Positions 1 to 64,000 of a DNA stretch of 64,000 bases are shown here, one piece after another. The notes beneath the pieces were generated by a model. It did not search any database and was not told the origin of the DNA. It saw only the letters and a list, made by a program, of their open reading frames with translations. The translations under genes were made by a program, and so were the position numbers. How positions within the stretch are numbered: position 1 is the stretch's first letter; every line of letters starts with the position of its first letter. Source of the DNA: an uncultured Pelagibacteraceae bacterium (GTDB taxonomy: Bacteria; Pseudomonadota; Alphaproteobacteria; Pelagibacterales; Pelagibacteraceae). The stretch is taken from assembly GCA_902555275.1 (NCBI GenBank), contig CACDRY010000002.1:4250-68249 (forward strand), in the 5' to 3' direction.

Positions 1-140
1 AGAGGGAGATTAAGCAAGAAATTGACATAGACAAAGAGTTTAACGAGTCAATTATAAAAGAAACAAACAGACAACTTAATGCCTTTTCAATAATATTTTT
101 TAAAAGATTAAAAAAAAATATACAAATAAATGAATTATAA
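1..140 (+). CDS. C-terminal end of SurA-like chaperone/peptidylprolyl isomerase (partial, runs off window)
   Basis: Open frame from base 3 (REIKQEID...KETNRQLNAFSIIFFKRLKKNIQINEL*), TAA 138-140, overlapping pdxA start; surA-pdxA-rsmA is conserved synteny. Confidence 0.65.
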   Translation, partial: REIKQEIDIDKEFNESIIKETNRQLNAFSIIFFKRLKKNIQINEL

Positions 141-1095
141 AATTATCCTTATAGTTTTAGGTGAGCCAAATAGTACTTTTTTAGAGGTTTTATTTAAATA
201 TTTTAAATCATCAAATTTTAAAAATAACAAAAAAAAAATAATATTAATTGGTAGTAAGCAGCTCGTTGAAAAACAAATGAAAATATTAAAATACAAAATA
301 AAAATAAACGAAATCGACAACATCTATAATTTTAAGAATAAATTTATAAATATTATTAATGTAAACTATAACTTCAGCAAAGCTTTTACTAATATTACAA
401 GCAATTCAAATGACTATATTGAAAACTGCTTTGATCTAGCCATCAAACTGATTAAAAAAAATAATTTAAATATGTTAATTAATGGTCCTGTTTCGAAAAC
501 CCACTTTTTACAAAAAAGATTTCCTGGAATTACAGAATATGTTGGATTTAAAACAAAAACAAAACAACAGACAATGCTCATTTATAACAATAGATTATCC
601 GTATGTCCTTTAACAACACATATTCCAATAAAAAATGTTGCAGAAAAAATTAAAAAAAAAAAAATAATCAATACAGTAAGCAAAATAAATTCTTTTTATA
701 AGTCAAAATTAAAAAAAAAACCTAAGATTGCAGTACTTGGATTAAATCCTCATTGTGAGACAACAGATAAAGTTAGTGAGGAAAAAAAACAAATAGTTCC
801 AGCTATTGATTACTTAAAAAAAAAAAAAATTAACATTGTTGGTCCCTTTTCCGCGGATACTTTTTTTATAGAAAAAAACATTAAGAAATTTGACGTAGTA
901 GTTGGTATGTATCACGACCAGGTCCTGACACCAATTAAAACTTTATTTAATTTTAATGCTATAAATATTACAATCGGATTACCATTTATAAAAGTTACTC
1001 CTGATCATGGACCTAATTATGAAATGATTGGTAAGAATAAATCTGATCCATCATCCATTTTTTATGCATTTAAATTTTTAAATAAAATTAAATGA
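130..1095 (+). CDS. pdxA: 4-hydroxythreonine-4-phosphate dehydrogenase
   Basis: GEP, TTHIP, GLNPH, GPFSADT, MYHDQ, TPDHG motifs. Confidence 0.93.
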   Translation: MNYKIILIVLGEPNSTFLEVLFKYFKSSNFKNNKKKIILIGSKQLVEKQMKILKYKIKINEIDNIYNFKNKFINIINVNYNFSKAFTNITSNSNDYIENCFDLAIKLIKKNNLNMLINGPVSKTHFLQKRFPGITEYVGFKTKTKQQTMLIYNNRLSVCPLTTHIPIKNVAEKIKKKKIINTVSKINSFYKSKLKKKPKIAVLGLNPHCETTDKVSEEKKQIVPAIDYLKKKKINIVGPFSADTFFIEKNIKKFDVVVGMYHDQVLTPIKTLFNFNAINITIGLPFIKVTPDHGPNYEMIGKNKSDPSSIFYAFKFLNKIK

Positions 1096-1880
1096 CTCTT
1101 TATTTCAAGAAGAGCCTAGGGCAAAATTTTCTAATTGATAAAAAAATAATTAATTTAATAACAGAAATTGGAAATATTGAACATGAAGACTCAATATTGG
1201 AAGTTGGACCTGGAGATGGGTCATTGACCAAAAGGTTACTTGAGAAAGACCCAAAGAATTTAACCGTAATAGAAAAAGATAAAAGATTAGTAGATATTTT
1301 AAGAGAAAAATTTGATGGAAAAATAACGATCGTAAATGAAGATATGATGAATTTTGACTATGGGGATTTCAGGCAAAAAAATTTAATTATATTTGGTAAT
1401 CTTCCATATAATATTTCAACTCAAATATTAGCTAAATGGATAAAAATGAAAAATCTGGATAAATTTTGTAAAAAATTTGTATTAATGTTTCAAAAAGAAG
1501 TTGCAGATAGAATAATAGCAAAAACTAATACTAAAAATTATGGTCGATTAGCTATTCTATCTCAATGGAAAATGAATATCGAAAAAGTGACGGATATTGA
1601 ACCAAATAGTTTTAATCCATCCCCCAAAGTTAGAAGTACTTTGTTAACTTTTGTTCCCAAAAAAAAATATTTAAAACTTAAAGATCCTAAAAATTTGGAG
1701 CATATTACTAATATTTTTTTTAGTCAAAGACGTAAAATGGTAGGAAAACCTCTCAAAATCCTGTTTACAAATTTTAAGGAAATTTCTAATGAACTTTCTA
1801 TTGATTTAAAATTAAGACCTCAAAATTTAGATTATGAAACTTACTATAAAATTTGTGAAATATATGAAACTTCAATTTAG
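1092..1880 (+). CDS. rsmA: 16S rRNA adenine dimethyltransferase KsgA/RsmA
   Basis: KKSLGQNFL, EVGPGDG, GNLPYNIST, MFQKEVADR. Confidence 0.96.
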   Translation: MTLYFKKSLGQNFLIDKKIINLITEIGNIEHEDSILEVGPGDGSLTKRLLEKDPKNLTVIEKDKRLVDILREKFDGKITIVNEDMMNFDYGDFRQKNLIIFGNLPYNISTQILAKWIKMKNLDKFCKKFVLMFQKEVADRIIAKTNTKNYGRLAILSQWKMNIEKVTDIEPNSFNPSPKVRSTLLTFVPKKKYLKLKDPKNLEHITNIFFSQRRKMVGKPLKILFTNFKEISNELSIDLKLRPQNLDYETYYKICEIYETSI

Positions 1881-2507
1881 CAATTGTTTAATATGATCCC
1901 TTATAAATTTTTTATTATAATTTATAGATTTGGGTGATTTTGTTTTTGAATTTATAAAATTAATAATTAATTCATAACATTTCTCTAATTTGTCATTTAT
2001 TACTGTAAAGTCATATTCGTTCCAATGTTTCACATCATTTTTGAATTGTTTCATTCTTTCAGAAGCAATCTTTTTGTCTTTATGATCTCTTTTAAGTAAT
2101 CTTTTAAATAATTCTTTTTTTGAGGGTGGAAGGATAAATATAGTTATAATCTTATACTTAAGTTTTTTTTTTTTAATTTGCCTGGTTCCCTGCCAGTCAA
2201 TATCAAAAATAACATTTTCACCTTTTTCTAATTTCTTGACTACATTTTCTCTTAATGAACCATAATAATTTTTGAATACTTTGGCATATTCTAAAAATTT
2301 TTTATCTTCTATTAGTTTCTTAAATTTATTATTATTTACAAAAAAATAATCCCTACCATTTTTTTCATTAAGTCTAGGATTTCTAGTTGTATGAGAAATT
2401 GATATTTTATATTTTCTTCTTTTTGAAATTTTTTTAACTAATGTTGTTTTACCTGCGCCCGAGGGAGAAGATAATATGACAATTACCCCTACATTGTTCT
2501 CGGCCAT
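1872..2507 (-). CDS. gmk: guanylate kinase
   Basis: SSPSGAGKTT, SHTTRNPR, DIDWQG, FILPPS. Confidence 0.97.
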   Translation of the reverse strand: MAENNVGVIVILSSPSGAGKTTLVKKISKRRKYKISISHTTRNPRLNEKNGRDYFFVNNNKFKKLIEDKKFLEYAKVFKNYYGSLRENVVKKLEKGENVIFDIDWQGTRQIKKKKLKYKIITIFILPPSKKELFKRLLKRDHKDKKIASERMKQFKNDVKHWNEYDFTVINDKLEKCYELIINFINSKTKSPKSINYNKKFIRDHIKQLLN

Positions 2508-2518
2508 TTAAGTAAAAA

Positions 2519-2758
2519 TTAGTTTGCTTTATTTTCAATAAATTTAACTGCATCGCCTACAGTTAAAATCTTTTCAGCATCACTATCAGATATCTCAGAA
2601 CCGAATTCTTCCTCGAAAGCCATTACTAACTCTACTGTATCTAAGCTATCTGCACCTAAATCATCTATGAAGCTTGACTCTTCGTTTACTTTAGACTCTT
2701 CGATACCTAAATGATCTGCAACTATTTTTTTTACTTTACTCGAAATATCATCTGACAT
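2519..2758 (-). CDS. acpP: acyl carrier protein (79 aa; start at MSDDISS, not the upstream ORF start)
   Basis: [20 protein letters not shown] phosphopantetheine motif; purine-rich RBS before ATG 2758. Confidence 0.97.
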
Positions 2759-2804
2759 TTTGTTCCCTTTAATTAATTTGTTAATAAATATTTTATTAAC
2801 TTTG

Positions 2805-3542
2805 TCAACTAAAATACATTCCTCCATTAACATGTATAGTTTCTCCATTAATATAATCAGATAGGTCAGAACTTAAAAAAGCAATTGTATTTGCCACATC
2901 CTCAGGATTACCGAATTTATTGAGTGAAATTCTTGATTTTAATATTTCAGTGTGCTCGTCACTGATTTTATTAGTCATTTCAGACAATATAAACCCCGGA
3001 GATACACAATTAACCTTAATATTTTTTTTTCCATATTCTATTGCAAGGCTTTTAGACATAGCGACTATGCCGGCCTTAGATGCCGCGTAATTTGCTTGTC
3101 CAATATTTCCTGTATGACCCACAACTGATGTAACATTTATTATCTTGCCGTTTTTTAACTTAAGCATTTTTTTTATAACATGTTTGGTCATAAAGAATGT
3201 TGAGGAAAGATTTATGTCAATCACTCTCTTCCACTCTTCTTCTTTCATTCTTATGGATAAATTATCCTCAGTTATTCCTGCATTATTTATTAATATATCA
3301 ATTTTGTTTGATAAAACTTTATCACAATTTTCTACGAAATCTTCAATTCTTGAATGATCAGATATATCAAACTTTAGGATATTCACATTTTTATACTTAT
3401 CTTGAATTTTTTTGAGTTTTTCTTCGTTGGTACCTGTCGCTACTATATTGGATCCTGCAGAAACTAATTTATCTAAGATTGAATGTCCTATGACACCTGT
3501 TGCACCAGTTAAAATTATATTTAAATTTTTTAAATTAATCAT
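2805..3542 (-). CDS. fabG: 3-oxoacyl-ACP reductase
   Basis: [25 protein letters not shown]; between fabD and acpP. Confidence 0.95.
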
Positions 3543-4459
3543 AAATTATTTAGATCGCTTATATTATTTACTTGAATTAATTTAACATTTCTATCAATTC
3601 TTTTTACAAGACCAGATAACACTTTACCAGGTCCAATCTCAATAAATTTTTGATTTCCTAAATTCATTATATTAGTTATACTTTCTCTCCAACGTACTGT
3701 CTTTTCTATTTGTTCAATTAAAAGCTTCTTGATTGTATCAGGGTCTTTTGATGGTTCTCCCGTTACATTAGAAACTATTTTATTATTTGGTATTGAGAAT
3801 TTAATATTTAATAATTTTTCTTTCATTACATTGGTAGCAGGACTCATCAAAATACAATGAAAAGGTGCTGAAACAGGTAATTTAATATTCTTAATATTTA
3901 AATTTTTTAATTCACTTATTAATTTTTCAAGGTCTTGGATTTTTCCACTTATAACTACTTGTCCATTAGAATTATCATTGGCTATAAAACAATTAAATTT
4001 ATTTTTATTATCTTCGATTATTTTTTCAATTTTCTTTATTTCTTCTCCTAAGACAGCGACCATTCCACCTTCATTTTTAGGAACAGCAGTCTGCATAGCT
4101 TTTCCTCGAATTTTTAAAAGTTTTATTGTCTCTACAAAGTTTATGACACCTGAACAAGCTAAAGCTGAGTATTCACCTAAAGAGTGACCTGCAAAAAAAT
4201 CTGCCTTATCAATATCAAATGAAGTTTCCTTTTTTATAACTTGGAAAATAGCGTAACTTGCCAGAAAAATTGCTGGTTGAGTATTTTCAGTATCATCTAA
4301 TATTTCTTTTGGTCCATTAAAAATTATTTTACTAATAGACAAATTTAATGCATCATCTGCTTGGCCAAAAAGATCTTTAACATAATCGAAATTTTCATAT
4401 AGTTCCCTCACCATTCCAACTGATTGTGAACCTTGGCCTGGAAATAGAACAGAAAACAT
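3539..4459 (-). CDS. fabD: malonyl-CoA-ACP transacylase
   Basis: FPGQGSQ, TQPAI, GHSLGEYSA, VSAPFH, EIGPGKVL. Confidence 0.97.
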   Translation of the reverse strand: MFSVLFPGQGSQSVGMVRELYENFDYVKDLFGQADDALNLSISKIIFNGPKEILDDTENTQPAIFLASYAIFQVIKKETSFDIDKADFFAGHSLGEYSALACSGVINFVETIKLLKIRGKAMQTAVPKNEGGMVAVLGEEIKKIEKIIEDNKNKFNCFIANDNSNGQVVISGKIQDLEKLISELKNLNIKNIKLPVSAPFHCILMSPATNVMKEKLLNIKFSIPNNKIVSNVTGEPSKDPDTIKKLLIEQIEKTVRWRESITNIMNLGNQKFIEIGPGKVLSGLVKRIDRNVKLIQVNNISDLNNL

Positions 4460-4542
4460 AGAAAATATAAGTAAAAACCTTATTTTTATATTGTAATTAA
4501 AAAATTATAATAGTATATCCTCTTTTTTTTAAAAGAATTATT

Positions 4543-4887
4543 ATGAACTTATATGAACATACGATTATCGCCAGACAGGATGTAAGTCCGACCCAAATAA
4601 AACAAATTCAAGAGAAATATTCTAAAATAGTCAAAAAATATGAAGGAGATGTTGTTAAATTAGAAAATTGGGGTTTAATGAATTTATCTTATTTAATCAA
4701 AAAAAATAAAAAAGGAAATTATATCCATTTTAAAATAAAAGGTGATGGAAAAACAATATCAGAACTTGAAAAGAGTGAAAAAATTGACAAAAATCTTCTA
4801 AGATTTTTGACTGTTAAGGTTAAAGAATTTGATCTTAAAACTGACTACTTTAAAAAAAGCGATGAGAAAGAATATATAAATAAATAA
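4543..4887 (+). CDS. rpsF: 30S ribosomal protein S6
   Basis: LYEH..IARQD, ENWG..LSY.IKK; S6-S18-L9 cluster. Confidence 0.93.
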
Positions 4888-4891
4888 AATC

Positions 4892-5161
4892 ATGAAAAAG
4901 AGAAATAACAAAAAAAAGACTAAACAAAGTAATTTTGCAAAATTAAGTATTTTTCAAAATCAAAAATATAAATTTAAAAAGAAATGTCCTTTATCAGTAA
5001 AAGGTGCACCAACCGTAGATTATAAAAATATAAAATTATTAAAAAGGTATGTATCAGAAAATGGAAAAATTTTACCTTCAAGAATCACATCAGTAAGTCA
5101 AAAAAAACAGAGAGAGCTATCTCTTTCAATTAAAAGAGCTAGAAATTTAGCCTTACTATAA
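4892..5161 (+). CDS. rpsR: 30S ribosomal protein S18
   Basis: [24 protein letters not shown]...[10 protein letters not shown]. Confidence 0.97.
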
Positions 5162-5163
5162 AA

Positions 5164-5622
5164 ATGAAAGTAATTTTATTAGAAAATGTTAGAAAGGTAG
5201 GCTCAATTGGCGAAATAATTGAGGTAAAAAGAGGTTTTGCTAGAAACTTTCTAATCTCAAAGAAAAAAGCTCTATTTGCATCGAAAGAAAATATAAAAGA
5301 AGTTGAAAAAATTAAACAAGATTTAAGTAAAAAAGACCAAGATAAAAAAAAAGAGGCAAAATTAATACACGAAAAAATTAAAAATAAATTATATGAAATT
5401 AAAAAATTAAGTACCGAAAATAAAGAGCTTTATGGCTCTGTTAAGCCCACAGAAATATCAAAAATGTTACAGGAAGCTGATGAGGTTAAAATAAACCCAT
5501 CCTTAATACAACCCTCTAAAGAAATTAAATCTCTCGGTGATTTTGAAGTTTTAATTAATCTTCATCCAGAAGTTCAAACCCAGATTGTAATTAAAACTAT
5601 TGCTCAAGAAGAATTTAAATAA
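5164..5622 (+). CDS. rplI: 50S ribosomal protein L9
   Basis: MKVILLE..GSIGEIIEVKRGFARNFL, LYGSV, LHPEV. Confidence 0.97.
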   Translation: MKVILLENVRKVGSIGEIIEVKRGFARNFLISKKKALFASKENIKEVEKIKQDLSKKDQDKKKEAKLIHEKIKNKLYEIKKLSTENKELYGSVKPTEISKMLQEADEVKINPSLIQPSKEIKSLGDFEVLINLHPEVQTQIVIKTIAQEEFK

Positions 5623-5655
5623 TTATACATATTTTTCCCCAATAGTATTAAACAT

Positions 5656-5684
5656 TTGAATTAATTTAACCTATTCGATAAAAT
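5656..5684 (+). promoter_or_regulatory. sigma70-like promoter for dnaB (TTGAAT-17 bp-TAAAAT), predicting a leaderless GTG start at 5691
   Basis: TTGAAT 5656-5661, TAAAAT 5679-5684, 6 nt to in-frame GTG 5691. Confidence 0.5.
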
Positions 5685-7106
5685 TTGAATGTGTCACAGT
5701 CATTAAATATTGTTAAAACAAAGTTAGATGAACTTCCTAACAACATTGAAGCAGAACAGTCTGTTATTGGCTCAATATTACTTTCAAATGAAATATTTGA
5801 TGAAATAAATATACTAATTTCAAGTAAAAATTTCTATGATCCTATGCACCAAAAAATTTTTAGTGCTATTGAAAGTTTAATTTATAAAGGAATGTTGGCA
5901 AATCCAATTACTCTTAAAAATCACTTTCAAAATGAGAAAGACGATTTAAATATCCCTGAATATCTTGTCAAAATTACAAAATTTTCAACTTCTTCAAGAC
6001 AAAGTATTGAATACTCTAAATTAATTTATGATTTATTTGTGAAAAGAGAGCTTATCAAAATTTCTGACAATATAATTGATACAGCAAAATTGAATGATTT
6101 AAATAATGATGGACAGCAAATTATAGAAAATTTTGAAAAATCTTTATTTGATCTAGCTGAGAAAGGTTCGTTTAGTTCATCGATAGTAAAATTTGATGAG
6201 GCGATGAGACAAACAATAGAAATGGCTTCGAATGCCTATAAAAATGAAGAAGGTATTGTTGGCGTTCCATCAGGTTTAAGAGATTTAGATGATAGATTAG
6301 GTGGAATGCACAAATCAGATTTAATAATTATTGCTGGTAGACCTTCTATGGGAAAGACTGCTTTAGCAACAAATATTGCATTTCATGCTGCAAAAAATAT
6401 CCAAGAAAAAGGAGAAAAATCATGTATTGCTTTTTTTTCACTAGAAATGTCTTCAGAACAATTATCCACTAGAATTTTAGCTGAACAATCAAGAATAAAA
6501 TCAAATGATATTAGGAGAGGAAAAATTTCAGAAGAACAATTTGATAAATTTATAGAAACTTCAAAAAATATATCAGAGCTCCCATTGTATATTGACGAAA
6601 CTCCGGCAATATCTATTGCTGCACTAAGCAATAGAGCAAGAAGAATAAAAAGAATTCATGGCTTAGATTTGATTGTAATAGACTATATTCAATTAATGAA
6701 AGGTACCAACTTTAAAGATGGTAGAGTTCAAGAAATTTCTGAAATAACCCAGGGACTTAAAGCTTTAGCAAAAGAATTATCAGTTCCAGTCTTAGCTCTA
6801 TCTCAGTTATCTAGAGCTGTTGAACAAAGAGACGATAAAAAACCTTTACTTTCAGATCTAAGAGAATCCGGATCTATAGAACAAGATGCAGATGTCGTAA
6901 TGTTTGTCTTCAGAGAGTCTTATTATTTAAAAAATAAGGAACCAAGACCAGCAACTGTTGAACATGCAGAATGGCAAGCAAAAATGAATGAAATTTCACA
7001 TTTAGCTGAGCTACTCATACTTAAACAAAGACACGGACCAACAGGTACTATAATGCTTGAATTTGAGGAAATGTTTACCAAATTTAAAGATATTCAAAAT
7101 AATTAA
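5685..7106 (+). CDS. dnaB: replicative DNA helicase (start possibly GTG 5691)
   Basis: PNNIEAEQSVIG, AGRPSMGKT, FSLEMS, IDYIQL, LSQLSRAVEQR, LRESGSIEQDAD, KQRHGPTG. Confidence 0.98.
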   Translation: MNVSQSLNIVKTKLDELPNNIEAEQSVIGSILLSNEIFDEINILISSKNFYDPMHQKIFSAIESLIYKGMLANPITLKNHFQNEKDDLNIPEYLVKITKFSTSSRQSIEYSKLIYDLFVKRELIKISDNIIDTAKLNDLNNDGQQIIENFEKSLFDLAEKGSFSSSIVKFDEAMRQTIEMASNAYKNEEGIVGVPSGLRDLDDRLGGMHKSDLIIIAGRPSMGKTALATNIAFHAAKNIQEKGEKSCIAFFSLEMSSEQLSTRILAEQSRIKSNDIRRGKISEEQFDKFIETSKNISELPLYIDETPAISIAALSNRARRIKRIHGLDLIVIDYIQLMKGTNFKDGRVQEISEITQGLKALAKELSVPVLALSQLSRAVEQRDDKKPLLSDLRESGSIEQDADVVMFVFRESYYLKNKEPRPATVEHAEWQAKMNEISHLAELLILKQRHGPTGTIMLEFEEMFTKFKDIQNN

Positions 7107-7131
7107 TATAATTTATAAAAGCTAATACTAA

Positions 7132-9504
7132 ATGTTAGCTAATTTTTATCAAAAAAATATTATAGAAAAACCAAAACTAATTATTTCAATATTGGTACTT
7201 ATATTGATAACTGCATTTTACTATTCTAAAGACTTTAGGTTAGATGCTAGTTCAGAAACACTATTATTGGAAAATGATCCCGATCTAAAATATCTAAATG
7301 AAATAAATGAGAGGTATGGTGCTAAAGAATTTCTAATACTCACTTACTCCCCAGTTAGTAAAATGAATTCTCAGGAATCAATTAAAAATCTTTCTGAATT
7401 AAAAAACGAGTTAGAAACATTAAACTGGGTTTATAATGTTGTTACTCTTTTAGATATTCCTTTATTAGAGTCAACAGATGATAGTTTAATTGAACGTATT
7501 CAAAATTTTAAAACGCTTACAAGTAAGAATATAAATAAAGACCGTGGATTTAAAGAAATATTAAACAGTCCAGTATTTAGAAACTTTGTGATTAGCGAGG
7601 ACGGAAAAACAAGTGGCATCATTGTATATATAAAGCCAAACAAAACAGATAAAGAGATAAAGACCAATAAAGAATTAGAGGCTTATAAAGATAAAATTAA
7701 AAAAGAGCGACATCAAAATATTCTAGAAATTAGAGAGATTATAAAAAATCATAATCAAAATAGCCAAATTTATCTTGGAGGTATTCCAATGATAGCAGAT
7801 GATATGATGACTTTTATTAAAAATGATATTGTTACGTTTGGAATTGGGGTATTACTATTTATAATATTAACGCTTTGGTATGTATTCAGAAAAATAATTT
7901 GGATAATAATTCCAATCAGTAGCTGTTTCTTTTCGGTTGTATTTATGACAGGTTTTCTGGGTTTGGTTGGGTGGAAAGTTACTGTAATTTCATCAAATTT
8001 TATTGCGTTAATGTTAATTCTTACAATGGCAATGAATATTCATATGAGTACTAGGTTTTTGCAACTAAACACACAGTTTCCAGGAAAGAAAAAATTTGAA
8101 ATTTTAATTTTGACAACAAAAAAAATGATTTGGCCAATATTTTATACTGTCTTAACAACAATATGTGCTTTTATGTCATTAATTTTTAGTGAAATAAAAC
8201 CAATTATTGATTTTGGATGGATGATGACTTTTGGACTGATAACCTCGCTAACAATTACATTCACACTTCTTCCTACATTGTTAAGTTTTTTTCAAAACTC
8301 AAATGTTAGATTAACTGAGGAAAAAGACTCAAAAATAACAAGATATCTAGGAATATTAGCAATTAAAAATAAAAATTACATATTTGGTTTAACTGGGATT
8401 ATTATATTTTTAAGCATATTTGGTATCTCAAAATTAGAAGTTGAAAATAGTTTCATCAATTACTTTGATAAAAATACTGAGATTTATAAAGGTATGAAGT
8501 TAATAGATGAAAAATTGGGTGGAACAACTCCACTAGAAGTAATTTTAAAATTTCCAAAAGATGAGGATGAAGAAACTAATAGTGAGAATGATTGGGGCGA
8601 TGAGGATGAAAATGACAATAAATATTGGTTTACAAAAGATAAAATTAATAAAATAACTCTAGTTCACAATTATTTAGATGATATTGAGGCTGTTGGTAAA
8701 GTTTTATCCTTTTCATCTATAATTGAAGTTGCAACAAAATTAAATAATAATAAACCACTTGGAACTTTAGAAATGGGAGTTCTGTATACTAAAATTCCAG
8801 ATAATATCAAAAAAGAAATAGTAGACCCATATATATCTATAAAAAATTCTGAAGCTCGAATAAGTTTAAGAATAAAAGACTCTTTAGATGGATTGAGAAG
8901 AAATGATCTGATTAATCAAATTAATTTTGATTTAGAAAATAAATTAAATATCAGTAAAGATGAATTTAAACTTGGAGGTGTGCTTATATTGTTCAACAAT
9001 TTACTTCAAAGTTTATTTAAATCCCAAATCTTAACTCTTGGATTTGTTATGGTTGGAATATTTGTTATGTTTTTAATTCTTTTTAGAAATATTAAAATTT
9101 CACTAATTGGCATAATACCTAATTTTATTGCAGCTTTTTTTATTCTGGGAATAATTGGTTTGGCTGGAATTCCTTTAGATATGATGACAATTACAATTGC
9201 TGCTATCACGATTGGTATTGCAGTAGATAATAGCATTCATTATATTTATAGATTTAGGGAAGAACTGACTAAAATAAAAGATTACAATAAAACACTAAAA
9301 TATTGCCATTCGACAGTAGGAGTGGCGATACTCAATACATCTATAACAATTGTATTTGGGTTTTCTATTTTGGTTTTATCTAATTTTATACCAACTATAT
9401 ATTTTGGTGTCTTCACTGGCTTAGCAATGCTATTGGCTATGATATCAGTTTTAACATTATTGCCATCTTTACTTTTAGTACTCAAACCTTTTAACATTGA
9501 GTAA
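7132..9504 (+). CDS. MMPL/RND-family membrane transporter
   Basis: Two repeated halves of 1 TM + extracytoplasmic domain + 5 TM; GIAVDNSIH motif. Confidence 0.85.
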   Translation: MLANFYQKNIIEKPKLIISILVLILITAFYYSKDFRLDASSETLLLENDPDLKYLNEINERYGAKEFLILTYSPVSKMNSQESIKNLSELKNELETLNWVYNVVTLLDIPLLESTDDSLIERIQNFKTLTSKNINKDRGFKEILNSPVFRNFVISEDGKTSGIIVYIKPNKTDKEIKTNKELEAYKDKIKKERHQNILEIREIIKNHNQNSQIYLGGIPMIADDMMTFIKNDIVTFGIGVLLFIILTLWYVFRKIIWIIIPISSCFFSVVFMTGFLGLVGWKVTVISSNFIALMLILTMAMNIHMSTRFLQLNTQFPGKKKFEILILTTKKMIWPIFYTVLTTICAFMSLIFSEIKPIIDFGWMMTFGLITSLTITFTLLPTLLSFFQNSNVRLTEEKDSKITRYLGILAIKNKNYIFGLTGIIIFLSIFGISKLEVENSFINYFDKNTEIYKGMKLIDEKLGGTTPLEVILKFPKDEDEETNSENDWGDEDENDNKYWFTKDKINKITLVHNYLDDIEAVGKVLSFSSIIEVATKLNNNKPLGTLEMGVLYTKIPDNIKKEIVDPYISIKNSEARISLRIKDSLDGLRRNDLINQINFDLENKLNISKDEFKLGGVLILFNNLLQSLFKSQILTLGFVMVGIFVMFLILFRNIKISLIGIIPNFIAAFFILGIIGLAGIPLDMMTITIAAITIGIAVDNSIHYIYRFREELTKIKDYNKTLKYCHSTVGVAILNTSITIVFGFSILVLSNFIPTIYFGVFTGLAMLLAMISVLTLLPSLLLVLKPFNIE

Positions 9505-9507
9505 TTA

Positions 9508-10050
9508 ATGGAAGTTGTAAAAGATTTTTTTACTGAACTATATATCTTTGATATTGTTTATTTAGTTTTCACAGCACTATCCTTGATTACTTGCACAAAA
9601 AAAGGTTTTTTATTGAGTGTTTTGTCAGCCTCTAAATGGCTTTTAGCTTATGTCATTACTCTATTTCTATTCCCAAAAGTAAAGCCATATTTTGAGGATA
9701 TAATTGATAGTGAATATGTCCTTGATATAGCAGTTGGCATAGGATTATTCATAATAATTATTTTTTTAATTTTATTAATAAATAAAGGAATTAATAGAGC
9801 AGTCACATACTCTGGATTAGGGAATTTAGATAGAATCTTTGGTTTCTTTTTTGGTTTTGTTAGGGCTTACGTTATAGTTGTATGTATTTATACAACTATA
9901 AATATCATCTATAACCACAAAAAATGGCCAATTAAATTAGATGATGCTTTTACATATGCATGGGTTGAAAAAGGTAGTAACTATCTTATAAAAGAATTTC
10001 CAGATAAAAAAGATTATGAAGAAACTAAGAAAAAAGTTCAAGATATATGA
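9508..10050 (+). CDS. cvpA: CvpA-family membrane protein
   Basis: Hydrophobic, LGNLDRIFGFFFG motif, immediately upstream of purF. Confidence 0.85.
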   Translation: MEVVKDFFTELYIFDIVYLVFTALSLITCTKKGFLLSVLSASKWLLAYVITLFLFPKVKPYFEDIIDSEYVLDIAVGIGLFIIIIFLILLINKGINRAVTYSGLGNLDRIFGFFFGFVRAYVIVVCIYTTINIIYNHKKWPIKLDDAFTYAWVEKGSNYLIKEFPDKKDYEETKKKVQDI

Positions 10051-11485
10051 TCCTAAAATAAAGGAGGAGTGTGCTGTTTTTGGAATAAGTAATAATGAAG
10101 ATGCAGCAACGCTTACGGCTTTAGGACTTCACGCTCTTCAGCATAGAGGGCAGGAAGGTTGCGGAATTGTTTCTTTTGATGGATACAAATATCATTCTGA
10201 AAAAAGATTTGGGCTTGTGGGAGATAACTTTAATGATGAAAAAGTTTTAAAAAATTTGCCAGGTAAATTTGCAATTGGACACAATAGATATTCAACTACC
10301 GGGGGTACAGCATTGAGAAATGTTCAGCCATTTTTTGCTGATACTAACTCAGGAGGTATTGGGGTTGCGCATAACGGCAATTTAACAAATGCAATTACTT
10401 TAAGAAATAAAATGGTTCAAGATGGATCAATTTTTTATACAACCTCAGACACTGAAACAATAGTTAAACTGATTGCTAAATCTAAAAGAATAAAAACAAT
10501 AGATAAAATTATTGATGCTATATTTCAAATTCAAGGTGGCTATGCACTTGTGATGATGACACAAAATACCCTTATAGGAGTAAGAGATCCTTACGGAATT
10601 AGACCACTAGTAATTGGCAAATTAAAAAACTCGTATGTATTTGCCTCCGAGACATGTGCCTTTGATATAATAGGAGCTAAATTTGTTAGAGAAGTTGAAA
10701 ATGGCGAGATCGTTTATATTGAAAATGATGAACTAAAAAGCATTAAACCATTTCCACCAAAAAAAGTCAGACCTTGCGTTTTTGAATATATTTACTTTTC
10801 AAGACCGGATAGTATTTTGAATGGAAAAACAGCCTACGAATATAGAAAAAACTTTGGAGCACAACTTGCTAATGAGGACAATATAAATGCTGACTTAGTT
10901 GTGCCTGTACCAGACTCTGGAAATGCAGCGGCATTAGGCTACGCTGAAAAAAAAGGATTAAAATTTGACTTAGGTTTAATAAGAAATCATTATGTTGGCA
11001 GAACTTTTATTGAACCATCTCAACAAATTAGAAGCTTAGGAGTTAAGTTAAAATTAAATCCAAATATTTCTGTGATTAAAGATAAAAGAATAATTCTAGT
11101 TGATGACTCACTTGTAAGAGGTACTACATCGTCAAAAATAGTGAAGATGTTATACGACTCTGGAGCAAAAGAAATTCATGTGAGAATAGCAAGCCCCGAA
11201 ATTAAATTTCCTGATTTTTATGGTGTTGATACACCAACAAAAAAAGAGCTTTTAGCAGCAAACAAATCCACAGCTGAAATATGTGAATTTATTAAGGCAA
11301 AATCACTTAAATTCTTAAGTTTGAATGGTTTATATTTAGGAATGGGATTTGAAAAAAGAAATGAAAATTACCCTCAATTAACAGATCATCACTTTACTGG
11401 GGAATACCCCGTAAAAATAATTGATGAACTAGGTGAGGATAAAGTAACCCAACTTTCCTTATTGAGTACTGCATCGAATAATTAA
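10016..11485 (+). CDS. purF: amidophosphoribosyltransferase
   Basis: EECAVFG, LQHRGQE, GHNRYSTTG, HNGNLTN, VDDSLVRGTT. Confidence 0.97.
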   Translation: MKKLRKKFKIYDPKIKEECAVFGISNNEDAATLTALGLHALQHRGQEGCGIVSFDGYKYHSEKRFGLVGDNFNDEKVLKNLPGKFAIGHNRYSTTGGTALRNVQPFFADTNSGGIGVAHNGNLTNAITLRNKMVQDGSIFYTTSDTETIVKLIAKSKRIKTIDKIIDAIFQIQGGYALVMMTQNTLIGVRDPYGIRPLVIGKLKNSYVFASETCAFDIIGAKFVREVENGEIVYIENDELKSIKPFPPKKVRPCVFEYIYFSRPDSILNGKTAYEYRKNFGAQLANEDNINADLVVPVPDSGNAAALGYAEKKGLKFDLGLIRNHYVGRTFIEPSQQIRSLGVKLKLNPNISVIKDKRIILVDDSLVRGTTSSKIVKMLYDSGAKEIHVRIASPEIKFPDFYGVDTPTKKELLAANKSTAEICEFIKAKSLKFLSLNGLYLGMGFEKRNENYPQLTDHHFTGEYPVKIIDELGEDKVTQLSLLSTASNN

Positions 11486-11486
11486 T

Positions 11487-12044
11487 ATGAAAAAAGTAAG
11501 TTTTACAGAAATGAAGTATGGTACTAAAGATGACTATCAGCTTTTAGAAAAGTTAGAAAGTCAGTATGAACGAAAAACTGCAGATAGAATTTTAAATTAT
11601 TTGGCTTCACAAACTACTACACTTGAAGGCTATCAGATAACAAGATTAGAACACTCATTACAAGCTGCAACAAGAGCATATAAAAACGGAGAAAACGAAG
11701 AAATGGTTGTAGCCACATTATTACATGATCTTGGAGATGAATTAGCTCCAATGAATCATTCTCAATACGCAGCATCAATAATTAAGCCTTATGTTTCAGA
11801 AAAAATTTATTGGATTATTTTACACCATGGTCTTTTTCAAACTTATTATTCTGCAGAACATTTAGGTGGAGACAAAAATGCAAGAGAAAAATATAAAAAT
11901 GCAGAACATTATCAAGCAACAATAGATTTTTGTGAAAACTATGATCAGGCTTCTTTTGATCCTAATTATAAGTCAATGACTTTAAAAGAATTTGAACCAA
12001 TGGTTAGGAATATTTTTTCAAGAAAACCTTATTACCATCACTAA
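11487..12044 (+). CDS. HD-domain metalloenzyme (PhnZ/MIOX-like ligand pattern)
   Basis: EHSLQAA, LLHDLGD, NHS, HHGLFQ, YDQ: H...HD...H...H...D. Confidence 0.8.
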
Positions 12045-12045
12045 A

Positions 12046-13986
12046 TTGTCTAATATTTTAAAAAACGAAAAAAGTCCTTATCTTCAACAACATAAAGATA
12101 ATCCAGTTGATTGGTTTCCTTGGAATAAAGAAACTTTAGGTAAAGCAAAGAAAGAAAAAAAACCTATATTTTTAAGCGTTGGATATGCAAGTTGTCATTG
12201 GTGTCATGTTATGGCTCATGAGAGCTTTGAAAATGAAGAAACTGCCAAACTAATGAACGAAAAGTTTATTAATATTAAAGTTGATAGAGAGGAAAGGCCT
12301 GATTTAGATTATGTTTTTCAAAAAAGCTTATCAATACTAACTGGAGCTCAAGGTGGATGGCCATTATCAATGTTTTTAGACGAAAATGGTGTACCATTTA
12401 CAGGAGGAACGTATTTCCCACCTAAGGAAATTCAAGGGAGGCCTGACTTTAAAAAAGTCTTAAACAACGTGCATAACGTCTACAATGAAAATAGAGAGAA
12501 AATTTTAGCTCAAGCACCACAAGTTAAAGAAATATTCTCAAAAATAAATCAAAGATCTGCAGTTTTAAATCAACCATTAGAGCCATTTGTTGAAAAAATT
12601 ATTAATTATTTAGATGAAAATAATGGGAGTTTCAAAGGAGCCCCAAAGTTCCCCCAATTTTATTTATTTGATGCAATGTTCTACTTTTATCTAAAGACTA
12701 AAAATAAAAATTATTTTAAGCCTGTTGAAATTTTACTCAATAATCTTTGTTCCAAAGGTATTTATGATCAACTAGATGGAGGAATTTCAAGATATGCTGT
12801 TGACGAAAAATGGATAATTCCACACTTTGAAAAAATGCTTTACGATAACATCCAGTTCATAGATCTATTAACAAAATTTTATCAAAATACCAAAAATGAT
12901 TATTTTAAAAATAAACTTTTACAAACAATTCAATATTTTAATAATGAATTTAAAAACAAAGAAGAATTATATGGTTCCGCATATGATGCTGATAGTGAAG
13001 GTGTTGAAGGAAAATATTATGTTTGGTCATACGCAGAATTAAAAAATCTTTTAAAGGATGATATGAAAACTTTAGAAAATAAGTATGAAATTTCGGAGAG
13101 TGGTAATTTTGAAGGTAACAACATCCTGGTAGAAAAAAATTTAATACCTGATGAAGATAAAGATAACCTAGATCGAATTAAAAATAAATTACTCGATATT
13201 AGACGAAAAAGAATAAAACCATTTTTTGACGATAAATCACAAACGGATTTAAACTCATATATGCTCCAAGTTCTTCTCAAAACTTCAGTAAATTTAGATG
13301 ATGAAGATTTAAAAATTAAAACAATAGAAACAATTGAAATACTAAATAAAAAATTAAATCAAAAAATTATTCATTGCTATGAAAATAAAGAAATAGAAAC
13401 TTTTCTTGAGGACTATGTTTATTATGCTCTACTAATGATAACACTTTACGAGGTTAATGCTGATAAAAAAGCACTAGAAAAATCAATAAAAATAATGAAT
13501 GATACTTGGGAATTATTCTTTAATAATGAAACTCGGTTGTTTCAGAAAAATATTATAAAAGATAATGATTTGTTTGCGAGTCCACTAGACTTAAATGATA
13601 GCAACATTCCAAATGGTAATAGTGTTTATCTATTAATTTCAAATAAATTATATTCAATTACAAATGATAAAATATGGTATGAAAGAAATGAAGTGCTTAA
13701 AAAATCATTCCACCAAGTTATAAACTCTTATTATTCACAGATGTTTAGCTTTATTAAAACCCTTGATATTTGCGATAATAGCTTATCATTCACATTCCAT
13801 GGAACATCTCAGTCTATTAAGGAAATGCAGCTTTATTTACAAAAAGAATATCTAGGAGTTGCAACATTTGTTTACCAATCAAATAATGATACAAAACCTA
13901 GTGTTATTATATGTAAAAACCAAACTTGTTCTAACAAATTAACTAACATAAGCGAAGCTGTTGAATATCTAAGTAAGAGTGATTAA
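12046..13986 (+). CDS. YyaL/SPATA20-like thioredoxin-domain protein (likely start TTG 12046)
   Basis: [50 protein letters not shown]. Confidence 0.9.
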
Positions 13987-13995
13987 ATCGTTAAT

Positions 13996-15285
13996 ATGAA
14001 TAAAGATAACATAATAGATCATTTTAAATCAGGAATTAAGGAGCCTATAAATTCCAAAATAGGCGTTGAGCACGAAAAATTTCTTTTCTACAAGAAGAAT
14101 AATAAAAGAATTACTTATTCTACAATTAAAGAGATTTTCAAAATTTTATATGAATTTGGTTGGAAACCATCTTATGAAGGTGAAAACGTAATAGCGTTAA
14201 ACAAAGACAATAAGAGTATAACTTTAGAGCCGGGCAATCAAATTGAGCTTGCAGGTGCTCAATTAACTAATATTCATGAAGTTTGCTCTGAAGCTAATAA
14301 TTATTTGTTTGAACTTAAACAGGTTGTTGAAAAATTAGATTTAAAAATAGTAAGTGCTGGATTTGATCCAATATCTAAGTTGTCTGAAATTCCAAATAAT
14401 CCTAAAAAAAGATATGAAGTAATGACAAAGGATATGCCTAAAGGTGGGTCCCTTAGTTTAGATATGATGTATAGAACATCTGGAACGCAGTTAAATCTTG
14501 ACTACACGTCTGAGAATGATTTTATAAAAAAATTTAAATTAGCAAATAGTTTAGTTCCATTAAGTATTGCACTTTTTGCAAACTCATCAATTGTTGAGAA
14601 AAAAGATAGTAAATATTTATCATACCGATCAAAAGTATGGCAAGAAACATCAAGAGGTGGTCTTCCAGAAATTTTTTTAGAAAATGTTGATTTTGAAAAG
14701 TATGCTGATTTTGTAATGGATTATCCAATATTGTTTTTAAAAAAAGATGATAAATACTTATCTGGTAAAAATTATAAATTTTCTGATTATATGAATGGTA
14801 ATATTCAAGAAATTAATAAATCTTTACCAAGTATTGACGATCTTGGATTGCATTTAAGTACTATATTTACAGAGAATAGATTAAAACAATACATTGAATT
14901 AAGATCTATGGATACTTGTGGTTGGAACTGTATCTGCGCTGGTCCTGCTTTTTTTACTGGTCTTTTATATGGTAATTTAGACGAAGCATTAGAATTTATT
15001 TCAAAATGGGAAAAGAAAGATTTATTAAATGCTTATAAAAATGCACCTATGAAAGGACTTGATACAAATTTAATGGGTAAAGATATGATTTATTGGATCT
15101 CCAACTTGTTAAAAATTGCCGAAAAAGGCTTAGAAAAGAGAGATTTTATTGGAAAAAGCGGTACAAACGAAACTAAATACTTGGAACATCTAAATAAGAT
15201 TATCAATAATAAAGAAACAGTCGCTAGTCATGTTATAAATAAATTCTCTAAATTTCAAAATTTAGAAGATTTATATGACAAATAA
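13996..15285 (+). CDS. gshA: glutamate-cysteine ligase (alphaproteobacterial/plant type)
   Basis: IGVEHEKF, TLEPGNQIELAG, DMMYRT, LFANS, RLKQYIELR; next to gshB. Confidence 0.92.
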   Translation: MNKDNIIDHFKSGIKEPINSKIGVEHEKFLFYKKNNKRITYSTIKEIFKILYEFGWKPSYEGENVIALNKDNKSITLEPGNQIELAGAQLTNIHEVCSEANNYLFELKQVVEKLDLKIVSAGFDPISKLSEIPNNPKKRYEVMTKDMPKGGSLSLDMMYRTSGTQLNLDYTSENDFIKKFKLANSLVPLSIALFANSSIVEKKDSKYLSYRSKVWQETSRGGLPEIFLENVDFEKYADFVMDYPILFLKKDDKYLSGKNYKFSDYMNGNIQEINKSLPSIDDLGLHLSTIFTENRLKQYIELRSMDTCGWNCICAGPAFFTGLLYGNLDEALEFISKWEKKDLLNAYKNAPMKGLDTNLMGKDMIYWISNLLKIAEKGLEKRDFIGKSGTNETKYLEHLNKIINNKETVASHVINKFSKFQNLEDLYDK

Positions 15286-16201
15286 AATAATAGGCATACA
15301 AGGCGATAAATTAGATAAAATAAATATTTCTTCTGATACATCAATATTTTTAGCTCATGAAGCTCAGAAACTAGGATATAAAATATTTTATTATACTCCC
15401 TCAAACTTATCTATCATCAAAAATAGAACATATGCAAATGGAGTATTTGTAAAATTTAATTATGAAAGAAAAAAATTTTATAAAATTTATAAAAAACATA
15501 AAATAGATGTTGAAAATCTTAAATTTATTTTAATTAGGCAGGATCCTCCATTTAATTCAGAATATTTAATAACTACTCTTATTTTAGATGACTTAAAAAA
15601 AGCAAAAGTAATAAATAATCCAACTGCTATTAGAAATGTATCAGAAAAGTTGTATTCAAAGCATTTTATCAAATTTATGCCTAATACTTTGTTTTCAAAT
15701 AATATAGAAGAAATTAAGAAATTTTATAAACAAAATAAAAGTATGATTATGAAACCCATTAATGGATATGGTGGTAATCAAATTCATCTCATTAAAAATA
15801 AGTTTAATAAAAAACTTATTACAAGTTTTTTAAATAAAAATGGTCATTCAATGTTTCAAAAATTCTTAAAAAATATATCTAAAGGAGATAAGAGAGTTTT
15901 TATTATTAATGGAAAAGTATGTGGAGCAATCTCAAGGGTACCCAAAAAAGGTTCATATTTGAGCAATATGAGCAAAGGTGCTGTGCCTAAACTTACAAAA
16001 CTTACAAAACAAGAAATAAAAATTTCAAAACTTATAGGAAAAAAATTAAAGAATGATAATATTTATTTTGCTGGAATTGACTTCATAGATCAGAAACTAA
16101 ATGGAGATATTAATGTAACGTCTCCTACTGGATTAAAAACATACTATGACCTTTCTAAAATCAATCTTGCTAAGATATTTTGGAAAGGTTTAAAAGCTTG
16201 A
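15275..16201 (+). CDS. gshB: glutathione synthetase
   Basis: RQDPPF, NNPTAIRNVSEK, GDKRV, INVTSPTG. Confidence 0.93.
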   Translation: MTNKIIGIQGDKLDKINISSDTSIFLAHEAQKLGYKIFYYTPSNLSIIKNRTYANGVFVKFNYERKKFYKIYKKHKIDVENLKFILIRQDPPFNSEYLITTLILDDLKKAKVINNPTAIRNVSEKLYSKHFIKFMPNTLFSNNIEEIKKFYKQNKSMIMKPINGYGGNQIHLIKNKFNKKLITSFLNKNGHSMFQKFLKNISKGDKRVFIINGKVCGAISRVPKKGSYLSNMSKGAVPKLTKLTKQEIKISKLIGKKLKNDNIYFAGIDFIDQKLNGDINVTSPTGLKTYYDLSKINLAKIFWKGLKA

Positions 16202-17073
16202 ATAAATTATCAGATCAAAAGAAAGGTTCACTACTAGCCTTCGTAGCTGTAATGTTTATTACGCCTGACTCATTACTTATCAGGCTTTCAAACATAGAAA
16301 CATGGGGAATGCTTTTTTATAGAGGAGCCATACCTTTCTTTATAGTCTTAATTGGACTACTATTATTTTATAGGCAAAATTTTATTAATGCCTTTTTAAA
16401 AGTTGGTACAGTTGGTATATTTTACGCAATTAGCTTTTCTATTTGTAACATCACTTTCATTGTCTCTATTCAAAATACCAACGTAGCCAATACGTTGATT
16501 ATGATTGCTTTAGCCCCAATGCTTTCCGCAATACTTGGGGCAATATTCTTAAAAGAAATGCCTAATAAAGGGACTTGGATCGCCATTTTCGTCACATTTT
16601 TAGCGGCTTTGTTTATTTTTTACGACTCGCTACAAGTCGGTAATCTTTTTGGGAATATAATGGGATTTGTTACAGCATCTGGATTAGCTGTAAATGCTGT
16701 TCTTATCAGATATGCTAAAGACAGAGATCTTTTGCCTTCTGCTGTAATGGGCAAATTAGGAGTTGCAGTATTTGCTTTCTTTTTTGTTGAAAACTTTAAT
16801 CTAATTGGAACAGATCAAATTTATATACCGATAATGTGCATTATTTGTGTAGTCCTACCTTTTGTTTTGGTAACAATCGCACCAAGATTTATACCAGCAG
16901 AAGAAGTAAATCTATTTTTCTTATTAGAAACAATAATAGGTCCAATTTGGGTTTGGTTAGTTGTCAAAGAGCAGCCAACTTTGGAGACGATCATTGGAGG
17001 TGCCGTGATCATAATCACTTTAGGCATTCACTCATTTATTAAAATAAGAGAGCCTGAAAAAATTATTAAATAA
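16198..17073 (+). CDS. DMT/EamA-family transporter (likely TTG start overlapping gshB stop)
   Basis: About 10 TM; AIFLKE and E.IIGPIWVW...EQP...GG motifs. Confidence 0.85.
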   Translation: MNKLSDQKKGSLLAFVAVMFITPDSLLIRLSNIETWGMLFYRGAIPFFIVLIGLLLFYRQNFINAFLKVGTVGIFYAISFSICNITFIVSIQNTNVANTLIMIALAPMLSAILGAIFLKEMPNKGTWIAIFVTFLAALFIFYDSLQVGNLFGNIMGFVTASGLAVNAVLIRYAKDRDLLPSAVMGKLGVAVFAFFFVENFNLIGTDQIYIPIMCIICVVLPFVLVTIAPRFIPAEEVNLFFLLETIIGPIWVWLVVKEQPTLETIIGGAVIIITLGIHSFIKIREPEKIIK

Positions 17074-17114
17074 TTTCTTGATTTACTATCAAATCATCCA
17101 TAGATAGCGCAATT

Positions 17115-18434
17115 ATGGAAAAAATACTCAAAAATTCCTGGGCATTATTCACAGGCATGGGTCTAATTATGATAGCCCACGGCTTTCAAGTTTCTTTACT
17201 TGGAGTGAGAGCTGTTTATGAAAGTTTCAGCTTAACAGCAACAGGCTTTATGTTATCAGGATATTTTGTAGGTTATTTTATAGGAGCAAAAACAGTTCCG
17301 ATTTTAGTTTCAAGAGTTGGTCATATAAGAGTATTTGCTGCTTTTGCATCAATTGCTTCTATCGTTGTTTTAGTGCACTCTATAATCATCAATCCATTTA
17401 CATGGTTTGTATTAAGAATTGCCTCAGGTTTTTCAATGGTATGTTTATATACAATTGCAGAAAGCTGGTTAAACGACCGAGCAAGCAATAAAAATAGAGG
17501 AAGTGTTTTATCAATTTATATGATCGTTCTTTACGCATCTATGGCGATTGGAATGTTTTTTTTAAACTTCAGTAAGCCAGAAAATTTTCAGCCATTTATA
17601 CTTGTTTCTTTATTCATGTCACTTTCACTTGTCCCAATTTTATTAACTAAGAAAAAACCACCAAAATTTAAAAAAATTATTGGAATGAAAATTAAAGAAC
17701 TTTATGAGGCCTCTCCTTTTGGAATAGTAAGTGCACTTTTATGTGGAATTTGTCACTCTGCAATGTTTGCTTTAATTGCTGTTTATGCAGCATCAATGAA
17801 TTTTAGTATTTTTGAAATTTCTTTTGTAACTTTTCTAATTGCTATTTCTGGAGCTATTTCCCAATGGCCTATTGGTAAACTATCAGATATTTATGACAGA
17901 AGAACAGTTACAGTATATTCTACGTTTGCTTCAGCTTTCTTTGCGCTATGTGCAATTTTTTCAGTTGGTACAATGCATTTACCTGATGGATTAGCTAGCT
18001 CAAAGTTTTGGTTTTATATTTTTACAGGTTTGTATGCTTTCTTTAGTCTTCCTATGTTTGCATTAATTTTTGCTCACACTAATGATTTTATAGCTAAAGA
18101 AAAATTTGTAGCTGCAGGTGCAGGTTTACAATTTACCTTTGGAATGGGTGCAATTAGTGGACCTTTTTTATGTTCTATGTTTATGGATTTAATAGGAGAG
18201 AATGGTTATTTTATATTTCTAATTATATTTCATTGTTTAATAGGAGCATATGGAGTTTACAGAATGAATGTTAGAGAGGTTATTGAAAACCCTGACTCTC
18301 AATTCACACCACTTCCTACGACAATAACACCTATTGGCTTAGAACTTAATCCAGCAACAGAACCTATTGAGGACCCGGTAAAACCAGTAGGAACCGAAGA
18401 AACAATAATTGTAGAGAATAACCCTTCCCAATAA
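17115..18434 (+). CDS. MFS transporter (YcaD-like)
   Basis: About 12 TM; RVGHIRVFAAFAS, AESWLN..RG, QWPIGKLSD.YDRR. Confidence 0.88.
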   Translation: MEKILKNSWALFTGMGLIMIAHGFQVSLLGVRAVYESFSLTATGFMLSGYFVGYFIGAKTVPILVSRVGHIRVFAAFASIASIVVLVHSIIINPFTWFVLRIASGFSMVCLYTIAESWLNDRASNKNRGSVLSIYMIVLYASMAIGMFFLNFSKPENFQPFILVSLFMSLSLVPILLTKKKPPKFKKIIGMKIKELYEASPFGIVSALLCGICHSAMFALIAVYAASMNFSIFEISFVTFLIAISGAISQWPIGKLSDIYDRRTVTVYSTFASAFFALCAIFSVGTMHLPDGLASSKFWFYIFTGLYAFFSLPMFALIFAHTNDFIAKEKFVAAGAGLQFTFGMGAISGPFLCSMFMDLIGENGYFIFLIIFHCLIGAYGVYRMNVREVIENPDSQFTPLPTTITPIGLELNPATEPIEDPVKPVGTEETIIVENNPSQ

Positions 18435-18475
18435 TTAAAATCTTATTTAAAATTTTTATTCTGCTAAAATAGTTT

Positions 18476-19486
18476 ATGACTAAAACTATAAATCTTGGAG
18501 TATTGGGTATTGATCATGGTCATATCTTCGACATGCTTGATGAGATGCTTAAAGAGGGATGTAGTTGTAATTATTTTTGGACACAAGGTTCTCCGTTAAT
18601 TTTAGATGAATTTAAAAAAAAATATCCTCAAATAAAAAGAGTAGATAATAAAAGTGATATTTTAAATGATGATACAATTGATATGATTTTAATTTCATCC
18701 ATTCCTAAAGATAGAGCTAATCTATCTATAGACGCAATGAAAGCTGGAAAAGATGTAATGGTTGACAAGCCAGGATGTACAACTCTTGAGCAACTTAATA
18801 ATCTAAAACAAACAGTTAAGGAGACAGGAAAAATTTGGTCAATTAATTTTTCAGAAAGATTTCATGTAGCAGCTGTTGCAAAAGCAGAAGAGCTAGTTAC
18901 TGAAGGTAAAATTGGTAAAGTAAAACAAACAATTGGCACGGGCCCTCACAGACAAGGCAATTATGAAAGACCTGATTGGTTTTATGATCGTATTAGTTAT
19001 GGTGGAATAATAACAGATATAGGCTCACATCAAATTCATCAATTTTTAGTATTTACAAATTCAAATGAAGCTAAAGTGAATCATGCGTTAGTTGAAAATA
19101 CTACTAAGAAAGAATTCGATGGTTTTCAAGATTTTGGGGAAGTTAATCTTTCTGGAAATGGTGGTCATGGATATGTCCGTTTAGATTGGTTTACTCCTGA
19201 TGCACTTCATACTTGGGGAGATGGAAGGTTATTTATACTGGGTGATAAAGGTTTTATTGAAATTAGAAAGTACACAGACCTAGCTAAATCTGAAAAAGGA
19301 AATCAGTTATATTTAGCAAATAACGATGAAGTTAAACATATTGACTGTTCAAATGTAAAACTCCCTTACTTTGCTAATTTAATTAACGATGTTTTAAATA
19401 GAACTGATACTGCTTGTTCACAAGAACTTACTTACTTATCAATGGAACTAGCAATTAAAGCTCAAGAATTAGCAGAAAAAAAATGA
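18476..19486 (+). CDS. Gfo/Idh/MocA-family oxidoreductase
   Basis: AGKDVMVDKPG, GGIITDIGSHQ. Confidence 0.85.
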   Translation: MTKTINLGVLGIDHGHIFDMLDEMLKEGCSCNYFWTQGSPLILDEFKKKYPQIKRVDNKSDILNDDTIDMILISSIPKDRANLSIDAMKAGKDVMVDKPGCTTLEQLNNLKQTVKETGKIWSINFSERFHVAAVAKAEELVTEGKIGKVKQTIGTGPHRQGNYERPDWFYDRISYGGIITDIGSHQIHQFLVFTNSNEAKVNHALVENTTKKEFDGFQDFGEVNLSGNGGHGYVRLDWFTPDALHTWGDGRLFILGDKGFIEIRKYTDLAKSEKGNQLYLANNDEVKHIDCSNVKLPYFANLINDVLNRTDTACSQELTYLSMELAIKAQELAEKK

Positions 19487-20559
19487 AAAAATATCAGGTA
19501 GCAATAATAGGAACTAATATAGGATCTAAACATTTTAAAGATTTTCAAAAAGTATCAGACCGATTTAGTGTTCATACATTGTGTGGTTTAACTAGAGATG
19601 CAATAGATAAAATATTGGCGTCAAATAATGATACTAAAATGTCATTAAACTTTGATGATGTATTAAAAGTAAAGGAAATAGACATAATTGATATTTGTCT
19701 CCCACCCCATTTACATTTTTCTGCGTGCAAAAAATCTCTTGAAGCTGGAAAGCATGTAATTTGTGAAAAACCATTGGTTTCAAGTCTTAAAGAAATTGAT
19801 GAGCTAGAAAACATTAGTAAAGAAACAGGAAAGATAATCTTTCCTGTATTCCAATATAGATATGGATTAGGATTTTCTAAATTTAAGGCACTAATAAAGT
19901 CAGGACTTGCTGGAAAACCTTTAATCGCCTCATTAGAAACTCATTGGAATAGAGGAAAAGATTATTACTCAAAACCTTGGCGAGGTACTTGGAATGGTGA
20001 ACAAGGAGGAGCAATTTTAAGTCATTCAATACATATTCATGACTTGGTGAGCATGATACTAGGACCAGTTTCAAATGTATTTGCAAAATTAACAACAAGA
20101 GTAAATGATATTGAGGTTGAAGACTGTGCATCTTTATCAATTGAAATGGAAGATGGAACACTGGTCACTAGCTCAATCACCCTTGGTGCAGCAAATGATA
20201 CCAGTAGACTAAAATTCTGTTTTGATGGACTGACTGTAGAATCGGGAGCATCTCCAGATAAACCTTATAATCCAGCTGATGATGAATGGATATTTTTACC
20301 AAGAGCTCCTATTTCACAAAGTCAAATTGATGAAGTATTGTCAAAAGTCGAAAAACCTAAATCATGGTACGCAGGAATGTTTGATGAAGTAGCAAAGAAA
20401 CTAGATGGCTCTTCAAGTGATGAGGTAACATTGTCAGATGCTAGAAAATCATTAGAGTTTGTAACTGCTGTTTACCAATCTTCAAGACAAAATATAAATA
20501 TCAAACTTCCAATTGATAAAAATAATCCATTCTATAACTCTTGGTTACCAAAAAATTAA
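19483..20559 (+). CDS. Gfo/Idh/MocA-family oxidoreductase
   Basis: AGKHVICEKPL, WRGTW..EQGGAILSHSIH, IEVED. Confidence 0.88.
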   Translation: MKKYQVAIIGTNIGSKHFKDFQKVSDRFSVHTLCGLTRDAIDKILASNNDTKMSLNFDDVLKVKEIDIIDICLPPHLHFSACKKSLEAGKHVICEKPLVSSLKEIDELENISKETGKIIFPVFQYRYGLGFSKFKALIKSGLAGKPLIASLETHWNRGKDYYSKPWRGTWNGEQGGAILSHSIHIHDLVSMILGPVSNVFAKLTTRVNDIEVEDCASLSIEMEDGTLVTSSITLGAANDTSRLKFCFDGLTVESGASPDKPYNPADDEWIFLPRAPISQSQIDEVLSKVEKPKSWYAGMFDEVAKKLDGSSSDEVTLSDARKSLEFVTAVYQSSRQNINIKLPIDKNNPFYNSWLPKN

Positions 20560-20644
20560 AAGAATAAAGAAAATGTGAATAAAGTAGCTTTGATGAAGGT
20601 TGTTCTAATTAAAAAATATATTAATGTAAGTAATATTAAAAAGT

Positions 20645-21130
20645 ATGCCTTCATTTGATGTTATAAGTAAAATCAATTATCAAGAGTTTGATAATGCTCT
20701 TGCTAATTGTTTAAGAGAAATTGCTAACCGATACGATTTTAAGGGGCTTAATATTTCTATTGAAAGAAAAGATAAAATAATAACTACACTAGCTCCAGAT
20801 GAATTAAAATTAAAACAAGTAAATGAATTGTTACAAGTTCACCTCATAAGAAGAAAAGTAGATCCAAGAGTAATAATTATTAAAAATTCAGAGGGTGCAG
20901 CTGGTAGAACTATAAGGCAGGTTAGTGAATTAGCTGAGGGTATAAGCCAAGAAAATGCTAAAAAGATTATTGCTAATGTAAAAAAACTAAAACTTAAAAT
21001 CCAAATTAAAATTCAAGGAGAAGAATTAAGAGCTCAAGGAAAGAAAAGAGACGATCTTCAAGAAGCAATATCTGCCATAGAAGCAATAGATATAGGGCTT
21101 CCGATTGAATTTATTAATTTTAGAGATTAA
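20645..21130 (+). CDS. yajQ: YajQ-family nucleotide/c-di-GMP-binding protein
   Basis: MPSFDVIS, RYDFKG, IQGEELR..GKKRDDLQ, FINFRD. Confidence 0.94.
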   Translation: MPSFDVISKINYQEFDNALANCLREIANRYDFKGLNISIERKDKIITTLAPDELKLKQVNELLQVHLIRRKVDPRVIIIKNSEGAAGRTIRQVSELAEGISQENAKKIIANVKKLKLKIQIKIQGEELRAQGKKRDDLQEAISAIEAIDIGLPIEFINFRD

Positions 21131-21136
21131 TTAAAC

Positions 21137-21259
21137 ATGATTGAAATTATTTTAGGTATATTCGTAATTCTTGTCTTGGGTTTTTATTTATTCAGACCTA
21201 CTTCAAAACAAGAAGAGAAAGATTTGAAATCTAAAAATAATTGGCGAGGTGGATTTTAA
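21137..21259 (+). CDS. small single-TM membrane protein, 40 aa (MIEIILGIFVILVLGFYLFRPTSKQEEKDLKSKNNWRGGF); below ORF-track cutoff
   Basis: ATG 21137 to TAA 21259 fills the gap exactly and abuts next ATG 21260; hydrophobic N-half, charged tail. Confidence 0.6.
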   Translation: MIEIILGIFVILVLGFYLFRPTSKQEEKDLKSKNNWRGGF

Positions 21260-22144
21260 ATGAAAAAAATTTTTGGGATTGTGATTCTAATCTTTTTTAC
21301 ATGTAATTTAGGTTATACAGAGCCTGTTACAATTAAAAAAACTAAGTGGCATCATATGGATATCAAAGAGCATTTTGAAATAGTCGATAAAAATGTTCGT
21401 GCTGGTAAATCAGCTCAAAAGTTTGAAATTAGACATGGTGAATGTAAAAAACAAGATTGTAAATGGGGTGCTCAAAGAACAGAAAGACATTTAAAAAAAC
21501 TTCATTACTCAAGTAAAAAATTTAAAGAACCAGTATTTTATGCTTTGAGTATATATATACCCGAAGATTTTGGATATGATTTCGTAGCATCTAAGATGTC
21601 TTTGTTTCAAGCTAAAATGAAAGGTGTAGATATGCCATTATGGATGGTTTCTACACAGGGTTCAGGCTTTCAAGTGAGATTAGGTCACTATAAGAGATGC
21701 CATGGTTTCTCTTTTAAAAAAGGTAGTTGGAATGATTTTATAGTTAAAACTAATTATAGTAGAGAAAGAATTAAAGGTGAAAAATATTTTGAGCTATGGT
21801 GGAATGGAGAACAGATTAATGAGTGCACCCATTATATTCCTTTTATAAAAAGTAAACATATTAAAGAGTCCAAAAGCCATGGGTGGAGCAGTAACAAACA
21901 ACAAATTAATATGAGATATGGTATTTATAAATTTAGAGTTGGTGATTACTTATCTCAAATAAATAAAAATAAACCAAAGGGAATGAAGACCATGACTCAA
22001 CCAAGTGGTCAAAAAAACATAATAAAACCTTTTAAATATAAATGGGAAAATAAAATTCCAACAACCGTAATGCTATTTGATGAAGTGAGATTTGGTAAAT
22101 CCTATGATGAAGTAGATATAAATAAGAACAAACCAGTTGATTAA
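21260..22144 (+). CDS. secreted polysaccharide-lyase-like (heparin lyase I/PL20-like beta-jelly-roll) protein
   Basis: Signal peptide; GKSAQKFEIR..., RTE, YALSIYIP, FQ.K, WNDF, LWWNG, RYGIY, FDEVR pattern. Confidence 0.6.
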   Translation: MKKIFGIVILIFFTCNLGYTEPVTIKKTKWHHMDIKEHFEIVDKNVRAGKSAQKFEIRHGECKKQDCKWGAQRTERHLKKLHYSSKKFKEPVFYALSIYIPEDFGYDFVASKMSLFQAKMKGVDMPLWMVSTQGSGFQVRLGHYKRCHGFSFKKGSWNDFIVKTNYSRERIKGEKYFELWWNGEQINECTHYIPFIKSKHIKESKSHGWSSNKQQINMRYGIYKFRVGDYLSQINKNKPKGMKTMTQPSGQKNIIKPFKYKWENKIPTTVMLFDEVRFGKSYDEVDINKNKPVD

Positions 22145-22224
22145 TAAATTAAAAAATCTTTAAAGTTTATGGTTCTGTGTTATAGGATTTTATTTAGAAA
22201 CTAGTCCCAAACTAGAGCAAGTTG

Positions 22225-22274
22225 AACAAATTCGTTGAAAATCATATTGATTAGGAATTTGTTGTGCATATACT
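22225..22274 (+). promoter_or_regulatory. nested inverted repeat overlapping a sigma70-like promoter for the 85-aa ORF
   Basis: AACAAATTC 22225-33 / GAATTTGTT 22255-63 with inner AATCA-tat-TGATT; TTGATT 22247-52, TATACT 22269-74. Confidence 0.45.
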
Positions 22275-22303
22275 AATTTAATTAATTAAAGAAAGGAAAA
22301 ACT

Positions 22304-22561
22304 ATGAACTTTGTTGGAACAACAACATATGAAGGAACTAAAAAAGATGCAGATGAATTATACAGTATATTTAAAGATGATCTTGCAAAATGCACGTCAT
22401 CATTTGAATGGGCACATATCCGTGAAGGTAAAATGATTTTTATTGCAAATGTTACTGATGAGGAAAAATTTTATGCCTTATTTGAAGATCAAAGATCTAA
22501 AGACTGGAACGCAAAGTTTAATGCTAAAGATGAAGCTTGGAAACTTGAGAAAATAATGTAA
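22304..22561 (+). CDS. hypothetical protein (85 aa)
   Basis: Clear SD (GAAAGGA), protein-like composition. Confidence 0.7.
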   Translation: MNFVGTTTYEGTKKDADELYSIFKDDLAKCTSSFEWAHIREGKMIFIANVTDEEKFYALFEDQRSKDWNAKFNAKDEAWKLEKIM

Positions 22562-22609
22562 CTAGTTCCTTAATACGAACTTTTGATGTAAAACAAAAAA
22601 AGTGAAGGT

Positions 22610-22837
22610 GTGAACAAAGAAAATGCAAGCAAACTCTGGAAAATTATTCAGGATGCTGGCGATTATTTGGAAGGACAACTTCCAGATCATCCTAATCATC
22701 CTAAAGGCAGAAATCCTTATGCACATGTCGCAATTTGCGTAAAGAGTAAATTTAATGCAAGTTATAAAGATATTGAGGATGAAAAATTTGATGAAATAGT
22801 TAATTATATAAATTTCCTTAAAGAAAATCCTAGCTAA
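22610..22837 (+). CDS. conserved hypothetical protein (LPDHPNHPKGRNPYAH motif)
   Basis: GTG start; His/Pro motif resembles small conserved marine-bacterial proteins (from memory). Confidence 0.7.
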   Translation: MNKENASKLWKIIQDAGDYLEGQLPDHPNHPKGRNPYAHVAICVKSKFNASYKDIEDEKFDEIVNYINFLKENPS

Positions 22838-22838
22838 A

Positions 22839-23885
22839 TTAAGATTTAATTATATTTAAAAATGACTCTACATCATCTGGATGAGTATTCCAGGCAGTAA
22901 CTAATCGAACAGCTTTATTTTCCCACTCATCATCGTTAATTTTGTAACCATGCGAATTAAATTGATCAATTATTTTTTTTGGTATTTTGACAAAAACTTC
23001 ATTTGCATCTGTTGGGTAAGATAATTCAATATTTTTGTGTTTCAGTAAACCTTGGCTTAATTTTTTCCCCATAGCATTTGCATGCTTTGCATTTTTTAAC
23101 CAAACCTCATTTGAGATATAAGCATCTAATTGAGCTGATACGAAACGCATCTTTGAAATTAAATGACCTGCTCTTTTCATTAAAAAAGCTAGATTTCCAA
23201 CTAACTCTGGTTTAAAAAAAATAATGGCTTCTGCTGCTAGGCATCCATTTTTAGTTGCTCCAAATGATAGTACATCAATTCCAGACTTCCATGTCATTTC
23301 TGCTGGAGTACAGTTTAATGAAACTAATGCATTTGCAAATCTTGCTCCATCCATATGAATATTTAAATCATGTTTGTGAGCAATCTCAGATATTTTTTTT
23401 ATTTCATCTAAATTGTAAGCAACGCCTGTTTCACATAATTGAGTAATACTTACTGATGATGGTTGAGTATGATGAACCACGCCTTTTCCAGAGATATTAC
23501 TATCTAATTCTTCAGCTATAATTTTTCCATTATTACCGTCCAGATTTACTAACTTTGCACCTCCAGTATAAAATTCTGGAGCCCCACATTCATCTACATT
23601 TATATGGGAAAGTCTATGGCAATAGATATTTCCAAAAGAAGGAGTCATAGTTGATAAGGCTAAAGCATTAGCTGCTGTTCCTGATGCTGTTGGAAATACT
23701 ATAACTTCTTTTTCAAATATTTCTGAAAATTTATTTTGTAAGTTTTTCGACAACTCATCATTGCCATAGGGCGTTTTGTCATCCTCATTAGCTTTAAGAA
23801 GTGCATTTAAGACCTCTGGACATGCGCCCGTAACATTATCTGAAGCAAATTTTACTCTTTCTCTTTTTGTTTTTATCTGTGTCAC
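22839..23885 (-). CDS. ltaE: low-specificity L-threonine aldolase (PLP, beta-eliminating lyase family)
   Basis: FASDN, YGND, SGTAANAL, HINVDECGAPE, HMDGARFANA, SFGATKNG, SKMRF. Confidence 0.9.
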   Translation of the reverse strand: MTQIKTKRERVKFASDNVTGACPEVLNALLKANEDDKTPYGNDELSKNLQNKFSEIFEKEVIVFPTASGTAANALALSTMTPSFGNIYCHRLSHINVDECGAPEFYTGGAKLVNLDGNNGKIIAEELDSNISGKGVVHHTQPSSVSITQLCETGVAYNLDEIKKISEIAHKHDLNIHMDGARFANALVSLNCTPAEMTWKSGIDVLSFGATKNGCLAAEAIIFFKPELVGNLAFLMKRAGHLISKMRFVSAQLDAYISNEVWLKNAKHANAMGKKLSQGLLKHKNIELSYPTDANEVFVKIPKKIIDQFNSHGYKINDDEWENKAVRLVTAWNTHPDDVESFLNIIKS

Positions 23886-23887
23886 AA

Positions 23888-25003
23888 TTATTGTTTTGGA
23901 AAATAATCTTTTAATTGACCTTCTCTATAAACATCTGCTGTACAACAATGTAATCCACCTCCAAAAGCATAAGCATCTCTAAGCTCAACAGGAACAACCT
24001 CCATTCCTAATTTATCGAGTTGTTCTGCTTGGTATACTTCACTTTTTTCTACACATACAGTTTTAGAATCTAAAACTAAAACATTCATTGATAGCCATGT
24101 TGAAGAGTAACATAGAGGCGGGGGCTCGTTGTGTGCAGGTTGAGCACTATCAATAATTTCCCATCCGTTATTTTCAAACAATTTTCTTTGCTCTTTAGGA
24201 AGCCTTCTTTGAGGATTGTTAATTATTAAACCTTCCTTGATAGGTGTAAAAGTTGCATCTATATGAATTGGATAAGGATCACCTGGAAAATTAACAGCAT
24301 GAACCCTGTGATCTTTATAATGTCTTTTTAACCAATCAATTCCTTTTAAATTTGTTGTAAAACCATGTTGTACTACTAAATCTTTACCAAATCTTAAAAC
24401 GTCAGCAGCATCAAATAATGGCTCCTCTTCAGTGGTAACAAAATATCTATTTTCTGTCCATTCCAGTCTTTTTTGAATTCCTATTTTGTCTGATAAGTAA
24501 TCTTCTCTGTAATCCTCATCTGTTAATCTAGGTTTAGGAGCAGATTCGTGTCTCATATTTGGATCTAAATTATAATATTGCTTTAAAAGTGGTCGGTAAC
24601 ATAGATATTCAAACCATCGGCAACGATAACTCATGGTAGCCTCTAAAATTTCATTGCCAACAGTTAGCAAAACATCTCTAGGTGGCATGCATCCAAACAT
24701 CGTTTCCGCTTGCCAATCTGGTGTAGATGTTTTTTGATTAAAATCAATTGGATCTGGTCTATCAACTTTAATCCCTCTTTTTTTTAATATATTTGAGAAA
24801 TCATCTAAAAGCTGATTTGCTTTATCTACAGTATCTTTAGTTCTTGGACCAAATTTTCCTCTCATATCACTGTCTTCTGGAACTTTGGCATCTAATGCTG
24901 GCTCAGGGGCAGGTATACAAGTACCATCTGCTTTACCTATTATTACATGTTTCAATGGATCCCATTCATTCCAACTATTAACAATTACTTTTTCATTATT
25001 CAT
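23888..25003 (-). CDS. amidinotransferase, L-arginine:glycine amidinotransferase (AGAT)-like
   Basis: VNSWNEWDPL, PPRD, FDAAD, HIDATF, NP.R, SSTWLSMN, GGGLHC: Asp-His-Cys triad present. Confidence 0.9.
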   Translation of the reverse strand: MNNEKVIVNSWNEWDPLKHVIIGKADGTCIPAPEPALDAKVPEDSDMRGKFGPRTKDTVDKANQLLDDFSNILKKRGIKVDRPDPIDFNQKTSTPDWQAETMFGCMPPRDVLLTVGNEILEATMSYRCRWFEYLCYRPLLKQYYNLDPNMRHESAPKPRLTDEDYREDYLSDKIGIQKRLEWTENRYFVTTEEEPLFDAADVLRFGKDLVVQHGFTTNLKGIDWLKRHYKDHRVHAVNFPGDPYPIHIDATFTPIKEGLIINNPQRRLPKEQRKLFENNGWEIIDSAQPAHNEPPPLCYSSTWLSMNVLVLDSKTVCVEKSEVYQAEQLDKLGMEVVPVELRDAYAFGGGLHCCTADVYREGQLKDYFPKQ

Positions 25004-25004
25004 T

Positions 25005-25910
25005 TTAATTTAAACCTATAAATCTTCTATTAGACTGCATAATGAGGCTGTAGTAAAAAATTGACATAAAGATAAAAAATCCACCAATAATAGTATTCGT
25101 AGATGGGACTTCATTAATTCCCATCCATGGTAACCACACCCAGAATATTCCACCTATTACTTCAGTAAGTGAGAGTAAAGTTAGATCAGCTGCTGGAATG
25201 TTTTTTGATCCAATTGAGTATAATATTAAACCCATGCATACTAGAGTTCCATGGGTAGCAAATAAGGCTTCGTTTTTTCCAGTGGATAAAAAATTAGCAT
25301 CGTTCGACATAAGCATTACAGCAGAAAATATGAAACAGAAAAACCCTGCAAAGGCTACAGTAGTAAATTTTGGCGTTTCTTTTCTCCATCTAAGTGAAAC
25401 AGAAAAAATTGAGAAACCTAATGCAGAAATAAGTCCAAACACAAGCCCTGGCAATGAATTTTTACCAGAATTGTCAAAAGCCATTATACAAATACCTGCT
25501 GCTGCAACTACAATGGCAATCCATACTGTTAATGAAATTTTTTCTTTTAAAAATAAAAATCCTAATAAGGCTGTTATAAATGGCATTGCTGCAAGACAAA
25601 GTAAAGTGATAGCTGCTGTCGTATTAGTAATTGACCATATAAATGTTATCATTGCGGTACCAAGACCAATACCTCCAATTAAACCCGATATACCCACTTT
25701 AAAATAATTTTTATAAAACTCTTTTCCTTCCTCAAGGAATAAATACATATTAAGTAAAAGAAAAATAACTATTCCTCTTGTAAATAAATATTGCCAAGGA
25801 ACTGTTTCTGGCTGATCGATGTGCCTTACAACATATGGACCAAATGACCAAAAAATACCAGCAATTAATACGATTGGTATGGCTACTTTAGGATTTTTTA
25901 AATTTAGCAT
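25005..25910 (-). CDS. DMT/EamA-family transporter
   Basis: About 10 TM, FLFLKE, E.IGGIFWVW...EVP...GG. Confidence 0.87.
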   Translation of the reverse strand: MLNLKNPKVAIPIVLIAGIFWSFGPYVVRHIDQPETVPWQYLFTRGIVIFLLLNMYLFLEEGKEFYKNYFKVGISGLIGGIGLGTAMITFIWSITNTTAAITLLCLAAMPFITALLGFLFLKEKISLTVWIAIVVAAAGICIMAFDNSGKNSLPGLVFGLISALGFSIFSVSLRWRKETPKFTTVAFAGFFCFIFSAVMLMSNDANFLSTGKNEALFATHGTLVCMGLILYSIGSKNIPAADLTLLSLTEVIGGIFWVWLPWMGINEVPSTNTIIGGFFIFMSIFYYSLIMQSNRRFIGLN

Positions 25911-25988
25911 GTGCTATTTTTTTATTTAAGAAATATGAAAATATAAATATAAATTTGTATAATAACAATCAAATAAATACTCAAATTA

Positions 25989-26384
25989 ATGGATATTAAT
26001 ATTTTAAAAATAGCTTCTGATACTAAAAACAATAAACATATTCATAACTTCACTCATTCGATGAAATATAAAAGTCAAATTTGTGGTGATGAGATTGAAA
26101 TTTTTTTAATTATTAAAGACAATGTTATAAAAGATTTTTCTTATCAGTCTCAATCTTGCATATATTGCAATGCATCTGCAAATTTAGTTACAAAAAATTT
26201 TAAGAAAAAAAGTAAAGATAAAATTAAAAATTTTTTAAGATTATTAGATAAGTTTAATGATAAAGAAAATATTTCATTTCCAAGTGAATGGAAAGAGTTT
26301 AAAAAAATCTTTGATAAAAAAAATTATGCAAGGAAAGAATGTTTAACACTTCCAATAAAAGCTTTAAAAAAAGTAATACAATAA
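25989..26384 (+). CDS. IscU/SufU (NifU_N)-like Fe-S scaffold protein
   Basis: CGDEI, SCIYCNASA, RKECLTLP cysteine pattern. Confidence 0.75.
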   Translation: MDINILKIASDTKNNKHIHNFTHSMKYKSQICGDEIEIFLIIKDNVIKDFSYQSQSCIYCNASANLVTKNFKKKSKDKIKNFLRLLDKFNDKENISFPSEWKEFKKIFDKKNYARKECLTLPIKALKKVIQ

Positions 26385-26846
26385 ATGAATAAAGATAAAA
26401 TTTTAAAATCCCTTTTAGCATTGATTTTTACAACTATAACAATTGGTGTCCTCACTTTATTAACTTATAAAACTAATTTTGGACTTTTTTTAATTGCATC
26501 ATTTGGGTCCTCGATGGTTCTTTTGTATGGTTACCCAGAAAGTCCATTTGCTAAACCTAAAAATATATTATTTGGCCATCTAGTAACTTCAGCAATTGGA
26601 ATTCTATTTTATAATTTTATCCCCTTACCAATTTATATATCGATACCTTTAGCAGTAGGTATTGGTGTTGGATTAATGATTTTACTAGATGTAACCCACC
26701 CTCCAGCTGGAGGAAATCCTATTATAGTCATATTGGGCTCAGTATCGTTTGACTATTTATTCTCCCCAATATTAACTGGATGTTTAATTATAATAGCCTT
26801 TGGAATTATTCTGAATAAATTCGTTGCTAAAAAGAAATACCCCTAA
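26385..26846 (+). CDS. HPP-family membrane protein
   Basis: ASFGSS, PESPFAKP.NILFGH, THPPAGG. Confidence 0.92.
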   Translation: MNKDKILKSLLALIFTTITIGVLTLLTYKTNFGLFLIASFGSSMVLLYGYPESPFAKPKNILFGHLVTSAIGILFYNFIPLPIYISIPLAVGIGVGLMILLDVTHPPAGGNPIIVILGSVSFDYLFSPILTGCLIIIAFGIILNKFVAKKKYP

Positions 26847-26891
26847 TCAACTACTATTCGTTTGATTGATGTTCTTATTTTATGCTACACT
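26845..26891 (+). promoter_or_regulatory. fdh promoter (TTGATT-18-TACACT, extended TG) with overlapping inverted repeat AATCAA-N11-TTGATT
   Basis: AATCAA 26845-50, TTGATT 26862-67, TG 26883-84, TACACT 26886-91; AGGAG SD before ATG 26946. Confidence 0.5.
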
Positions 26892-26945
26892 TTAATAAGA
26901 AATTATCTATAGAAAGATTTTAAAACATAAATATTAGGAGAAAAA

Positions 26946-28145
26946 ATGAAAGTACTTTGCGTGTTATATGATGATCCTAAAGGTGGTATGCCTAAAGCTT
27001 ACCCTTTATCAGATCTTCCAAAATTAGAAAAATATCCTGATGGCATGACTTTACCTAGTCCAAAAGGTAGGGATTTTACACCAGGAGAATTATTAGGATG
27101 TGTATCTGGTGAATTAGGATTAAGAAAATTTTTAGAGAGCAATGGTCATGAGTTAGTTGTAACAAATAGTAAAGATGGAGAAGGATGCGAGGCTGATAAA
27201 CATATAGTTGATGCAGATATAGTTATTTCTCAACCATTCTTTCCTTATTATTTAACAAAAGAAAAGATTGAAAAAGCAAAAAACTTGAAAATGGCAATTA
27301 CTGCAGGAATTGGTTCAGACCACGTAGATTTACAAGCAGCAATGGATCATAAAATTGATGTCGTAGAAGTTACTTTCTGTAACTCAAGATCAGTTGCTGA
27401 GCATATAGTAATGATGATAGTTTCACTTGTTCGAGATTACCACAACCAACATCGAATCGTAAATGAAGGTGGATGGAATATAGCAGATGCTGTTCAAAGA
27501 TCTTACGATGTTGAGGGAATGCATATTGGAACTGTAGCAGCTGGAAGAATTGGATTAGATGCACTCAGAAAAATGAAACCTTTTGATGTTCATCTTCACT
27601 ATTTTGATAGGCATAGATTACCTGAATCAGTTGAAAAAGAGTTAAATCTTACTTTCCATGAAACTGTGGAGTCTATGGTTAAAGTATGTGATGTTGTAAC
27701 AATCAACTGTCCTCTGCATCCTGAAACAGAAAACTTATTTGATGATGAAATGATAGGTAAAATGAAAAAAGGTGCATACATTGTAAATACTGCAAGAGGT
27801 AAAATTTGTAATAGAGATGCAATAGCAAAAGCCTTGAAGAGTGGACAATTAAGTGGATATGCGGGAGACGTATGGTTTCCTCAACCAGCTCCAAACGATC
27901 ACGTGTGGAGAACAATGCCAAACCATGGAATGACACCTCATACTTCTGGAACATCACTATCTGCTCAAGCTAGATATGCTGATGGTGTAAGAGAAATCTT
28001 AGAATGTTTCTTTGAAGGTAGTGAAATACGTAACCAATACTTAATTGTTAAAGATGGACAATTAGCTGGAATGGGTGCGCATTCTTATAGTAAAGGAAGC
28101 GCTACCGGTGGTTCAGAAGAAGCGGCAAAATATCAAAAAAAATAG
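26946..28145 (+). CDS. fdh: NAD-dependent (metal-independent) formate dehydrogenase
   Basis: KVLCVLYDDP, GELLGCVSGELGLR, ISQPF, AGIGSDH, AAGRIG, YFDRH, NTARG, DVWFPQP, PHTSGTSLSAQARYA. Confidence 0.97.
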   Translation: MKVLCVLYDDPKGGMPKAYPLSDLPKLEKYPDGMTLPSPKGRDFTPGELLGCVSGELGLRKFLESNGHELVVTNSKDGEGCEADKHIVDADIVISQPFFPYYLTKEKIEKAKNLKMAITAGIGSDHVDLQAAMDHKIDVVEVTFCNSRSVAEHIVMMIVSLVRDYHNQHRIVNEGGWNIADAVQRSYDVEGMHIGTVAAGRIGLDALRKMKPFDVHLHYFDRHRLPESVEKELNLTFHETVESMVKVCDVVTINCPLHPETENLFDDEMIGKMKKGAYIVNTARGKICNRDAIAKALKSGQLSGYAGDVWFPQPAPNDHVWRTMPNHGMTPHTSGTSLSAQARYADGVREILECFFEGSEIRNQYLIVKDGQLAGMGAHSYSKGSATGGSEEAAKYQKK

Positions 28146-28165
28146 AGTTTTAAATAGAAATTATT

Positions 28166-28200
28166 AAAGGTAAGCTATCATTAATTAGATAGCTACCTTT
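28166..28200 (+). terminator. stem-loop after fdh (terminator or mRNA-stabilising hairpin)
   Basis: AAAGGT(A)AGCTATC ... GATAGCTACCTTT; short U tract, abuts msrA ATG. Confidence 0.6.
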
Positions 28201-28201
28201 A

Positions 28202-28780
28202 ATGAAAAAATTTTTATCAATAATTTTCATTCTTATTTCTTCAACGAGTTTTGCAAATTCACCAAATTTTGAAAAAGCCTATTTTGCTGGAGGATGCTTT
28301 TGGTGTATGGAAGAGTCTTTTGAAAATATTCTTGGCGTTTCAAAAGTTATCTCTGGCTATTCAGGTGGCACTACCGAAAATCCAACTTATGAAGAAGTTA
28401 CATATGGAAACACAGGTCATTTTGAGGTTATTGAAGTCATATATATTCCAGAAGTAGTTAGCTATGAAAAACTCTTAGAAGAATTCTGGGTAAATATTGA
28501 TCCATTTGATGCTGTAGGACAATTTTGTGACAAGGGATATAGTTATAGATCAGTGGCATTTTATCAAAATGATGAGCAAAAAAAACTAATAGAAAATAGT
28601 ATTAAGGAAATAGAGAAAAAATTTAAAAAAAAAGTAGTAACTTATGTAAGAAAATTTGATAAATTTTACATGGCAGAAGCTGTTCATCAAGATTATTACC
28701 AAATAAATTTCCTTAATTACTTAAGATATAAAAAAGGATGTAGACGCGAAGCGATATTAAATAGTATTTGGGGTTCTTAA
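28202..28780 (+). CDS. msrA: peptide-methionine (S)-S-oxide reductase with N-terminal signal peptide
   Basis: FAGGCFWCME, SGYSGG, PTYEEV..G.TGH.E, GQFCDKG, AE..HQDYY. Confidence 0.95.
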   Translation: MKKFLSIIFILISSTSFANSPNFEKAYFAGGCFWCMEESFENILGVSKVISGYSGGTTENPTYEEVTYGNTGHFEVIEVIYIPEVVSYEKLLEEFWVNIDPFDAVGQFCDKGYSYRSVAFYQNDEQKKLIENSIKEIEKKFKKKVVTYVRKFDKFYMAEAVHQDYYQINFLNYLRYKKGCRREAILNSIWGS

Positions 28781-28781
28781 A

Positions 28782-29789
28782 ATGTCTGTGGTTAGTAAAT
28801 ACGTATCTTTAAAAAATTATATTCCAACTGGATTACCAAAAGAAACAGATTTTGAAATAAAATCAAAAGAAATTTCAATTAATGATGAAAAAAATGTCTT
28901 AGTGTCAAATTCATGGATATCAGTTGATCCATATATGCGTGCAAGAATGACTGAGAGAAAAAATTATAAACCACCATTTAAAATCGGTGAGGAAATGGAA
29001 GGGTATGCAATCGGTAAAGTAGAACTCTCAAATGATAAAGATTTTAGTGTTGGAGATTTAGTATTTAGCAGTCTTGGTATGAGAGATAAATTTGTTTGTA
29101 GTTCTGATGAACTAAAGAAACTAAAACCAATTGATATGCCTATACAGTCGTACTTAGGTCCACTTGGAATGACAGGTCATACAGCTTATATAGGTCTGTT
29201 AAAACATGGTGAATTAAAACCTGGACAGATAGTTTTAGTCTCCTCTGCCGGAGGAAGTGTTGGATCTACTGTTTGCCAAATTGCAAAAAATCTTGGTTGT
29301 AAAGTTATTGCAAGCACAGGGTCTGATGAAAAAGTTGATTGGTTAAAAAATGAATTAAAAGTTGATCATGCTTTTAATTATAAGAAAGTAGAAAACCTTG
29401 TATTACATTTCAAGGAAATTTGTCCTGATGGTTTTGATCTCTATTTTGATAATGTTGGTGGAGACTTTTTAGAGTCCGCTATTTTCCAAATGAAAACATA
29501 TGGTCGTATTGTGATTTGTGGAAGAATTTCTCAAATGAATGCAACAAATCCTGGATCTGGTTTGAAAAATATGGCTTATGTTTTAGTAAAAAGACTTACA
29601 ATTAAAGGATTTCTTATTTTTGATCACGATAATGAAAGAGAGCCATTTGAAACTGAAATGTCAAAATGGTTGGCAGATGGTAAAATAAAATTTAAAGAAA
29701 CTATCTACGAAGGAATAGAGAATGCTCCAAAGTCATTTATTGATTTATTAAATGGTAAAAATATTGGCAAAATGCTTGTCAAAATTTAG
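28782..29789 (+). CDS. NADP-dependent alkenal/enone reductase (CurA/PTGR-like MDR)
   Basis: SVDPYMR, LGMTGHTAY.GL, AGGSVG, YFDNVGG, CGRISQ, GIENAP, GKMLV. Confidence 0.9.
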   Translation: MSVVSKYVSLKNYIPTGLPKETDFEIKSKEISINDEKNVLVSNSWISVDPYMRARMTERKNYKPPFKIGEEMEGYAIGKVELSNDKDFSVGDLVFSSLGMRDKFVCSSDELKKLKPIDMPIQSYLGPLGMTGHTAYIGLLKHGELKPGQIVLVSSAGGSVGSTVCQIAKNLGCKVIASTGSDEKVDWLKNELKVDHAFNYKKVENLVLHFKEICPDGFDLYFDNVGGDFLESAIFQMKTYGRIVICGRISQMNATNPGSGLKNMAYVLVKRLTIKGFLIFDHDNEREPFETEMSKWLADGKIKFKETIYEGIENAPKSFIDLLNGKNIGKMLVKI

Positions 29790-29822
29790 TTAAGAAAATT
29801 TGTGACTTAAAATCCTCAATAA

Positions 29823-30671
29823 ATGATTAAAACATTTCCTTTACTATTTATATTGCTATGGTCATCTGCATTCATCTCAGGTGATATTATAGTTCAGAAT
29901 GCATCACCTTTTGCAGCACTTGCCTTTAGATTTGGAATTGTAACTATTGGTTTCTTCTTATTCGCATTACTTAAAAAAGAGATAATTTTTACAAAAGTGA
30001 GATATATATTAGAAAGCATAACTACAGGTGTATTATTTCATGGATTATATCTTGGTGGTTGTTGGTACGCGTTTCATGTAGGTGTCCCTGCAAGTGTTGT
30101 GGCTTTAATAGTTACTCTTCAGCCAATATTAACTAACTTATTATCAGGACCAATTTATAAGGAAGTAATAGGGTGGAGACAGTGGGTTGGTATTATATTT
30201 GGTTTTATTGGCTCTTTACTAGTGCTTGGGGTAGATTTTGGAGACGAGTTCCCAAAGGATGGACTTGTAACTTGTTTTATAGCTCTTGCTGCAATTACTA
30301 CAGGAACTTTATGGCAAAAAAAATTAAGTGGTAATGTTCCATTATCAGTTAATAATGGATTTCAAGCTTTTGGGGGCTGTGCTTTTAATTTAATTTTAAT
30401 ATTAACATTTGAAACTCCTTATATAAATTTTACAACTGGATTTTTATTAGGAATGACACATCAGATTATTTTAGTGTCATTTGGAGCCTTTACAATTTTA
30501 ATGTTTTTAATAAAAGCAGGCTCAGTGAGTAAAACTTCAACATTATTTTTTCTTGTCCCACCTACAACAGCTGTAATGGCCTATTTATTTTTAGGAGAAA
30601 AATTATCTAATATTGATATAGCAGGATTTATACTTGCAACAATTGGCGTTTATATTGCAACTAGAAAGTAA
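29823..30671 (+). CDS. DMT/EamA-family transporter
   Basis: LLWSSAF, RF, ALIVTLQPILT, LFFLVPP.TA, GEKL. Confidence 0.88.
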   Translation: MIKTFPLLFILLWSSAFISGDIIVQNASPFAALAFRFGIVTIGFFLFALLKKEIIFTKVRYILESITTGVLFHGLYLGGCWYAFHVGVPASVVALIVTLQPILTNLLSGPIYKEVIGWRQWVGIIFGFIGSLLVLGVDFGDEFPKDGLVTCFIALAAITTGTLWQKKLSGNVPLSVNNGFQAFGGCAFNLILILTFETPYINFTTGFLLGMTHQIILVSFGAFTILMFLIKAGSVSKTSTLFFLVPPTTAVMAYLFLGEKLSNIDIAGFILATIGVYIATRK

Positions 30672-30851
30672 GTGAAAATTTTAAATTTTATAAAAAAATT
30701 TTATCGGCCTTTTATTTTAACTTATCTTTTTTTTTCAATTGGGATAAGTTTTTATCCATCCTTTGAATTTTACTCGTTTAAAGGACAATTGTTGATATTA
30801 GCTGTATCTATATTTAACGGAATACTAGGAGTTTATATTAAAAAATTATAA
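30672..30851 (+). CDS. small 2-TM membrane protein (59 aa); below ORF-track cutoff
   Basis: GTG directly after DMT stop; MKILNFIKKFYRPFILTYLFFSIGISF...LLILAVSIFNGILGVYIKKL*; fills the gap. Confidence 0.45.
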   Translation: MKILNFIKKFYRPFILTYLFFSIGISFYPSFEFYSFKGQLLILAVSIFNGILGVYIKKL

Positions 30852-31949
30852 AACGTAAGGTTCTGGTCTAGCATTACTTTTTAAAACTCTTTCTACATCA
30901 AAAACACTTATATCTATTGATTGGTAGCTACCTGTTGTGATCAATTCAGTCAGAGCCCTTCCAATACCTGGTGCCTGCATTAAACCTCTTCCAGTGAAAC
31001 CAGAGGCTAAATAAACATTATCATATTTTGGGTGTTTACCAACAACTGCGTTGTTATCAAGTTTATTACAATCATAAAATCCTGCCCAACCACCAGTTAA
31101 TTTTAGTTCTTCAAAGGCTGGAACTCTTTTTGCCAGAGCAGGCCAAACTAATTCTTCAAAATCATTCCATTCTGGTTCTAAATCTTTCGCATCAAATACA
31201 GATATAGGTGAACCTGCTAAGAACTCTTTACCCTCTGGTCTCCAATATACACCTGTTGTTAAATCTCCAGTTAGTGGCATATCAGGAAAATGTTTTGGAC
31301 ATTTAACTCGAAATACAGTGTGCTTTTGTGGTTCAACTGGTATATCTGATAACAATTCTTTAGTCCAACATCCTGCTGCTGAAATGATAGTTTTTGCATT
31401 TATCTCAGACAAATTTTTAACCTCACCTTTAAGAAACTCTGCGCCTAACTCAATTGCTTTACTTTTTAAAGCACTATGAAACATAAAAGGATCAATCCAA
31501 CCTTCACTTTTATTATCAGTATATGTAGCTGTTTCTATACCTTCGTTATTTATATACGGAAAAATTTTATTTAATTCTGAACCTTTAATATTTTTTGTGC
31601 CAGCATCGCATTCTCTATGATTTTCCAAAGCTTTATATTGTTCCTCTGCATGTTCTGGTCCAAACATTAAAAGGTATCCATTAGGAACCATGCTTGCCGT
31701 TGGGTTTGGATTTTTTTTTGTTTTTAATAATTCTGGTATTTTAAAAATGAATTCTCTAGCAAATTTACCTAAAAGTATATTTTCTTTTTGAAAAAATTGT
31801 CTTCTAAATCCACCTAAAGATAAAGGAAATGAAGCAGTCTTATATGTAGGGTCTCTCTCAATTACCTTAACTTTTCTACCTTCTATTGATAAAAAGTATG
31901 CAGTTGCAGCGCCTATTATACCTCCACCAACTATGACGACATCATCCAT
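30846..31949 (-). CDS. FAD-dependent oxidoreductase (DAO/sarcosine oxidase beta-like, FOXRED1-like)
   Basis: VIVGGGIIG, ERDPTY..AS..LS.GG.R.QF, EGWIDP, WAGFYD, GFTGRGLMQAPG.GR. Confidence 0.88.
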   Translation of the reverse strand: MDDVVIVGGGIIGAATAYFLSIEGRKVKVIERDPTYKTASFPLSLGGFRRQFFQKENILLGKFAREFIFKIPELLKTKKNPNPTASMVPNGYLLMFGPEHAEEQYKALENHRECDAGTKNIKGSELNKIFPYINNEGIETATYTDNKSEGWIDPFMFHSALKSKAIELGAEFLKGEVKNLSEINAKTIISAAGCWTKELLSDIPVEPQKHTVFRVKCPKHFPDMPLTGDLTTGVYWRPEGKEFLAGSPISVFDAKDLEPEWNDFEELVWPALAKRVPAFEELKLTGGWAGFYDCNKLDNNAVVGKHPKYDNVYLASGFTGRGLMQAPGIGRALTELITTGSYQSIDISVFDVERVLKSNARPEPYVL

Positions 31950-31964
31950 AAATTTTAATATATA

Positions 31965-33029
31965 CTATTTTCTTTGCATTAACCATAAAGCATCTTGAGA
32001 TAAAAAATAAATTTTTCCGTTAGAGGGATGCACTTGAATGTCTCTAATTCTTCCAATTTTATTTTTAAAAATAACCTCTTCTTTTACATTTGATAAGTCA
32101 TCAAATATCAGTTTTCTTAAGGATTTATCTTTTAAAGAAGTGATTAAAGCATGACTATTCCACTCATTAAACTCGTCACCTTTATAAATAGTTATTGCGC
32201 TAGTTGCTATTGAGGGTACCCAATATTGAATAGCTTTTGTAAATCCGGGTTTCCATTTTGGGCCAATTGGAATTCCAGAATAATTGGTTCCTCCCCATCC
32301 TAAAATTTTCCATCCATAATTTTCACCTTTTTTAACTTCTCCGAACCAATCTCCACCTTTTGCCCCATGATTACTCATGTAAACTTTTCCATCAAATTCA
32401 GAAAGTGCCATCCCTTGAGGATTTCTAATTCCAATTTGATAAATCTCTGGCAACCAATCTACCATGCCCTCAAACTTTGGATTATCTTTTGGTATACTTC
32501 CATCTAAATGAATTCTTATAATACTACCTGGATGCTTTGAGGCGTCTTGTGCAATCATACCTTGTCCTCTTTCACCCGCAGAAGCAAATATAAAATTGTC
32601 TTTGATAACTAATCTTGATCCAAAATGATAACCAGAGTCTATTGGGGGATTTGCTTGAAAAATATTTTTAAAGTTTAATTGTTTCTTATTAAATTCTGCT
32701 TTTGCAATTGAAGTGCTAGTTTTATATCCACCTCTATCTTCAGTATATGAAATCCAAATATTATTGTCTTTATGAATAATATCTAATAAGCCTCCTTGAC
32801 CATGGACAACAAAGTTAAGTTGATGACTAATTTCTTGAACTTCTCTAGATAAAATATTTACAATTTTTATTTTGCCACTTTTTTCTGTAATTATTATTTC
32901 ATTACTGTTAATAAAAGAGGATCCCCAAGGTGAATCTAGGTTAACCAATTTTTCTAATTTAAAGTTTTGTGAATACGATTTTGAGGCAAATACGAAAAAA
33001 AGAATTAAAACGTATATTATTTTTTTCAC
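31965..33029 (-). CDS. PQQ-dependent sugar (glucose/sorbosone) dehydrogenase family, exported (likely GTG start 33029)
   Basis: Signal peptide, PW, GQGGLLD, HFGSRL, GERG, GIRNPQG, HGAKGGD, NYGW, GRIRD. Confidence 0.88.
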   Translation of the reverse strand: MKKIIYVLILFFVFASKSYSQNFKLEKLVNLDSPWGSSFINSNEIIITEKSGKIKIVNILSREVQEISHQLNFVVHGQGGLLDIIHKDNNIWISYTEDRGGYKTSTSIAKAEFNKKQLNFKNIFQANPPIDSGYHFGSRLVIKDNFIFASAGERGQGMIAQDASKHPGSIIRIHLDGSIPKDNPKFEGMVDWLPEIYQIGIRNPQGMALSEFDGKVYMSNHGAKGGDWFGEVKKGENYGWKILGWGGTNYSGIPIGPKWKPGFTKAIQYWVPSIATSAITIYKGDEFNEWNSHALITSLKDKSLRKLIFDDLSNVKEEVIFKNKIGRIRDIQVHPSNGKIYFLSQDALWLMQRK

Positions 33030-33030
33030 T

Positions 33031-33741
33031 TTATGAAAGTTTTGATCTTCCACCATCAACTGCAATTATTTGACCCGTTACCCAGGAACTTTCCTCGGTA
33101 AGTAAAAATTTTGCTAAAGCTGCTCCATCTTTACCCTCACCTAGTCTTTTAAGTGGGTGGGCTTTAGCTATTCCTTGAGCAATTGCTGTATTTTTTAACA
33201 TTGGTTGAGCTATCTTAGAATTAGTTAAACTTAGAGCAACACTATTAACTCTTATGTTTGGAGCAAATTCAGCTGCTAATGATACAGTTAGTCCCTCAAT
33301 AGCCGCTTTGGTTGATGCTATTATTGAATGATTTGTAAAACCTCTTTGAGCTGCAACTGTTGAAAATAAAACAATTGAACCATTATTTTGTTTTAGGTTA
33401 TCTTGATATCCTTTGATTAAGTCCACCGCAGAATAAAAATTAAGTTTCATACATTTATTGAAATCATTCTCAGTTGCCATCTTTAAAGGCTTCAAATCTA
33501 TTGATCCAACACAATATGCTACACCTTTGATTTCTGATATGTCTGATTTAATTGTATTCACGAACCCCTCGTGTAATACATCTGCAACAGTATAAGAAGA
33601 GTTTAATTTCTCAGCTAAATTTTTAAGTTGACTTTCATCCCTTCCAACTAAATGAATTTCTTTACCAGAAGAATACATTTGCTCTGCTAAATTGGATCCG
33701 ATAGAACCTGTCGCACCGACAATTAGATATTTTTCTGACAT
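33031..33741 (-). CDS. SDR-family oxidoreductase (atypical, no catalytic Tyr)
   Basis: GATGSIG, STVA, HSIIASTKAAIEGL, HPLKRLG, VDGG. Confidence 0.85.
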   Translation of the reverse strand: MSEKYLIVGATGSIGSNLAEQMYSSGKEIHLVGRDESQLKNLAEKLNSSYTVADVLHEGFVNTIKSDISEIKGVAYCVGSIDLKPLKMATENDFNKCMKLNFYSAVDLIKGYQDNLKQNNGSIVLFSTVAAQRGFTNHSIIASTKAAIEGLTVSLAAEFAPNIRVNSVALSLTNSKIAQPMLKNTAIAQGIAKAHPLKRLGEGKDGAALAKFLLTEESSWVTGQIIAVDGGRSKLS

Positions 33742-33751
33742 ATAATAATTA

Positions 33752-35248
33752 ATGAAATTATTTTTTATACTTGGAAATCAGTTATTTCCATTAAAAAACC
33801 TCGACCGCTTCAAAAAAGACCACCTATTTTTTATGTCAGAAGACTACCAATTATGTACATATGAAAGACATCATAAATTAAAAATTCTACTATTTTTATC
33901 TTCAATGAGATCTTATGCGGATAAATTGAAGGAAAATAAATTTAAGCTTAATTACTCAAAAATTGATTCTACTGATTTTAAAAAGGACTATACGAAGAAA
34001 TTAGAAAAATTGTTAAAGATGAATAAGATAAAAGAAGTAACTAGTTTTGAAATAGAGGATAAATTTTTTGAAACAAAAATAAATAATTTTTTAAAAAAAC
34101 AAAATATTCAGTGGAATATAATTCGATCGCCAATGTTTTTAGATAGTCGTGAAGATTTTAAAAAATATTTATCAAAAACAAAAAAACCCTTTATGGCAAA
34201 GTTTTATAAAGAAAAGCGAGAAAGATTAAATATTTTGTTAAACAAAGATGGTACACCAGAGGGAGGAAAATGGAGTTTTGATGAGGATAATAGAAAAAAA
34301 CTGCCAAAAAATATCTTAATACCAAAATTTCCAGAAATTAAAGACACTAAACATACAAAAAGTTTAAAACCAATTATTGAAAAATTATTTAGTAAACATC
34401 CAGGTGATACCAAAAAATTTTGGTTTGCAACTGAATATAAAGATATTTCAAAATTATTAGATTTTTTTATTAAAGATAAGTTAAACCTATTTGGTGATTA
34501 CGAAGATGCTGTTGATCAAAAAAATAATATTTTATTTCACAGCGCTCTTAGTCCGTATTTAAATCTAGGTTTAATAACTCCAGACATTATCATTCAAAAA
34601 ATAATGACTTATCACCATAGTAAGAGTGTGAGACTAAATTCTTTAGAAGGTTATATAAGACAAATAATTGGTTGGAGAGAGTTTATGAGAGGAATATATC
34701 AAAATTATAGTAAAGAAATGGAAAGTGGAAATTTCTTTAAACATAATAGAAAAATGAAAGATACATTCTATGATGGCAGCACTGGTTTGGATCCTTTAGA
34801 TCATGCAATTAAAAATGCTGACAAATTTGGTTGGTCGCACCACATTGAAAGATTAATGATATTGTCAAATATTATGAATTTATGCGAAGTTGAACCAAAA
34901 TCAGTTTATAAATGGTTCATGGAAATGTTTGTGGACTCATCTGATTGGGTTATGGTTCCAAATGTTTATGGAATGGGTTTGTTTAGTGATGGTGGAATTT
35001 TCGCAACTAAGCCTTATATCTGTGGATCAAGTTATTTTATGAAAATGATGGATTTTAAAAGGGGCAACTGGTGTAATGTTATGGATGGTCTTTATTGGCG
35101 TTTCATAGATAGAAATAGAAAATTTTTTTTGAAAAATCCAAGGTTGTCTATGATGGTAAGAATTTTTGATAAAATGAAAGAAGATAGAAAAAAATTAATA
35201 TTATCAGAAGCAAACAAATTCATTAAAGATAATACTTATGGGAATTAA
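33752..35248 (+). CDS. bacterial (6-4) photolyase/cryptochrome, PhrB/CryB (BCP) family, lacking Fe-S cysteines
   Basis: ILGNQLF, HKLKI, PEGGKWSFDEDNR, FGDYEDA, LFHS.LSPYLNLG, EGYIRQIIGWREF, HHIERLM, WVMVPNV.GM, TKPY. Confidence 0.9.
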   Translation: MKLFFILGNQLFPLKNLDRFKKDHLFFMSEDYQLCTYERHHKLKILLFLSSMRSYADKLKENKFKLNYSKIDSTDFKKDYTKKLEKLLKMNKIKEVTSFEIEDKFFETKINNFLKKQNIQWNIIRSPMFLDSREDFKKYLSKTKKPFMAKFYKEKRERLNILLNKDGTPEGGKWSFDEDNRKKLPKNILIPKFPEIKDTKHTKSLKPIIEKLFSKHPGDTKKFWFATEYKDISKLLDFFIKDKLNLFGDYEDAVDQKNNILFHSALSPYLNLGLITPDIIIQKIMTYHHSKSVRLNSLEGYIRQIIGWREFMRGIYQNYSKEMESGNFFKHNRKMKDTFYDGSTGLDPLDHAIKNADKFGWSHHIERLMILSNIMNLCEVEPKSVYKWFMEMFVDSSDWVMVPNVYGMGLFSDGGIFATKPYICGSSYFMKMMDFKRGNWCNVMDGLYWRFIDRNRKFFLKNPRLSMMVRIFDKMKEDRKKLILSEANKFIKDNTYGN

Positions 35249-35609
35249 AGTTTATTTTAACGATTCTTGCAATATTTGTAGAATGGAAATAAATCATTAT
35301 AAAAAAATTGCAAATAGTGATTTGGAGTGGATAGATATTACAAATAATGATGAGGCTATAAAAATAACATCTAAGTCGCAAAAAGAGTTGCTCAGAAGGT
35401 TACATGTAATAAATGATGGTGAAGTTATTGGAGGTGCTAAAGCATTTATTATAATTTGGTCAAAAATACCAAAATATAAAATCCTATCTAAAATTTTTTC
35501 AATAAAACCCTTATTTATTATTTTTCATTATATATATGAAATTGCTGCATTTTTCTTATTTTTAAAAAACAGAAAACAATTAAATGAAAAAACAAAACCT
35601 ACCAACTAA
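35238..35609 (+). CDS. DUF393 / DCC1-like thiol-disulfide oxidoreductase
   Basis: [23 protein letters not shown]. Confidence 0.85.
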
Positions 35610-35712
35610 GGTATGCAAAGTTTGTAACAAGCCTTTTTCTTGGAGAAAAAAATGGAAACTTAATTGGGAAAAAGTTAAGTATTGCTCTAAGAGATGCGCC
35701 TCTAGCAATTAA
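35584..35712 (+). CDS. DUF2256 small Cys protein (42 aa); below ORF-track cutoff
   Basis: [38 protein letters not shown] matches the LP.K.C..C..PF.WRKKW...W..V.YCS.RC signature. Confidence 0.88.
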
Positions 35713-35955
35713 TTATTGTGTATTGCTTTTTCTAGGATCTTTAAGTGATTTTAAAATTTTTGATAGCCCTGTAATTTTTAAACTATAATAAATCACATAA
35801 ATTAAAGTTAGTCCTAAAGCCATGGTAGATAGAAACACAAAGATGGCTGTCAAAATTTTTTCTTGGAACCAGTTCTCTACTCCAGAGTTAGAATAATAAA
35901 GAATATTCCAAAACGCGACGAAAATTAACTCATATATGATTATAATTTTGAACAT
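35713..35955 (-). CDS. small 2-TM hypothetical protein (start likely MFKIII 35955; ORF extends to 36006)
   Basis: Two hydrophobic segments, basic tail. Confidence 0.5.
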   Translation of the reverse strand: MFKIIIIYELIFVAFWNILYYSNSGVENWFQEKILTAIFVFLSTMALGLTLIYVIYYSLKITGLSKILKSLKDPRKSNTQ

Positions 35956-36043
35956 ATGGTTGATATAGTTCTCAATATAATTAATACTATTCAATTCTTG
36001 TCGCATGTCGACAAAAATTTATGAGATAAAACAAAGAAAATAG

Positions 36044-36799
36044 ATGAAAAAAGTAATTTGGATAACTGGCGGTAGCAGTGGAATAGGAAAAGCAGTTGCA
36101 TTAAAGTTTGCAAATAATGGATGGCAAGTAATTATATCATCAAGACGTGAGGAAGTATTAAAAGATATTTCAGATAAAAATGAAAATATTGATTATTTGA
36201 AATTAGATATTGTTGATTATGAAGCATGTAAATCAGTTTTTAAAACAATCGTGGAGAAATACAATAAGGTTGATATTTGTTTTTTTTCTACTGCAATTTA
36301 TGAGCCTGAAAAAGAGAAGGATTTTGATCTTCAGAATATAATTGATGTTACAAATGTGAATTATATTGGAACCATAAATTGTATTAAAGCAGTTGAAAAA
36401 TATTACAAAGAAAAAAGGCAAGGAGTTATATCTATTGTATCTTCTACTGCAGGATACAGAGGATTGCCAAATTCAACTGCCTATGGGCCTGCAAAAGCAG
36501 CTCTTATTAATTTAGCAGAAAGTTTATATCTTGATTTTCAAAGATATGATGTTCGCGTATGTCTAGTCAGCCCTGGATTTATCAAAACAAGACTTACGGA
36601 TAAAAACACATTTAAAATGCCATTTTTAAAAACAACACAATATGCGGCTGAACAGATTTATGATGGTTTAATAAATAAAAATTCATTTGAAATAGCTTTT
36701 CCTAGAAGTTTATTTTTAATATTAAAATTTTTTAAGATTTTGCCAAATGGGATCTACTTATATTTGATAAGAAAAATGACAAAGCTTCAAAAAAAATAA
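36044..36799 (+). CDS. SDR-family oxidoreductase
   Basis: ITGGSSGIG, S.AGYRGLP, YGPAKAA, PGFIKTRLT.KN.F.MPF. Confidence 0.9.
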   Translation: MKKVIWITGGSSGIGKAVALKFANNGWQVIISSRREEVLKDISDKNENIDYLKLDIVDYEACKSVFKTIVEKYNKVDICFFSTAIYEPEKEKDFDLQNIIDVTNVNYIGTINCIKAVEKYYKEKRQGVISIVSSTAGYRGLPNSTAYGPAKAALINLAESLYLDFQRYDVRVCLVSPGFIKTRLTDKNTFKMPFLKTTQYAAEQIYDGLINKNSFEIAFPRSLFLILKFFKILPNGIYLYLIRKMTKLQKK

Positions 36800-36801
36800 A
36801 T

Positions 36802-37338
36802 TTAATCTTTTACAAACATCACAGTTAATTCTGCAACTTTAATACCAAACTTTGTCATTTTTGCTCTATTAATTGCTACTCTTTCATCTTGCATAAAGAT
36901 CCAATCATCAAAAGTTATTTTCATTTCTCTTCCTTTTACAGGAACTAACAGTACATATTCAAACTTAAATGCAGGACCATAAGAATAACCCTTTGCAGTT
37001 CCAACTACGTCTCCAGCAGTGCCTTCATAGTTATGTTCATCGATTTTATTGATTGTCCATTGCCTATTTTGAATTTCTCCATCATTCCAAACAAATTTTT
37101 CGTCAAGTATTAATTGTTTTCCATCCCACTTTCCATCTAGGTCTGCAGAAAATTGCCTTGTCACTTTACCTGATCTATTTTGTAAAATTCCCCATGCCTT
37201 TACATTTCCAGATAAATACTCTTCTATTATTAATCTAGGTTTTTGGTTTTTGAAATCTTCTGGTTTCATTGCTTGATTTGATGAACAACTTGTAATCAAT
37301 ACTGTAATTATTATCAATAAGAAATATTTTATTTTCAT
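36802..37338 (-). CDS. DUF3833 lipoprotein
   Basis: Lipobox LITSC; AWG.LQ.RSG.V.R.F, G.AGDVVG.A, FDDW, KFG..VAE. Confidence 0.88.
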   Translation of the reverse strand: MKIKYFLLIIITVLITSCSSNQAMKPEDFKNQKPRLIIEEYLSGNVKAWGILQNRSGKVTRQFSADLDGKWDGKQLILDEKFVWNDGEIQNRQWTINKIDEHNYEGTAGDVVGTAKGYSYGPAFKFEYVLLVPVKGREMKITFDDWIFMQDERVAINRAKMTKFGIKVAELTVMFVKD

Positions 37339-37346
37339 AATATTAT

Positions 37347-38519
37347 TTATTTTTGAAGAGCAAATTGGATTAAGTCTATATTTTTTGATTTAAATCCAGC
37401 TTCACAATAAGATAAATAAAAATTCCACATTCTTTTAAAAGTATTGTCAAAGCCTTGAGATGAAATTTGTTCCCATTTTTCTAAGAACTCTTCTCTCCAA
37501 ATATTTAGTGTATTTGAGTAATGATCACCATATGAATTACAATTTTCAAATTTAAGTCCAGATTGGTTTGCAAGATTTACTAACTCATTTTTACTAGGTA
37601 AAAAACCACCAGGAAAAATATATTTTTGGATAAAATCAGTTTTACTTTTATATCTATCGTAGATAGAGTCATCTATGGTAATTGATTGTATAGCTGCTGT
37701 TCCTCCATCAACTAAGTTTTCTTTGATAATATTAAAATAGTTTTTTAAATAACTCTGCCCTACTGCTTCTATCATTTCTATTGAAGCTATTGAATTATAA
37801 TTATTTTTAACATCTCTAAAATCTAACATTTGTATATTTATTTTTTCATTCAAACCCTCTTTATGAATTCTTTCTTTTGAATATTCGTATTGTTTTTTGG
37901 AGATTGTTATACAATCTAACTTTACGTCATAATTTTTTCCAATATATTCTGCAAATCCTCCCCAGCCACAGCCAATCTCAAGCATCTTGTCGCCTGATTT
38001 AGGCTTAACAAGATTCGAGAGTTTTTTATATTTATTTAACTGAGCTTTTTCCAAATCATTACTATCGTCAAAAATTGCGCTTGAGTAAGTTAGGGTTTTA
38101 TCAAGCCATAATGAGAAAAATTCATTCCCTAAATCATAATGTTTTCTAATGTTTTCTTTGCTCCTAGATTTATTATTTTTAATAAACAAACTTTTGATTT
38201 TATTAAATATTGAAAGATCGAAAGAGCCAGAAAATTTATGAACTATTTTTATATTTTTTGCCGCTAGCTCTATAAGATTAGTTAAATTATTTGTCTCAAA
38301 ATAATTATCCATATATGCTTCTGCCAGACCCACACTTCCATTTTTGATAATTTTAAAAGTTAACCCTGGTTTATTTATTTTTAGATCAACATTTAATTTT
38401 TCATTTCTATTTCCGAAGGTATATTCTTTTCCATCATGGTTTGTTATTTTTAAATTTCCATGTTTAATAAATTTTAGTGAGTTAAAGACAATTTTGTCAG
38501 ATATTTTATTCAAATTCAC
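37347..38519 (-). CDS. cyclopropane-fatty-acyl synthase-family SAM methyltransferase (UfaM/CfaS-like)
   Basis: HYDLGNEFF..WLD..LTYSSA, LEIGCGWG, SIEMIEAVG, FIQKYIFPGG, YLSYCEAGF. Confidence 0.92.
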   Translation of the reverse strand: MNLNKISDKIVFNSLKFIKHGNLKITNHDGKEYTFGNRNEKLNVDLKINKPGLTFKIIKNGSVGLAEAYMDNYFETNNLTNLIELAAKNIKIVHKFSGSFDLSIFNKIKSLFIKNNKSRSKENIRKHYDLGNEFFSLWLDKTLTYSSAIFDDSNDLEKAQLNKYKKLSNLVKPKSGDKMLEIGCGWGGFAEYIGKNYDVKLDCITISKKQYEYSKERIHKEGLNEKINIQMLDFRDVKNNYNSIASIEMIEAVGQSYLKNYFNIIKENLVDGGTAAIQSITIDDSIYDRYKSKTDFIQKYIFPGGFLPSKNELVNLANQSGLKFENCNSYGDHYSNTLNIWREEFLEKWEQISSQGFDNTFKRMWNFYLSYCEAGFKSKNIDLIQFALQK

Positions 38520-39282
38520 TTTTTTCTACCGAACTATTATTTTTAATATTTATTTTTTTTTTAATAAACTTTATTCCTTTTAACCATAGTTTAAATGCCT
38601 CATAGTGAATTGCGACAATAACTTTAAACGTCATCAAGGGGTGAAAAATATAAGAAACGAACAGATTTTTATTACTTAATTCTTTTGCAGTACCGTCTTG
38701 GGATGCGAATAAAAGTTTACCATCATTATCAGATTGGTCTATTATAACTGATATTTTGTCTGAGGGCTTATTTACTCTAAATTTGTAATTACACTCCATA
38801 TCTATGAAGGGTGATACGTGAAATTTTTTTACACAACTATTTCTTAAAGTTTCACTATCTTCAGCTTTGAAAATGTATGTGTGTTGTTCACCAAATGTAT
38901 TTTTAACCTCATAAAATAAAGAAATTATCCTATCGTACTTATCATATATAAAGAAAACACTTAGGGGATTAAATACGTAACCTAATATTCTTGGATAACA
39001 GAATAATTTGATTTTAACCTCTTTATTTTCAATACCAATATTTTCAAGTTTTTTTTTTACCCAGTTTTTTAAAGAGGTGCCATCTCTATCCCCATGGTCT
39101 TTGTCAAAAAAACTAATGATATTAAATTTATTATATGAAAATAATTTTATTTTATTATCAATTTCATTTAAATCATCTAAGTCTATCAACAATGAAAAAA
39201 CCCTATATTTGAAATAATGATTTTTTGGTTTAAATCGTCTGTGAATTACTTTTCCTACGTATATCTTAGAGTTTTTAAGCAT
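38506..39282 (-). CDS. DUF1365 protein (UfaO-like)
   Basis: H.RF.P..H.F.Y, PRILGYVFNPLS, EVKNTFGEQHTY, K.FHVSPF, IHYEAFKLW.KG. Confidence 0.92.
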   Translation of the reverse strand: MLKNSKIYVGKVIHRRFKPKNHYFKYRVFSLLIDLDDLNEIDNKIKLFSYNKFNIISFFDKDHGDRDGTSLKNWVKKKLENIGIENKEVKIKLFCYPRILGYVFNPLSVFFIYDKYDRIISLFYEVKNTFGEQHTYIFKAEDSETLRNSCVKKFHVSPFIDMECNYKFRVNKPSDKISVIIDQSDNDGKLLFASQDGTAKELSNKNLFVSYIFHPLMTFKVIVAIHYEAFKLWLKGIKFIKKKINIKNNSSVEKSEFE

Positions 39283-40513
39283 TTATATACTTAATCATAT
39301 CTATTGATGATTTTATACCATCTTCATGAAATCCATATCCAAAATAACTACCACAAAATAAAATATTATTTTTATTTTGAATTAGGTGAAGATCTTTCTG
39401 GCTATTGATTGCGTTTTGATCAAAGTAAGGATGTGTAAATATAACTTTTCGGATTATTTTATCTTTGGGTATCTCTAAATAAGGATTTAATGTTAAAAAA
39501 ATATTTTTATTTATATTCAAATTTTGTAATAGGTTTAACCAGTAAGTAATTGAATTTTTTTCACTATTCTCAGACTCGATCGAAGAATTCCATGAACACC
39601 AAGCACTTTTATTATTTGGCATATAACTTATATCCTCATGGACTATTGCCTCATTTATTTTATATTTAAAATTACTTAAGATCTTATTTTCTATTTCTTC
39701 AGGATTTTCAATTAAAGAGAGAGCTTGATTAGCATGGGTTGCCAATACTACTTTATCGTAAGTAAAATATTCATTTTTATCTCCATAATAAACCTGAACT
39801 CCTGATCCAATTCTTTTAATTTTATTAATATTGTAATTTTTATAATATTCTCCACTGATTTTACTTAGAATTTTATCTACATATGTTCTACTTCTTTTAG
39901 AAACTGTAAACCATTGTGGTCGATCTTTTAATTTGAATAATCCATGATTTTGGAAAAATTTAAAAAAAAATTTCAATGGCATTTGTTTTGCCTCATAAGG
40001 AGGCATTGACCATATAGCTGATACCATAGGAATAATATGAAATTTGATAAAATACTCTGACAGTTTTAAATTGTCTAAATAGCTGCCTAAAGTAATATTT
40101 TCGTTAATTGGATCTTGGTTTTCACTTTGTTTATAAAAACTGATTATTGTAAAAAACATCTTCAAAAATTTTATATTTAACAAGTTTGATTTATTGCTAA
40201 AAATTCCGGAAAGACCTTTTCCACAATATTCTATATTTGAGTCTCTAACAGATACTGAGAATGACATATTACTTCTTTCGATAGCAATATCATTTTCTTG
40301 AAAAAAATTTATTAAATTTGGATAAGTTTTTTTATTAAATACAATAAAGCCTATATCAACAGGGACTATATGATCTCCAACATTAACATCAATAGTATGA
40401 GAATGACCTCCAAAATGGTCTTCTTTCTCAAATAGATCTACTTTATATTTTTTAGATAAACTGTACGCTGCACTTAGACCTGATATACCAGAGCCTATAA
40501 TAGCAAATTTCAT
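39275..40513 (-). CDS. FAD/NAD-binding oxidoreductase (UfaD-like, COG2907 type)
   Basis: IGSGISGL, GGHSHT, VDIGFIVFN..TYPN, MSFSVS, AIWS, FFQNHGL, YGFHEDG. Confidence 0.9.
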   Translation of the reverse strand: MKFAIIGSGISGLSAAYSLSKKYKVDLFEKEDHFGGHSHTIDVNVGDHIVPVDIGFIVFNKKTYPNLINFFQENDIAIERSNMSFSVSVRDSNIEYCGKGLSGIFSNKSNLLNIKFLKMFFTIISFYKQSENQDPINENITLGSYLDNLKLSEYFIKFHIIPMVSAIWSMPPYEAKQMPLKFFFKFFQNHGLFKLKDRPQWFTVSKRSRTYVDKILSKISGEYYKNYNINKIKRIGSGVQVYYGDKNEYFTYDKVVLATHANQALSLIENPEEIENKILSNFKYKINEAIVHEDISYMPNNKSAWCSWNSSIESENSEKNSITYWLNLLQNLNINKNIFLTLNPYLEIPKDKIIRKVIFTHPYFDQNAINSQKDLHLIQNKNNILFCGSYFGYGFHEDGIKSSIDMIKYINA

Positions 40514-41391
40514 TATTGAGGATTATATTTATTTTCTTTTGTAAAGGATGAGACAAATTGTAGAAAAACTGCAAGAATTATAATGCTTCCTCCTATTAAT
40601 ACGTAGAATGAAGGGTTTTCATTTACAAATAGCCAAGCCCAAAGAGGACCAAGTATCGCCTCTGTAAGCATTATTATGCCAACCATAGCTGATAGAGTTT
40701 TCCTCGCACCAATTGTTATAAAAATAAAGCCAAGTCCTATTTGAAATGTCCCAGACAAAAATGCCAAAAACATATCATTTAAAGATATAGAAATTTTTGT
40801 TGAAGCTAAAAAACCTATTATCATTGCAACTATTCCTGCAACTAATTGTAGGGGCACCATATCCACATGAGGATATCTTCTTACAATTAAAATTAGAGAT
40901 GCAAAGGTAATTGGCATTACAAAGGCAACGATATTTCCAGACATCTGTCCACTTGATAGAGTATTTCCTAGCATTAAAATTAATCCGGAAATTGCTAAAA
41001 TGATAGAAGCTAAAGTAATTTTTGAAATTTTTTCTTTTAAAAAAAAATATCCAAATATCGCTAAGAAAATTGTTTGTGTTTGTATTATGAAATTTGTATT
41101 TGCAACAGTAGTATTATACATAGCAAAAACGTAACTACTAAATCCAATGCCTAATATAATTCCACCAATTAAGCCGGGAATCCCCGATACAAAAATTTTT
41201 TTAAATACCTCTTTTTTGTAAGTTACAATTAAAAAAATAGTTACAACAATTATAAAAAAAACTTGTCTCCAAAATAAGATTTGCCATAAAGTTGATCCTT
41301 CAAATGATTTAACAATCAACCCACCAAAACTAAGACAAAATGCGCCAAAAAAGATTAATAATGGACCTGGTATCTTTGAAATAAAATTCAT
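40513..41391 (-). CDS. DMT/EamA-family transporter
   Basis: About 10 TM; FFLKE, EAILGPLWAW..ENP...GG. Confidence 0.87.
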   Translation of the reverse strand: MNFISKIPGPLLIFFGAFCLSFGGLIVKSFEGSTLWQILFWRQVFFIIVVTIFLIVTYKKEVFKKIFVSGIPGLIGGIILGIGFSSYVFAMYNTTVANTNFIIQTQTIFLAIFGYFFLKEKISKITLASIILAISGLILMLGNTLSSGQMSGNIVAFVMPITFASLILIVRRYPHVDMVPLQLVAGIVAMIIGFLASTKISISLNDMFLAFLSGTFQIGLGFIFITIGARKTLSAMVGIIMLTEAILGPLWAWLFVNENPSFYVLIGGSIIILAVFLQFVSSFTKENKYNPQ

Positions 41392-42335
41392 TTAATATTG
41401 GAAATCAAATTTTGAGTTTCCATCTCATACAACTTAAAAATAGTTTCTGCATCTTTTAAATTAATTTCTTTAAATTTAATTTTTGATCCTGGAGGTATTT
41501 GTACTAGTTTGTCATAATCAGCACTTATTACAACTCCAATCTTAGGGTAACCTCCAATAGTTCCATGATCAGATAGCATAATTATTGGGTCCCCATCTGC
41601 AGTGATTTGGATAGCACCCTTCACTAATCCTTCCGACTTTATATTGGTATTTTTAATATTATTAATCTTAGGTCCTTTAAGTCTTATTCCCATACGGTCA
41701 CTTAATTTGGTTACATTAAATTCATTGCTAAAAAATGAATCTATTGCATCCTTTGAAAAATAATCAAAATGGGGTCCTTTTATTATTCTAATATTTTCAA
41801 TTTTAGAATTTAGGTATTCTATTTTATTTTTTGGCAAGATTTTTTTTATATTTTTTAATTGAATTATTTGTCCTATCTCAAGTTTTTCGCCACTATTTGC
41901 TCCAATTTTAGCCTTAGTATTTGTAGAACAACTATTTAAATAATAATCTACCTCAAATGTGCCTCCAATAGATAAATAACCATATACTGATCGATTGGTG
42001 GACAGTATATCTAAGCAATCATTATTTTCTAAAACAATATTTTGGTAACAACTAAACTTTAAATTTTTATTTTTTCTTATAATTTTAAAATTAACATCTC
42101 CAGTAACATTGATGGAGATATTTTCTCCTATATATTTCAATTTTGGACCTTGATATGCAAATTCTAGGACCGGATTGTTTATTCCATTATTTGAAATGGT
42201 ATTTGCTAATAAGAAATTCCTATTATCCATTGCTCCACTAAAAGGTATGCCTATGTGATAAAAATTATTTCTACCATTGTCTTGAAATGTAGAATTGATA
42301 CCTGGTCGTAATACCTCAAAATAGTTTTTATTCAT
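41388..42335 (-). CDS. pxpC: 5-oxoprolinase subunit C (start likely MNKNYF; ORF extends to 42347)
   Basis: QD.GR, G..SGAMD, SDRMG.RL, GAIQ, D..TIGGYPKIG. Confidence 0.88.
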   Translation of the reverse strand: MNKNYFEVLRPGINSTFQDNGRNNFYHIGIPFSGAMDNRNFLLANTISNNGINNPVLEFAYQGPKLKYIGENISINVTGDVNFKIIRKNKNLKFSCYQNIVLENNDCLDILSTNRSVYGYLSIGGTFEVDYYLNSCSTNTKAKIGANSGEKLEIGQIIQLKNIKKILPKNKIEYLNSKIENIRIIKGPHFDYFSKDAIDSFFSNEFNVTKLSDRMGIRLKGPKINNIKNTNIKSEGLVKGAIQITADGDPIIMLSDHGTIGGYPKIGVVISADYDKLVQIPPGSKIKFKEINLKDAETIFKLYEMETQNLISNIK

Positions 42336-43002
42336 ATTTTTTTTCATACTCTAGTTTGGAAATTGGGTAAAATGATATTGTATCACCAGGATTAATTAGA
42401 TTTGGTTCAGTATTTTTTTTTTTATCAAAAATATTAACTGGTGTTTTGCCAATTATATTCCAACCACCTGGACTTTCAAAAGTATAAATATTACAAAATT
42501 GCTCTGTTATACCTACAGAATTTTTTGGGACTTTAACTCTTGGTGTTTCTAAACGCTTTGCAAAAAGAGATTTATCCATATCTCCCAAGAATGGCATTCC
42601 CGCAATAAAACCTGTCATATAACAGTAATAATTTTTTGAAAAGAATATTTCATAAATTTTTTCTTCATTTATTTTTAATAATTTTTTTAAACGTTCAATA
42701 TCTAGTGCAAATTCCTCTGCATAACAAACTGGGATTTTAATTAGATTATTTTTTGAATTATTATTTTTTTTTAACTCTAAATTTTCAACTTGTTTTTTTA
42801 ATTTAGCATAACTCGTAAGTTTTAAATCGAAACTAATTACTAGTTTATTATAACTTGGTGTAATATTTGTAATACCTAAGAAATTACTATCTCTTAAATT
42901 ATTAAAATAATTTATAACATTTCTGTTTATTTCTTTATTTACCTCAGTACCAAAGTCACAGTACATTGCTGCGTCACCAAGATTTGATATATTTTTAATC
43001 AT
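42328..43002 (-). CDS. pxpB: 5-oxoprolinase subunit B
   Basis: GDAA, PSY, IPVCY, GFIAGMPFLG, R.ETPR, SVGI, Y..ESPGGWNIIG.TP. Confidence 0.9.
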   Translation of the reverse strand: MIKNISNLGDAAMYCDFGTEVNKEINRNVINYFNNLRDSNFLGITNITPSYNKLVISFDLKLTSYAKLKKQVENLELKKNNNSKNNLIKIPVCYAEEFALDIERLKKLLKINEEKIYEIFFSKNYYCYMTGFIAGMPFLGDMDKSLFAKRLETPRVKVPKNSVGITEQFCNIYTFESPGGWNIIGKTPVNIFDKKKNTEPNLINPGDTISFYPISKLEYEKKYE

Positions 43003-43029
43003 GTCATGTTATACTTTAAGCTTTATAGT

Positions 43030-43803
43030 ATGGAAATTAATTTAAATTGTGATTTAGGTGAAAAATCAAAGCATCATTCAAATGAGAATGATCCTGATTT
43101 ACTCAAAATAGTAAACTCTGCAAATGTGGCTTGTGGGTACCATGCTGGAGATGAGGAAACTATGAGAGAAGTTGTAGAGATTTCAAAGCAAAATAACGTA
43201 AGTATTGGCGCACATCCATCTTTCAATGACCCAGAAAACTTTGGAAGAAAACGGATTAATCTTGGTGCTGATGAGATTTCTAAGCTTTTAATTGATCAAT
43301 ATGAAATTTTACAAAATATTGCCAGTAAATTAGATGAAAGAGTTTCTCATATTAAACCACACGGAGCCTTGAATAATATGGCTTGCGAGGACCTTGAGCT
43401 AGCAACAATTTTGGCAAAAACTATTTATAGTATTGATAAAGATATAATTTATTTAGTGCCAACAGGTTCAAAAATGGAAATTGCAGCTAAAAAATTAAAT
43501 ATGAAAATTGCATGTGAAATTTTTGCAGATAGAAATTATGAAGATGATGGAACGCTTGTGTCAAGAAGTAAGGATCATGCCTTAATAACCGATCCTGAGC
43601 GAGCTAAAAAACATGTATTCAATATGGTAAAAAACCAAACTCTTAATTGTCACAGTGGAAAACAAATACCTTGTGAAATCGATTCAATTTGCATACATGG
43701 AGATAACGCAAGTTCTCTTTCGACTGCAAAACAGGTAAGAGAAAACTTGATAAAAAATAATTTGGAATTGATGCCTCTTAATAAAATGAAAAAATTTATA
43801 TAA
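43030..43803 (+). CDS. pxpA: 5-oxoprolinase subunit A (LamB/YcsF); start MEINLNCD
   Basis: LNCDLGE, SANVACGYHAGD, GAHPS, FGR, HIKPHGAL, E.FADRNY, CIHGD. Confidence 0.94.
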   Translation: MEINLNCDLGEKSKHHSNENDPDLLKIVNSANVACGYHAGDEETMREVVEISKQNNVSIGAHPSFNDPENFGRKRINLGADEISKLLIDQYEILQNIASKLDERVSHIKPHGALNNMACEDLELATILAKTIYSIDKDIIYLVPTGSKMEIAAKKLNMKIACEIFADRNYEDDGTLVSRSKDHALITDPERAKKHVFNMVKNQTLNCHSGKQIPCEIDSICIHGDNASSLSTAKQVRENLIKNNLELMPLNKMKKFI

Positions 43804-43805
43804 TT

Positions 43806-44285
43806 ATGATTAAAAAACTATTTACTCTTCTCATATTCTTTTTTTTAGCTGTTGAAACTTTTGCTGCTGGAACAAGTTCATCAGATAAAAAACCGAGCTA
43901 TAAAAATGCTGTAAAAATAATTGAAGCAGCTAAGAAATACGAATCCAAAAATAAAATGGATAAAGCATTAAAAAGATACGAAAAAGCTCAAAAAATTTTA
44001 TTAAAACTCGACAAAGAAAAGCCCTTGCAAGCTGATACACTAAACTATCTGGGTTTTACAACTAGAAAACTTGGGGACTTTGAAGCGGGAGAAAAATATT
44101 ATTTGTTAGGTTTGCAAGTAGATCCAAAGCATGTAGGTATAAATGAATACTTAGGTGAATTATATGTTGTAACCAACAGAATTGATTTAGCAAAAGAAAG
44201 ATTGGAAATTTTGAAAAGCTGTAATTGTGAAGAGTATCAAGAGTTAAAAGAAATTATTGAGGGAACAAAAAAATCAAAATACTAA
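43806..44285 (+). CDS. exported TPR-repeat protein
   Basis: Signal peptide; ADTLNYLGFTTRKLG, DP.H.GINEYLGELY. Confidence 0.8.
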   Translation: MIKKLFTLLIFFFLAVETFAAGTSSSDKKPSYKNAVKIIEAAKKYESKNKMDKALKRYEKAQKILLKLDKEKPLQADTLNYLGFTTRKLGDFEAGEKYYLLGLQVDPKHVGINEYLGELYVVTNRIDLAKERLEILKSCNCEEYQELKEIIEGTKKSKY

Positions 44286-45592
44286 TTGATATTTTGAATC
44301 ATTTGTTCTGGCATCCATAAAGCGATTTGCGGGAACAGCACAATCAATAGAACTGCAAAAATCATCAATAAAAATAATGGAAAGGCACTCTTTGCTATAA
44401 ACCCCATATCTTTGTTTGCCATTCCTTGAAGAACAAAAAGATTAAAACCAACAGGTGGTGTAATTTGAGCCATTTCTACAACAATGACTAAAAATATTCC
44501 AAACCAAATCATATCAAAGCCTGCCTGCCTTATCATTGGTTCAATTATTGCCATTGTAAGAACAACTGCGGAGATCCCATCAAGAAACATCCCAAGAATT
44601 ATGTAAAAAATCATTAATACAAATATTAATACATACGGTGATAACTCCATATTCTGTATCCACAATGCTAGATTTCTGGGCAAACCTGTAAATCCCATAG
44701 CAAGTGACAAGAAAGTTGCCCCAGCTAAAATAAACGCAATCATACAGGAAGTTTTAGTTGCTCCTAGCAATGAGTCTTTGAATGTTTTTAAGGTTAAACT
44801 CTTTTGAAAATAAGAGAGAATTAAAGCTCCAACAACACCTAAAGATGCAGCCTCGGTTGCTGTTGCTATACCAGTATATATTGAACCTATTACTCCAAGT
44901 ATTAATAAAATAACTGGAATTAATTGTTTAGATTTACCTAATTTATTTAAAAATGAAAAATTTTCATAATTAGTTGGCATTTTATTTTTATTTAATAAAG
45001 ACCAAAAAATTACATAGCTCATAAAGATTAGAGCAATCATTATGCCTGGAATTATTCCGGCTATAAATAGTTTTGCAATTGACTCTTGAACAGTTACACC
45101 ATAAATAATTAAAATTATTGAGGGTGGAATTAAAAGACCTAATGTTCCTGAACCTGCCAAACTTCCAAGCAGAATTTTTTCAGGATATTTTCTTTTTCTT
45201 AATTCTGGAATTGACATTTTTCCAACTGTAGCAACTGTTGCAGCAGATGATCCAGAGATAGCGGCAAACAAGGCGCAACCAACTACATTAACGTGTATCA
45301 AACCTCCTGGTAACTTTTGAAGCCAAGGTGCCAATCCTTCAAATAAATTTTCTGATAATTTGGTTCTAAAAAGAATTTCACCCATCCACACAAATAACGG
45401 TAATGCTGTTAGTGTCCACGATGACGATGCTCCCCATATAGTTGTAGCCATCGCATCACCCACTGGTCTAGAGGTAAACAAAATCATTCCTATTGAAGAT
45501 ACCCCAACCATACTTATGGCTACCCATGTTCCAGATCCTAAAAAAAATAGTAAAACGCTAATAAAAAAAAATGCTAATAAAATTTCAATCAT
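44282..45592 (-). CDS. dctM: TRAP transporter large permease
   Basis: ALPLF..MGE, ISGSS.AT, GTLGLLIPPS, TEAA, TPPVGFNLF. Confidence 0.95.
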   Translation of the reverse strand: MIEILLAFFFISVLLFFLGSGTWVAISMVGVSSIGMILFTSRPVGDAMATTIWGASSSWTLTALPLFVWMGEILFRTKLSENLFEGLAPWLQKLPGGLIHVNVVGCALFAAISGSSAATVATVGKMSIPELRKRKYPEKILLGSLAGSGTLGLLIPPSIILIIYGVTVQESIAKLFIAGIIPGIMIALIFMSYVIFWSLLNKNKMPTNYENFSFLNKLGKSKQLIPVILLILGVIGSIYTGIATATEAASLGVVGALILSYFQKSLTLKTFKDSLLGATKTSCMIAFILAGATFLSLAMGFTGLPRNLALWIQNMELSPYVLIFVLMIFYIILGMFLDGISAVVLTMAIIEPMIRQAGFDMIWFGIFLVIVVEMAQITPPVGFNLFVLQGMANKDMGFIAKSAFPLFLLMIFAVLLIVLFPQIALWMPEQMIQNIN

Positions 45593-46073
45593 ACTTATTA
45601 ACTATTCTTAATATTAATTGATGGAATACACATATAAAAAATAACAATGAACCAATTGCTACACTTGATTGAGGTATCCAAATTAAAATTTCGTCAGCTC
45701 CTTCACTTCTTTCTTGAAACTCATAAGATATCTTTAACATTTTAAGAAAATAAAAGGCCATATATCCTGAAAAAATAGATGCAATACTTAAACTCCAAAT
45801 CTCTAGAAACTTTTTTCTTAAATCAGTGGCTTTTTCTAAAAATAATGTAATCCTAATATGACCTCCATTTACAAAAGTGTATGAAAGTGCAAAAAATGAG
45901 GAAGCGGCCATACAGTAACCAGAATATTCAGCTAAACCTCTGATATAAAAACCAAACATTCTTGAGGCAATTCCAGTTAAAATCAAAGCTGCTATCAAAA
46001 TTAAAAAAAATGCAGCGATATATCCTGAGAAATTATATAGATTATTTAAAGATTTATTAATTTTTTGTAACAT
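45585..46073 (-). CDS. dctQ: TRAP transporter small permease
   Basis: 4 TM, E..GY, GGHIRI; between dctP and dctM. Confidence 0.9.
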   Translation of the reverse strand: MLQKINKSLNNLYNFSGYIAAFFLILIAALILTGIASRMFGFYIRGLAEYSGYCMAASSFFALSYTFVNGGHIRITLFLEKATDLRKKFLEIWSLSIASIFSGYMAFYFLKMLKISYEFQERSEGADEILIWIPQSSVAIGSLLFFICVFHQLILRIVNKYD

Positions 46074-46103
46074 AAAAAAGGCCGTTTTTTTAAAACGGCC
46101 TTT
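46074..46103 (-). terminator. intrinsic terminator-like hairpin between dctP and dctQ
   Basis: Minus strand AAAGGCCGTTTT-aaa-AAAACGGCCTTTTTT followed immediately by the dctQ ATG. Confidence 0.75.
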
Positions 46104-46118
46104 CTGATTATATTAATT

Positions 46119-47090
46119 TTATTTGTAAGCAGCAAGTACGCTAGCTCCTGTTTTGCCAGCCTTTTTCTTCCATTCCTTTGCCATTTTTTTTCCAACTTTT
46201 TGGAAATGTTTTTCTAAATCAGCATTTACTTTGCCTACTGTCATTCCTGCAGCAGCTAAAGCTTTTTTATCCTCAATATTTCCAACTCTAGAAAGCATCC
46301 AACCTTTTTCTTCTGCTACAGTTGCTTCTTTCATTATTAGTTTTTGAGTATCTGCATCTAGTTTGTTCCAAGATCCTCTATGAGCAACTACCATATTTTT
46401 TGGGAACCAAGCAGCAATATCATAGAAATATTTTACTCCGTTCTCCCAAATTTTACTATTTTTTCCTGTAGTTGGTGAAGTAATCATACTCTCAACTGCT
46501 CCAGTTGAAAATGCTTGACTAATTTCTGCAGCTTCAATTTTTGTTGGAGCCATACCAGTAAGTTCAGCGATTCTAATTGTTGCTGAATTATAAGCTCTAA
46601 ATTTTAAACCCTGTAAATCTGAAACACTATTAATCTCGTTTTTACTATACAAACCTTGTGCAGGCCATGGCACAGCATACAAAAATACCAATCCTTTTTG
46701 GCTCAAGCTTTCTATGATTGCTGGTTTCGATGCTTGGTAAAGTTTCATAGCATCATCATATGATGTTGCTAAGAATGGTTGTGAGTCAATCTCAAGAATA
46801 GGATCTACTTTTCCAAGAGCCGACATAAATCTCTCCCCCATTTGAGCTTGACCAGTTCTAACTGCTCTAAAGATTTCTCCACCTTTAAATAATGATCCTC
46901 CAGGATGAGTTACAATAGTTAATTTACCTCCACTTTTTTCTGAAACATTTTTAGCAAATTCTGCAGCGTTAGCTGAATGAAAATTGCTTGCACCGTAAGC
47001 TAAAGCCATATCCCACTTCTCAGCAGCGTTTACGTTAGCTGTTAACAAAACAGAAAATAAAATAGAAATTAAAGTTTTTAAATTTTTCAT
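46119..47090 (-). CDS. dctP: TRAP substrate-binding protein, pyroglutamate-binding DctP6/DctP7-like
   Basis: Signal peptide; KWD...AY.ASN.H, SGGKL.I..H..GSL.K..EI.RAV..GQAQ.GE, VPWPAQG, KFRAY; strong AGGAGG SD. Confidence 0.88.
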   Translation of the reverse strand: MKNLKTLISILFSVLLTANVNAAEKWDMALAYGASNFHSANAAEFAKNVSEKSGGKLTIVTHPGGSLFKGGEIFRAVRTGQAQMGERFMSALGKVDPILEIDSQPFLATSYDDAMKLYQASKPAIIESLSQKGLVFLYAVPWPAQGLYSKNEINSVSDLQGLKFRAYNSATIRIAELTGMAPTKIEAAEISQAFSTGAVESMITSPTTGKNSKIWENGVKYFYDIAAWFPKNMVVAHRGSWNKLDADTQKLIMKEATVAEEKGWMLSRVGNIEDKKALAAAGMTVGKVNADLEKHFQKVGKKMAKEWKKKAGKTGASVLAAYK

Positions 47091-47204
47091 TAATCCTCCT
47101 TATTTTTAAAAAAATACATCTGATTATGTATTATTTGTTAAATCAATAAAAAATTTTCTATGTTTTATTGAAAAATATGAAAATACTACTATTATACGGT
47201 CACC

Positions 47205-47819
47205 TTGATCGAAGAAGCCCTTATTTTACTACAAATTATATTTATAAATATAATTTTAACTGCCGATAATGCCATAATAATTGGCCTTATCGCATCTAAT
47301 TTTGTTCCTAAAAATAGGAAAAAAATTATATTTTGGGGGGTAGTCGGGGCTTTAGTCTTTAAGGTTTTATTTGCAGTATTTGCTACATATTTATTCAAAT
47401 TTTACTTTATAAAAATTCTAGGAGGTTTGTTGTTGATTTGGATAGTCAACGATTTAAGAAAAGATCTTTTACAAGTTCAAAAGCAAACTAAATCACCTAC
47501 AAAAAAATCTTTAGAACCATCATTTGCTAAGGGTATGTATAAAGTGCTTTTTGCAGATATTACAATCAGTTTCGATAATGTTATAGGTGTTGTTGGGGCT
47601 TCTAAGGGTAACTTTGGTTTCATGATTTTTGGTTTAATTTTATCTGTAGTGCTTACTGGTGCAATGGCCACTTATCTAGCTAATTACGTACAGAAACATT
47701 TATGGGTTGTCTATGTTGGAATGGCATTTATTCTTATACTAGCAATACAACTTATTATTGGAGGACTTGTAGACTTAGAAATTTTAAATATAAACGAAGA
47801 GTTTAAAAAATATTTTTAA
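47205..47819 (+). CDS. TerC/YjbE-family membrane protein
   Basis: L..DNA.II, AD...S.DNV.GV.G motifs. Confidence 0.85.
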   Translation: MIEEALILLQIIFINIILTADNAIIIGLIASNFVPKNRKKIIFWGVVGALVFKVLFAVFATYLFKFYFIKILGGLLLIWIVNDLRKDLLQVQKQTKSPTKKSLEPSFAKGMYKVLFADITISFDNVIGVVGASKGNFGFMIFGLILSVVLTGAMATYLANYVQKHLWVVYVGMAFILILAIQLIIGGLVDLEILNINEEFKKYF

Positions 47820-48595
47820 TAAGAATATCTAATTGATGGGTATGACCCTTTCTTAACATCTAATTTAAATTTTTTAACTGCTGTCCTTACATTACTTTTC
47901 AAATTGGCATATTTTTTTACAAATTTTATTTTATTATCTGTTAGTCCCAATAAATCATCTGTAACTAAAATCTGACCATCACAAAAATTTGATGAACCTA
48001 TTCCTATTGTAGGAATGTTAATTGATTCTGTAATTTTTTTTGAAACTTTTTTTTCAATACATTCTAAAACAATTGCAAATACTCCAGCATCTTCTAAAGA
48101 TTTTGAATCTTTTAACAAATTTTTTTTTTCTATATCTGTTTTACCTTTGTATCTAAATTTTCCTCTTACAGATTGTGGTGTTATACCTATATGGCCCATT
48201 ACAGGAATTTTATATTTTATTAAATGTTTAATGATTTCTATAATTTTTCCCCCTCCTTCTAATTTTATACCATCACATTTTGTTTCTTTCATTACTTTTT
48301 TACAATTCTTAAGTGCTTGAGATTTATTTTTGTATGTATTGAAAGGCATATCTACAATCAATAAACTTTTTTTAACTCCTTTTCTTACACTCTTGGAGTG
48401 CTCAATCATCATTGATAAATTTACTTTTCTTGTGGTTTCAAAATTATATAAAACTGAACCCAAAGAGTCTCCAACAAGTATTAAATCTGTGAAGTTATCA
48501 ATCTCTTCAGCTATATTTTTTGAATAAGCAGTTAAACAAACAATTTTTGATTTATTTTTTTTTTTAATAACCAGCCTACTCGTTTTTGTAAGCAT
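47816..48595 (-). CDS. panB: 3-methyl-2-oxobutanoate hydroxymethyltransferase
   Basis: LTAY, LVGDSLG, DMPF, KLEGG, MGHIGITPQ, TIGIG, DGQILV. Confidence 0.96.
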   Translation of the reverse strand: MLTKTSRLVIKKKNKSKIVCLTAYSKNIAEEIDNFTDLILVGDSLGSVLYNFETTRKVNLSMMIEHSKSVRKGVKKSLLIVDMPFNTYKNKSQALKNCKKVMKETKCDGIKLEGGGKIIEIIKHLIKYKIPVMGHIGITPQSVRGKFRYKGKTDIEKKNLLKDSKSLEDAGVFAIVLECIEKKVSKKITESINIPTIGIGSSNFCDGQILVTDDLLGLTDNKIKFVKKYANLKSNVRTAVKKFKLDVKKGSYPSIRYSY

Positions 48596-48605
48596 AAATA
48601 CCTAC

Positions 48606-49025
48606 TTACCAAGTGCCCGTATTTTTCATAGATTTCCAAGGTTCTATGGGTTCTAGGTTTCCTTCTTGAAGAATTTCAACTGATATTTTATCTGGAGATC
48701 TAACAAAAGCCATATGACCATCTCTAGGAGGTCTATTTATTGTATAACCCATATCTTTTAATCTCTGACAAGTTTCATAAATATTATCAACTCTGTAAGC
48801 TAAATGTCCAAAATTTCTAGATCCATCACCTAAATTATCTCCGTCCCAGTTATAAGTTAATTCAATTTCAGCATTTTCGTCATTTGGAGCTGCAAGAAAA
48901 ACTAATGTATATCTTCCCTTTTCATTTTCCATTCTTTTTGTTTCTTTTAGTCCTAAACCATCACAAAAAAATTTTAGTGAGTCTTCAATATTTGAAACTC
49001 TGATCATTGTATGTAAATATTTCAT
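48606..49025 (-). CDS. gloA: lactoylglutathione lyase (glyoxalase I)
   Basis: YLHTMIRV, ELTYNWD, FGHLAY, RPPRDGHMAF.RSPD..S.E. Confidence 0.9.
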   Translation of the reverse strand: MKYLHTMIRVSNIEDSLKFFCDGLGLKETKRMENEKGRYTLVFLAAPNDENAEIELTYNWDGDNLGDGSRNFGHLAYRVDNIYETCQRLKDMGYTINRPPRDGHMAFVRSPDKISVEILQEGNLEPIEPWKSMKNTGTW

Positions 49026-49047
49026 ATGGATTACTTATATAGTCTTA

Positions 49048-50622
49048 TTATTCCAATTCAATAGTACTTGGCGGCTTTGAAGTAACATCATAAACTACTC
49101 TATTAATACCTCTTATATTATTTACAATTTGATTGGATATTGACTGCATAAAAGATTTTTTAAATTGAAAGAAATCTGCTGTCATTCCATCTTCTGAGGT
49201 GATTGCCCTTAGTAAACAAAGATATTCATAAGTTCTATTATCTCCCATAACACCAACAGTCTTAACTGGAAGTAAGGCAGCATAGGCCTGCCATATCTTA
49301 TCATATAGATTATTATCTTTCAAAGATCTGATAAAGTAATCATCTGCCTCTTTTAAAATTTTTATTTTTTCTTTGGTGATTATGCCAGGCATTCTTATTG
49401 CAAGACCTGGCCCAGGAAATGGATGCCTAGATATAATTTCATTACTTAATCCAAGTTCTAATCCAAGTTTTCTAACCTCGTCTTTAAAAAGATATTTTAA
49501 TGGCTCTACCAATTTAAGTTTCATTTTTTTTGGCAATCCCCCTACATTATGATGTGATTTAATTTTTGATGTTTGGCTACCTGTAACAGATTTACTTTCA
49601 ATTAAATCAGGATACAAAGTTCCTTGAGCTAAGAATTTTACATTTTTAATTTTATTTGAATATTTTTCAAAAATTTTAATAAAGAGATTTCCTATTATTT
49701 TTCTTTTTTTTTCTGGATCATGAACATTTTTTAATTTTGACAGAAATAAATTTTCTGCATTTACATAGATTAGATTAATTTTAAATCTCTTCTTAAATGT
49801 GTGTACAACTTGCTTTTCTTCATCTTTCCTAAGTAAACCAGTATTAACAAATATACATGTTAATTTTTTCCCTATGGCATTTGACAGTAATTTAGCAACT
49901 ACACTGCTATCAACACCTCCAGATAGTGCACAAATAACCTTTGAATGTCCTACGCTATTTCTTACTTCATTTATTAATTTTTTTTTCTGGTCTCTTGAAG
50001 ACCAATTTTTAGTTAATTTACATATAGAAAATATAAAATTTTTAAGTATTAACTTTCCTTTGATAGTATGGCTTACTTCTGGGTGAAATTGAATACCAAA
50101 CATTTTTTTTTCTTCATTTTCAATAATACACATCTTAGAGTTTATACTTTGTGCAATTATTTTAAAATTTTTTGGTAATTTTGTTACTTGATCTGCATGG
50201 CTCATCCATACATTATTTTTTCCCTTAGAAAAAAAATCTTTAGTTAACTTACTTTTTCTATTTTCTTTTACTTCAGCAAGACCAAATTCTCTATGTTTAG
50301 AGCTTCTTACACTTCCCCCCATTGCTTTTGAAATAATTTGATGACCAAAACATATACCGAGTACAGGTACTCCTAGTTTAAGAATTTTATTGTTAAATTT
50401 TACTTTTTTACTCTCATAGACATTTAAAGGACCGCCAGACAAAACTATTCCTTTAATATTTTTTTCAAACTTTGTGAATTTTTTTATTTTTTTGTGACTT
50501 ACTATCTCACAATAAATACCCAGTTCTCTGATTTTTCTTGCAATTAACTGTGTAAATTGGGAACCAAAATCTACAATTAGTATTTTATTGAGAGTGTCCT
50601 CAAGACGCATCTTTTCTTTCAA
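49048..50622 (-). CDS. guaA: GMP synthase (glutamine-hydrolysing)
   Basis: [52 protein letters not shown]. Confidence 0.98.
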
Positions 50623-51028
50623 AATCTTTTAAACGACTTTCAATTGAAACAATTTTTTTACACATATCTACACAAATTTTCTTAAAATCTTTACTCAATT
50701 CATCTGCTTTTGAAAAATTTGATCTTTCTAATTCCATATCAATTAAAAGGAACATTGCCTCTTCATTCTTAGGGTCTAAAAGTAAAGTAGTTTTGATATT
50801 CTTTTCCTCTTGTCTTTTATCTTCCTCAATTTTAAAAATTTTAGCTAAATAAAGGTAAGATGCTGAGTCTTTTGGGTTATAGACTATATTTCTGTGAAAT
50901 AAAAACTTTGAATCTTCATATTTTTTTTTGTCAAATAAATCCTTGGCTTCGTTAAAAAAATTATTTTCATTAGCTTTAACAAAAAAGCTAAATGAAATAA
51001 ATGTAAAAATTAAAATTAAGTATTTCAT
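50600..51028 (-). CDS. exported TPR protein
   Basis: Signal peptide, TPR-like helices ([16 protein letters not shown]). Confidence 0.7.
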
Positions 51029-51030
51029 AT

Positions 51031-52095
51031 TTATTTTTTAATAACATCTATATTATGTACCATACTTTCATAAAAACCTGCTTTAGTAATTTTAACAAAT
51101 TTTGGTTTTTTTCTCAGATCAATTACTTTCCTAGCTCCCATGTAACCCATTGAAGATTTCAAACCTCCAACTAAGTTGTATATTATTTTATCAACTTTAC
51201 CTTTGTATTTAATGTATCCCTCTACACCTTCCGCTACATATTTTGATGAATCTTTTTGTTTCGTTTGAAAATATCTGTCTGCTGAACCTTTATTCATTGC
51301 ACCTATTGACCCCATACCCCTGAAATATTTATATAATTTACCATTTTTCTTTATTTTTTTTCCAGGTGCTTCATCTGTACCTGCAAATAATGAACCAATC
51401 ATAACTGCATCTGCACCAGCTGCTAATGCTTTAGCAATATCACCAGAAAATTTTATTCCACCATCAGCAATTAATCTTGTTTTACTTTTCCCAATTCCCT
51501 TTTTAACATTTAATATAGCACTTAGTTGTGGAACTCCTATTCCTGCTACAAGTCTTGTTGTGCAAATAGAACCCGGGCCTATTCCTACTTTTATAATATC
51601 AACACCTAATCCAACCAAAAACTTTGCAGCTTCTGCTGTTGCAATATTTCCAGCACAAATTGCTGTTTTTTTGGGACGTATTTTTTTTATTTTTTTAATT
51701 ATATCTCCTACTTTTTTGGTATGTCCGTGTGCTGTATCAATTACTATTATATCTAAGTTTTCTTTTAATATTTTTTCAGCTCTATTTAATTCTTTTTCGC
51801 TTGCACCAACTGCAGCGCCTATTAATATTTTTTTTGATTTTACTTTTCTAATTTCTTTAATCTGTTCTTGTATGTTTAAGTTTCTATGAATTATTCCTAA
51901 TCCCCCAGCTCTCCCTATTGCAATGCCCATTGAAGACTCTGTAACAGTATCCATTGCAGATGACAAAAGTGGTATTTCTATCTTTAAACTTTCTGTTAGA
52001 TTCACAGATGTGTTTACTTCCCTAGGTAGAATTGATGAGTAATTTGGCGCTAAAGTAACGTCATCAAATGTTAAAGCTTCTTTAATAGTTTCCAT
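51031..52095 (-). CDS. guaB: IMP dehydrogenase lacking the CBS (Bateman) domain
   Basis: LTFDDV, SAMDTVT, DTAHGH, GIGPGSICTTR, ADGGI, RGMGS; only 354 aa. Confidence 0.95.
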   Translation of the reverse strand: METIKEALTFDDVTLAPNYSSILPREVNTSVNLTESLKIEIPLLSSAMDTVTESSMGIAIGRAGGLGIIHRNLNIQEQIKEIRKVKSKKILIGAAVGASEKELNRAEKILKENLDIIVIDTAHGHTKKVGDIIKKIKKIRPKKTAICAGNIATAEAAKFLVGLGVDIIKVGIGPGSICTTRLVAGIGVPQLSAILNVKKGIGKSKTRLIADGGIKFSGDIAKALAAGADAVMIGSLFAGTDEAPGKKIKKNGKLYKYFRGMGSIGAMNKGSADRYFQTKQKDSSKYVAEGVEGYIKYKGKVDKIIYNLVGGLKSSMGYMGARKVIDLRKKPKFVKITKAGFYESMVHNIDVIKK

Positions 52096-52134
52096 GTCCC
52101 TATATAAATGATTCTTGAAAAAATAAAAGTATAA

Positions 52135-52746
52135 CTATCTTAAATTTCTACAAATTATAAAATTTTCTTTAGAGTCTTTTCTGCTTGAAGGTGGCTTAAA
52201 AATATCAACATCTTTAAAAGATTTTTTACCTAATGCGACAATCTCGTTAAAAGATGATCCCATAAAAAGTTTAGAAATAAAATTTCCTTTTTTATTTAGA
52301 AATTCAATCGCAAAATTCATTGCCTCTAAACATAATTCTCCTGTAACTAATGAATCTACACTTTTATTACCTGTGGTGTTAACTGCCATATCAGAAACTA
52401 TAAGATCTACTTTCTTACCAAAATAATTTTTGATATTTTTTTTTTGCTGCTCCTCAGTAAAATCCCCTTTTATATGTACTAAATTTGTAATTGGCTCAAT
52501 ATCCTTTAAATCAATTGAAATTATTTTAGATTTACTAAAATTTCTTGATATATACTGAGACCAACTGCCTGGGGCTGCACCAAGATCTATAACTAAAATA
52601 TTATTTTTTATTATTTTAAATTTATCGTTTATTTCTTGCAATTTATATACAGCTCTTGATCTATAACCCTCTAATTTTGATTTTTTGACATAAATGTCTC
52701 TTTTTTGCTTAATGATCCAATTCTTAGAAAATTTATTCTTTTTCAA
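52135..52746 (-). CDS. rlmE: 23S rRNA Um2552 methyltransferase
   Basis: YRSRAVYKL, DLGAAPGSWSQ, SDMA, KP.SSR..S.E. Confidence 0.95.
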   Translation of the reverse strand: MKKNKFSKNWIIKQKRDIYVKKSKLEGYRSRAVYKLQEINDKFKIIKNNILVIDLGAAPGSWSQYISRNFSKSKIISIDLKDIEPITNLVHIKGDFTEEQQKKNIKNYFGKKVDLIVSDMAVNTTGNKSVDSLVTGELCLEAMNFAIEFLNKKGNFISKLFMGSSFNEIVALGKKSFKDVDIFKPPSSRKDSKENFIICRNLR

Positions 52747-53646
52747 CTAATTCTCAAATCTTAAGGATTTTTCAATTATATCTCCATCTAATGTTTTAAT
52801 TTTGGATATATAATCTTTATTATTTCTTATAATGTCATTATTTTTTCCTGCTAAATGTATAATTCCTATTTCATGGTTTGGTAAATATGGTTCAACAAAA
52901 GTATTTTGTTTTTTGTCAAATTTAATTGCTTCAATTAGAGTCCAGTTGCAATAAGCAGGTAGAATTTCTACATCTAAATTATCTGAATATATTGTAATAT
53001 TCATGGCTATTTGCTCTGAACCCCAAATTTTTCCAGAGGACAATGCTTTTTTTAAATTTTTTTGCCAAATTTCCCAATGAGGAGCACTTTCTTCTAAACA
53101 AAATAATCCAATATTTAAATGAGGTTTGAGTGCAACTTCTCTTGAAACTTTTTCTGAAAACCCAGATGATTTCGCATGTTTGTAATTTTGTGATTTTATT
53201 CTTGCAAAGCTACCCCATACCCAATCTGCTCTTAAAACTCTTCCATAGGATCTATCTGCTGATGTTGCTATTGATAATTTATTATTCTCACATCCTTTAA
53301 AATAAAGATCAATTGCATACCAAGAGTTTACCCACGCATCAGCATCTATCCACAAATATTTTTTATATCCTGGAAAATAATTTGGTAAGAATGCTCTAGA
53401 TACCTGACTTTTCAACCACTCTCTTCCTTTTATCTTGAAATTTGGAACTTCTATATCCCACTCAGCCTTTTTGATTTGAAATACTTTTTTTTCTAATATT
53501 TTAATTTGTTCAACAGTTAATCCTGCATCCATGATGCAAATATCTACTGTTTTGCTTTGTTCAAATCTATTAATTGAGTCAATTAATTCGATAAGAAGAT
53601 TGAAATAATTTGAATCTGCTAACGAGATTATTGTATTTTCCCTCAT
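52747..53646 (-). CDS. GT-A fold glycosyltransferase-like protein (GT8-like)
   Basis: AD.NY, WIDAD DxD motif, N.G, EQ..MN, N, IIHLAG. Confidence 0.65.
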   Translation of the reverse strand: MRENTIISLADSNYFNLLIELIDSINRFEQSKTVDICIMDAGLTVEQIKILEKKVFQIKKAEWDIEVPNFKIKGREWLKSQVSRAFLPNYFPGYKKYLWIDADAWVNSWYAIDLYFKGCENNKLSIATSADRSYGRVLRADWVWGSFARIKSQNYKHAKSSGFSEKVSREVALKPHLNIGLFCLEESAPHWEIWQKNLKKALSSGKIWGSEQIAMNITIYSDNLDVEILPAYCNWTLIEAIKFDKKQNTFVEPYLPNHEIGIIHLAGKNNDIIRNNKDYISKIKTLDGDIIEKSLRFEN

Positions 53647-54444
53647 TTATAACACATCTTCATGATGGTCAGTATCATCTGCGATAGCTTTCATATTCTT
53701 TTTAATCATAAGAAAATGCATTGAACTTATTGGTATCATTAACAAATAAATTACACCTGAAATAATAATAGCATTAAATGTATAAACAAGAAGTAGGCCA
53801 AAGTATAAGATTATTCCAAATAACAAAAATATTGACGTACTTCTTGGGACAGCAATCCTTTTAAAAGAATAAGTCGGTATTTTGCTTATTAACAATATTG
53901 AGACAATTATAAACATAACAGGTACGATAATCTGATAATTAAAGTTTAAAAACTGAAATTCACTAATACTTAATATCAATGGCATTAAAACAAGAACTCC
54001 ACCTGCTGGAGATGGGATGCCCTCGAAAAAATTATCTTTCCAAGAACTCTCTTCGTTTGATGAAACATTAAACCTTGCAAGTCTAAGTGCAACACAAACA
54101 ACATAAATCAATGAAATTAACCAACCTACTCTTCCAGTTTCAGACAACGCCCAAAAATACATTATAAAAGCTGGAGCGACACCAAAACTTATAACATCTG
54201 TAAGGGAGTCTAGTTCTTTTCCAACTTTAGAGGTACCTTTAATTAACCTTGCAATTCTACCGTCTAACCCATCAATAATTGCAGCTACTATAACTGCTAT
54301 AATTGATAATTCAAATTTACCATCAAATGCAAACTTTATTGAAGTCAATCCAATACATACTCCAACAAGTGTTAAAATATTTGGTAGAATAACTCTTGTT
54401 TTTTTATTAGAAACTAGTTTAATATTTTTATTTAGAGGCTCCAT
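53647..54444 (-). CDS. pssA: CDP-diacylglycerol-serine O-phosphatidyltransferase (start likely MEPLNK)
   Basis: LPNILT, DGLDGRIAR, G.ELDSL.DVISFGVAP, RLARFN, F.GIPSP. Confidence 0.93.
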   Translation of the reverse strand: MEPLNKNIKLVSNKKTRVILPNILTLVGVCIGLTSIKFAFDGKFELSIIAVIVAAIIDGLDGRIARLIKGTSKVGKELDSLTDVISFGVAPAFIMYFWALSETGRVGWLISLIYVVCVALRLARFNVSSNEESSWKDNFFEGIPSPAGGVLVLMPLILSISEFQFLNFNYQIIVPVMFIIVSILLISKIPTYSFKRIAVPRSTSIFLLFGIILYFGLLLVYTFNAIIISGVIYLLMIPISSMHFLMIKKNMKAIADDTDHHEDVL

Positions 54445-54448
54445 TAAA

Positions 54449-55093
54449 TCATTTTTTTGCAATTAAGGTTTCACCAGCTATAGTTTTTTGATCAACTTTA
54501 ACCAAAGGAGTATAACTTTCAAAATACATATCAGCTCTACTTCCAAATCTAATCATTCCTATTCTTGAACCTTGTTCTACGAGCTCATCTTTAGAAACTT
54601 CTGTTACAATTCTTCTTGCAACAAGTCCTGCGATTTGGACAACAATTATATCATCACCATCAGAATTTTTAATTTTATAATAACTTCTCTCGTTATCTTC
54701 ACTTGCCTTATCTAAAGATGCATTAAAAAACTTTCCTGGTTTATAAAGTATCTCAGATATCGCTCCAGAACATGGAGACCTATTTACATGACAATCAAAC
54801 ACATCCATAAAAATACTTATTTTTTTCATTTGCTTATTTTCCAAACCTAGTTCTTTTGGACCATTAGTATCCATTACTTGTAATACAACTCCATCAGCTG
54901 GACTTGTAAGATAATTTTCGTCTCCTATAGAAGTTCTTTCAGGGTCTCTAAAAAAATAATAGCACCAAATGGTTAATACCAATCCTACAAAACCAAGAAA
55001 TCCATTTATCAAATAAAGAATTATGGTTGCGATTGCAAAAATAATAATAAATTTGTATCCTTCATTGTGTATTTTTGGAAATATTTTACTCAT
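54449..55093 (-). CDS. psd: phosphatidylserine decarboxylase
   Basis: FFRDPER, SPADG, HVNRSP, QIAGLVARRI, IRFGSR. Confidence 0.95.
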   Translation of the reverse strand: MSKIFPKIHNEGYKFIIIFAIATIILYLINGFLGFVGLVLTIWCYYFFRDPERTSIGDENYLTSPADGVVLQVMDTNGPKELGLENKQMKKISIFMDVFDCHVNRSPCSGAISEILYKPGKFFNASLDKASEDNERSYYKIKNSDGDDIIVVQIAGLVARRIVTEVSKDELVEQGSRIGMIRFGSRADMYFESYTPLVKVDQKTIAGETLIAKK

Positions 55094-55171
55094 GACAATC
55101 CTATAATTGATAATTTTGGATTAATATGTATACAAAAAGAATAAATTCAACTATTAAGATATATCGAAAAA

Positions 55172-56386
55172 ATGAGTAAAATTAAGGTTAAAAACCCCAT
55201 TGTAGAGTTAGATGGCGATGAAATGACCAGAGTTATATGGGACTTCATAAAAAATAAGCTCGTTTTAACTTACCTTGATCTCAAAATTGAGTACTACGAT
55301 TTAGGAATGGAGAGTAGAGATAAAACAGAAGATAAAATAACAATTGAATGTGCTAATGCAATTAAAAGAAATGGTGTGGGTATTAAATGTGCAACCATTA
55401 CACCCGATGAAGCAAGAGTTAAAGAATTTAATCTTAAAAAAATGTGGAGATCTCCAAATGGTACAATAAGAAATATTATAGGAGGAACTGTTTTTAGAGA
55501 ACCTATAATTTGTAAAAATATTCCAAAACTTGTACCCTCATGGACAGATCCATTGATCATAGGTAGACATGCATTTGGTGATCAATACAGAGCAACAGAC
55601 TTTACAGTACCTGGCAAAGGTAAGTTAGAAATCAAATGGACTGCTGAGGATGGTTCTGATGAGAGAAAATACGAAGTCTTCAATTTCCCAGGTCCAGGGA
55701 TTGCATTATCAATGTATAATTTAGATAAATCAATAGAGGACTTTGCAAGATCTTGTTTTAACTATGGATTAATTAAAAAATGGCCAGTTTATCTCTCTAC
55801 TAAAAATACAATTTTAAAAAGATATGATGGAAGATTTAAGGATATTTTTGAAGAAGTTTTTGAAAACGAATTTAAAGATAGATTTGATCAAAATAAAATT
55901 ACTTATGAGCATAGATTAATAGATGACATGGTGGCATGTGCAATGAAATGGCATGGTAAATATATTTGGGCGTGCAAAAATTATGATGGAGACGTACAAT
56001 CAGATACAGTTGCTCAAGGATATGGGTCTTTAGGTTTAATGACAAGTGTTTTGCTTGCTCCAGATGGTAAAACAATGGAAGCTGAAGCTGCACATGGAAC
56101 AGTAACTAGACACTTTAGAATGCATCAACAAGGTAAAGAAACATCCACAAATCCAATTGCGTCCATTTTTGCATGGACGAGAGGGCTTGCTCATAGAGGA
56201 AAATTAGATGGAAATGAAGAATTGATAAAGTTCGCAGAAACACTTGAAAAAGTATGCGTTGATTGTGTTGAAGAGGGCTCAATGACTAAAGACTTAGCTA
56301 TTTTGATAGGACCTTCGACAAAGTATTTAACAACTAATCAATTTTTGGATACTTTAGATGGTAAGCTGAGACAAAAACTAAATTAA
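55172..56386 (+). CDS. icd: NADP-dependent isocitrate dehydrogenase
   Basis: [44 protein letters not shown]. Confidence 0.98.
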
Positions 56387-59041
56387 AGTCTTAATTTTTT
56401 CAAAAGCCTCATCAATTTTATCTTTAAATTGGCCTCCTGCTTGTGCAAAATCTTTTCTACCACCTCCACCTTTTCCACCAATAATTTCAGATCCTGTTTT
56501 AGCAAATGTGACTGCATCATACTTATCAATAAGTTCATCTGTTATCCCAACAGCAAGACCTACTTTGTCCACTAAACTAGCAAAAACTACAACAATTCCG
56601 GTTTTTAGGTCTTTTTTCCCAGCATCAACCAATTTTCTTAACTCTTTAGGTGGAAGATCATCAACTTTCTGAAATCTTACACTTATATTATTTATTTTAA
56701 CATCTTGAATTATATTTTTTGAATTATTTTCTAAAATTGAACTAAATTTTAATTGCTCTAGTTGTCTTGATAATTCTTTAATTAAAATCTTATTATCTTC
56801 ATTTTCTAAATTTGGTTTGCCACCTAATTTAATTATCTGTTTTGATAAGTCATTAATCATTTCTTCATCTTTTTGTGCAGATAAGTCAGATAATTTCTCT
56901 TTATTTTGTAAAAAACTATTTAATTGATTTTCTCTAAGAGCTTCTACTCTTCTAACACCCGCTGCAATTGATGACTGACTAATAATTTTGAATTTACCAA
57001 TGTCACCAGTGTTACGTACATGAGTACCTCCACATAGTTCAGTTGAAAAATACTTATCTTTCTCATCTCCCATAGATAATACTCTAACTTCTTCTCCATA
57101 TTTCTCTCCAAATAGTGCCAGAGCTCCGTTATTTACTGCTTCTTTAGGAGTCATAATCCTTGTTTTTACCTCTGATTTTTTTTGAACCATAGAATTAACA
57201 TGATTTTCTATTTTTTCTAGTTCCTGGTCTGAAATTGGCTTCATGTGGCTAAAATCAAATCTTAATCTGTCAGGTGCAACTAATGATCCCTTTTGTGTAA
57301 CATGAGTTCCTAATACTCTTCTTAAAGACTCATGTAAAAGGTGAGTTGCTGAATGATATGCTCTAATGTTATTACGTCTATCTATATCAATTTTCAATTC
57401 AACATTATCTTTGACTTTGATACTTCCTGATTTGACTTTTCCGTAATGTACAAACAGATCACCTAATTTTTTTTGGACATCTGTTATCTCAAACTTAAAG
57501 TCTCCAGATATTATTTCACCTGTATCTCCCACCTGTCCCCCAGACTCTCCATAAAAAGTAGTTTGATTTAGAATAATAATTCCTTCATCGTTTTCATTCA
57601 ATTCATTTACTTCTTTGTTGTCTTTTAATAATGATAAAATAATACCTTCTGCTTGATCAGTCTCATATCCTAGGAATTCTGTAGGACCTAATCGATCTTT
57701 TATCGAAAACCAAATATCATCTACCGTACTATCACCTGAACCTTTCCAATTTTTCTTAGCAAGTTCTTTACTTTCTTTCATTAAACTTTGAAATTTATCA
57801 TTATCAATTGTCAAAGATTTATTTTTTAATATGTCTTGTGTCAGGTCTAATGGAAAGCCGTAGGTATCATAAAGTTTAAAAGCTACTTCTCCAGGTAACA
57901 GCTTGTCTATTTTAGCTATTTCCTCATTTAATATTTTAATACCTCTGTCTAAAAGAATTAAAAATTTTTCTTCCTCCATTCTTAATGTTTCTTTTATTAA
58001 AGATTCAGCTCTTTCTATTTCTGAGTAATTACCTTTCATCTCATCTTTTAAAGTTTTGAAAATATTATAAAAAATAGGCTCTTTAGACCCAAGAAAATGA
58101 GAATGCCTCATTCCTCTTCTCATTATTCTTCTTAAGACATAACCTCTTCCCTCGTTTGATGGCAAAACTCCTTCTGCAATTAAAAATGAACTTGCTCTTA
58201 AGTGATCTGCTATTACTCTAAAACTTGCTAAATTTTCTTTATTTGGTTTAACTTTTAAAATTTCTGCAGCAGAATTAATTATTTTTTTAAAATGATCTGT
58301 TTCATAGTTATCGTGAGTTCCTTGAAGTAATGCAGCAATTCTCTCCAAGCCCATTCCAGTATCAACTGATGGTTTTGGCAGATTAATTCGTTTATCTTTT
58401 GAAATTTGCTCATATTGCATAAAAACTAAATTCCAAATTTCTATAAATCTATCTCCATCCTCATTTTTTGTTCCAGGCAATCCACCTTCAAGATGGTCTC
58501 CATGATCATAAAATATTTCTGAACAAGGACCGCAAGGCCCTGTTTCACCCATGGACCAAAAATTATCAGATGATGCTATCCTAATGATTTTATCTTCATT
58601 TAACCCAGCAATTTTTTTCCAGTAATTAAAGGCTTCATCATCATCATGGTAGACAGTTACATAAAGTCTGTTCTTATCTAAACCAAATTCCTTTGTTATT
58701 AAATTCCACGCAAGTTCAATAGCTCTTTCTTTGAAATAATCGCCAAAGGAAAAGTTTCCAAGCATCTCAAAAAATGTGTGATGTCTTGGTGTATAGCCAA
58801 CATTTTCAAGATCGTTATGCTTACCACCTGCTCTTACACATTTTTGGGATGTTGTAGCTCTTTGATAGTCTCTCTTTTCAAGTCCAGTAAACACATTTTT
58901 AAATTGAACCATTCCAGAATTGGCAAACATCAATGTTGGGTCATTATTTGGAACTAAATTGCTAGACTCAACTATTTTATGATCATTTTTTTCAAAATAA
59001 TTTAGGTAAGCTGACCTTATTTCATTTAATGTTTTAGCCAT
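56378..59041 (-). CDS. alaS: alanine-tRNA ligase
   Basis: [57 protein letters not shown]. Confidence 0.98.
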
Positions 59042-59090
59042 ATTTAACCAAAATACAGCATTTTTATATGATGTCTACACTTCTGAAGGG

Positions 59091-59122
59091 AAAAAAGGCA
59101 CCCAATTGAGCGCCTTTTTTTT
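59091..59122 (-). terminator. intrinsic terminator downstream of recA
   Basis: Minus strand GGCGCTC-AATT-GGGTGCC (with G-U pairs) followed by TTTTTT. Confidence 0.85.
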
Positions 59123-59141
59123 AATAACTAAAAGTTATCTG

Positions 59142-60287
59142 CTAATTCTTTTTAGTAGGTGCTTCATCCTCTTTTTTCTGCGCTTCAAGCTTTTCTTCAC
59201 TTAATGGGTTGCCTTCAATCTTTTTTGAAATAACACCAGCTTTTTCTCTAATAGCCATCTCAATTTCAGCCGCAGCTTTTGGATTTTGTTCAAGGTAAAG
59301 TTTAGCGTTCTCTCTACCTTGACCAATTTTTTCACCTTTATAAGCGTACCAAGCTCCTGATTTTTCAACAATCTCGGCTTTGGCACCAAGGTCGATTAGT
59401 TCCCCTACTTTACTAATTCCTTTTCCATACATTAAGTCAAACTCAACAACTTTAAATGGTGGTGCAACTTTGTTTTTAACAACTTTTACTCTTGTTGTAT
59501 TTCCGACAATCTGCTCTTTATCTTTTATTGCTCCAATTCTTCTAATATCCATTCTTACTGAAGAATAAAATTTCAAAGAGTTCCCTCCAGAAGTTGTTTC
59601 TGGACTTCCAAACATTACACCAATTTTCATTCTAATTTGGTTAATAAATATAACCATTGTATTAGTTCTGGATATTGATCCTGTTAATTTTCTAAGAGCT
59701 TGAGACATTAGTCTTGCTTGTAGACCAACATGGTGATCCCCCATATCTCCTTCAATTTCTGCTCTTGGAGTTAATGCTGCAACTGAGTCGACTACTAAAA
59801 CAGACATTGAGCCAGACTTAATTAAAGTATCTGTTATTTCCAATGCTTGTTCACCAGTATCTGGCTGTGAAATAAGCAATTCTTCAGTATTAACACCTAA
59901 TTTCTTTGCATAAACTGGGTCCAATGCATGCTCTGCATCTACAAATCCACATATTCCTCCTGCTTTTTGTGCTTCAGCAACAACTTGTAAAGCTAATGTG
60001 GTTTTACCAGATGACTCTGGTCCATAAATTTCAACAATTCTACCTTTTGGTAATCCGCCTATTCCAAGTGCTAAATCCAAACTTAAAGATCCAGTAGAAA
60101 CGGACTCTATATCCATTGCTTTTTGTTCTCCAAGCTTCATCACAGAGCCTTTTCCAAAACTATCTGTTATTTGGCTAATTGCAGCATCTAGTGCTTTATT
60201 TTTTTCTTTATCTTCCAATTCTTTATCTTTTGCGGTTTTCACCACTTTTAAGTTATTTTTAGTCATTTTTTGCCTCGTTTTTTTCAT
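59142..60287 (-). CDS. recA: recombinase RecA
   Basis: [51 protein letters not shown]. Confidence 0.99.
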
Positions 60288-60316
60288 TTATTAACATTCG
60301 AATCATGAAAATAAAT

Positions 60317-60331
60317 GTACACATTTTGTTC
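60317..60331 (-). promoter_or_regulatory. alphaproteobacterial LexA (SOS) box upstream of recA
   Basis: Minus strand GAAC-aaaatgt-GTAC (GAAC-N7-G[A/T]AC), 30 bp upstream of start. Confidence 0.8.
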
Positions 60332-60374
60332 TCATTGGCAATATTTTTTTAAAATTAGGTCTAGAAGTCCCTAT

Positions 60375-61673
60375 TTATCTAAGTTTTAGGTATTCGCTAT
60401 TTAATAAACCTGCAGACTTCAACAGTCTATATTGCGCTAATAAGTAATTTCTTTCAGCTTCGGCAAGATTAATTTTAGCATTTATTAGATTTGATCTTGA
60501 TTGAAGAACATCAAATGTAGATCTATTCAATCCACTCTCATACTCAAATGTAATTCCCTCATTTGCAATCTCTGCAGCCTTAACTTGTGATTGCACAGCC
60601 CTTAAAAGACTTTTTGAAGACTCTAAAGTAGACCAAGCCGCGGTAACTCCTTGTGTATTATTTCTAAAAGCATTCTCAAGTAATAATTTTTTCATTCCTT
60701 TTACTTGAAGATTTTTATTTATATTAGATTTATTCTTTCCTCCAAACTGATACGGCCAACTTACTGTTGCTTGCAGTACATCTTTTTCCCTTTCATCATA
60801 AGTTGCGCTTAGATCATCAGTATATGATCTTTCGAGTGAAAGTTTTGCTGTCGGAGATAAATCTGATCTTGCAATTTTTACATCTAATTCGGACTGTCCA
60901 TATTCTATTTCAGCAATAATAAGATCTGGGCTTTTTTGTTCAGATATCTTTTTTGCATCAACTAAACTTAGAGGTAGCGGGACTTCAGAATTATAAATTT
61001 TTTTAAATTTTTCATTGCTATTAATTGGCCCAATAATATTTTCATAAACTAATTTACTCGTTACAATATTATTTTGTGCTCCAATGTAACCTGCTTGTGC
61101 CCCTGATAAAGAAGATTGGGACTGTGCTAAGTCAGTAGCAGTTATCTGAGCTCTAGATAGTCTTGCATTATCTATCTCGAATTGTCTTTGAAGTAGGTTA
61201 ACATTTTCTTCATTAATACTTAGTTTTTCATAAGCAAGAATTAAACCTGTATAAGCCTCAATTGCTTTCATAAAAACATCTTGTTCTTTTTTAATAAGTT
61301 GTGCCTCAGATAAATTTAATCCTAACTTACTTTTTTCATATTTTGTGCCACGTTCACTGCCATCCAAAAGTGTTTGTTCTAGCTTTATAGATGATGTCAT
61401 CGGATTTGTATTAGTTATTGAAGCATCAGTACCATCTTGACTTGTAAGTTTATTTGTATCTTCAAAACTTTTGGTACCTGAAAGAGTTAAAGTTGGAAAA
61501 AAATCACTTTTAGAAATATTTAATACTTCTTTTTGAACTTCCAAATTTTTTCGCTCAGCTTGTAGTTCTAAATTATTTTGAAAAGTAGTTTTTAATGCAT
61601 CACTTAAAGTCGCTGCTGCTACAGATGTTACAGAAAGCAATAAAAGTAAACAGATAAGAAAAAAATTTTTCAT
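60375..61673 (-). CDS. TolC-family outer membrane protein
   Basis: Signal peptide, N.EL.A, P.LTL, T..DLAQ, RSTFDVL.. Confidence 0.85.
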   Translation of the reverse strand: MKNFFLICLLLLLSVTSVAAATLSDALKTTFQNNLELQAERKNLEVQKEVLNISKSDFFPTLTLSGTKSFEDTNKLTSQDGTDASITNTNPMTSSIKLEQTLLDGSERGTKYEKSKLGLNLSEAQLIKKEQDVFMKAIEAYTGLILAYEKLSINEENVNLLQRQFEIDNARLSRAQITATDLAQSQSSLSGAQAGYIGAQNNIVTSKLVYENIIGPINSNEKFKKIYNSEVPLPLSLVDAKKISEQKSPDLIIAEIEYGQSELDVKIARSDLSPTAKLSLERSYTDDLSATYDEREKDVLQATVSWPYQFGGKNKSNINKNLQVKGMKKLLLENAFRNNTQGVTAAWSTLESSKSLLRAVQSQVKAAEIANEGITFEYESGLNRSTFDVLQSRSNLINAKINLAEAERNYLLAQYRLLKSAGLLNSEYLKLR

Positions 61674-62596
61674 TTATTATATTTTAAGGATTTAATTTGA
61701 TGATTTCTATTTAAATTTAATACAATTGAGGAATATTTTGGAGCAAATTTGAACATATTTTGTGTGACCCTTTGGTAAGTTTGCATAAATGTTAAAACCT
61801 CATTTTTGCTCATAATCTTGCTATTTGCTTTATTTTTTGTGTTTGATTTAAGTAAAGCCTCCTGTTTAAGCCTCCAACTCTGCAATAATTTGAAATTACC
61901 TGCTTTTAAAAATAACAAACAGTCTAATTTAGAAAATAATTTTTTATATTTTGTTTGTAGTTGACCATTTACATATTTTCTCCATCTTAAATTTTTATCT
62001 GCTGTTCTTTCAAGAAAATTAATCGATTTTTTTAAAGTTATATTTTTTTCTGACCTAGCCCCTACACACCATCCCTCAAATATTATAACATCAGGGACCT
62101 TTTTAACTAAATACCAAGACTTTCTTTTTAATCTATCATCCATTGCCTTATTAAATTTAGGAAGTCTAAGTTGATTGAATGGTTTTTCTTTTGTTTTTTT
62201 TAGAAGATCAAAGATAAAATTTATATCGTGAGTGCCTGGAACACCTCTGGTCATTAATAAAGGATGAATTTTTTTGGATAATTTTATTCTATCTTTTCGA
62301 GTTTTATATAAATCATCAATTGATATTTTAAAAACATTTAACTTAAAATATTTTGTTAGGACAATTTTTAAAATAGAACTAATTGTTGTTTTGCCGGTTC
62401 CTTGACCTCCTCCTAAGCCTATTAAGTAAGGTTTAGATTTATTTGTTCTATTATTGATCCAGAAACAAATTGGAATTAGAAAAGATTTAATCATCTTTTC
62501 TTTATTTTTAAATTTTTCCTTTGTTGTTTCTTGAGATCTTATAAATTTGAAACATTCTTTACTAACTTTTTTATAACACTCATTAATTGATTGCAT
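61670..62596 (-). CDS. P-loop kinase, D-glycerate 3-kinase (GLYK/Tda10)-like
   Basis: G.QGTGKTT, SIDDLY, TRGVPGTHD, P.F.K..DDR, IFEGWCVG, WR..QE. Confidence 0.8.
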   Translation of the reverse strand: MQSINECYKKVSKECFKFIRSQETTKEKFKNKEKMIKSFLIPICFWINNRTNKSKPYLIGLGGGQGTGKTTISSILKIVLTKYFKLNVFKISIDDLYKTRKDRIKLSKKIHPLLMTRGVPGTHDINFIFDLLKKTKEKPFNQLRLPKFNKAMDDRLKRKSWYLVKKVPDVIIFEGWCVGARSEKNITLKKSINFLERTADKNLRWRKYVNGQLQTKYKKLFSKLDCLLFLKAGNFKLLQSWRLKQEALLKSNTKNKANSKIMSKNEVLTFMQTYQRVTQNMFKFAPKYSSIVLNLNRNHQIKSLKYNK

Positions 62597-62603
62597 AAAA
62601 AAT

Positions 62604-62972
62604 TTATTGTTTTTGATCTAAAGGATGATTTTTGCCATCGTTCACTGGCACATCTTCAATTTCAAATGGCTCCACACCTTCTATACAAGCAATATTTACA
62701 CCAAATATTTTTGGATTACTTCTAGGTCTATTATGAGTGTGAATTCCACAAATTGAGCAAAAGTAATGTTTAGCAGTATTAGTATAAAACTGATAAAGTG
62801 ATAACTTATCTTCCCCTTTAGTAAGTTTAAAATCATCAGGACCAAGTACTCCAATAATATAACCTTTTTTTTTGCATATTGAACAATTGCAACGCATGAT
62901 TTTTTCAATACCACCCAAAGGCATCTTAACCTCTGCTTCTATTGCACCACAATGACAGGATAATTTTTTCAT
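62604..62972 (-). CDS. GFA/CENP-V family Zn protein
   Basis: CHCG, CNCSIC, FCSICG; AGGAG SD. Confidence 0.9.
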   Translation of the reverse strand: MKKLSCHCGAIEAEVKMPLGGIEKIMRCNCSICKKKGYIIGVLGPDDFKLTKGEDKLSLYQFYTNTAKHYFCSICGIHTHNRPRSNPKIFGVNIACIEGVEPFEIEDVPVNDGKNHPLDQKQ

Positions 62973-63001
62973 ATTTTAATCTCCTAAAAATTTATCTTTT
63001 A

Positions 63002-63484
63002 TTATCTTTTATTATCTTTTAAATAATTTTTATATCTTTCGTAACTTTCTTTTGGCCAAGTATTTTTTAAATCATACATTTTTTCAAAACAATTTGCATC
63101 ATCAGTAAGTTTTAACCATGGATCTTTATCTTTTATAAATATATGCGCTTCAGGAGGAAAGTTTTCAGAATTATCTAAAGTTTTAGTTCTAACTGTTGAT
63201 CGACCAACTGCCGTAGCATAATCTGTATAAATATAAGTACCACATTTGTTACAAAAATAAGCTCTTGAGGTAGCTCCACTACCTGTTTTAAGTTCAGTTG
63301 ACGAAATATTACCCTCTATAATTAAAGTATTATCTAGAACGCTCGTGTTAATAACATAAGAAGACCCAGTTATAATTTTACAATCTTTGCAATGGCAAGC
63401 TTGAGTGAATAGAGGTTTCTCAGTAATTCTATATTTAACCTGACCACAAATACACCTTCCTGTTAAGCTTTCGTTTTTTTTCAT
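63002..63484 (-). CDS. GFA family Zn protein
   Basis: GRCICG, CHCKDC, FCNKCG, HIF..K.PW. Confidence 0.88.
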   Translation of the reverse strand: MKKNESLTGRCICGQVKYRITEKPLFTQACHCKDCKIITGSSYVINTSVLDNTLIIEGNISSTELKTGSGATSRAYFCNKCGTYIYTDYATAVGRSTVRTKTLDNSENFPPEAHIFIKDKDPWLKLTDDANCFEKMYDLKNTWPKESYERYKNYLKDNKR

Positions 63485-63514
63485 TTATTATATTCAAACT
63501 ATTTATGGTTAAAG

Positions 63515-63539
63515 TTATCCACATGTATACAACATGTGG
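63515..63539. promoter_or_regulatory. perfect DnaA box (TTATCCACA) overlapping an 8-bp inverted repeat
   Basis: TTATCCACA 63515-63523; CCACATGT 63519-26 / ACATGTGG 63532-39. Confidence 0.5.
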
Positions 63540-63631
63540 TTTCGATGTTCACGTTTTGATTCACTTTTGATTCAGTTACAGACTCAAAATACAACCCGAT
63601 TGACACTATTAAATAACTTATGTATTTATTA

Positions 63632-63646
63632 GAACAAAATAAGAAC
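63632..63646 (+). promoter_or_regulatory. alphaproteobacterial LexA (SOS) box upstream of umuD
   Basis: GAAC-aaaataa-GAAC ending 4 bp before ATG; TTGACA -35 at 63600-63605. Confidence 0.88.
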
Positions 63647-63650
63647 ATTT

Positions 63651-64000
63651 ATGAAGCTAACGATACCTTACTATTTACATAAAGCTGGCGCGGGTTTTCC
63701 GTCCCCTGCTACTGACTATATTGAGGAAGATATCGATTTAAATGTTCATTTAATCAAAAATGTTCCAGCAACCTTCATCATAAGAGTTCAAGGAAAATCA
63801 ATGGTGGATGTTGGAATTAATGATGGCGATCTATTAGTTGTTGATAAAAGTTTAACACCAAAAAACTTCTCAACAGTTATTGCAAATGTTCATGATGAAC
63901 TGGTTGTCAAAAGTTTAGTTCAAGAAAGAGATAAAAAATTTTTAACATCAGGTTCTAAAGAATTTACAGATCGAATTTTAATTAACGAAGATGAAGATGT
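63651..64000 (+). CDS. umuD: UmuD/S24 peptidase, SOS mutagenesis protein (partial, runs off window; not in ORF track)
   Basis: MKLTIPYYLHKAGAGFPSPATDYIEEDIDLN...TFIIRVQGKSM..GINDGDLLVVDKS...VVK. Confidence 0.9.
   Translation, partial: MKLTIPYYLHKAGAGFPSPATDYIEEDIDLNVHLIKNVPATFIIRVQGKSMVDVGINDGDLLVVDKSLTPKNFSTVIANVHDELVVKSLVQERDKKFLTSGSKEFTDRILINEDED

Follow-up and report, generated by a model that had tools for sequence, protein, structure and literature searches.

Which pathway, if any, is served by an amidinotransferase gene packed between the genes of a membrane transporter and a threonine aldolase in a marine SAR11 bacterium? SAR11 bacteria are the most abundant heterotrophs in the sea; they have a conditional glycine requirement, and need glycine or a glycine precursor from outside. 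The window, that is, the whole stretch of 64,000 nucleotides that was analysed, belongs to an uncultured member of the Pelagibacteraceae, and the features of interest are arranged in it as follows:

22839..23885, minus strand: predicted low-specificity L-threonine / phenylserine aldolase, a PLP enzyme of 348 aa (Pfam Beta_elim_lyase, PDB 1v72)
23888..25003, minus strand: AGAT-family amidinotransferase, 371 aa (phmmer against human AGAT 1jdw, AlphaFold model, Foldseek)
25005..25910, minus strand: EamA/DMT-family membrane transporter, 301 aa, first gene of the operon (Pfam EamA)
25911..25988, no strand: divergent intergenic region of 78 bp between the transporter and a NifU-like gene, presumed to hold the operon promoter

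Our preferred answer, to which we give a rough probability of 0.45, is that the locus is a three-gene operon for guanidino acid salvage with glycine as its output: a guanidino acid (most simply guanidinoacetate) and ornithine would be converted into glycine and arginine, and the aldolase would act as a parallel source of glycine. The enzyme families involved are known, but no description of the cluster itself was found in the literature searched, and the study of SAR11 one-carbon metabolism by Sun et al. (2011) contains no mention of creatinase, amidinotransferase or threonine aldolase.

The first-pass annotation had reported three tightly packed minus-strand genes, and the reading frames are indeed present, in the order transporter, amidinotransferase and aldolase, with gaps of 1 and 2 bp by their ORF coordinates. 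Pfam, phmmer and PDB matches bear out the identities that it gave to the genes, their packing is operon-like as it proposed, and all the amidinotransferase motifs that it quoted can be located (FDAAD, HIDAT, GGGLHC, PRD, NPQR, SSTWLSMN). The aldolase begins with a GTG 2 bp past the amidinotransferase stop, a start that is supported because relatives carry ATG at the homologous position. Packing of this 1- and 2-bp type recurs across species, and the arrangement of the trio is not due to chance, because the same tight, co-oriented order is found in many species-level genomes. The absence of NRPS or PKS genes nearby had also been noted, and it holds for the 20 other ORFs scanned with Pfam between 13996 and 35609: none has such a domain or belongs to a biosynthetic cluster of the CyrA, SxtG or StrB1 type, their products being those of glutathione synthesis, transporters, oxidoreductases, a 2-hydroxyacid dehydrogenase-family protein, MsrA and similar proteins.

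The amidinotransferase is a member of the AGAT-type family with an intact predicted catalytic apparatus. It matches human AGAT (1jdw) with an E-value of 7e-89 in phmmer, and its AlphaFold2 model (pLDDT 94.6, pTM 0.93) displays the five-fold beta/alpha propeller of AGAT, with 4jdw, 2jdx and 1jdw as the top Foldseek matches (TM 0.90-0.94, rmsd 1.7-2.0 A); against 4jdw the TM scores are 0.91/0.93, with an rmsd of 2.0 A and 42% identity over the structural alignment. In the HMMER alignment, D198, H247 and C353 fall on the human triad Asp254, His303 and Cys407; among 31 diverse homologues, H247 and C353 never vary and D198 hardly does. The guanidino-binding D110 and D249 align to human Asp170 and Asp305, and the substrate-binding R266 and S300-S301 to Arg322 and Ser354/Ser355, residues whose roles we take to be those given in the AGAT literature. 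The enzyme accordingly has in common with vertebrate AGAT/GATM (EC 2.1.4.1; 1jdw/4jdw) the fold, the Cys-His-Asp triad, both guanidino-binding Asp, the Arg and the Ser-Ser pair. It differs from it in two residues inserted after R266, in having no mitochondrial presequence, in sharing an operon with transporter and aldolase genes while having no recognised GAMT partner, and in belonging, by a quick tree, to a separate deep clade. Family and fold are also shared with the amidinotransferases of secondary metabolism and virulence SxtG, HsvA, StrB1 and AmtA, but the likeness is lower than to AGAT (4e-65 for SxtG, 4e-59 for HsvA, 3e-49 for StrB1), those enzymes use acceptors other than glycine, and the gene in the window has no biosynthetic cluster neighbours.

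The main departure from the vertebrate enzyme lies in the flap D242-P-Y244-P-I246, where the HMMER alignment sets YPIH opposite human NPMH, so that Tyr244 and Ile246 replace the Asn300 and Met302 of the 300-flap of the glycine-specific vertebrate protein. The first-pass annotation had seen this substitution correctly, but the altered acceptor pocket at which it took this to hint is weakly founded, since CyrA (AoaA) of cylindrospermopsin synthesis, in published descriptions, carries Phe and Ser there and is still a strict Arg:Gly amidinotransferase (PMC4887976, PMC3684758; the former also cites the substrate-residue roles in AGAT). An aromatic residue at the human Asn300 position is common to both (Phe245 in CyrA, Tyr244 here), and the YPIH flap is therefore not diagnostic; CyrA carries Ser in place of Ile and sits in an NRPS/PKS toxin cluster, of which there is none at this locus. 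In a quick maximum likelihood tree, whose clades were anchored by PDB searches of representatives rather than by named CyrA, SxtG or StrB1 genomes, the amidinotransferase belongs to a tight clade of alphaproteobacterial proteins that has a deep branch to itself. There are other clades, one of them SxtG-like, that match human AGAT as well or better in these searches; the SxtG-like representative scores 329 bits and the window protein 302 bits, and the latter is therefore not an AGAT orthologue by default. In the NCBI pipeline the family bears the label "serine/threonine protein kinase", which makes it invisible in many annotation-based surveys.

The transporter is a protein of about 300 aa with two EamA repeats (Pfam EamA 3.7e-18, 66.6 bits versus a cut-off of 28.2); its score for the NCBIfam 2A78 carboxylate/amino acid/amine transporter, 65 bits, is under the cut-off of that model. 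The characterised DMT/EamA carriers are mostly exporters. On its sequence, the aldolase belongs to the Pseudomonas-type subfamily: besides Pfam Beta_elim_lyase (PF01212; 1.9e-57, 195 bits versus a cut-off of 27), it matches the Pseudomonas putida phenylserine aldolase 1v72 over its full length at 5.9e-109, and the L-threonine aldolases 7yvr (3e-103), 5vye (3e-77) and 9l9g. Lys212 lies in a GATKNG motif identical to that of 1v72, and is presumably the PLP-binding residue that forms the Schiff base. The protein is far from E. coli LtaE, and falls short of the NCBIfam equivalogs LtaE (42 bits versus 312) and GntG (67 versus 230).

Across genomes, the amidinotransferase is near-core and its neighbours are variable. 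It was present in 51 of the 61 SAR11 genomes searched; Rhodobacterales and Rhizobiales have close homologues (about 77% identity), and in them the gene is solitary. A search for related loci with an 8-sequence alignment returned only Pelagibacter loci among its matches. Among 80 such loci, the transporter gene precedes that of the amidinotransferase, either immediately or with a creatinase gene in between, in 73 of the 75 cases that could be resolved; the creatinase occupies this place in 45 loci, the aldolase directly follows the amidinotransferase in 34, and the creatinase-free trio seen in the window recurs in 16. Conversely, 11 of 12 aldolase copies and 11 of 13 creatinase copies in 61 relatives adjoin the amidinotransferase. 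The linkage anticipated for other genomes is hence strong within the genus (73/75 and 11/12), but does not extend to the second SAR11 family, in which the amidinotransferase is solitary, nor to Rhodobacterales and Rhizobiales; no shared neighbours were found in seven contexts outside SAR11 (Aliiroseovarius, Rhizobiales, Rhodobacter sp. and four metagenomic contigs). Since the near-core gene also occurs by itself, in that second family and in other Alphaproteobacteria, its basic role needs none of these neighbours. Furthermore, a variable gene island separates the amidinotransferase from an MFS gene, with the aldolase at its edge; in one genome (G004), the aldolase also persists beside the transporter where the amidinotransferase is missing from between them, and its linkage may thus be partly positional.

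Creatinase is a catabolic enzyme that acts on N-methyl-guanidinoacetate. The SAR11 operon protein matches the creatinase of P. putida at 1.2e-159, and its gene lies about 4-26 bp from that of the amidinotransferase (tblastn coordinates). The four-gene block of transporter, creatinase, amidinotransferase and aldolase is found in the cultured HIMB123, HIMB1748, HTCC8051, nBUS_49, Uisw_130, HIMB1427 and HIMB1463. The window shares with it the gene order, the genomic frame and orthologous transporter (69-74%), amidinotransferase (92-93%) and aldolase (78-86%), but not the creatinase, nor with it a creatine-degradation module: the transporter directly adjoins the amidinotransferase (1 bp), and in the window genome (83% complete) no creatinase was found at E<=1e-60, the best M24 match being only 28% identical to the SAR11 enzyme. 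Urease was found neither in the window genome (83% complete) nor in the complete genome G013, so urea-releasing routes would waste nitrogen. An arginase bypass, in which arginine would yield ornithine and urea by way of creatinase, was set aside, with neither urease nor creatinase found in the window genome at that completeness.

These observations favour the first of two directions put forward in the first-pass annotation, import followed by transamidination in reverse to glycine and arginine, because a catabolic creatinase sits inside the operon in 45 of 80 loci and no urease was found. They do so as context and not as proof, since transamidination is freely reversible and context cannot fix its direction. 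In this salvage scheme, the DMT carrier of the inner membrane would transport a small guanidino acid or else the amino acid that takes part in the reaction; Cys353 would accept the amidino group of the guanidino acid and hand it on to ornithine; and glycine would be released while arginine is formed without ATP and without loss of nitrogen as urea. The aldolase would open a second glycine route, with threonine or another beta-hydroxy amino acid as its starting point. The creatinase inserted in sister genomes would add the route from creatine through sarcosine to glycine, and the window genome carries the creatinase-free version of the module. Against this reading stand the solitary amidinotransferase genes elsewhere, the perhaps partly positional linkage of the aldolase and the mostly exporting character of characterised DMT carriers; argG is present too, so arginine can be made by the usual route.

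In the opposite direction, the aldolase would supply glycine, arginine and glycine would react to ornithine and guanidinoacetate (or some other guanidino compound), and the DMT carrier would export this compound or handle ornithine. That seems to us unlikely, though it is not without arguments. The best characterised match, vertebrate AGAT, works in the direction of synthesis; CyrA, which has a similar aromatic flap residue, is a strict Arg:Gly enzyme; and a synthetic housekeeping function would suit a near-core gene that is solitary in many marine Alphaproteobacteria. Export would suit what is known of DMT relatives, and the DMT transporter beside a second, divergent amidinotransferase copy (copy B, found in genomes G027 and G004) weakly matches the threonine/homoserine exporter RhtA. 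Nevertheless, an oligotroph limited in both glycine and nitrogen would be spending glycine and arginine, and a catabolic creatinase within the operon makes little sense for synthesis. No guanidinoacetate methyltransferase was recognised either: copy B does have a methyltransferase neighbour, but this protein matches METTL27 (1e-20) and, only weakly, glycine/sarcosine N-methyltransferase, and no GAMT structure matches it even at E<=1.

Partners other than glycine and guanidinoacetate, namely sarcosine/creatine, taurine/taurocyamine, beta-alanine or GABA with their guanidino acids, or lysine/homoarginine, are in our judgement also unlikely. The two flap substitutions relative to human AGAT, which affect both specificity positions, the insertion after R266 and the deep branch of the clade, together with the higher AGAT score of the SxtG-like representative, would agree with a changed range, and AmtA shows that near relatives can refuse glycine entirely. 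Copy B of G027 adjoins oxygenases and an acetolactate-synthase/Xsc-like TPP enzyme, which points the same way. However, the acceptor is not assignable from sequence, and the recurring neighbours (creatinase, aldolase and demethylation enzymes) all converge on glycine. The last of these accompany the second copy in G004, which sits inside an operon like that of betaine-homocysteine methyltransferase and dimethylglycine-sarcosine dehydrogenase, so that an amidinotransferase again stands beside enzymes of the demethylation route to glycine, which speaks for the salvage reading. Sarcosine is a secondary amine and is not known to be an AGAT acceptor. Field isotope tracing nonetheless bears on it: in North Pacific glycine-betaine tracer experiments, 13C3,15N-creatine was formed from sarcosine by an "unidentified enzyme" (PMC9321204). 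It is rather improbable, but worth stating, that the clade is an amidino-salvage enzyme of wider or shifted range, including arginine + sarcosine <-> ornithine + creatine, and that it is the enzyme of those experiments; if so, the most abundant bacteria of the ocean would make arginine from ornithine without ATP, at the expense of dissolved guanidino compounds.

That the three genes share no pathway at all, a near-core amidinotransferase bordering a variable island and streamlining keeping an unrelated transporter and aldolase close by, would accord with the tight packing of unrelated genes in SAR11 genomes, the strain differences between the amidinotransferase and the MFS gene, the missing linkage outside the genus and an aldolase pseudogene in G005, but is very improbable given that the aldolase directly follows the amidinotransferase on the same strand while the other island genes lie on the opposite one, that the creatinase is inserted precisely inside the operon, and that an independent amidinotransferase-DMT pair exists (copy B in G027, whose transporter is unrelated at 23% identity).

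Nearly universal, highly conserved and transcribed, the enzyme is encoded in close company with a transporter and with enzymes that yield glycine. This points to a flux not measured so far, in which phytoplankton and animals could be the source of guanidinoacetate, creatine and similar compounds that feed glycine and arginine pools. The salvage hypothesis can be tested directly in the cultured strains that have the locus. Regarding transcription, each of the three genes is covered by contigs from the seawater RNA libraries of four studies; the contigs of three runs also span the junction between aldolase and amidinotransferase. At the junction between transporter and amidinotransferase, none of the RNA pieces listed bridges with at least 31 letters on each side, which is not evidence against co-transcription. 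RNA contigs can contain DNA, and a contig over two genes is no proof of one transcript. A weak promoter-like hexamer pair with 9 of 12 matches was located on the minus strand at 25968-25940, in a promoter and terminator scan that is uninformative, because it gave fewer sites than shuffled sequence did. Neither a glycine riboswitch nor any other Rfam element was found at the operon or in the 78-bp intergenic region; the sole Rfam match in the window is the SAR11_0636 sRNA, at 63507-63596.

The first-pass annotation had described three packed minus-strand genes, and this arrangement was borne out by open reading frames (ORFs) lying only 1 and 2 bp apart:

25005-25910 (-), first gene, EamA/DMT carrier with two EamA repeats
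23888-25003 (-), second gene, AGAT-type amidinotransferase; match to human L-arginine:glycine amidinotransferase, 7e-89
22839-23885 (-), third gene, aldolase (Beta_elim_lyase); match to P. putida aldolase 1v72, 5.9e-109

The third product is a Pseudomonas-type threonine/phenylserine aldolase, also matched by several L-threonine aldolases; its GTG start, 2 bp past the upstream stop, occupies the position of ATG in relatives. The absence of nearby NRPS/PKS genes noted there held among the 20 other ORFs scanned (13996-35609). The G+C content of the window is ~24-34% (2-kb bins), and its sole Rfam match is the SAR11_0636 sRNA (RF01827, 111 bits) at 63507-63596 (-).

The second gene encodes an intact AGAT-type enzyme containing every motif previously quoted from it. 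Human AGAT outranks SxtG, HsvA and StrB1 as its match, and structural superposition of its AlphaFold2 model (pLDDT 94.6) and 4jdw/1jdw gives TM 0.91/0.93, rmsd 2.0 Å and 42% identity. A best match to AGAT does not equal orthology, since human AGAT was scored higher by an SxtG-like representative (329 bits) than by the SAR11 protein (302 bits) in a PDB search with clade anchors. Residues were placed on human numbering through a HMMER alignment, validated by the published flap D298-P-N300-P-M302-H303:

Human AGAT residues and their counterparts in the window's amidinotransferase
Asp254 / His303 / Cys407 (triad): D198 / H247 / C353, conserved
Asp170 / Asp305: D110 / D249, conserved
Arg322: R266, conserved, with two residues inserted after it
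Ser354 / Ser355: S300 / S301, conserved
Asn300 / Met302 (flap): Tyr244 / Ile246, changed

The flap change had earlier been taken to suggest an altered acceptor, a reading undercut by CyrA and AoaA, strict Arg:Gly enzymes that nonetheless carry Phe and Ser (rather than Tyr and Ile) at these positions (PMC4887976, PMC3684758), and by AmtA, which rejects glycine although the flap Met is kept; the flap is therefore no predictor of the acceptor.

The packing is tight, co-oriented and recurrent. Among 80 named Pelagibacter loci (amidinotransferase identity 89-98%), the transporter lies upstream of the amidinotransferase in 73 of the 75 resolvable ones, with an additional gene between them in 45 of the 80. 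The aldolase is directly downstream on the same strand in 34 and absent from the rest; 16 loci show the window type (transporter-amidinotransferase-aldolase), and another 16 the order transporter-creatinase-amidinotransferase-aldolase (17 including one cut by a contig end upstream of the creatinase). The additional gene of the 45 loci, inserted inside the operon in sister genomes, is a true, catabolic creatinase (P. putida creatinase match, 1.2e-159), and the four-gene form occurs in the cultured strains HIMB123, HIMB1748, HTCC8051, nBUS_49, Uisw_130, HIMB1427 and HIMB1463. By tblastn coordinates, the amidinotransferase appears to be separated from the creatinase by ~4-26 bp and from the aldolase by 3-19 bp. 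In a 61-genome sample, 11/13 creatinase and 11/12 aldolase copies adjoin the amidinotransferase. No creatinase orthologue was found in the window's genome (83% complete), the best M24 match being 28% identical. The conserved frame reads GshB-EamA-MFS, variable genes, aldolase/amidinotransferase/(creatinase)/transporter, and then divergent NifU-HPP-FDH-MsrA; among the variable genes only the aldolase shares the operon strand. From the aldolase to the conserved MFS gene (17115-22561), the window holds a small variable island whose content differs among Pelagibacter genomes (here hyp85, a 294-aa protein without Pfam match, DUF520 and two GFO/IDH/MocA oxidoreductases). In one related genome, in-frame stops interrupt the aldolase (G005:C7:21907-22948) downstream of an amidinotransferase sharing 99% identity with that of the window, and reflect either pseudogenization or an error in sequencing.

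Creatinase and amidinotransferase both act on N-amidino-glycines and share one transporter, so that the simplest explanation is a module stripping the amidino group off imported compounds. We infer the direction, and give a probability of roughly 0.45 to guanidino-acid salvage: the DMT carrier would import creatine or guanidinoacetate, the amidinotransferase would move the amidino group to ornithine, keeping nitrogen as arginine and freeing glycine, and the aldolase would be a parallel glycine source. SAR11 needs external glycine. Urease was found neither in the window's genome (alpha subunit; 83% complete) nor in the complete related genome G013, so hydrolysis would lose the nitrogen. The window's genome carries argG; arginase proper was not found in it (83% complete), and its sole arginase-family gene (contig C8, L110:593-1552) scores above the NCBIfam agmatinase cut-off.

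That guanidinoacetate is made and exported seems unlikely beside an inserted catabolic creatinase. The same chemistry with other partners is also unlikely: the Pelagibacter and G004 contexts repeatedly place the enzyme beside others whose pathways end in glycine. Two genomes of the genus, G004 and G027, carry another type of amidinotransferase (74% identity to that of the window). In G004, this gene is inserted in a same-strand operon (L017:46-8559): BHMT-like methyltransferase, 801-aa DAO+GCV_T dehydrogenase (dimethylglycine/sarcosine dehydrogenase type), amidinotransferase, METTL27-like methyltransferase, GbcA-like Rieske oxygenase, SET protein, DddP-like M24 protein and small P-loop kinase. 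The window-type transporter and aldolase are still adjacent there, the amidinotransferase between them being gone; the window's own genome conserves the BHMT-like/DAO+GCV_T operon without amidinotransferase (contig C5, L108:5108-12458). In G027 (contig C22, L109:509-6000), the second type is followed by an EamA/DMT transporter unrelated to the window's (23% identity), a DIOX_N+2OG-Fe(II) oxygenase, a luciferase-like monooxygenase and an acetolactate-synthase/Xsc-like TPP enzyme, which may form a different guanidino- or sulfonate-compound module; the amidinotransferase is thus paired with a DMT carrier twice.

The linkage expected in other genomes stood within Pelagibacter, but failed in seven non-SAR11 contexts, where the amidinotransferase is solitary among unrelated neighbours, and in a second SAR11 family, where it is flanked by an FAD monooxygenase on one side and rodA/pbp2/mreC on the other; that no pathway is common to the three genes is nonetheless quite improbable.

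Returning to guanidino-acid salvage, seawater metatranscriptome contigs from four studies cover all three genes and weakly support operon expression. Pieces from three runs span the aldolase/amidinotransferase junction with at least 37 letters each side, and none among those listed spans the transporter/amidinotransferase junction; RNA libraries can hold DNA, and a two-gene contig does not prove a single transcript. The SAR11/Pelagibacter literature on amidinotransferases, guanidino compounds, creatine and creatinase yielded no description of the gene or operon; one preprint goes no further than giving the KEGG orthologue as a taurine-to-taurocyamine step, and creatinase, amidinotransferase and threonine aldolase are all unmentioned by Sun et al. 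(2011). Boysen et al. followed labelled glycine betaine through North Pacific communities and saw creatine labelled as if from sarcosine, invoking an unidentified enzyme or reversed creatinase (PMC9321204). An amidinotransferase accepting sarcosine would account for this pattern, an explanation we consider improbable.

The amidinotransferase occurs in 51/61 SAR11 genomes searched (19/20 high-quality ones), in two families, and has thousands of close database homologues, including Rhodobacterales and Rhizobiales proteins at ~77-80% identity. In a quick ML tree, the sequences of these three groups form one tight, deep-branching clade, with the Rhodobacterales and Rhizobiales nested inside SAR11 diversity and grouped with the window's genus to the exclusion of the second SAR11 family (SH-aLRT 97), which suggests gene transfer among marine Alphaproteobacteria. 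The family (including P0011, P0039, P0096 and P0107) is named "serine/threonine protein kinase" by NCBI and glycine amidinotransferase by JGI; the former looks like a systematic misannotation.
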